This document shows, in pieces, positions 1-32,000 of a stretch of 32,000 nucleotides of DNA (positions within the stretch are counted from its first letter, which is position 1; each line of letters begins with the position of its first letter). The translations under genes were made by a program, and so were the position numbers. This stretch comes from Candidatus Saccharimonadota bacterium (GTDB taxonomy: Bacteria > Patescibacteriota > Gracilibacteria > BD1-5 > UBA2023), in assembly GCA_963706795.1 (NCBI GenBank), contig OY970170.1, positions 930,001-962,000 of the forward strand. Reading direction: 5' to 3'. Under the pieces are notes generated by a model, which was not told where the DNA came from, did no database searches, and saw only the letters and a program-made list of their open reading frames with translations.

Positions 1-72
1 ACACTCTTCTCATCTCATCCTCCACTTACAGAGAGAGTGAAGGCTCTTGAGGCTCGATATGATATCGCCTAA
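1..72 (+). CDS. 3' end of an unidentified CDS (partial; enters from the left edge)
   Basis: Frame 1 is open from base 1 to TAA at 70-72 (..ERVKALEARYDIA*). A strong hairpin follows immediately. There is too little sequence to name the gene. Confidence 0.3.
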   Translation, partial: TLFSSHPPLTERVKALEARYDIA

Positions 73-119
73 AAAAATCCCCCTCCGAAGCTCGTAAGAG
101 CGAAGGAGGGGGATTTTTT
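72..119. terminator. Bidirectional intrinsic terminator
   Basis: A GC-rich stem (tccccctcc ... ggaggggga, with a small internal loop and a gtaa apical loop) has an A-run on its left and a T-run on its right. It sits between two convergent stop codons (70-72 on + and 118-120 on -). Confidence 0.75.
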
Positions 120-1005
120 AACTATTCATGGAAAGTTTTGTAGATATGACATTAAAGAGCATGCCAAATACTACCATTCCATAGATCGTATTTACACCCA
201 TGGCTACACGTTGCAATGCTGTCTGAGGAGAAGCATCGATTCCAAGACCCGAAATCGTCACGAGCGAATTAAAGAAGTAATTCGAATAATCCGTGAGATG
301 TGGAATCATCCTGAGATTATCCGGAGCAAAGTAATCCGCCAACCAATATATGCTTGCAAAAAATATGATCGAAAGTGCACAAGTAAGAGACAGACGCACA
401 AAGCTCGTCCCATAATTAGATATTCCCCGAAATATTGAAAAACCAATGTAGAGACCAAATTCTCGATTGAGGAAGAATCGATTTTTCTTGATATTCATCC
501 GCGTTGTATAGAGCTCTAGGACTCGATCTGACATACTCATATCTTTGTAATATCGCTCAAGTGTGTGTACATAGTGTTCACAAACGTACAAGAAGGCCTT
601 CATCTGGTTGAGATGGATCTTGTTCTCGAGGATATTCAGGCGACGATTTACAGCATTAAAATAGCGCTTGAGATGTACGATTACTCCAAATTTTTTAATC
701 TCACCAAATGCATCAATTTCACCGAGCGATTCATGTGTGATATGTGTGATCTGCGTATCCATTTCCATCAAAAACATATGGAAGAGCTTCTGCATCTCAG
801 GAGTTTCGATCGTAAAAAGACGCAATTTGGTCACGAGACCATAAAAAAGTATCTCGAGTCGTCGCTCTGATCCATGCTTTGTTGCTGCGAGTTCCTTCTT
901 TAAAAACGCGTCAATACTCTGGAGCTCGCGCTTCGTTTCAATATCCTCACCTAGTACAAATGGCTTGATAGTTGAGAGTGTGAAGGCAATGTTTTCTGTG
1001 TTCAT
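118..1005 (-). CDS. Two-TM pore-loop ion channel (K+ channel superfamily) with an N-terminal soluble domain of about 190 aa
   Basis: Intact 295-aa ORF from ATG at 1003-1005 to TAA at 118-120. The C-terminal third has the layout TM, pore helix, filter-like TISGLGID, TM (..FFNSLVTISGLGIDASPQTALQRVAMGVNTIYGMVVFGMLF..). Confidence 0.6.
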   Translation of the reverse strand: MNTENIAFTLSTIKPFVLGEDIETKRELQSIDAFLKKELAATKHGSERRLEILFYGLVTKLRLFTIETPEMQKLFHMFLMEMDTQITHITHESLGEIDAFGEIKKFGVIVHLKRYFNAVNRRLNILENKIHLNQMKAFLYVCEHYVHTLERYYKDMSMSDRVLELYTTRMNIKKNRFFLNREFGLYIGFSIFRGISNYGTSFVRLSLTCALSIIFFASIYWLADYFAPDNLRMIPHLTDYSNYFFNSLVTISGLGIDASPQTALQRVAMGVNTIYGMVVFGMLFNVISTKLSMNS

Positions 1006-1066
1006 ATGGCTATACTAGCGCATCTCGAGATATGCGACAATATTCACGACATGACAAATCCTGCAT

Positions 1067-1795
1067 TTATGACCTAATTAAGACAAGAAAAAACCGCCCG
1101 AAGTGGGCGGTTTTCATTTTGTATCAATGGACTCAGATAGCAAAGCTCGATCGAATAATCAAAAAGCTTGCAAACCAAATCCCACAGGCACGAACTCGAT
1201 GGAACCATCTGGCATAGCGTTCTGCAAAGTACTGCAGAGCGCCATAGAGTATCCAAGCACCTATGATCATACTGATTACACCAAAGATATTACCAAGTAA
1301 ATACCAGGATGTTTCCATCCAATCTTTACCAATAATATTTGCAGTATTCACAGCAATGTCATCTGTGCAATTTACTCCAAAACCCTTAAAAGCATCCTGG
1401 AATATTTTTGGAGTACTAACAGTTATGAGACTGACGAGCTTGCCGTAGAATGACGTATTTGTTTCGTCATCTTCCTCCGAATTTTCTTCTGAAGAATATG
1501 ATTCTTGCCATGCATCCACCCCCAATTTAAAAACAAGACCCGCAGCAATGAGGCCCACTGCGTACTTCAATGAGATACCCATGATCTTAACTTCAAGCAG
1601 TGCGGTCAATGAAGTTCCCACTGTAATCACGATCACGAGCATAACAATATACATAGCAATGAGTCCCGCAGTTGCCTGCAGTTTTTCCTTGCCATTTTTT
1701 GCACCAGCCATGATGCTACCAAAAATAATGGCGTCATCAATGCCGGTTGCATACCAAATAGTGAAACCGAACAGCATGAGCGCTAGCGGATCCAT
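1067..1795 (-). CDS. Integral membrane protein with two half-repeats carrying DD motifs; function unknown
   Basis: ATG at 1793-1795. The standard-code ORF ends at TGA 1133-1135. Under table 25 the frame continues 22 codons to TAA at 1067-1069. It has hydrophobic helices on both sides of an acidic loop (SSEENSEEDDE), with motifs GIDDAIIFG and CTDDIAVNT. Its start lies 4 nt from the upstream gene's stop, which suggests an operon. Confidence 0.6.
1085..1113 (-). terminator. Intrinsic terminator (minus strand)
   Basis: Stem ccgccc/gggcgg (1094-1099 with 1105-1110) extended by A:T pairs, with a 5-nt loop. On the minus strand it is followed by a TTTTTT run (the complement of 1088-1093). Confidence 0.75.
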
Positions 1796-1798
1796 AGT

Positions 1799-2398
1799 TT
1801 AGTCCTTTATCTCGTATTTCAGAGATTTTGGCTGGCCCGAGGGCAGTTCTATGTGTTCAACATCGTCAGCTGGTGTAGCTATTTCCGGCTGAGGTACTTC
1901 TGTGGAAGCTTCTTGAAATTGGAACATTGCCTTGATGGCCTCCATTGCATCAGATACATCCTTCCACTTAATGGTCCCAAGCATCTCTAAAATTGAATGC
2001 TCGGTGTCATTAAAATAGGCGATAGCAACAATCTTACTGCCATCCTTTCTTTCTTTTACTGCAATCACCATAATGAGGTCATATGCAGTCTCTGGCGCAA
2101 ATTCATCATAAGCCCAATCTCCAAGAATATTTTCCGAAGATTGAGCAACTTTCAGTGCAAGTTCTTTAGCGATGTTGTTTAATTCAGCTGTGTCGCCTTG
2201 AATGAGATTTTGAATCTCATTCAAGGCCCGAGTACCATAGTACTCATGAAAAATTGGATCGGAAGCCCCTTGTTGGGGGTATACAATTAAATGAGCAATA
2301 ACAACTTCATCAATTCTAACTACATCATTGTCGACAATTGCACGCTCAAAGACCTCAACTAGCTGTTGAGATATACTACCAGAAAGATTGTAGTTCAT
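1799..2398 (-). CDS. Hypothetical protein (199 aa)
   Basis: Intact ORF from ATG at 2396-2398 to TAA at 1799-1801. AAGGAG lies 6 nt upstream of the ATG (the complement of 2405-2410). I recognise no family. Confidence 0.6.
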   Translation of the reverse strand: MNYNLSGSISQQLVEVFERAIVDNDVVRIDEVVIAHLIVYPQQGASDPIFHEYYGTRALNEIQNLIQGDTAELNNIAKELALKVAQSSENILGDWAYDEFAPETAYDLIMVIAVKERKDGSKIVAIAYFNDTEHSILEMLGTIKWKDVSDAMEAIKAMFQFQEASTEVPQPEIATPADDVEHIELPSGQPKSLKYEIKD

Positions 2399-2493
2399 GA
2401 CTTACTCCTTTGTATTTGTGGATGTTAATTACAGTTCAAGCCCCTTGATTTTGAAGGGGTTGTGGCTCGACAAATATAGTGGGATAGGTTTAG

Positions 2494-5433
2494 TTATCAA
2501 ATTTTGTTTCTCGTGTACAAAATTTCTAATTCATTCTCTAATCGATTGATGACCTTATCTTGAACACCAATTCATAAAAGCCTTTCTTTTAATTCGCTCA
2601 TTCTTTCCTCTATACCTCTAGTGTTATAGATGCGTCACTTATCGTAGGGGCTTTTAGGAAAAGTATACGAGGCTGATAAAATATTTCTTAAAATCATCCA
2701 TAATTCTTCATTCAAAAGATATTTTTTTGATTTTGTGATTCAAATACACAAAAGAAATACTTTCTTATCAATACTAATATTCTCAGTATTCTGTATATTT
2801 CGTAATTTTTTAAAGAATATTTTCCTTCGTTTCCTTTGAAATCTGAATCCAAATTTACGTCCGTAATCATTGCAAAAGTCCTGAATATAATTTTCGAGAA
2901 AGAATCCTCGAACACTGCTAATGCCTTTAGTAAACCATCTTTGAATTAATCGAGATTCCAGCTCTCTGCTTAAGATTTTCTCTTCAAATCAAGTATAAAT
3001 TGAGCGCTTCTCAAAAGATAATTTAAACATAGAACTCAAAGTATGCCACACACTTTTGCGTATTTGATTGTCATATAATAGTGCTATTTTCCCTGAATCT
3101 TCAATGCTGATGAGTGCCTGTACCCATCAATTAATATCAGATAATCTAAGTCTGTAGGCACTATAAATACCATCCTCTTTCATTAGATCAATCTTCGTAT
3201 CGTCAGGAAGCATTGTAAGTAGAAAATTTGCTACTTCTGGTTGTAGTGGTTTAAGTCTAGAGAGTGGATTGTCATCGATAGCTCGATTAGCATAGAAGAA
3301 CTCATTTGTAAGTGTTCTTTGTCTTGCTAGGTTTTTTGCAACAAAGTATTCAAAAAAACTTTTGTGCATAAATTGCAGACTGCCTACCGAATCTCGATAA
3401 ATGAGATTTAATCTCTCAAGGAGCTCACTATTCTCTGGTGTTAGATTTTTAATCTTTGGAGACGCTCTTAATTCAAATCTCTCCATTGCAAACCTCTCAA
3501 GTATTTCCATATCCCCATTTAACTCTTTTGCAGCGCGTTTACTATCCTTCTGATAGCGGCGCTCAGTTTTTTCACGATCATGTATAACGAGGATAAGCCT
3601 AATGATCGTTTCGTATAGTTCGGCAATATTAGTTATTTCAGCAATTCATTTAACTTTAAAGTCTTGCCATTGTTCAGTTGGTATGGCACTTTCATTGCTT
3701 AGCAGCTGAATGAAAGTAAGTAGTAAAGGATTGTATTCAAGATGATTTTCATAAATTAATGATAGTCTTTGTTGTATTATTGTAAGTGCTTTTTTATTAG
3801 TAATGCGTTCCTCAAAATACTTTCTTAAATCTAGTGCCTTAAGAGCATGCTTTTTAAGACTTCAGATTGTTTTTAGTCAATCTGGACGACTAGTTATTAG
3901 AATGCTGATCTCACCTTCCTTGCTTAGTAGCTCTATATAATCCAGAAATAACTCACGAATTTCATCAACTGCAATTTCATCAATTCAGTCTATACAAAGA
4001 ATGTTTGCACCATAGAATTCCTTTTTCATGTATTCCCCCGCTTCAGATAGAGTTTCAATTACATTGAATTCCTTCGCCTCAAAGAAGCCTATTTTTTTAT
4101 GAGGGTATTGCATCAAAAGATCATATACAGTACTTGCTAACCATACAGTCTTTCATGCTCATACAATGTCCGTAAGTTGATATTGTTGTATACTTGCAAA
4201 TTGATTTCAGAATATTTCTTGTGTAAATTCCTTTTCGTTACTATTGAGATAGGTATTATGTGGTATTGCGATAGTGCGTTCAATAACAGATCTTCTCCCG
4301 TATTTCCGTATACCTGGATCGATCGAACGCTTAAAAATACTATTTACCTGATCAAGAGTTGCAGCTTTTTCCAAGAGATTCTCATATAAATCAAGAGCTT
4401 TCTTTGACTCAAATATACCTTTAAATTCTCCACGTTGTTCTAGGGTGAGTTTGGAAAAGTAAGTAAGTAGAATAAAGAAGTAATCTATATCTTTTTTTAT
4501 ATTCTCTATTAGAATTTCAAGATCCTTATTATTTAACTCTAATAATTGAGCTCGTTCAGTAAACTTTTTTAAAGTTTCCAGAAATCCTTTTTCTAAACAG
4601 ATAGCTAGACAAATCGTACGGAGTTCTGGAGGAGTTTCTGTACTAAGGAGATACTCATGGGAGAGCTCGGGATTACTGTGAAGTGATGTATTGATATGAT
4701 TCTGTAAATCCAAAATATTATCAATTTTCTCCGAGGTGTATTTTTTTAGAATACTAAAATTCTCGGGGAAAACCTTTAATTGAGATGAGTTTTTTTCTCA
4801 TCCTATATCCCAAGATAAGTATCATTTACTTTCGAATTCTTCCTCACTTCAATTGCTTGAGATATCTGCAAAGCCTCCACTCATCATAAAGGAATGTGCA
4901 TGACTTCTACTTCAAAATAATACATAAGTATATCATGACTTCCGCTCAGCATAGAACTCGCTCAGTATGCTATCAATTTCTATCCCAGCATGTGCAGTTG
5001 ATTTTAGTCGTGAACCATTTTTACTTGGATTAATGGGAGTCTTAACATACTGGATATTGATGTGTGGATAATTTGAAACAATCCAGTCTATTGACTGTCT
5101 AATTCTTAGTTTACACTCGGCTTTTGGTGGCAATAAAAGAATGGTTTTCTCTCATCAGAATAAAGTGTCAAAAAGTGTAATATCTTCTGGCGTAAGCAAA
5201 CCTTCATCAATACTGAGTGCATCGTCATATGCTGCTAATTCGTGATAGGTATCTGTGTCAATAATTGCGCTATCTAATAATGAGAGAATCTTCCTCTTTT
5301 TCTCATCATATATCTGCTTGTTGGTATCTAGCTTAATTGGTAGATGTCGCAATAAAAATATCTTTCCCTCTGTCAATAAAGGAAGGACTTCATTTTGAAG
5401 AGGTAATTCATTAGGTCAAAATGCGCTAGACAT
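2494..5433 (-). CDS. NACHT/STAND P-loop NTPase, about 979 aa, with unassigned N-terminal (about 390 aa) and C-terminal (about 330 aa) regions
   Basis: A single frame is open from ATG 5431-5433 to TAA 2494-2496 once about 20 in-frame TGA codons are read as Gly. This joins track ORFs 5155..5376, 4933..5133, 4207..4713 and 3127..3510. It has a Walker A-like IVGAGKTVW in which both Gly are TGA (4159-4161 and 4153-4155). It has a Walker B ILCIDGIDE with Gly as TGA at 3985-3987. The NACHT-typical motif FMHKSFFEYFVA follows downstream. No TAA or TAG occurs across 2.9 kb of AT-rich DNA. Confidence 0.7.
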
Positions 5434-5468
5434 ACTAGGAATTTACCATATTGAGCGATTCTTGGCAA

Positions 5469-7106
5469 TTACAGAGTATATACAACTCCAATGGGTAGGC
5501 TAGCACTTACAAATTCAAAATCGAATGAAGAAACATTTCCTTTGCAGTTTAAAATCAATTCTTCTTCCTCCGCTTTTAAGAATCTCACAAGTGGGGAAAT
5601 AATCTTTGAGGCCATTTCACTTTTGCTGTTTCTATAGGATGAATGAGGAAGATCGCTGTTCTTTATCTTAAAGTTTCTCGTCTTGATGAGATTGATAATA
5701 AGTTCAGTTGTCGCTTTTTGTGAAGGAATATGCTTGGAATCTAGAGCCCTTCATTTGAAGAAGATTTTTCAAGTATGTTCATCAAATAGCAGTGCATTTT
5801 GAACCTCAGATACATTGTCACAGTAAAGTTTTTCTGCATTGAAGAACTCGATGTAATGTATTTTTTGAGAATAAACTGGGTGTAGAACACCATCAGATCT
5901 AAATTGCTCGATACGCAGATTTCGATCTTCTCTTCATTTATCTAAGAATGAGGCGTATTCAATGCGTATTCAAGGATAGAGTGTTTTTACCTCCTCAAAT
6001 GCTTCGAGAAAGGTGTTTTGTCCAATTCAACGTTCTAGAAAGAATGCGTAAGAGCCACCGCTGTTTGAGCTATACATTGGTATAAAACCAAATTCTTCTC
6101 TCATGTTTGTGCGCTTTTTTGAAAATGTGAACTGCATAGCTTCCGTTAGTCCCTGACTTTCGTAAATAGTGCTAATAAGGGCTGCGAGTGAATTGATGTT
6201 TGAGATAAATTTGGTCCCATAGGCATCATTTGAATCACTAGCTACAAGATCCTTCAAAATTTGAATATTATTGCAAGATAGTGCTGTATAAACTTCTTGA
6301 TAGGCTGCACTGAGGTTTTTGACTACAAAACCTTCTTTCTCGGCTGAAAGTTCCAATTCTTTAAAAACACTTTCATTGTTTTTTCGATTTTTTTCAAGAA
6401 ATGTCGTGTCAGTTTTGGTGCCTGAAAAAATAATTCAGAAATCCAATGGAATTTTTCCTAGGTCTGAATCTTTGACTTCAGTAAGATGATAATGGTCTTT
6501 TATTTTTTCACAGAAAGCTAGTCAGTCGTAGTTTTGAAGGGAATGAATAGAATTCTCGCCAATGCTATTTTGGTGCTTTGAGATGAGCTCTAATTCCTTT
6601 GCAAGTTCGTATTTGCTCTGTATATTCTCGTTTCAGTTTAGAACATCAAACAAACGAAAAACCCCTTCTGCAATAAGTCCTCAAACTAATCCTGAAAAAC
6701 CGAAACAATGCCCTCGTGGTATCTCTGTAAGAATTTCAATAGATACACGTCAAGTAATTCCAGAATTTGCTAAGTACCTATCAATAATTTTTTCTAGCTC
6801 CTGAGTTTGAGAGTTAATCTCATGCATGTTAACTTCTTCAAAGGCATCTCTGTGGATATCGAATTGAGTTACTGCTGTAATTTTAGATACCTGCTCTTTG
6901 ATTTCTTTCATTCCAACAAAGCCGCGTAAGTAAGTCTTACTCTTTGCTATAGGGTAATCTCATGTAAATCCATGAATTACTGAGCCCCATCACATACTAA
7001 AGGGAGTACTAACCACCAGATCATTTCGCAGAAAAAATTCCTCGTATTTTTTAGTGAATCTAATCTGTAGGTGTTCCGAAGTCATTTTTTGCCTTAATGT
7101 AGTCAT
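5469..7106 (-). CDS. GHMP-kinase-like domain fused to a C-terminal OmpR/PhoB-type winged-helix-like domain (about 545 aa)
   Basis: The frame is open from ATG 7104-7106 (alternative ATG at 7083-7085) to TAA 5469-5471 with TGA read as Gly. It includes track ORF 6027..6356. GHMP-like motifs are STPFSMGWGSVIHGFTGDYPIA (motif I-like), EIPRGHCFGFSGLVGGLIAEG (motif II-like, P-x-G-x-G-x-S) and MYSSNSGGSYAFFLERG (motif III-like). The C-terminal segment is IPSQKATTELIINLIKTRNFKIKNSDL...ASKIISPLVRFLKAEEEELILNCKGNVSSFDFEF. It resembles the trans_reg_C pattern (Lt..E..LL..L ... rv.i.rLRkKl ... GY.f). Confidence 0.6.
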
Positions 7107-7114
7107 ATTTCTGA

Positions 7115-7120
7115 ATTATA
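7115..7120 (-). promoter_or_regulatory. Candidate -10 box (perfect TATAAT on the minus strand) 8 nt upstream of the ATG at 7106
   Basis: The plus-strand sequence attata at 7115-7120 is TATAAT on the minus strand, with only tcagaaat between it and the ATG. That geometry fits a leaderless or near-leaderless mRNA. I found no good -35. Confidence 0.35.
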
Positions 7121-7216
7121 TTTCAGTGCATTGTATAAAGTTTTAGATGAGTCTCATCATTTTTCGTGAATTTTTCCTAAGATTTCCTGCTTGTTGGTAT
7201 ACTATATCTACTAAAT

Positions 7217-7963
7217 ATGATCCATATGAATAGCAGTCTTAATCACTCAGAATATCTTATAAAAGTCGGAGAAGATTGAGTTCTTATCCCTGATCTTATT
7301 GAGAAGAAAAAAGCTCATATAGAAGGCATTCTACATCCAACTGAGCATGTCTGGATCTATAATACCTCTGGGTGAATCTTGTTGCAAAAACGACCGCACA
7401 TACCAGGTAAATCGAATTCCTGAAAGCTCGATGTGTCAGTAGCCTGACATACATCTACGACCCTATCTGTAGAGGAACTTGTATCTACACTGCCTGATTA
7501 TTCCTCCTCTTGGGAATTTCGCAGACAATCGGCTATCCGTGAAATTAATGAAGAGTTGGTGGATTCACTTACTATCCAAGAAGAAAAGTTATGTTGTATT
7601 TGAGTTTACAGGGTAAATAACCTGTGAATTTGAAACAATGAACACGTTCTCCAATATATATTGGAGAGTTCAGATAATTTTCAAATGCTAGATTTTGATA
7701 AAGTGGAAGTTGGGGGCTTATATGAGGCATCTATGTTTGCCTTGGAGTCAGATATTCTCTTGAAAGAGAATTATGTGTTTGATCTCGTCACCCGCGATCC
7801 TCACTACTACGCGCCGATCTTTCGAGCTATCCGTTCTCGTCTCTGATTGCAGCCAAATAAGGAGTTCGAAGACTTCGTCCTCCGCACTCCAAAAATTACT
7901 CCTGACTTTACCCCAGTAGTGCTCTCTACCTCCTCAGCCAACTCCTCGGAAACAGATTCTTAA
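7217..7963 (+). CDS. Nudix hydrolase of the IDI-like (COG1443-type) subfamily
   Basis: The CDS runs from ATG 7217 to TAA 7961-7963 with seven in-frame TGA read as Gly. Sequence: HVWIYNTSGGILLQKRPHIPGKSNSGKLDVSVAGH....AIREINEELV (Nudix box REINEEL). Upstream lies TGgTATACT (7195-7203), an extended -10 candidate. The last 39 codons follow a TGA at 7844-7846 and overlap the convergent rsmF-like gene. Confidence 0.7.
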
Positions 7964-9290
7964 TCCTCCCACCTTCTACAGGCGCAACAGATAGCGGTAC
8001 ACCCTCTGCAAACAACTGTACAAATCCAGCTTCCGGTACGCTATCACCAGTAATCTCGAAGCCACTCAAAAATCTATTGAGCGCCTCTCATTCGAGCTCG
8101 AGATGAGGTATATTCTCGAGTCTGAAATTTGCACCCAGGAAGTGGCCAGGGACAAAATTACCTCCGTCTATGCGGCCGATGCGCATGCCAAATCGGATGC
8201 AGTAGAGTTGATCGTAGAGATCGTTCACATCTGCTGGACTTTGGACAAGAAGCACGTCATTTTTGTAGCGGTAGAATCGTGCATTTGCATCTGTTGTGAT
8301 TGCAGTTGCTCCGAGCTCTTCGAGAGCACTTTTGACCATGATTTCATCACGTCAGAGGAGTCTCTCAAGGGCGTCATTACGTTGAGTTTTTCCAGATGCG
8401 GCTTGGTCTTGGGTGGATTTGAGTTTGCGGATTTTGGCGACAAAAAATCCTCCGGCGGTTTCGAGATGGGGCCAGAATCGTTTGGCGAAGGTGACTTCGA
8501 TCGCATCTCCAAAACGGGCTTTTGCAGCTTCGATGACACCTTCATTTTCGATTTTGTTGAGGGTACAGGTGGAATAGAGGAGTTCTCCATCAGGTTTGAG
8601 GGATTCGATGCCGGATTCGAGGAGTTTGGCTTGGAGTCGGGCGATGGTTTTGACGTTTTTGACATTCCAGTATTTGAGACTTTCTTCGGCTTTAAATCCG
8701 ATTCCTTCGCCGGAGCAGGGGGCGTCGAGGAGGACACGATCAAAGGCTTCTGGAATATTACGGAATTGAACACCATTGTAGTTGGTGACAGCGATATTGC
8801 ATGACCCCATGCGCTCTATATTGTCGATGAGGGCATTGATGCGGTCTTTGGCAAATTCGTTGGCGACAATGAAGGCATTTGGATAGTGCTCGGAGAGCTG
8901 GGTAGTCTTGCCGCCTGGACTTGCGGCCATTTCGAGTATTCGGTAGGGTTCGAGATGGGTTTTGCCATCTGCGAGCTGCCAGACGCTCATTGAGGCAGAT
9001 GATTCTTGGATATAAAAATCGCCTCGGAGATGCTCGAGAGTGGAGCCGAGTGCGCGTGAAGTATCATCGCGATCTACATGCCAAACGCGACCATTATCTG
9101 TTGGTGAGAAATGCCAACCACGGGATTCCATCTTGGTGCGAAATACCGCAGGATCGACACGATTTTCGTTGATGCGGATGGTTTTTTTGAGGGGACGTAA
9201 GAGACTTCCTTTAAATTTGATGAATTCTTCGGGGGAGTTAGTAAAAAATTCGGTCTGGAAATAGTCGAGAAAGCCTTGAGAAATTGACAT
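7926..9290 (-). CDS. rsmF: rRNA (cytosine-C5)-methyltransferase, RsmB/RsmF (NOL1/NOP2/Sun) family
   Basis: The CDS runs from ATG 9288-9290 to TAG 7926-7928, reading through TGA at 8352-8354 and 8088-8090. Motifs are ASPGGKTT (SAM binding), DAPCSGEG and YSTCT (the catalytic Cys pair). The C-terminal tail GRIKNLFPRSWLR resembles the RsmF C-terminal domain and is only reached by reading TGA as Gly. The symbol is tentative and reflects family-level similarity only. Confidence 0.8.
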
Positions 9291-9346
9291 CAGATAGCAT
9301 TTTTGAAAAACGCACTATACTCGGTTTTGTTTTTTTGAAAAAATCT

Positions 9347-9982
9347 ATGCAAGAACTTATTCAGCTCATCTCTTCAGAATTTGCAGAACTTCTCACTCCA
9401 GTGGGTGTTTTTGCACTCATTAACATCATATTCATTGATGTGATCATGAGTGGTGACAATGCTTTATTGATCGGAATGGCAACCAAAAATCTCCCACTTA
9501 AGGAGCGTAAAAAAGCGATCTTCTGGGGAGTAATACTCGCAACTATCTTGCGTGTTATTTTTGCAGTATTTGCGCTGTACTTGCTCGGTATTATCGGAGT
9601 TCGACTTGCTGGTGGATTGCTTCTGATGTATGTAGTGTACAAGCTTTTTCGAGAAATCCGTCATGAGATGGCTCCAAAGGCTGAGAAGGAAGCTATTCCT
9701 ACAACACTCAAGGCGGCTGTGACGAGTATCATCATCGCAGACGTTTCGATGAGTCTCGACAATGTCCTCGCAGTTGCAGGAGCATCACATGGAAATGTTG
9801 TAGCGCTTGGAATTGGTCTTATTATCTCGATCATACTCATGGCAGTAGCATCGAACTTCATGGCTGTTGCGCTTCAGAAATATCCAAAGATTCAGTGGGT
9901 TGGACTCATCGTACTGCTCTATGTTGCAGGACATATGATATATAGTGGGGGAGTGGAAGTGTTTGGATTCATGGCGCAATAA
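9347..9982 (+). CDS. TerC/YjbE-family integral membrane protein
   Basis: The CDS runs from ATG 9347 (in frame with track ORF 9284..9982) to TAA 9980-9982. It carries the duplicated motifs IMSGDNALLIG and DVSMSLDNVLAVAGA typical of the TerC family. Confidence 0.75.
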   Translation: MQELIQLISSEFAELLTPVGVFALINIIFIDVIMSGDNALLIGMATKNLPLKERKKAIFWGVILATILRVIFAVFALYLLGIIGVRLAGGLLLMYVVYKLFREIRHEMAPKAEKEAIPTTLKAAVTSIIIADVSMSLDNVLAVAGASHGNVVALGIGLIISIILMAVASNFMAVALQKYPKIQWVGLIVLLYVAGHMIYSGGVEVFGFMAQ

Positions 9983-10000
9983 ATACGCTTGAGAAATAAT

Positions 10001-10035
10001 AAAGAGCATACCGGTTCATTGGTATGCTCTTTTTA
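10001..10035. terminator. Bidirectional intrinsic terminator between the terC-family gene and smpB
   Basis: A 10-bp stem agagcatacc/ggtatgctct (10003-10012 with 10021-10030) has a T-run on the plus side and a T-rich tract on the minus side. It lies between convergent stop codons. Confidence 0.8.
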
Positions 10036-10491
10036 TATTCGGATCTGCATAGCTTTGCGTGCTTCTTTGTCGAGGGTGCGTTTTTTGAGGACGTCACGTT
10101 TGTCATAGCTGGCTCGTCAACGTGCGAGGGAGACGGTGAGTTTGATGAGTGAGCCCTTGAGATAGACTTCTGTTGGGATGATGGTAAGCCCCTTTTCTTT
10201 GATTTTACCGGCGAGATAGTCGATGTCTTTGCGCTTTAAGAAAATAGCTCGCTCGCGTGTTGGGTCTGTGGCGAGATAGGAAGTGCCGGATTTATAGGGT
10301 GTAATATGCATCCCAAAAATGACTGGGCGACCGGAATGGAGACTCACATGGGCACCTCTGAGATTGACTGCTCAGGCTCGAATACTTTTTACTTCTGCTC
10401 CAGTAAGCTTGATCCCTGCCTCGTAACTCGAAAGAACCTCATAATCAAAGAGGGCTTTTTTGTTTTTGTGGATCGAGGTGGTTTGGGTCAT
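10033..10491 (-). CDS. smpB: SsrA-binding protein SmpB
   Basis: The CDS runs from ATG 10489-10491 to TAA 10033-10035, with in-frame TGA at 10372-10374 and 10117-10119. Sequence: ..[38 protein letters not shown]......[48 protein letters not shown]. Confidence 0.9.
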
Positions 10492-10504
10492 GGAGGAAGG
10501 AGAA

Positions 10505-11179
10505 TTACTTCCCAAAATTTCGTTTTGCGTTTTTGAGGCTGTTTAAGGCCTTATAAGTTTCTTCTTCACTAAAATCTGGCCAGAGCGTCTCGGTAAAATA
10601 ATACTCGGAATATTCTGCCTGGTAGAGGAAATATCCAGAATGTCGACAATCGCCGCCCGTTCGGATTATGAGATCTGGAGCAGGGAAGCGACCAGAATCG
10701 AGGTATTGCAAAAAGCTCTTCTCATTGAGCGTTGCAGGGTCGATACCTTCCTCGATTGCACGTTTGGTGGCGCGAATAATTTCGTCTTGGCCACCGTATC
10801 CAATAGCAAGGATGCAGGTGTGTTCAGTGCAATCTTTTGTGGATTCTCGGGCGAGATCGAGGGCAGCATTGACATCAGCAGGGAGAAGATCGAGATTACC
10901 GATGGTCTCAAATTTGACGCTCTGGGCGACCATTTTTGGAGTGAGTCGGACGATTTCTTTTTTGAGAAGTGCGTAGATATGGGAGAGTTCGTCTTCGCTT
11001 CGTTCTTCGATATTCTTTTTAGCGAGCGCCCAAAAACTGACAAATTCGATACCTTCTCGGACACAGAGTTCGAGCGTTTGGTCGAGTACATTCACTCATT
11101 CGGAGTGCCCGTACTTCTTGAGAATGTTGCGTGCAGTCGCCCAGCGGCGATTGCCATCCATGATGAATCCTATGTGCAT
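10505..11179 (-). CDS. uppS: Isoprenyl transferase (undecaprenyl-diphosphate synthase)
   Basis: The CDS runs from ATG 11177-11179 to TAA 10505-10507, with TGA at 11096-11098 inside GHSEG. Signature sequences are [13 protein letters not shown] and [33 protein letters not shown]. Confidence 0.9.
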
Positions 11180-11180
11180 G

Positions 11181-11570
11181 TTATTTTCGTGCGTCGAGAT
11201 AACTTTGTAGAAGAATACTTGCCGCTATATCGTCGATGTGTCCGCTTGTTTCCATTCCTGCTTCTTCGAGAGAGAGCAGGGCTTCACTTGTGGTGAGTCG
11301 TTCGTCCCAGAGTTCAACCTTGCAGCGCGGGAATCGTGCTCGAATCTGTCCGGCAAACATCCTTTGGATCTCTGATTGTTTCGATGCACGTCCGTCGAGA
11401 TGGCGAGCAATACCAATAACGATGGTATCGACGGCCTTTTCGGGAATAAGCACATCGAGCTTTGCTACGAGTTCCTTCGTTGGAACGGTTGAATAGGGAA
11501 GTGCGACACCTGCGATTTCGAGGGCAAGACCGCACTTACTCGTACCGTGATCGATAGCTAGGACGCTCAT
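11181..11570 (-). CDS. ruvX: Putative pre-16S rRNA nuclease / Holliday-junction-resolvase-like protein YqgF
   Basis: Intact 129-aa ORF ending in TAA. Sequence: MSVLAIDHGTSKCGLAL....VELWDERLTTSEA. Its ATG overlaps the TGA of rplI in an ATGA arrangement. Confidence 0.85.
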   Translation of the reverse strand: MSVLAIDHGTSKCGLALEIAGVALPYSTVPTKELVAKLDVLIPEKAVDTIVIGIARHLDGRASKQSEIQRMFAGQIRARFPRCKVELWDERLTTSEALLSLEEAGMETSGHIDDIAASILLQSYLDARK

Positions 11571-12028
11571 ACAATGACTTCAACGGTCATGCGGATATAG
11601 GTGTCTTCACCGAGATGAACCTTGATATCGGTCTTACCAGCAGTCTTGATGTGGTGACCTTCAGGCAGGATGATGTGGCGCTTTTCGAGCTCTACGCTGA
11701 ACTCCTGCTTGATCTTGGCAATGATCTCGTGTTCGCCGATTCCGCCAAATACCTTTTCACCGCTTCCACGAAGAGAAAACTCCAATGTTTTTGCATGGAG
11801 CTGCTCTGCAATTTTATGACGTGATTCGATGAGATGACGGCGATTATCCTGCTGCTTTTTCGTTTTGTCAGCTTCTTCTTTGATGAATTTTTCATCAACT
11901 TCCATCGCGAATTTTTTGGGAATGAGGAAATTTCGTGCCTGTGAACGGCTCACTGATACGATTTCACCTTCTTTTCCAATACCCGCGAGTCGGGTGAGAA
12001 GCTTGACGGAGACTTTGTCGTTAGCCAT
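11558..12028 (-). CDS. rplI: 50S ribosomal protein L9
   Basis: Sequence: MANDKVSVKLLTRLAGIGKEGEIVSVSRSQARNFLIPKKFA... The standard-code end is TGA at 11567-11569. Under table 25 there are 3 more codons (G-A-S) before TAG at 11558-11560. Confidence 0.9.
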
Positions 12029-12040
12029 CTGAGGAGGGGA

Positions 12041-13156
12041 TTATTCTTCGTCTGTAGTGCTGTTTTCGACTACGAAAGTCGGAGGTACTTCTGTAGATTT
12101 TTCTGCTTCGATTGTTTCGAGAATGATCTTAAATCCGAGAAGCTCTGAAGCGAGATTGATATTAACTCCGCCCTTTCCGAGAACCTTTGGTTTTTCTTCA
12201 GAAGTTACCACCGCAGTGATGATGCGAGCTTCTTCATTGATAGATACACTGACAACTTCACCTGGAACGAGCGAAGCCTTTGCGAGGTCGCGCATATCAG
12301 GAGTATAGTTGATGATGTCGATTTTTTCTCCGAAGAGTTCGTCAACGACTGCCTTAACACGGATACCCTTTGGTCCGATGAGCGAACCTGCTGGGTCTAC
12401 TTCATCGTATTCGGTAGCAACGATAAGCTTTGTCTTTACGCCAGGAATACGAGTGAGAGAGACGATTTCAACTGTGCCGTCCTCGAGTTCTGGAACATTC
12501 ATTTCGAAGAGTTTAGCAACGATTTCTTTATCCTTGCGAGTGAGGGTAACGCGTGGACCAGTGAGCGTGTCTTCCTCGACCTTTCCGACGTAGAGATACA
12601 TGCGCTGTCCTGGCGTGTAGTGATCTTTTGAAACCTGTTCAGATTTTGGAAGAATGACCTGATTGCCATTGTAATCAAAAACAACACGATTTTTTTCAAC
12701 GAGTTCAACACGGAGATTGACGAGTTCACCTTCTTTGTCCTTGAAGAGATTGAAGATTTTTTCTTTCTCAGTTTCTTGAATCTTTTGAACGATAACCTGG
12801 CGTGCAGCCTGAGAAGCGATTCGTCCGAAACCTTCGCTATTCATAACTTCGTCAGTCACGTCGATTTCGAGAGTATCTCCAATCGAAAATCCATCAGCGT
12901 CATCACCAAGATCAGCAAGAGACATCTGAGTCTCAGGGTCTTCTACAGTCTCGACGATGGTTTTTTCGAGGGTGATTTCCATAGTTCCGGCTTCAACGTC
13001 GAACTTTACGTTTACGTTAGAATCCTTGCTTCCAAAGTCCTTCTTGTAAGCAGTCTTGATAGCGGCTTCGATGATTTCGAGGAGCTTCTCTCGTGGAATC
13101 TTCTTTTCGGTAGCGATCTGATTGATCGCAGCTTCGATTTTTTTAAGGTCGATCAT
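12041..13156 (-). CDS. nusA: Transcription termination/antitermination factor NusA
   Basis: Intact 371-aa ORF ending in TAA at 12041-12043. It has an N-terminal NusA domain, an S1-like region and KH-like regions (..GPRVTLTRKD.., ..LIGPKGIRVKAVVDEL.., ..VLGKGGVNINLASELLG..). Confidence 0.9.
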   Translation of the reverse strand: MIDLKKIEAAINQIATEKKIPREKLLEIIEAAIKTAYKKDFGSKDSNVNVKFDVEAGTMEITLEKTIVETVEDPETQMSLADLGDDADGFSIGDTLEIDVTDEVMNSEGFGRIASQAARQVIVQKIQETEKEKIFNLFKDKEGELVNLRVELVEKNRVVFDYNGNQVILPKSEQVSKDHYTPGQRMYLYVGKVEEDTLTGPRVTLTRKDKEIVAKLFEMNVPELEDGTVEIVSLTRIPGVKTKLIVATEYDEVDPAGSLIGPKGIRVKAVVDELFGEKIDIINYTPDMRDLAKASLVPGEVVSVSINEEARIITAVVTSEEKPKVLGKGGVNINLASELLGFKIILETIEAEKSTEVPPTFVVENSTTDEE

Positions 13157-13454
13157 GTGGAAAAAGTAACAAAAAAGAATTTGTGCTGGCCAAATTCTCG
13201 TAACGCAAGGAGTATATGGAGAGATGTGGAAATCTCAAGAAAAAACATGGATTTTGTTCGTGCGTTTTCTTATCAGGTGAGTGATAGGGGATTGATCGCA
13301 GCTTTTGCTCTATAGGATGCAATTATTACTGGATTATTAATTTCTTAATCCAAATTTAAATTCTATTTTGACAATTCGTCAGGTTTTTTGAATATCGACT
13401 GTACTTTCAGATACGCGATCTCGAAACGAATATTCAATCAAAAAGGAATTCCTT

Positions 13455-14345
13455 ATGTTTAATAACAAAATGATTATGGGTGCAATAATGAGTGTATTCT
13501 TGCTTCTTACTGGCTTTTTTGTAGTACAGAATCAAGAGGCGACTCATCGGGTAGATACGAATGTACAAGAGAAAAACACTCAAGCACACTCAAATCCTGC
13601 ACACTCAAGCTCAAATCAAACGTCTGCAACTGGTAGTTGGGGTTCATCTCCATTTGGAAGTGGACAAACAGTCGCTCTTCACTCTCAGCCAGCAAATACA
13701 CACTTCCAAAAATCCAATCTCGAATGGAAATCAAGAACCATCCAACTCAAGGACGGAAGATCGGTTACCTATGAGTTTGGTAAAGGAAATCCTTCAGAAG
13801 TTGCTCTGACTACCGACCAGATAAAAGTAGCCTACAAGAGTTGTAGTGGGGGTATAGATGGTGAGTTTTGTTCGGAAGATTCGGGCTATATCTCGCCCGA
13901 GGTAGAATCAAATCTCCTTGCTGCTCTTGGGGATCCTAATTGGCAGACACTTTTGGAGAAATGTAGTCAGCAGCTTAAAGTGCAAGAGCCATTCAATGAT
14001 TCGCGAAACAAGGGCGTACTTACGTATGCTCAGGTTTTTAGTCCGGAGTATCGTGAGATAGAAAAGTGGATTACTGTAGACATAACAACTGGAAGAAAAG
14101 CTCTAAATATTGATCGTGTATCTCATCTTTATAAGTGGTTATACGTCAGTACTGATGTAGTTCAGAAGGCATATAGTGGTACAGATTCTGCACTGCAGAT
14201 TACCTCTGATTGCGTGGATGTGTATGGAAAAGAAATTCTGCGTCGTCTTCTCGTAGCTGAAACATACTATCGAAGACCGCCAGGAGTATTCTGACCTCTT
14301 CCCAAGAAATGGCTAGATCCAAAATTGTATAAAATTATTGAATAA
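13455..14345 (+). CDS. Hypothetical secreted or membrane-anchored protein
   Basis: ATG at 13455 is followed by an N-terminal hydrophobic helix (IMGAIMSVFLLLTGFFVV). TGA at 14292-14294 is read through for 16 more codons to TAA at 14343-14345. I recognise no family. Confidence 0.6.
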
Positions 14346-14379
14346 ACCAAGAAAGGAGGGGTCTATGATGTAAGTGAAT

Positions 14380-14388
14380 TGCTATAAT
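14380..14388 (+). promoter_or_regulatory. Extended -10 promoter element TGcTATAAT
   Basis: A perfect TATAAT at 14383-14388 is preceded by TGc. It lies 38 nt upstream of the GTG start of the CHAP gene, whose AGGAG sits at 14414-14418. Confidence 0.5.
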
Positions 14389-14425
14389 TTCGTAGTTTCT
14401 CATTTTCAATTCTAGGAGTCTTATT

Positions 14426-15145
14426 GTGAGTCGTTCTTATATCTCTGCTGTTGTTCTTGCAGTATTTGCACTTTTTTCTCAACCAGCTTCGTCGGCTGTA
14501 CAAGTTGCACCGGCAAATCGGGTAAATCTTTTCCTTGATAGTGCAAGTCCATTTACCACAAATGACTGGACTGTTGGTGTTATGGGATCTGTAAATGTGA
14601 AAATTCTCAAGTCCACAGCAAATAGCGTGGATAATTTTCTTGCTGCTATGAACGCTGCTGATATTGGTATTTCTGATGGCAAACGCTTTAAGTATGATCC
14701 ACAATTTTTTGTGGATTCAGCCTATGCGAGGGTTAATGATACAAAGAGTATTTATACTGGTCAATGTGTCGATTTTGCTAAACTCATGATCAGTAACTCT
14801 TCTGCAACGAGCTCATGGCATGCTGGTAAGAGCTTGGCAACTATTCCAAATAATCAACTTGCAACCTCCGTTGTTCCAGGAACAATGATTGCCTATTTCG
14901 CTGGACTTTCTACGTATCCTGCTAAAACAGGGCATGTAGCTATTGTCCTTAGTTGGCTCTTTGATGCTAATGGAAAACCACTTGGCGTGAATGTGGTTGA
15001 TCAAAACTTTTTGCTCTCATCAGTTACAGTCAATGGTGTCAACAAGGGTGTAATGGATCAAACCATATCCAAGCACTTTTTGCCATGGACAGGCAGTTCG
15101 AACGTTGGTAGCGCCAGCAAGTACAACATCGTTGATCTCTACTAA
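14426..15145 (+). CDS. Secreted CHAP-domain protein (putative peptidoglycan amidase/endopeptidase)
   Basis: GTG start at 14426 with AGGAG 7 nt upstream. It has a signal peptide (AVVLAVFALFSQPASSAVQ). The CHAP-like catalytic residues are the Cys in YTGQCVDFAKLMI and the His in TGHVAIVLSW. It ends in TAA at 15143-15145. Confidence 0.7.
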   Translation: MSRSYISAVVLAVFALFSQPASSAVQVAPANRVNLFLDSASPFTTNDWTVGVMGSVNVKILKSTANSVDNFLAAMNAADIGISDGKRFKYDPQFFVDSAYARVNDTKSIYTGQCVDFAKLMISNSSATSSWHAGKSLATIPNNQLATSVVPGTMIAYFAGLSTYPAKTGHVAIVLSWLFDANGKPLGVNVVDQNFLLSSVTVNGVNKGVMDQTISKHFLPWTGSSNVGSASKYNIVDLY

Positions 15146-15208
15146 AACAAAAACACATAAAATTTACTTTCTTATTTACATCTGTAAGTAGCGAAAGAGA
15201 TTATTTTA

Positions 15209-15233
15209 CTGCCACAGTATGTGGCAGTTTTTT
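15209..15233 (+). terminator. Intrinsic terminator
   Basis: Stem ctgccac/gtggcag (15209-15215 with 15221-15227), followed by TTTTTT. Confidence 0.75.
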
Positions 15234-15257
15234 GTTGTATCTTCATGTCCCCACTTT

Positions 15258-15285
15258 TTGCATTGCTAACAACATATGGTAAAAT
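15258..15285 (+). promoter_or_regulatory. Candidate sigma70-type promoter
   Basis: TTGCAT (15258-15263), a 16-nt spacer ending in TGg, then TAAAAT (15280-15285). It lies 29 nt upstream of the ATG at 15314. Confidence 0.45.
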
Positions 15286-15313
15286 TCAGGCGTTTTATTC
15301 ATAAAAATTATCC

Positions 15314-16348
15314 ATGCAGAATAGCAGTAATTCGACGAATGTCGGACCAGAAGAGAACGAAATGCTCGGCTTTGCAGAGCAAATCCGAGCTGGATGAGTG
15401 CCAAAAATCTCACAGTGGTTTACGCGTTTTGGTGAGTACAGAACACGCGCCATAGCAATTTTGCGAGATGATCAAGGGAATTTTCAGGATCCCACTGCAT
15501 TTATTAGCGCTCCAACAGATGAGGAAATAACTTCAGACGCAAACGAAGTGGCTACTCCTGCAGAAAACAAAAAAATTATCTCAAAAGAAGATCAGGCAAC
15601 TGTTGCCGAATATATGCGCTTAGAAGCGATCATTGTCGGACTCGCTCAAAATGCTTGGGATTGGCGAAAGGCAAATCCTGATGTTTCAGCGACTCCTCCT
15701 GCTACAGGACTCGATCAGATGCTATTTTTTGATACACTTGGTGAAGACGAAGAAACCATGAAAGCTGTCTATCACCTCATCGTTGAAGGTCGGCTTAGTA
15801 GTAAGTTGTTTGATCTCAAGGCCGGAGATAAGGCGCTCTATGCAAATGGAGTGAGGCACGGTGACGGTATTGCCGAAAAGGATCGTCTCATTAATGAAGT
15901 TCAAAAGCTCGCTCAGGCCCTCTTTATAGAAAATGATACTCAGATTGGAGGGGTCGGAGCTACACTCGCTCGTATCCACGAATACCGATCTCGTGCTGCT
16001 GATATTTTGCGAGATGGCGATGGATTTAAAGATTCAGACACTTTTATGAATGCTAAGGAAAGCAGGGAAGAAGATAAGAAAGTTGTCGCTGAATATCTCA
16101 GAATGCAGACCGAAATGCACCAGAAGACCGAATCTGGTATGGATGCAGCAATCTTCGAAGATACAACAGATCGCGAAAATTACGAAGGAGTCATGTTAGG
16201 CGAAGCCCTCTCAGATGCAGTCTTCAAGGGTACAGAAGTACCAAATGATGTACGTACTCGAGAGTCAGATCGTGACGTCATGGCTGACTGATACCAAAAT
16301 CTCGTCGCAAAGGCAGTAGCTGAAGAAGCGGCTAAAAAAGCTGAGTAG
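15314..16348 (+). CDS. Hypothetical acidic protein with an internal two-fold module duplication
   Basis: The CDS runs from ATG 15314 through TGA at 15395-15397 and 16289-16291 (both read as Gly) to TAG at 16346-16348. Two modules are related: FGEYRTRAIAILRDDQGNFQDPTAF...VAEYMRLEAI and IHEYRSRAADILRDGDGFKDSDTF...VAEYLRMQTE. Confidence 0.6.
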
Positions 16349-16371
16349 TCCGTATTTGTGTCACAAAAACT

Positions 16372-16412
16372 AATCAGAGAGTTTATTTAAAATAAATTAC
16401 TCTGATTTTTTT
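16372..16412 (+). terminator. Intrinsic terminator (long loop)
   Basis: Stem aatcagag/ctctgatt (16372-16379 with 16400-16407), followed by TTTTTTT. The 20-nt AT-rich loop lowers my confidence. Confidence 0.55.
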
Positions 16413-16459
16413 GATGCCGTCAATCTCATTTTTCGCACGCATGCAATGTCTGTGATAGC

Positions 16460-17380
16460 ATGAAACACATGAACTACACAAAAACAAAAATTCTTACAGC
16501 GCTTTTGCTCCTGTTATCAATGAATGCAGGATGGGCGACCTCATCCGTATTTGCCGAAACTCCGGTCGATGACTACGAAGAAATCCAGCTTATTGCGACT
16601 GCGTACTATTCGCCGCTTCCAAATCAGTCATTTTATTTGCGTGGGAGCTATGAAGGCGATCTTCGTCTCAATGGTAATGGTACCAATGGTGCGAGCGGGA
16701 AAGAAGTATTTATCGGGATGCTCGCTGCACCAAAAACCTATGATTTCGGAACAAAAATCTGGATCGAATGACTCGGTGTTGGATCGGTAGAAGATCGAGG
16801 TGGCGCGATTGTGCCAGCAGGGCAGCGCGGATACCAGCACGATCGTGTCGATATCTGGATGGGATCAGGTGAGCCAGGTCTCAGACGTGCTCTCAAATGG
16901 GGAAAGCGCACAGTAAAAGCGCGAATATATAATTCACCCGAAATCGCGGGTCCGATTGCTTTTAGTCTGCCACCAGTGCCTGCAGGGACGGCACCCGTAA
17001 AGAGTATCGCAGCAAAGACCATCGAGCCAACAGTCGAAGAAAAAACCGAACTCGATGCCAAGCTCGAAGCCTTTCATAAAGAAGAAGCAAAGATCCGCAA
17101 GAAGTTCGAAGCAATCGATACGCCGACTCTTGGTGAATCATCGCAGGATGTACGACTTATCCAGGAAGTGCTCATCGAACTTGGATATTTTGATCGCAGA
17201 TCCACGGGAATCTTTGGTGAATACACCGTCGATGCCATTGCCCGTTTTCAGATTGACCACAAACTCGTCCTCGGTAAGAGCGATCCAAATGCTGGCAAGC
17301 TTGGAAAACTTACCCGCGACAAGCTCATCTTCGCCACTCTTCTAGAAGGAATTGATATCGAAGAAATTGCGGCACACTAA
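16460..17380 (+). CDS. Secreted 3D-domain protein with a C-terminal PG_binding_1-like domain (putative cell-wall lytic enzyme)
   Basis: ATG at 16460 is followed by a signal peptide. TGA at 16769-16771 joins track ORFs 16460..16771 and 16811..17380, which share a frame. The 3D-like core is GTKIWIEGLGVGSVEDRGGAIVPAG...HDRVDIWMG. The PG-binding-like repeat is GESSQDVRLIQEVLIELGYFDRRSTGIFGEYTVDAIARFQ. It ends in TAA at 17378-17380. Confidence 0.7.
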
Positions 17381-20300
17381 TCTCCGTGTGTTCAAGACAT
17401 GAGCTCTATGACCTTGTTAGCAGCTCATGGGAATCCGCGTTTTGTGAGATTTTGAGGTTGAGGTACGAGCGCTGGAGTCTGAATTTCTGGTTTATGAAAG
17501 GCGAAGCCCTGTCAGAGTAGACCGAGAATATTTGCCATCCAAATTTCTGAGTGATGATGGGGCTCAAGACGCTCCATAGTGCATTTGATTCAGCGTTTAC
17601 GACAACTAATGATCGTATTGAGGAATACTCGCACATTATCACCTTCATTGAGATGAGCTGATCCATCTTCAGCTTCTTTGAGGGCTTTATCGAGCATTGC
17701 GAGCGTGATTTGATCATCTCGCAGAGTTTCTCCGGTTGCTCTAAAATGCGCATCGATGATACTCATACAGATGACGGCAAGCACGCTGAGTGATGGTACA
17801 TATACTTCGTCGAATTTCAGTCCATCGCCTTCTCCATAGAGCCATTCAGGTGTATCATCGACATTGTCGAGTACATACGGGATCGCAGGCTTATCTATGA
17901 GATAGAGCGATTTTAAGAGATTGAAAAGATCGATATAGTTTTTGGCTGGGCCAAAGTCATCCATGGCGATATGTCCGCCAGCTTTTTTCCATGTACGAAT
18001 AGCTTTGAGTGTCGTAGGATCGAGTGTATCTCATTTGCCATCAGCCTGAGGTACGACTTTAAGACCGGCAATTTCGAGGATTTCGAGCGTGACCATACTT
18101 GGTGGAACCTCAAGTCGCTTCAAAAGATCGAGAAGCCAAGGTATTAGCTTACCTAGTTGTTTAAATTCAGCCCGAAATTCATCTCCACGAGTATTGAATC
18201 AGTAGGGTAATCCAAGTTTCTTTCCCTCGATACATGCTAGCTCCATAATCTGTCTCGAAACAGGATGGTACATTTCCAAAAGATCCAAGAATTGGAAAAC
18301 TTCACTCAGTGGAAGCACTTCTCCCGTGAGTGGATCTTTAAAGCGTGCGAGCATCTCAGCTTCACAGGCAATACTTTTTACCTCAGAACCATCTACTTTG
18401 ATAATCTTGTGTTTTTCTTGGTAGACGATGGTGATACCGGTGTTTTTTGGTTCATCAAGAAAGACTCGACGGTAGAGCGCGTAGCGATCAATATGGATGA
18501 ATCGTTCATTGTGCTTGTGTGGACTCTCCTGACGCAATTTTTCGAGCTGCTCAGAAGTTTTCATTCGGACGAATTCTTCGGGGATTGAAGCCTGGAGAAT
18601 GAACTCGTGGATGTGTTTTGCAACAACCTCAATGAGAAGGATGCGGATTTTTTCGTGCTGGACAGGAATTCCATTTTTTTGAGCGAGGATATCACTCTCA
18701 ATGATGGTTGTATTTTCGGCTGGATGCTCAATAAAACCTGAGTAACCAAAGCCGATTTTTTCGCTCGATCTGAGGGCATCACCAAGTTTTTGAGTGCTGT
18801 GTTCTCCGATCGTAACAATCACTGCGCCGTTATAAACGTCAGATATAGCCTTTGCGAGACGATTTAAAAATACAGTCGTATTTGCATGATTCACCTCGTT
18901 TTGTTCGAGCATCTGTGCTCGTATCTCTCATGCAATACGGTCGATCTTGGATCGTATACGTTCTTCGTAACCTCTAAATTCTGCACTGTCTGTGAGACTT
19001 CTAAATCCAGCATTAGGATATCGCTCTGGTGGAAGATCAGGGAAGTTACCGTAGTCGTCGCGGCGGTCGTATCTAAATTCTTCAAAATACTGACGTAAAA
19101 ACGGCGCTCCAGTTTGAATAACCGCTTTTTTACGCACGTCGTTTTTTTCGGCTCAAAGGAGTTTTATTCCTTTGATAAAGCGCAGAATAGTAGGTGTATT
19201 CGTCAGAAGTCTACTCTCTGGAAAATGCAGAGCATGCAGATTGGCGAGTCGGATGCTGATGAGTCCGACGAGGTCAATATGAATAGGGTGGTGTGGAAGC
19301 TGCGACAAATAGGCATCAAGATGTTTGAGTGTCTCTTTCATGCCGTACGCAGTTTCGTAACTCGCATACTCATATCGACGGAGTATCTCCTCAATGGCGA
19401 GCAAAATATATGACTGACAATTGTCCATGTCATGATACCTGTATGCGTCACCCGTATTGCCAAGAAGATTTTTAAGAATCACTTCTAATTGCTCTACTGG
19501 CACACTTCCCTCAGGCAGGTACTTAAAAGTATGTACAAACGCATCGAGCTCGGCTTGATCGGCTGCCTCGAGTCCACCGGACCTGATTTCATGAGGGTTA
19601 TATCGAGGAAGTATCGCAAAAAAATCTGACAGAGCAGTGTGATCTATTCCTTCAAGTTCCATCTCCGGAGAATCTTCGCTTTTTTGTACTCGGCCTCAGT
19701 GAATCATATGAAAAATACGACTCATTACCTCTCTTGCTTCGGTCTTTTTATCTGTGCTCGTTTTTTCAGAGCGCAGAATATTTTGTGCAAGACGGAAAGA
19801 AAGGGTCATTTTATGAGCACTTTCTTGTGTGTTTACAGCTCCAATCTGCTCTAAAAGCAGGCTATTTGATTGCCATAGATCGGTTTCGAGTCCTTCGTGC
19901 CATTCTGTGAGGTAGGCCTTGTAATTATTGATAAAATTATGCCTGATACGAATCCCGAGCGATGTTCATAATGGACTGAGACTTGAGTGTTCGATTTGGT
20001 CTGTAAGCCCCAGGACAGTGTCGTAGATTGCGCGAATTTCTTGTTTTGCAAACGGATCCGGTAGGCGAGTCTCGATAAAATTGATAATACACGAGAAGAG
20101 CTTGCTGATCTTGCCGTAGATAACCTGTTGTTTTACAACATTTGCACCATGTATTTCTCAGAGTGCCTCTCGGATGAAACGAGCAAATACATATTCGCCT
20201 TCGATTTTTGTGAATATTTTTCACTCTGGACATCCAATCAGCCACGCCTTAAAGGCTATGATATTGCGACTGTCATTGGATGCGCTGTGCTTGCGAGAAA

Positions 20301-20565
20301 GATCCGTATCTTGACTCATCCACTCGAGGATTTTTTGTTCGTGTACCAAATCAAAATCCGGATGCATTTCTCTCAAGGGGCTGATTTGCTTCTCTGTTCA
20401 GAGGAAGACAGCATCTTCAAGTTCCGCGATAGCACTCAAAAATTGCGGATCACTCACTTCTTTTTCGGCAAGTGTTTTGAGAATATGGTCGGACTTGTGT
20501 CATGTGACTCACTCGAGGGCCGGTGTTTCTGCCTCAAGTAAGAAGGAGGAATTCACGTAATTCAT
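17377..20565 (-). CDS. Large (about 1062 aa) multidomain protein with a C-terminal EAL-like (c-di-GMP phosphodiesterase family) domain
   Basis: A single frame is open from ATG 20563-20565 to TAG 17377-17379 with about 16 TGA read as Gly. It joins track ORFs 19153..19662, 18928..19137, 18199..18912 and 17590..17964, all in one frame. The EAL-family pattern reads: ..IVYQEKHKII..ACEAEMLARFKDPLTGEVLPLSEVFQFL.., ..VTLEILE.., ..GGHIAMDDFGPAKNYIDLFNLLKSLYLIDK.., ..MERLE.....LGLLGQGFAFHKPE. The N-terminal 600 aa are unassigned, and the start codon is uncertain. Confidence 0.65.
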
Positions 20566-20617
20566 GCGCGTATAGTATTGGTATTTTTCTATATGCAAAA
20601 AAGTCGGTGTATGAAGT

Positions 20618-20646
20618 TTGACATGAACTTGAATTTATATTCTAAT
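20618..20646 (+). promoter_or_regulatory. Candidate sigma70-type promoter (TTGACA, 17-nt spacer, TCTAAT)
   Basis: A perfect -35 TTGACA at 20618-20623, an exact 17-nt spacer, and TCTAAT at 20641-20646. It points at no annotated CDS. Confidence 0.45.
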
Positions 20647-20652
20647 ATCACC

Positions 20653-20750
20653 AGACAATGTCCTTGTCGTATCATTATTTTAGTGCCATGGGTTGCTAGT
20701 AAAAATACCTCACGTAATGTGATTAAAAGCCAGCTAAGCTGGCTTTTTTT
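20653..20750 (+). ncRNA. Candidate small transcript of about 95 nt (promoter-to-terminator unit); function unknown
   Basis: It is bounded by the promoter above and by a hairpin at 20728-20744 with a 7-T run on the plus strand. It contains a small hairpin gacaa/ttgtc (20654-20668). Its only ORF is a 13-codon micro-ORF without an SD. This call rests on sequence alone. Confidence 0.3.
20725..20750. terminator. Intrinsic terminator hairpin shared by rnr (minus strand) and the candidate plus-strand transcript
   Basis: A palindrome agccagc-taa-gctggct, with TTTTTTT on the plus side and TTTT on the minus side. It directly abuts the rnr TAA at 20749-20751. Confidence 0.7.
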
Positions 20751-22587
20751 ATGTGTCTAAACGGACCAAATCAACTCGTCTGAGTCGGATATCAACGGAT
20801 TCGAGTCGTACAGTAATTTTGTCTCCGACTGTGATCTTAAGGCGCTTCCCATTTTTGGAGATTGCTGCAAATCCCTCGATGCTTGGCATAAATTCTACGA
20901 AATAGCCGTTTTCCATCACTGTTGAGACTACTCCTATGTAGGTTTTGCCAATGTGTGGCGTGAGATATTGGCAAATCTTGAGATCGCGGAAATCGTACTC
21001 AAGATGCTCGGCTCTTCGCTCGAGCGTAGAAGTAGTCCGTGCAACCTTTGGCATGAGATTAGCAAACCGAGCTCGTTCACCCTGATTAAGGTCTCGGTGG
21101 AGCTCGTGCTTGATCATCCTGTGGATTTGGAGATCTGGATATCGTCTGATCGGCGAAGTAAAGTGGCTATACGCACGAAGTGCAAGTCCAAAATGGCCAA
21201 GACATTTCTCACTATAGAGCGCTTTACTCATGGCTGTAAGCAAAGGTTTCGTCGAATATCCCTCCGGATCTTTGAGACGAAGCGCCTCGACAGCCTGCTG
21301 AATATCTTTTGGTAGAATTTTATTAGGCTTCTCAGTATTGAATGGCACACCAAATGCCTCAAAAGTATCACGAAGACGCTTTACTCCTTCGTCTGTCGGC
21401 ATATCGTGGACTCGATAGAGAAATGGAAGCTTTTTTGCAATACTCCACTTTGCGACTTCTTCGTTCGCAATCACCATAAATGCTTCGATCAGATCGTGTG
21501 CATCAAGATGCTCTTTTGGCACGATTGCCGTGATTCTTCCGTTAGTTATCACGAGCTTTGTTTCACGAGAAGGGAAGGCGATTTTTCACTCTGCACGACG
21601 TCGAACATCGAGGACAGCTTTGAGATTCCATGCATGCACGAGCATCTTTTGTACTTCTGTTGGAAGTGTGGGCGATGTGCCAGTATTTCTTGCATCTTGG
21701 ACTTCTTCGTAGGTTGCTCGGTGAGCGGTTTCGACCATGCTTTCGTAAATGTGTGTGCTCAGTACTTGTCCATTTTTGGCGATATGCATATCGACCGAGA
21801 GACAAAATTTTACCGAACCTGGTTGCAGGGAGCACAGCTCATTTGAGAGCTCTTTTGGAAGCATCGGTATAACGCGATCAGCGAGATAGATACTGGTTGA
21901 ACGTTTGAGGGCTTCGCGATCCAGGAGGCTTCATTCGGTGACATATTCTGCTACGTCAGCGATATGAACAGAGAGCATGTGGCCCTGCTCTGTTGGGGTA
22001 ACTTCGATCGCATCATCAAGGTCTTTGGCGTCTGATCCGTCGATTGTTACAATCGTGCGTCCTCTGAGATCTTTTCGCTCTGGCTGTGGCTCAGGTGTAC
22101 GAAGCGACTGGGCTTCTCGCTCGATCTTTGTGCTAAATTTTACTGGCACGCCACTTGTCGCAATGAGGAGATTTTCTTCAAATAACTCATCGGATGCCTG
22201 CCCAATATTCGTAGTCAAAATACCGTATGTCTCGGGTCCAGTTCATTGAATCTCGACTCCAATAGTTGTCCCAGCTTTAGGGAAGGGCATATGTGCTTCC
22301 GCGATTCGGAGGATTCGACTTGCTGGAGCAAAAAGCGTGACTATTGGAATATTTTTTGAATACGAAAAAGTTCCGAACTTTGGACTCTCGGAGCGTTTTT
22401 CGATGCGCACGATTCGTGCTTCTCATCGGTCGTCTTTGGAAGCAAGTCTATGGAACATGACTTCGTCTCCATCAAAGGCTCATCGCGCTTTTGAACCATG
22501 AACAAATATCGTGGATCCGTCCACCAATTCGATGAAGCCAAAATTCCCGTTTGCCTGCTTAAATATGCCGATTTCTGATTTTTTCAC
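20749..22587 (-). CDS. rnr: Ribonuclease R (RNase II/R family: cold-shock-like N-terminus, RNB domain, S1 domain)
   Basis: The frame joins track ORFs 21931..22218, 21586..21864 and 20749..21552 through TGA codons. Sequence features are GNFGFIELVDGSTIFVH (CSD-like), TIDGSDAKDLDDAIEV (RNB motif I), HFGLALRAYSHFTSPIRRYPDLQIHR, and a C-terminal S1-like GKTYIGVVSTVMENGYFVEF. It ends in TAA at 20749-20751. The frame has no ATG here, so I used GTG at 22585-22587; TTG at 22603-22605 is an alternative. Confidence 0.85.
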
Positions 22588-22610
22588 GCTGCAGAGTATA
22601 TCCAAAAAGC

Positions 22611-23306
22611 CTACTTTCGGATATTTTTTGCCAAAAAAGCCGCGCAAACACCCGCAGTTTCTGTGCGAAGTATGCGAGAACCGAGGCTTATAGACACTGT
22701 TTTTTGCTCGCTAAAAATCTTTAATTCTACATCTGACCAACCTCCCTCAGGTCCGATAAAAATTGCGCATTCCTTCATATTTTGATCGATCATGCTTCAA
22801 AAAGCGGGCGACTCATTCGTATCCGTTACAAAACTCGGTATCTCGAGTTTTGGCATTTTTGACTCAAAAAATATCTCAGGAATCGTATCGCCTCCACACT
22901 GTTCGACTGCCTCTTTTGCAATCTCTAGAAGCCGTGGTTTTTTCTTCTCCAAAAGCGCAAGTGGCTGAGATCGGTCAGCAGGGAAGAATATAAATTTTTC
23001 CACTCAGACTTCGGTGCATTTTTGGATGATATATTCCAATTTCTCAATCTTATTTGGAAGTGCTTGACACAGGGTGATTTGCACATCCGAAGACTTCGTT
23101 TTTTGAATTGAATCCTTGCGTGCCAAGATAATCTCCGACTTCGTAATGGCTTCTATTTCATAGATCTCATCCACAAAATTCCCCACAAAAAAAATGCACT
23201 GATCGCCCTTCTGCATCCGAAGCACGCGCGAAATCTGATGATGCGCATTTGGGTCACTAAGCGTGAGTTTCGCTCCAAGATGTTCTGTTGTGTAAAATCT
23301 CTGCAT
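22611..23306 (-). CDS. rsmE: 16S rRNA (uracil1498-N3)-methyltransferase
   Basis: The CDS runs from ATG 23304-23306 to TAG 22611-22613. It joins three track ORFs through TGA at 23004-23006 and 22797-22799. Sequence: MQRFY....HHQISRVLRMQKGD...; C-terminal IGPEGGWSDVE...LGSRILRTETAG. Confidence 0.85.
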
Positions 23307-23349
23307 GTGTGGAGTATATCCGAAGAGTGTTTGGGTAGAAATTTTGTAT

Positions 23350-23382
23350 AAAAAAACTCCCCAGATCGTGAGATCGGGGGAG
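23350..23382 (-). terminator. Intrinsic terminator (minus strand)
   Basis: Hairpin ctcccc.gatc-gtga-gatc.ggggag (23357-23382). On the minus strand it is followed by TTTTTTT (the complement of 23350-23356). It lies 10 nt after the TAA at 23393-23395. Confidence 0.8.
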
Positions 23383-23392
23383 GGTACTACAC

Positions 23393-23884
23393 TTACGCTG
23401 CTATGCGATAAGTAGTATTATTAGCAAGCTGAGCTTCGCTGATATGATACTCATACGCACACACGAGCCCTTCAAGCTGCGATACTTCTGCAGTTTTGGA
23501 GAGTTCTTTCGTAAGGTTTGTAAAGAAACTGCCACTATAGCGCTGGAGTAGCTCCAGAATTATAGATGACTGTATTTCGACATCCGTCAGTCCGAAAGGC
23601 ACGGTGACCGTTACGTAGAAAGAGTCGAGACATACAGTTGGAGTGTCAATGTACACAAATGCTGTGACAGTGTGCTCCAATTCAGCTTCTTCACCTTTGA
23701 AGCCAAGTTTGAATGATAACTCACGACCATTCTTGGATACATTTTCAGGTATCCTATGCTCTACACCCAAAGGAATATAGTGCTCTAGGAAATGCTGAAG
23801 TGTATACAGTAGGTTGGTCGAGGGTATATCACGCTGCTTGGCAGAGCCAGGTGGTCCAGTTTCTGGTACCAAGGATAGCCCCAT
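23393..23884 (-). CDS. Hypothetical protein (163 aa)
   Basis: I prefer ATG 23882-23884 over the track's TTG at 23941 because AAGGAG lies 7 nt upstream (the complement of 23892-23897). It ends in TAA at 23393-23395. I recognise no family. Confidence 0.55.
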   Translation of the reverse strand: MGLSLVPETGPPGSAKQRDIPSTNLLYTLQHFLEHYIPLGVEHRIPENVSKNGRELSFKLGFKGEEAELEHTVTAFVYIDTPTVCLDSFYVTVTVPFGLTDVEIQSSIILELLQRYSGSFFTNLTKELSKTAEVSQLEGLVCAYEYHISEAQLANNTTYRIAA

Positions 23885-24099
23885 TTGTATTCTCCTTTTT
23901 TTGGTTAATCGGAGAGATGCTTTTGAAGAAATTTGCTTCAAAAATACCCCAGTTCAACATTTGAAATTAGTAATGAAGAACTATAAGAACTTTTAGCCGG
24001 AAAAGTTTTTTTGTCAAAGCACTGGAGTTATTTATGTAATGTTGGCAAGCAAATAGAAGTCTTATCAAATTGACTTTTAGCAATAAATTAAGACTATAG

Positions 24100-24954
24100 A
24101 TGCATATGGACAATATCTTGTTTCTCGCTCCGCAGAACAATGAACTACCTAAAAATGGTAGTAGTCTTGCGGATGCTAATCTTGATAAAGTGAAGACCAG
24201 CGTAGCTCAGATATATAATCTGAATGCATTTCAAAACAAAAAGGCTGAGTCAGAAATTCAGGAAGTTGATGGTAGTAATCTTGATATTAAGAGACGAAGT
24301 CTTGAGACAACGCGTATTTCAGAAGAAGATAGGCCAAATGAGAAGCTTCTTGTTTGATCTGCAAAAGGTCTTTTTAAAGGTGATCAATCTTTGCAATTTG
24401 CAATGCGTCTAAATATGACTGCCGTCGCAAATGATGATGCAGATCGTTTTTTGCGATCACCACGTATGCAAAACGGAGTAATTATGGCGCGTGCAAGTGG
24501 TGCTGAAATTCTTGCCGAAGAATTCTTCGCGGTTCTTGATGAGAAAAAAGAAAAGTATTTAAATTGGATCAGTGATTTCTCTAGTCGGATCGATAAGTCT
24601 GGTGAAAAAACACAGCAGCAAATTATTACGCTCGTTAATAAGCTTAAAGTTATTGTTAGTCAGATCGAAAAGATTGATCGTAAAAGTTTCAAAGCTGCAC
24701 TTTACTCGACAGCAAATACTCTTATCAGTAAGAATCCTGAAGGTGATAAGCTAGCTGATTTTAAGGATGTACAACAATTTAGGCAGATTATTGGCATAAA
24801 TAGTGACCATGAATTTCAGTTACTACCACCTGAAATGCAATCAATGATTACAGACTTTCAGATGTATACGCAAGTTTACCTTCTCGACTTTGTACCTGGT
24901 AAGAAGAAGTCTGCTGCAAAGCCACAGCTTACAGTTGTAAATGCTGTAAAGTAA
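24100..24954 (+). CDS. Hypothetical protein (284 aa)
   Basis: Track ORFs 24100..24357 and 24391..24954 share a frame and are joined by TGA at 24355-24357. It ends in TAA at 24952-24954. The start is ATG 24100 or ATG 24106. A TTGACT at 24070-24075 lies upstream. Confidence 0.55.
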
Positions 24955-24960
24955 CATTAA

Positions 24961-24988
24961 AAAAACAGTTGGATCCAACTGTTTTTTT
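24961..24988 (+). terminator. Intrinsic terminator
   Basis: A perfect palindrome aacagttg-gatc-caactgtt followed by TTTTTTT. Confidence 0.85.
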
Positions 24989-25070
24989 AAATGGGTACTA
25001 TCTGTAAAAGTGGTAACGCTATATTAGTAATATCTTCTCCAAGGTCTGCGCGAGGCTCGTCAGATCCTTG

Positions 25071-25098
25071 AAAAAATAGATCCCTCCAGGATCTATTT
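25071..25098 (-). terminator. Probable intrinsic terminator overlapping the stop codon of the upstream minus-strand gene
   Basis: A 10-bp stem aaatagatcc/ggatctattt (25074-25083 with 25089-25098). The minus-strand T tract is short after the stem. Confidence 0.5.
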
Positions 25099-26526
25099 TA
25101 TTATCTTCCTCGAAAATATCCCCCCATCAAAATACGACGCCTTCTTTGAAAAGCTCTCAAAGTTTTCCCAGATAACATTTTGGCTGGTTCATTCGTAGTA
25201 ACCAACTTTGAGGAGGTCTCCGTTTTTGGAGAGTTCGGCTCCGACGAGGATGCCGGTGTGTTCTCAGATATAGCCGGTGCGTGTCTGGCCATCGGGTGTT
25301 CGCCAGTCTATTTTGCTGAATCCTTTTTTGGGATCGTCGGAGAGCACATACCAGAATAGAATAGGTTCTGATTCGTAGAGGCTCCAGAGTATATTAAAGG
25401 CGTTTGGCGTATCGATGTAGGCTTCGTATCCGTAGTTGTTCAGTTCTTTGTTTACGATGGGTAGTGCGCCTTTGGGATGTATGCCGTAGCCTGTGAGTTT
25501 GTTGATGTTAATGCTTTGGACTCAGCGAACTTTTCAGACAAATACTTTGTCAGGATCACTCCATTTGCGTACGGAGATGCCATTTTCTTTGACGAGTTCG
25601 GGTGGTGATTCGTCTTTGGGAAGAAGGGCGAAAACGTCGTTTTCGTTAGTGCGAGCTACTCCGGCTCGACCGCGGTAGTAATTGAAGAAGTCAGTCATGG
25701 AATTTGCTTCACATGAGAGGCTCTCAAGTTGTTTGGTGTGCTTGAGTGTGTCTTTGAGATAGATACGAGAAGTTTTGCGATTTTTGAAGCTGATATTTGC
25801 GGTGATATATGCCTTGGTATAGGCGGTTTCAGCACCGAGACCTTCTATGAGAATTGCTTTGCGCATGGTTCTGAGGTCTGCGTCACTCCAGGGTTTGAGT
25901 CCGATGGTAGCAAATACCTGCTTCATAGTATTTGGCGCAAGAATCGCCCCAGTACTTGCGGTAATACCTTTTTCGGAAGCGACCATGAGGCGCATCGTTT
26001 CCTTGGAGATAGCGCCGGTGGTTGTGTTTTCGCCGTGGGATTTTCAGGCGATATACACATAAGATTTAAATACCTCAGAAGTTGGATCAATAGTCGCACC
26101 GCTGAGCATTTGTGCTTCGATTATATTGCGATACCTGGGAGTTGGTTCGGCCTTGATATCATCTGATGTGATTTTTGTGTACGCAGCCTTGTAGGTTTCA
26201 CTCCCATTTTTAGCAAAGAGCTTTTCGGCGATTTCTCGTAGGTGCTTTTTGTAGAAGAGAGAAATAGCACGATCGAGCTTAATGCGAGAACGAGTGAGTT
26301 CGAGTTCGCTTCCTCACTGGTTTATGAGGGCCTTAGTTTCTGCGATAATCTCGAGGATATTGTCTGGATTTTCGGTGGTTTTTTGCTCGAGTTCCGTGAG
26401 GATGGGATTGGGTTTTGATGCTGCTGGCGAGCTATTGCTTGCAAGGCTGGCGCCCAAAAAATAGGCTCCAAGTGAAAAGGAGCAGAGTGTGACAAAAAAT
26501 AGTGCGATCTTCTTCATGGTCGGCAT
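25093..26526 (-). CDS. Hypothetical secreted protein (about 477 aa) with an N-terminal signal peptide
   Basis: The frame runs from ATG 26524-26526 to TAG 25093-25095. It joins track ORFs 26314..26526 and 25534..25995 through seven in-frame TGA codons (26314, 26044, 25534, 25522, 25264 and 25189 verified by hand). The signal-like N-terminus is MKKIALFFVTLCSFSLGAYFLGA. I recognise no family. Confidence 0.6.
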
Positions 26527-26593
26527 TATAGAGGCAAAACCTCCTTCTCAAATCTTTTGTGGCCTTTTTGCGAGTTTTTCGTACTATTTCGTC

Positions 26594-28660
<2,067 letters not shown>

Positions 28661-28662
28661 AT

Positions 28663-28689
28663 AAAAAGACTCGCAATGCGAGTCTTTTT
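28663..28689. terminator. Bidirectional intrinsic terminator
   Basis: Stem aaaagactcgc/gcgagtctttt lies between the convergent stops of ligA (28658-28660) and the minus-strand gene (28691-28693). Confidence 0.8.
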
Positions 28690-28690
28690 A

Positions 28691-29731
28691 TTATGGATGT
28701 ACAGATTGAGATTTTGGATCAATTGGTTTGAGCGTGAGCTTTTTTGGAACTTCGGTTGGATGAAGCTTGAGAAGATCATCGACTTCACGATTCCTTGCTG
28801 ATTGGAGTCGAGCAAGACTGTCTGCGATAGCTTTTTCCTCTCGAGCCTTATCTGCAGGTGTTGAGACGAGACCTGATTTAGTGTCTTTTGAGTTAGCTTG
28901 ATCCTTTTTGGAATCGGCGGTAGATGATTTTGTATTTTCTCCGTACGCCCATGTGCTGAGTGCGCGGAGCGTTGTAGGACCAAATTCACCATCTTCTTTT
29001 GCTCCGACTTCTGCCTGGAACGCCTTGATATTCTTTTCGGTTGGATGGAGTAAGATGTCCATGAGATAATCTTTTTTGCTGTCGTTTGCCGATGTATTCA
29101 CTGCCTTTGTGATTTCGGAGAAGTGTTCATCTACGAACTTCGCTGATCGCTTTTCTTTTTTATTGAGATTCAGTGTAGTTTCTGGAGCTTTAGCTGTCTC
29201 TGAAATAAGCTTTGCGGTAGCAACACCATTCTGGGCAATAAGCTCATCTACACTGTTTTTTGGTGCTGGCATGTCGACGATTTCTTCTTTTGGCTCCCGA
29301 GATACAGAGGTAGACAATGAAGCTGGCTGGCCCTTAAGACCAAGCAAATGTTTGTTTGCCTCTGCAAGAAGCACGATATCATTGCGAGATCCTGTTTTGA
29401 TCTTGCTTAGTTCGCCTTGATAGCTTGCGATCACAGTATCGATTTCTGCTTCTTTCCCTCGCCAATAGTTGTCATGTGCGAGCTGTTCTCCACCAGAAAA
29501 ATGCTTGTACTGAGCGGTTGCTTCAGCATGAAGCACCTGCTTAAATTTTGCGACTGATTCTTTGTTGATCTCGGAGAGGAGTTTAATCTCTGCATGAGAG
29601 AGGCGTGCATCGGGATTGCCTGCCTTGATTTGACCAATCGTCTCAAAAAGGTCAGCAACCTGGCGAGCCTTGATGTCGAGTTCTTTTGTATTTGCAGCGG
29701 GAGCAGCGTTCTCTAGGTTTGATGAAGACAT
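28691..29731 (-). CDS. Hypothetical protein with a PG-binding-like segment near the C-terminus
   Basis: I prefer ATG 29729-29731 (MSSSNLENAAP..) over the track's TTG at 29770. It ends in TAA at 28691-28693. The segment IKAFQAEVGAKEDGEFGPTTLRALSTWA resembles the PG_binding_1 core (DG.fG..T..Al..fq). The rest looks like Lys/Glu-rich coiled coil. Confidence 0.55.
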   Translation of the reverse strand: MSSSNLENAAPAANTKELDIKARQVADLFETIGQIKAGNPDARLSHAEIKLLSEINKESVAKFKQVLHAEATAQYKHFSGGEQLAHDNYWRGKEAEIDTVIASYQGELSKIKTGSRNDIVLLAEANKHLLGLKGQPASLSTSVSREPKEEIVDMPAPKNSVDELIAQNGVATAKLISETAKAPETTLNLNKKEKRSAKFVDEHFSEITKAVNTSANDSKKDYLMDILLHPTEKNIKAFQAEVGAKEDGEFGPTTLRALSTWAYGENTKSSTADSKKDQANSKDTKSGLVSTPADKAREEKAIADSLARLQSARNREVDDLLKLHPTEVPKKLTLKPIDPKSQSVHP

Positions 29732-29778
29732 GAAAATGAAGTTATGCCCCAAGATTACGCTATGCTTCAAATGCTGTC

Positions 29779-29820
29779 AAAAAAACAAACCCTTCCAAAC
29801 TGTACAATCTGGAAGGGTTT
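29779..29820 (-). terminator. Intrinsic terminator after mraY
   Basis: An 11-bp stem aaacccttcca/tggaagggttt (29787-29797 with 29810-29820). On the minus strand it is followed by gTTTTTTT. Confidence 0.8.
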
Positions 29821-29831
29821 GGCGCAATATA

Positions 29832-30893
29832 TTAATGTGATATCAGGAGGCTCACTACGAGGCCAATAGCCGAGAGAATCATACCAATGAGCCAAAATCG
29901 CATGACGACGGTTTCTTCGTTCCAGCCGATTGCTTCGAGATGATGATGGAAGGGGGCAATCTTAAAGACTTTTTTACCTTTCCGAAGCTTCTTGGATGTA
30001 AGCTGGATAATAACAGACAGGATTTCAAGAATATATACCCCAGAAATAATAAGTAGCACAATGAGCGTATTTGTCATCATTGCGATGATTGCGAGATTAG
30101 CTCAGAGCGCCAGGGCTCACACATCTCACATATAAAACTTAGCAGGCTTGATATTAAACCAGAGGAATGCAATGAGTCCGCCGACAATGATCATACAGAG
30201 TGCAGCAAGGATCATGAGCCCACGATTGTAGCAAATGAATGCGTAGACCGCGTAATTAAATAAGAGAAGTCCACCTGCAAGTCCATCGAGTCCATCGGTG
30301 ATATTTACCGCATTTGCCATCGACACGATGATGAGCATGAAAATAGGAATATACCAAAAACCAACATCGAGATCTCCCAAAAATGGAAGTCGTACATTGG
30401 TATATCCGAGCTTTACATAAAACCAATACGCTCCGAGTCCTGCAAAAATGAGCAGAAGTATCATCTTTACGCGAGCAGAAAGTCCTTTGGTACGACCGAT
30501 ACCGAGGATATTCATATAGTCATCTACGAGTCCGATACCGCCTACTGCTAGGATTGTAAAGAGTGAGAGATAGGTCTCATTACGATTCCAGAGGGAATAC
30601 CGAATAGATACGCCGAGGTATTCTTTGATCTCTGGTGCAAAATAGAGAAATACGACCGAGAGAATAACGAGCAAAAACACCGAAAAAAATACGATGGCCA
30701 TACCCATAGTGGGAGTTCACTCTTTGACTTTGTGGAGTTTGGCAAATTCGGTGGCCTTTCCCATGAGAGCGTCTTGGCGAATAGTCTTGCCGAGCTTATA
30801 TTTCCAAAGGAGTCGGAGATATGGCGGGATCAAGAAAAATGTCAGCAAGAATGCGACAATTACGTATGACGTCAGGAATATCAGATTTCACAT
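29832..30893 (-). CDS. mraY: Phospho-N-acetylmuramoyl-pentapeptide transferase
   Basis: The CDS runs from ATG 30891-30893 to TAA 29832-29834. Sequence: ..KLGKTIRQDALMGKATEFAKLHKVKEGTPTMGMAI.., ..VNITDGLDGLAGG.., and FYM-G-DV-G-ALAL-G-ANL. In the last motif all three Gly of the conserved GDxGSxxLG are TGA (30126-30128, 30117-30119 and 30102-30104). It also has PFHHHLE. Confidence 0.92.
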
Positions 30894-30935
30894 AGTTTGT
30901 TTTGCAGGAGTATATGTTAAAGCTCTCAAAAGCAA

Positions 30936-30965
30936 TGAAAAGCCACCGCGAAGGGTGGCTTTTTG
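30936..30965 (-). terminator. Intrinsic terminator-like hairpin between the small ORF and mraY
   Basis: A 7-bp GC-rich stem agccacc/ggtggct (30941-30947 with 30954-30960), followed by TTTT on either strand. Confidence 0.55.
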
Positions 30966-30984
30966 TGAGGTGACGATTGGGGTG

Positions 30985-31299
30985 TCACGTATTGAGTACC
31001 GGCGTTTTCGCTCGTCCTTTTCGGCTTGTTCCCAGGGGTGGTGTATCCTGGATATTGAACCGCTTCAGAAATGCTTTAGATTGAGCATCCTGTGCATTAA
31101 CGGTTTGTTGGCGCAAGCTCATATCATATGACTTGTTATGCCATAATGGCGGTTGTGCCGCTATCTTTTCAGGTTGCATGCCCACCGGTGTTTTTACCTG
31201 AGTAGTACCGTGTCCTCTTCCAAGTTCGACACGGGTTACTCGTACGCCCGCCAGATCTTTCATGGTTACCTTGCCTGCAGTGTTGGACTGATTGCTCAT
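30985..31299 (-). CDS. Small basic hypothetical protein (104 aa to the TGA; 167 aa if TGA is read as Gly, ending at TAA 30796-30798)
   Basis: ATG at 31297-31299 has GGAG 5 nt upstream. The only nearby stop is TGA at 30985-30987. Under table 25 the frame runs through the hairpin at 30941-30960 and about 100 nt into mraY in another frame. I list the conservative coordinates; the 3' end is unresolved. Confidence 0.45.
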   Translation of the reverse strand: MSNQSNTAGKVTMKDLAGVRVTRVELGRGHGTTQVKTPVGMQPEKIAAQPPLWHNKSYDMSLRQQTVNAQDAQSKAFLKRFNIQDTPPLGTSRKGRAKTPVLNT

Positions 31300-31369
31300 G
31301 ATAACTCCTTCAATTTGTTTTTGCGTGTACGTTCTATGAACGCCCCTTTGTCACCGAAGTGATGCATGG

Positions 31370-31396
31370 AGTATATATTTCAAAACAAACTGTCAA
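31370..31396 (-). promoter_or_regulatory. Candidate promoter (TTGACA, 15-nt spacer, TATACT on the minus strand) for the small ORF
   Basis: The complement of 31391-31396 is TTGACA and the complement of 31370-31375 is TATACT. The short spacer lowers my confidence. The predicted leader of about 64 nt contains a tcac-UUCG-gtga hairpin (31351-31362). Confidence 0.35.
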
Positions 31397-31487
31397 GAGA
31401 GATTTTTTAAGTTTTTTGAAACTTTTTTTGTCCGACCGTATCTTAACTATTGTATCTCGCTTTCTTAAGTGAGGGTTATTTTTTTCT

Positions 31488-31515
31488 TTGACATACTTTT
31501 CATACATTATATACT
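31488..31515 (+). promoter_or_regulatory. Sigma70-type promoter (TTGACA, 16-nt spacer, TATACT)
   Basis: TTGACA at 31488-31493 and TATACT at 31510-31515, 30 nt upstream of the ATG at 31545. Confidence 0.55.
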
Positions 31516-31544
31516 TTTCAGGTCGAATAATATATTTTGTATCT

Positions 31545-31826
31545 ATGATTGAATTAGAAGACGATTGTCCCGATGACGCACATACTGGCATCAAAATGCA
31601 TGGAAGTGTGGTCGTTGGATCCAAAGGGCAAATAGTAATTCCGAGTGAAGTGAGGAAATCCCTCAATATCAATTCGGGAGATTCTATGTGTGTCATTACT
31701 AAGCATGGCAAAGCTGTCGCACTCATCAAGATGGATGATCTTGAAGACTTCATGGCATTCATGCATGACGAAATGAATACGCTCAAAAAAATGGCAATCG
31801 AACAAGCAAAAAACCTTAAAGTATAA
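31545..31826 (+). CDS. AbrB/MazE/SpoVT-family DNA-binding protein (93 aa)
   Basis: ATG at 31545 is in frame with track ORF 31488..31826. The SpoVT-AbrB looped-hinge pattern is VVGSKGQIVIPSEVRKSLNINSGDSMCVI. It ends in TAA at 31824-31826. Confidence 0.7.
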   Translation: MIELEDDCPDDAHTGIKMHGSVVVGSKGQIVIPSEVRKSLNINSGDSMCVITKHGKAVALIKMDDLEDFMAFMHDEMNTLKKMAIEQAKNLKV

Positions 31827-31855
31827 TTATTTCTATCTCAGAGTACTTTTCTTTT

Positions 31856-32000
31856 ATGAAAAAAATTTTAGCAAGCGCACTCCTCCTCCCGTTCGTTCTT
31901 ACTTCGTGCGGAACTCCTGTAGAGACTGCAAAAACAGAAGACGCAAAAATGCCGTTTTATATCGAGACACAATTAGCAAAGGAATTTCCAAAAAACTACA
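31856..32000 (+). CDS. Lipoprotein, N-terminal part (runs off the right edge)
   Basis: ATG at 31856 begins MKKILASALLLPFVLTSCGTP, a signal peptide with a lipobox-like L-T-S-C. The frame stays open to the window end. Confidence 0.6.
   Translation, partial: MKKILASALLLPFVLTSCGTPVETAKTEDAKMPFYIETQLAKEFPKNY

What the first reader, a model, noticed from the sequence alone, without database searches (positions are those of the whole stretch)
2400..7216. AT-rich two-gene cassette (GHMP-kinase::winged-helix plus NACHT/STAND NTPase) as a candidate undescribed defense or signalling system
By eye, G+C in 2400-7216 drops to roughly one third, against roughly 40-45% in the flanking housekeeping genes. 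This is my estimate, not a computed value. The segment holds only two very long co-directional genes, 35 nt apart: 5469-7106, then 2494-5433. The downstream gene has the NACHT hallmarks (P-loop, DGIDE Walker B, FxHxSFxEYFxA). In bacteria these typify antiviral STAND/bNACHT/Avs-like proteins, which pair a sensor with an effector. Its roughly 390-aa N-terminus and roughly 330-aa C-terminus match nothing I recognise. I know of no described pairing of a NACHT protein with a GHMP-kinase-fold protein that carries a DNA-binding-like tail.
Basis: partly seen in the sequence, partly recalled or inferred. Interest (0 to 1): 0.8.

Follow-up and report, generated by a model that had tools for sequence, protein, structure and literature searches.

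The report
NLR-like three-gene module in Gracilibacteria
Two long AT-rich genes, a sugar-kinase-fold protein and a NACHT "NLR-like" ATPase, form with a neighbouring Nudix gene a conserved but undescribed module in bacteria that read UGA as glycine, and part of it has been swapped as a block between close relatives.

Summary
UGA is a sense codon here, read as glycine (code 25). Under that code, 5469-7106(-) (gene A, 545 aa) and 2494-5433(-) (gene B, 979 aa) are intact and 35 nt apart. Their GC is 0.36 and 0.33, against 0.44±0.03 for 20 other window genes.

- **Gene A:** it has a GHMP-kinase fold (AF2 pLDDT 92.7; mevalonate kinase E 7e-13) plus a very conserved C-terminal domain. The winged-helix identity of that domain is unproven.
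- **Gene B:** it is a NACHT-type STAND protein. It has an N-terminal RH…R…H domain (possibly a histidine phosphatase; weak evidence), and its relatives carry variable C-terminal repeats.
A belongs to a family of at least 452 clusters, all "hypothetical". A B-type gene follows A in 10 of 15 contexts. An IDI/YfcD-like Nudix gene is a recurrent third member.

This is not a foreign island. It is syntenic in close relatives, lacks mobility marks, and is AT-rich relative to its flanks in every genome examined. However, between two near-identical genomes a ~3 kb block (Nudix 5' part, A, first ~236 codons of B) has been replaced.

Its function, whether defence or signalling, is inferred and not shown. 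It matches no known defence model.

The parts
7217..7963 (+). Nudix-family gene (IDI type 1 / YfcD-like subgroup), divergent from gene A; probable third member of the module
   Evidence: A Nudix gene lies next to A in the window, L001, L002 and L020, and between A and B in L029. The best NCBIfam match of 4 of 5 partners is IPP isomerase/YfcD, with E down to 2e-19 but far below the curated cutoffs. The IDI catalytic Cys is Ala ('SxAGH') in all five. The window copy itself is weak: Pfam NUDIX E 0.15 and no NCBIfam hit.
7107..7216 (.). Intergenic region between the divergent Nudix and A genes (presumed promoters)
   Evidence: Sequence shown. Promoter-like hits are not above chance. The corresponding region lies inside the block replaced between L001 and L002.
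5469..7106 (-). Gene A, 545 aa (12 UGA=Gly codons): GHMP-kinase-fold protein with a conserved C-terminal domain
   Evidence: ORF and translation. Its family has 452 cluster representatives of about 570-620 aa. NCBI names them 'hypothetical protein [Candidatus Gracilibacteria bacterium]'.
5880..7097 (-). A residues 4-409: GHMP-kinase fold. Motif II is EIPRGHCFGFSG (6690-6725) and motif III is YSSNSGGSY (6048-6074)
   Evidence: AF2 of P0001 (62% identical to A) with a 128-sequence alignment gave pLDDT 92.7 and pTM 0.90. Foldseek against PDB found mevalonate kinase at E 7e-13, plus galactokinase, WcbL and PMK; probability 1.00, TM to target 0.55-0.69. The Gly-rich motifs are conserved in the family, but the catalytic Asp position is not. 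Pfam GHMP_kinases_N hits only 3 of 41 members.
5472..5867 (-). A residues 414-545: the most conserved domain of the family (core LPxSSYxNSKSEMxSKIIxPL, 5589-5651). Its beta4-alpha-beta-alpha-beta3 topology is compatible with an OmpR/PhoB-type winged helix
   Evidence: Secondary structure of the model. Conservation profile. Invariant residues Q463, K501 and P505. hhalign against PhoB/OmpR is collinear but not significant, with probability 0.45%.
5434..5468 (.). 35-nt A-B spacer
   Evidence: In relatives, the A stop and the B start overlap (L022, L023, L026), which is consistent with an operon.
2494..5433 (-). Gene B, 979 aa (21 UGA=Gly codons): NLR-like STAND protein
   Evidence: ORF and translation. 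B-type proteins follow A in L001, L002, L019, L020, L021, L022/23, L026, L028 and L029.
4819..5376 (-). B residues ~20-205: N-terminal domain with RH (FLLRHLP, 5338-5358), R (LRIRQS, 5092-5109) and H (GSRSHAHS, 4891-4914) motifs; possible histidine-phosphatase fold
   Evidence: The motifs align across the family. His_Phos_1 matches are sub-threshold in 2 of 7 members, best E 4.7e-5, and 0.011 in another scan. hhalign to SixA/GpmA aligns only the RHG block. The window copy has RHL rather than RHG. This domain is inside the block replaced between L001 and L002.
4189..4818 (-). B residues 206-415: conserved helical linker, starting at the only internal invariant motif of the family, LQNxxN (4690-4707)
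   Evidence: Q244, N245 and N248 are invariant in the 7-member alignment. No Pfam match. The L001/L002 breakpoint (B codon ~236) falls at its start.
3274..4188 (-). B residues 416-720: NACHT-type NTPase with Walker A at 4147-4164, Walker B at 3976-4002, TSRP at 3883-3900 and FxHxSFxEYFxA at 3337-3372
   Evidence: Motif coordinates. The window copy reaches NPHP3_N 23.0 bits (cutoff 24.8), DnaA 21.3 and nSTAND5 19.7. Family member L028 reaches NACHT 28.4 bits against cutoff 26.7 over profile positions 3-166 of 167. NPHP3_N hits 5 of 5 members that cover the region.
2497..3273 (-). B residues 721-979: C-terminal region with no recognisable family; presumed sensor
   Evidence: No Pfam hit. The equivalent region differs in length and type among relatives: ankyrin (E 1e-26, L021), 'IGTPEAIK' HEAT-like repeats (L019), and about 570 extra residues in L002.

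Best explanation
Genes A and B, and probably the adjacent Nudix gene, form one conserved functional module. As far as sampled, it is confined to bacteria that read UGA as glycine (Gracilibacteria and relatives).

**Anatomy (shown).**
- B has the three-part layout of NLR-like STAND proteins.
  - Its centre is a NACHT-type ATPase.
  - Its C-terminal region changes between genomes (ankyrin, HEAT-like or other helical repeats).
  - Its N-terminal ~200-residue domain carries RH…R…H motifs.
- A is a GHMP-kinase-fold protein. It keeps the glycine-rich phosphate-binding loops but not the usual catalytic Asp. It is fused to a highly conserved C-terminal domain.

**Mechanism (inferred).**
1. The C-terminal repeats of B bind a trigger, either a phage-derived or a host-derived molecule.
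2. The NACHT domain then oligomerises in an ATP-dependent way, as in other NACHT proteins.
3. Oligomerisation switches on the N-terminal domain, which is a phosphatase if the histidine-phosphatase reading is right.
4. That domain acts on a phosphorylated small molecule, or on A itself.
5. A binds or makes the same phosphorylated ligand and passes the signal on through its conserved C-terminal domain, possibly to DNA.
6. The IDI/YfcD-like Nudix enzyme makes or removes a related diphosphate compound.

**Block replacement (shown).** Between two closely related genomes, A, the first ~236 codons of B and the 5' part of Nudix were replaced as one block. This indicates that these parts work together. 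It also indicates that the locus undergoes allele replacement of the kind seen in conflict systems.
For: **Code, ORFs and composition:**

**Fold of A:**

**Motif conservation in A:**

**NACHT identity of B:** four ordered motifs, near-threshold hits for the window copy, and a family member above Pfam's NACHT cutoff.

**Variable sensor-like C-termini:**

**N-domain motifs and weak His_Phos_1 signal:**

**Co-occurrence.**
- A B-type gene follows A in 10 of 15 contexts.
- Stop and start codons overlap in L022, L023 and L026.
- Nudix is adjacent in 5 contexts, and lies between A and B in L029.

**Block replacement.**
- L001 and L002 are 88.5% identical at nucleotide level over RsmB and the Nudix 3' part.
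- There is no similarity over the next ~3 kb.
- Identity resumes at 76% from B codon ~236.
- A is 31% identical between L001 and L002, but 64% identical between L001 and the window.

**Parallel in known systems.** Kibby et al. note that NACHT effector domains vary sharply between close relatives.
Against:
- The phosphatase assignment is sub-threshold. The window copy has RHL instead of RHG, and L029 lacks the second His.
- The winged-helix reading is not significant.
- No PADLOC model matches, except an ankyrin-only hit.
- The neighbours are housekeeping and cell-wall genes, not defence genes.
- A occurs without B in 4 contexts, and as tandem paralogs in L024 and L031. A therefore has a role that does not need B.
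- The block replacement rests on a single trio of genomes, one of which is an automatically assembled 4.3 kb contig.
- Nothing here shows any activity or phenotype.
Confidence: 0.5

Rival explanations
1. This is a non-immune, metabolite-responsive regulatory module. A would be a ligand-sensing transcription factor. Its GHMP fold would serve as a sensor, as in yeast Gal3p. B would be a STAND-type signal integrator, as in MalT or AfsR, that tunes A in response to a host-derived metabolite in these host-dependent bacteria.
For: - The most conserved part of A is its C-terminal, possibly nucleic-acid-binding domain, while the catalytic Asp position is not conserved.
- A is a large family with paralogs and often occurs without B.
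- The locus sits in a fixed chromosomal position among housekeeping genes, with no defence neighbours and no PADLOC hit.
- From established knowledge, STAND regulators such as AfsR/SARP combine OmpR-type winged helices with STAND ATPases.
Against: - The DNA-binding identity of the A tail is unproven.
- Allele replacement across a domain boundary and variable repeat sensors are more typical of conflict systems than of housekeeping regulators.
- B itself has no DNA-binding domain.
Confidence: 0.3
2. A and the Nudix protein are salvage enzymes for isoprenoid or sugar phosphates, acting as a mevalonate-kinase-like kinase and an IDI-like enzyme. They would serve a lineage that lacks the mevalonate and MEP pathways. 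The NACHT gene would be an unrelated or loosely linked neighbour.
For: - The best structural match of A is mevalonate kinase.
- The best family match of the Nudix partners is IPP isomerase type 1.
- A closed Gracilibacterium genome lacks both isoprenoid precursor pathways, yet uses phosphorylated isoprenoids (PMC6851277).
Against: - Foldseek does not separate mevalonate kinase from galactokinase or heptokinase; their E-values lie within one to two orders of magnitude.
- The GHMP catalytic Asp position is not conserved in the A family.
- The IDI catalytic Cys is Ala in all five Nudix partners, and their scores are far below equivalog cutoffs.
- The extra conserved C-terminal domain of A, and its tight and sometimes overlapping linkage with B, are not explained by this reading.
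Confidence: 0.08
3. This is the first reader's reading: a recently imported, AT-rich foreign defence island specific to this genome.
For: - GC z-scores are -2.9 and -3.7.
- B is an orphan in the word-indexed search of 5.8 billion clusters.
- The block was replaced in a close relative.
Against: - The module occupies the same slot, with the same gene order, in L001 and L002.
- A is about as diverged between the window and L001 (64%) as the flanking RsmB C-terminus is (66.5%), as expected for vertical descent.
- The GC dip recurs in homologous modules of genomes from 0.23 to 0.44 GC.
- There is no tRNA, integrase or flanking repeat.
- No phage or viral copies were found.
Confidence: 0.07

Closest known systems
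Bacterial NACHT / NLR-related anti-phage proteins (bNACHT; Kibby et al., bioRxiv 10.1101/2022.07.19.500537)
   Same: Both have a central NACHT module with hhhhDGhDE, TSRP and FxHxSF motifs. Both have a three-part layout with an N-terminal output domain and C-terminal repeats. In both, the N-terminal domains differ sharply between close relatives.
   Different: - The window protein is below Pfam's NACHT cutoff and matches no PADLOC model.
- Its N-terminal RH…R…H domain is not mentioned among the effectors in the main text of that paper.
[quoted passage not shown]
- The host lineage uses code 25.
- No phenotype is known.
Avs / AVAST antiviral STAND NTPases
   Same: Both are STAND ATPases with a variable C-terminal sensor and an N-terminal effector, and both show locus-level diversification.
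   Different: Avs effectors are nucleases, SIR2, proteases and similar domains. No sequence match was found here. No terminase- or portal-sensing domain is recognisable.
STAND transcription regulators (MalT; AfsR/SARP with OmpR-type winged helix + NB-ARC + TPR)
   Same: A STAND ATPase with helical repeats is combined with a domain of OmpR/PhoB-like topology and small-molecule sensing. This comparison rests on established knowledge.
   Different: Here the putative winged helix sits on a separate protein fused to a GHMP fold, and B has no DNA-binding domain. The winged-helix identity itself is not established.
GHMP kinases (mevalonate kinase, galactokinase) and the non-catalytic GHMP sensor Gal3p
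   Same: They share the fold, the glycine-rich motifs II and III, and a 'GNxSG' block.
   Different: - The A family has no conserved catalytic Asp or motif I Lys.
- It has an extra 130-residue conserved C-terminal domain.
- Pfam GHMP_kinases_N hits only 3 of 41 members, and weakly.
Histidine-phosphatase superfamily, branch 1 (SixA, PGAM)
   Same: The RHG, RxxS/T and hhhhxH motifs occur in the same order and at similar spacing, and there are weak His_Phos_1 hits.
   Different: All hits are below threshold and cover mainly the RHG block. The window copy has RHL. The fold has not been verified.
Isopentenyl-diphosphate isomerase type 1 / YfcD Nudix subgroup
   Same: It is the best NCBIfam match of the Nudix partners.
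   Different: Scores are 28-70 bits against cutoffs of 106-152. The catalytic Cys is replaced by Ala. The window copy does not reach any model.

Membership tests
GHMP kinase superfamily (gene A) | Two-domain GHMP fold | tested here: met
   The AF2 model of the 62%-identical homologue P0001 has pLDDT 92.7. Foldseek against PDB finds mevalonate kinase, galactokinase and PMK at E 7e-13 to 4e-10, probability 1.00, with about 400 aligned columns. The fold of A itself is inferred from 62% full-length identity.
GHMP kinase superfamily (gene A) | Gly-rich phosphate-binding motif II (PxGSGLGSSA) and motif III (GGG) | tested here: met
   The family consensus is E(100%)-x-P-R-G-H-G-F-G-F-S-G, with GG at 83-93% when G and W(UGA) are counted together. 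The profile aligns this block to the mevalonate kinase SELPPGAGLGSSAA motif.
GHMP kinase superfamily (gene A) | Catalytic base Asp (MVK D204-type) and motif I Lys | tested here: not met
   The column aligned by eye to the Asp reads N25/S17/G16, and motif I has no conserved Lys. The alignment to MVK was made by motif, not by structure superposition.
GHMP kinase superfamily (gene A) | Curated Pfam or NCBIfam model match | tested here: not met
   A has no hit. GHMP_kinases_N hits only 3 of 41 family members, best E 8.8e-5.
OmpR/PhoB-type winged helix (gene A C-terminus) | beta-sheet, alpha1, alpha2-turn-alpha3, beta-hairpin wing; detectable profile similarity | tested here: inconclusive
   The model topology is b-b-b-b, H, b, H, b-b-b, with no alpha2 helix. 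hhalign against PhoB/OmpR gives probability 0.45%, although 84 columns align collinearly. No Trans_reg_C hit appears in 41 members. A domain-only fold search was not possible.
NACHT / STAND NTPase (gene B) | Walker A; Walker B hhhhDGhDE; hhhTSRP; winged-helix FxHxSFxE(Y/F)hxA, in order | tested here: met
   VGAGKT 424-429, ILCIDGIDE 478-486, LITSRP 512-517, FMHKSFFEYFVA 688-699. All four are conserved across the B family.
NACHT / STAND NTPase (gene B) | Curated Pfam NACHT (PF05729) score | tested here: inconclusive
   The window copy has no NACHT hit. Its nearest hit is NPHP3_N at 23.0 bits against a cutoff of 24.8. Family member L028 reaches NACHT 28.4 bits against 26.7, and two others reach E 0.02. 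Homology of B to these members: BLASTP E 5e-25 to 1e-7.
NACHT / STAND NTPase (gene B) | Three-part layout with a C-terminal repeat sensor | tested here: met
   At family level the C-terminus carries ankyrin repeats (E 1e-26, L021) or HEAT-like repeats (L019). The C-terminus of the window copy has no recognisable repeats.
Known anti-phage systems (PADLOC-DB 2.0: bNACHT, Avs and others) | Match to a defence-system protein model; location in a defence island; phage-resistance phenotype | tested here: not met
   A, B and relatives have no hit apart from an ankyrin-only match. The neighbours are housekeeping genes. The phenotype cannot be tested with these tools.
Histidine-phosphatase superfamily (gene B N-domain) | RHG catalytic His, two Arg, second His; Pfam His_Phos_1 score; fold | tested here: inconclusive
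   The motifs align across 7-10 members. The window copy has RHL, LRIRQS and SRSHAHS. His_Phos_1 reaches best E 4.7e-5 in 2 of 7 members, and 15.9 bits against a cutoff of 21.7. hhalign to SixA/GpmA gives E 0.02-0.03, against 0.15-0.46 for controls, and aligns the RHG block only. The fold was not tested.
Genomic island / mobile element | Flanking tRNA or direct repeats, integrase, presence/absence polymorphism at the site | tested here: not met
   No tRNA, no meaningful flanking repeats and no mobility genes. The module is present at the same site in L001 and L002. It is absent from the RsmB neighbourhood only in more distant genera, L005-L012.
Isopentenyl-diphosphate isomerase type 1 (Nudix partner) | Equivalog score; catalytic Cys in NSVCGH | tested here: not met
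   Scores are 28-70 bits against cutoffs of 106-127, and the window copy has no hit. The Cys is replaced by Ala in all five partners.

The most novel reading that the evidence does not exclude
The trio would be a previously unrecognised type of NLR-based immune or host-sensing system, private to UGA-recoded candidate-phyla-radiation (CPR) bacteria.

In this reading, a NACHT sensor controls a phosphatase output. That output works on a phosphorylated small molecule, possibly an isoprenoid or nucleotide diphosphate. A mevalonate-kinase-like sensor/kinase and an IDI-like Nudix enzyme handle the same molecule.

The enzyme-facing half of the system (Nudix 5' part, A, B N-domain) would be exchanged as a cassette between strains, while the NACHT core stays in place.
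Probability: 0.2. Interest if true: 0.85.

Novelty: new variant of a known kind. Interest (0 to 1): 0.62.

Why it matters
Bacterial NLR-like proteins are a current focus because they link prokaryotic and eukaryotic innate immunity. The known examples carry nuclease, SIR2, TIR or protease outputs and mostly act alone.

This module would add three things:
- a phosphatase-like output domain;
- two recurrent small-molecule-enzyme partners;
- a clear case of in-place replacement of the output half of the system between near-identical genomes.

It is found in Gracilibacteria, a host-dependent, uncultured lineage with an altered genetic code whose defence and host-sensing repertoire is almost unknown.

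The work also shows a practical point. Standard pipelines miss such families, because table-11 and table-4 gene calls corrupt them. The gene A family has at least 452 clusters and all of its named members are "hypothetical".

Tried and rejected
**Searches that returned nothing useful**
- Pfam, NCBIfam and PADLOC scans of A and B gave nothing above threshold.
- PDB sequence searches with single sequences and with family profiles returned only E~1 mevalonate kinase hits for A and nothing for B.
- The word-indexed protein search found no relative of B and only P0001 for A, even when queried with a 41-sequence profile.
- The genome-collection scan with A found nothing.
- The metagenome scan with B found one weak 2.2 kb hit, which was not analysed further.
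- Viral contig scans and phage tblastn found nothing. A viral scan with alignment A3 failed for lack of conserved stretches.
- The fold search against viral structures gave no significant hit, so it did not reveal the C-terminal domain of A.

As a result, B could not be modelled or searched exhaustively.
- Single-sequence AF2 of P0001 was useless, with pLDDT 35.

**Tests that were weak or negative**
- hhalign of the A tail against PhoB/OmpR was not significant.
- hhalign of the B N-domain against SixA/GpmA aligned only the RHG block.
- Promoter and terminator scans were at chance level.
- tRNA, Rfam and flanking-repeat searches were negative.

**Idea considered and rejected**
- That the N-domain type of B (RHG against RH[LF]P) tracks the A subtype across deep divergence. 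The window-type N-domain of L029 pairs with an A (P0004) that is no closer to the window's A than P0003 is, and P0003 pairs with a canonical RHG domain.
- The hypervariable gene in the Sieber et al. Gracilibacterium paper is an unrelated PTD-repeat protein.

Full report
**1.

GC falls to 0.31-0.37 across 2400-7400, against 0.40-0.50 in the flanks.

| Gene | GC | z-score |
|---|---|---|
| A | 0.357 | -2.9 |
| B | 0.334 | -3.7 |
| Nudix | 0.405 | -1.2 |
| 20 other window genes | 0.438 ± 0.028 | n/a |

(All.)

In table 11 the segment is broken into fragments. With UGA as a sense codon, two open frames appear at exactly the stated places. UGA encodes Gly, not Trp: it falls on invariant glycines of LigA and MraY.

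- Gene A is 5469-7106(-), 545 aa, with 12 UGA codons.
- Gene B is 2494-5433(-), 979 aa, with 21 UGA codons.
- They are 35 nt apart.
- UGA(Gly) density is 21-32 per 1000 codons in A, B and Nudix, against 0-14.5 in the other genes.

**2. Gene A**

No curated model matches A and there is no PDB sequence relative. The word-indexed search found one relative, P0001, at 62% identity over the full length.

- An exhaustive HMMER search with P0001 found 452 cluster representatives, 190 of them at E≤1e-10. Nearly all are 570-620 aa and are matched end to end.
- Conserved glycine columns show a roughly 2:1 mixture of G and W. This is the signature of UGA codons translated with table 4, so the whole family comes from UGA-recoded bacteria.
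- All 13 family members whose contigs I fetched failed to translate in table 11.
- NCBI names the members 'hypothetical protein [Candidatus Gracilibacteria bacterium]'.

With a 128-sequence alignment, AlphaFold2 gave a confident model (pLDDT 92.7, pTM 0.90). Its first ~400 residues match mevalonate kinase, galactokinase, heptokinase and phosphomevalonate kinase. Foldseek E-values are 7e-13 to 4e-10, probability is 1.00, and TM to target is 0.55-0.69.

- The family keeps the glycine-rich motifs II and III and an invariant Glu.
- The position of the catalytic Asp is not conserved.
- The last ~130 residues are the most conserved part of the family.
- Their topology (four strands, helix, strand, helix, three strands) is compatible with an OmpR/PhoB winged helix. 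However, a profile comparison is not significant and no fold search of that domain alone was possible.

**3. Gene B**

B is an orphan in the word-indexed search and in PDB.

The window copy reaches only near-threshold STAND hits: NPHP3_N 23.0 bits against a cutoff of 24.8, DnaA ATPase, and nSTAND5. It nevertheless carries, in order, Walker A, the NACHT-type Walker B ILCIDGIDE, LITSRP and FMHKSFFEYFVA.

I recovered relatives of B from the DNA downstream of A-family genes: L001, L002, L019, L020, L021, L022/23, L026, L028 and L029.

- The one from L028 passes Pfam's curated NACHT cutoff, with 28.4 bits against 26.7 over the whole profile.
- NPHP3_N hits all five members that cover the region.
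- C-termini differ: ankyrin repeats (E 1e-26) in L021, 'IGTPEAIK' HEAT-like repeats in L019, about 570 extra residues in L002, and nothing recognisable in the window.
- The N-terminal ~200 residues share the motifs hhxhRH(G), RxxS/T and hhhhxH(K/R). These are the motifs of branch-1 histidine phosphatases.
  - Support for that assignment is weak. His_Phos_1 reaches best E 4.7e-5 in 2 of 7 members, 15.9 bits against a cutoff of 21.7 in another scan, and hhalign aligns only the RHG block.
  - The window copy has RHL rather than RHG.
- Between this domain and the ATPase lies a ~200-residue helical linker. It opens with LQNxxN, the only internal invariant motif of the family.

**4. The genes belong together, and Nudix joins them**

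I examined 15 distinct A-family contexts.

| What follows A | Contexts |
|---|---|
| B-type gene, directly or after Nudix | 10: window, L001, L002, L019, L020, L021, L022/23, L026, L028, L029 |
| Other genes | 4: L003 (MoxR ATPase), L025 (TsaD), L030, L031 |
| Undetermined (only 280 bp of downstream sequence, containing stop codons) | 1: L024 |

- The A stop and the B start overlap in L022, L023 and L026.
- Two loci, L024 and L031, carry tandem A paralogs.
- A Nudix gene is adjacent in the window, L001, L002 and L020, and lies between A and B in L029.
- The best family match of these Nudix proteins is isopentenyl-diphosphate isomerase type 1 / YfcD, with E down to 2e-19. Scores are far below equivalog cutoffs, and the IDI catalytic Cys is Ala in all five.

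**5. This is not a foreign island**

I fetched the neighbourhood of the adjacent RsmB-like gene in 17 genomes and mapped the window's proteins onto them with code 25.

- L002 is the closest genome: NusA 97%, TerC 92% and RsmB 78% identical. Its order is RsmB, Nudix, A, B, small gene, g1133, g118, the same as in the window. L001 has the same arrangement.
- L003 and L004 (RsmB 54-57%) keep an A gene next to RsmB.
- More distant genera do not.
- There is no tRNA, Rfam family or flanking repeat.
- No phage or viral copy was found.
- The neighbours are housekeeping or cell-wall genes.
- The module is AT-richer than its own flanks in every genome examined.

| Genome | Module GC | Flank GC |
|---|---|---|
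| L002 | 0.35-0.36 | 0.45-0.50 |
| L019 | 0.31-0.32 | 0.37 |
| L028 | 0.20-0.21 | 0.27-0.29 |
| L029 | 0.31-0.37 | 0.43 |

The GC dip is therefore a property of the module, not evidence of recent import into this genome.

**6. A block has been replaced between close relatives**

L001 and L002 are close. They are 88.5% identical at nucleotide level over L001 positions 1-853, and their RsmB C-termini are 95.5% identical.

From L001 position 854 to 3819 there is no nucleotide similarity at all. This stretch covers the 5' part of Nudix, the intergenic region, all of A, and the first ~236 codons of B. Identity resumes at 76% from position 3820.

| Region | L001 vs L002 | L001 vs window |
|---|---|---|
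| A protein | 31% | 64% |
| B N-domain | unalignable | 50% |
| B linker | 65% | 38% |
| RsmB C-terminus | 95.5% | 66.5% |

(All.)

A is about as diverged between the window and L001 (64%) as the RsmB C-terminus is (66.5%). The window and L001 cassettes therefore look vertically related. The L002 lineage received a distant allele, one closer to L003 at 35%.

The breakpoint in B coincides with the boundary between the N-domain and the LQNxxN linker.

Two caveats apply. This is a single trio of genomes, and L001 is an automatically assembled contig.

**7. Interpretation**

- *Shown:* the anatomy, the recurrence of the A-B and Nudix linkage, and the block replacement.
- *Inferred:* B works like other NACHT proteins, with sensor repeats, ATP-dependent oligomerisation and activation of the N-terminal domain. 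A, the B N-domain and Nudix would share a phosphorylated small-molecule ligand or act on each other. This would explain why they travel together.

Kibby et al. report that NACHT effector domains vary strongly between close relatives, which parallels this locus.

I put 0.5 on this NLR-like conflict or signalling module. I put 0.3 on a non-immune regulator built from the same parts. Salvage metabolism and the foreign-island reading get small weights.

The salvage idea draws on the mevalonate-kinase and IDI resemblances, and on the reported absence of the mevalonate and MEP pathways in a closed Gracilibacterium genome (PMC6851277). The catalytic residues of both enzyme types are missing.

**8. 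Novelty**

No paper in the held library pairs a GHMP kinase with STAND or NACHT proteins, or describes a histidine-phosphatase-STAND fusion. PADLOC has no model for it.

NLR-like bacterial proteins are a known kind. This is a new variant, with a new N-terminal domain, two recurrent enzyme partners, a lineage with an altered genetic code, and documented cassette replacement. No function has been demonstrated.

Noticed in passing
window 17377-20565 (-): A 1062-aa protein with a sub-threshold EAL domain (27.8 bits, cutoff 31.3). It is only 31% identical to its syntenic L002 counterpart, while NusA is 97% identical. This is a second very fast-evolving large gene in the window, and its GC is normal (0.438).
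   Followed up: partly
window 2195-2227: A perfect 15-nt inverted repeat with a 3-nt loop (GCCTTGAATGAGATT TTG AATCTCATTCAAGGC) lies inside the 199-aa gene at 1799-2398, just downstream of B. Its purpose is unknown.
   Followed up: no
window 1799-2398 (-); L002 18405-18968: The 199-aa gene after B has no Pfam match. In L002 its only counterpart is a weakly similar, collinear 187-aa gene at the same position. It may be a fourth, fast-evolving member of the module or simply a variable neighbour.
   Followed up: partly
window 13452-17380 (+): A run of secreted-looking proteins includes a CHAP-like amidase/peptidase (14420-15145; 22.6 bits, cutoff 26) and a PG_binding_1 protein (16463-17380; E 1.6e-9). 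These are possible cell-wall-lytic tools of an episymbiotic or predatory lifestyle.
   Followed up: no
protein databases: Many database copies of this family were translated with table 4, so about a third of conserved glycines appear as Trp. The word-indexed search found 1 relative of gene A, whereas exhaustive HMMER found 452. Code-25 lineages are systematically under-detected.
   Followed up: yes
L024 265-4388; L031 2-3138: Tandem paralogs of gene A (573 + 572 aa in L024; a partial copy of at least 430 aa + 587 aa in L031) with no B-type gene visible. The A family has expanded and also works outside the A-B pairing.
   Followed up: partly
L029 363-9227: In this genome the A-Nudix-B module lies next to a CHASE2-guanylate cyclase and a 2235-aa alpha-2-macroglobulin homologue. 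Both are sensing or defence-flavoured genes.
   Followed up: no
L003 13525-15767: In L003 the A-family gene is followed by a MoxR-type AAA+ ATPase (AAA_3, E 8e-53) and a multi-pass membrane protein instead of a NACHT gene. This may be an alternative partner set.
   Followed up: no
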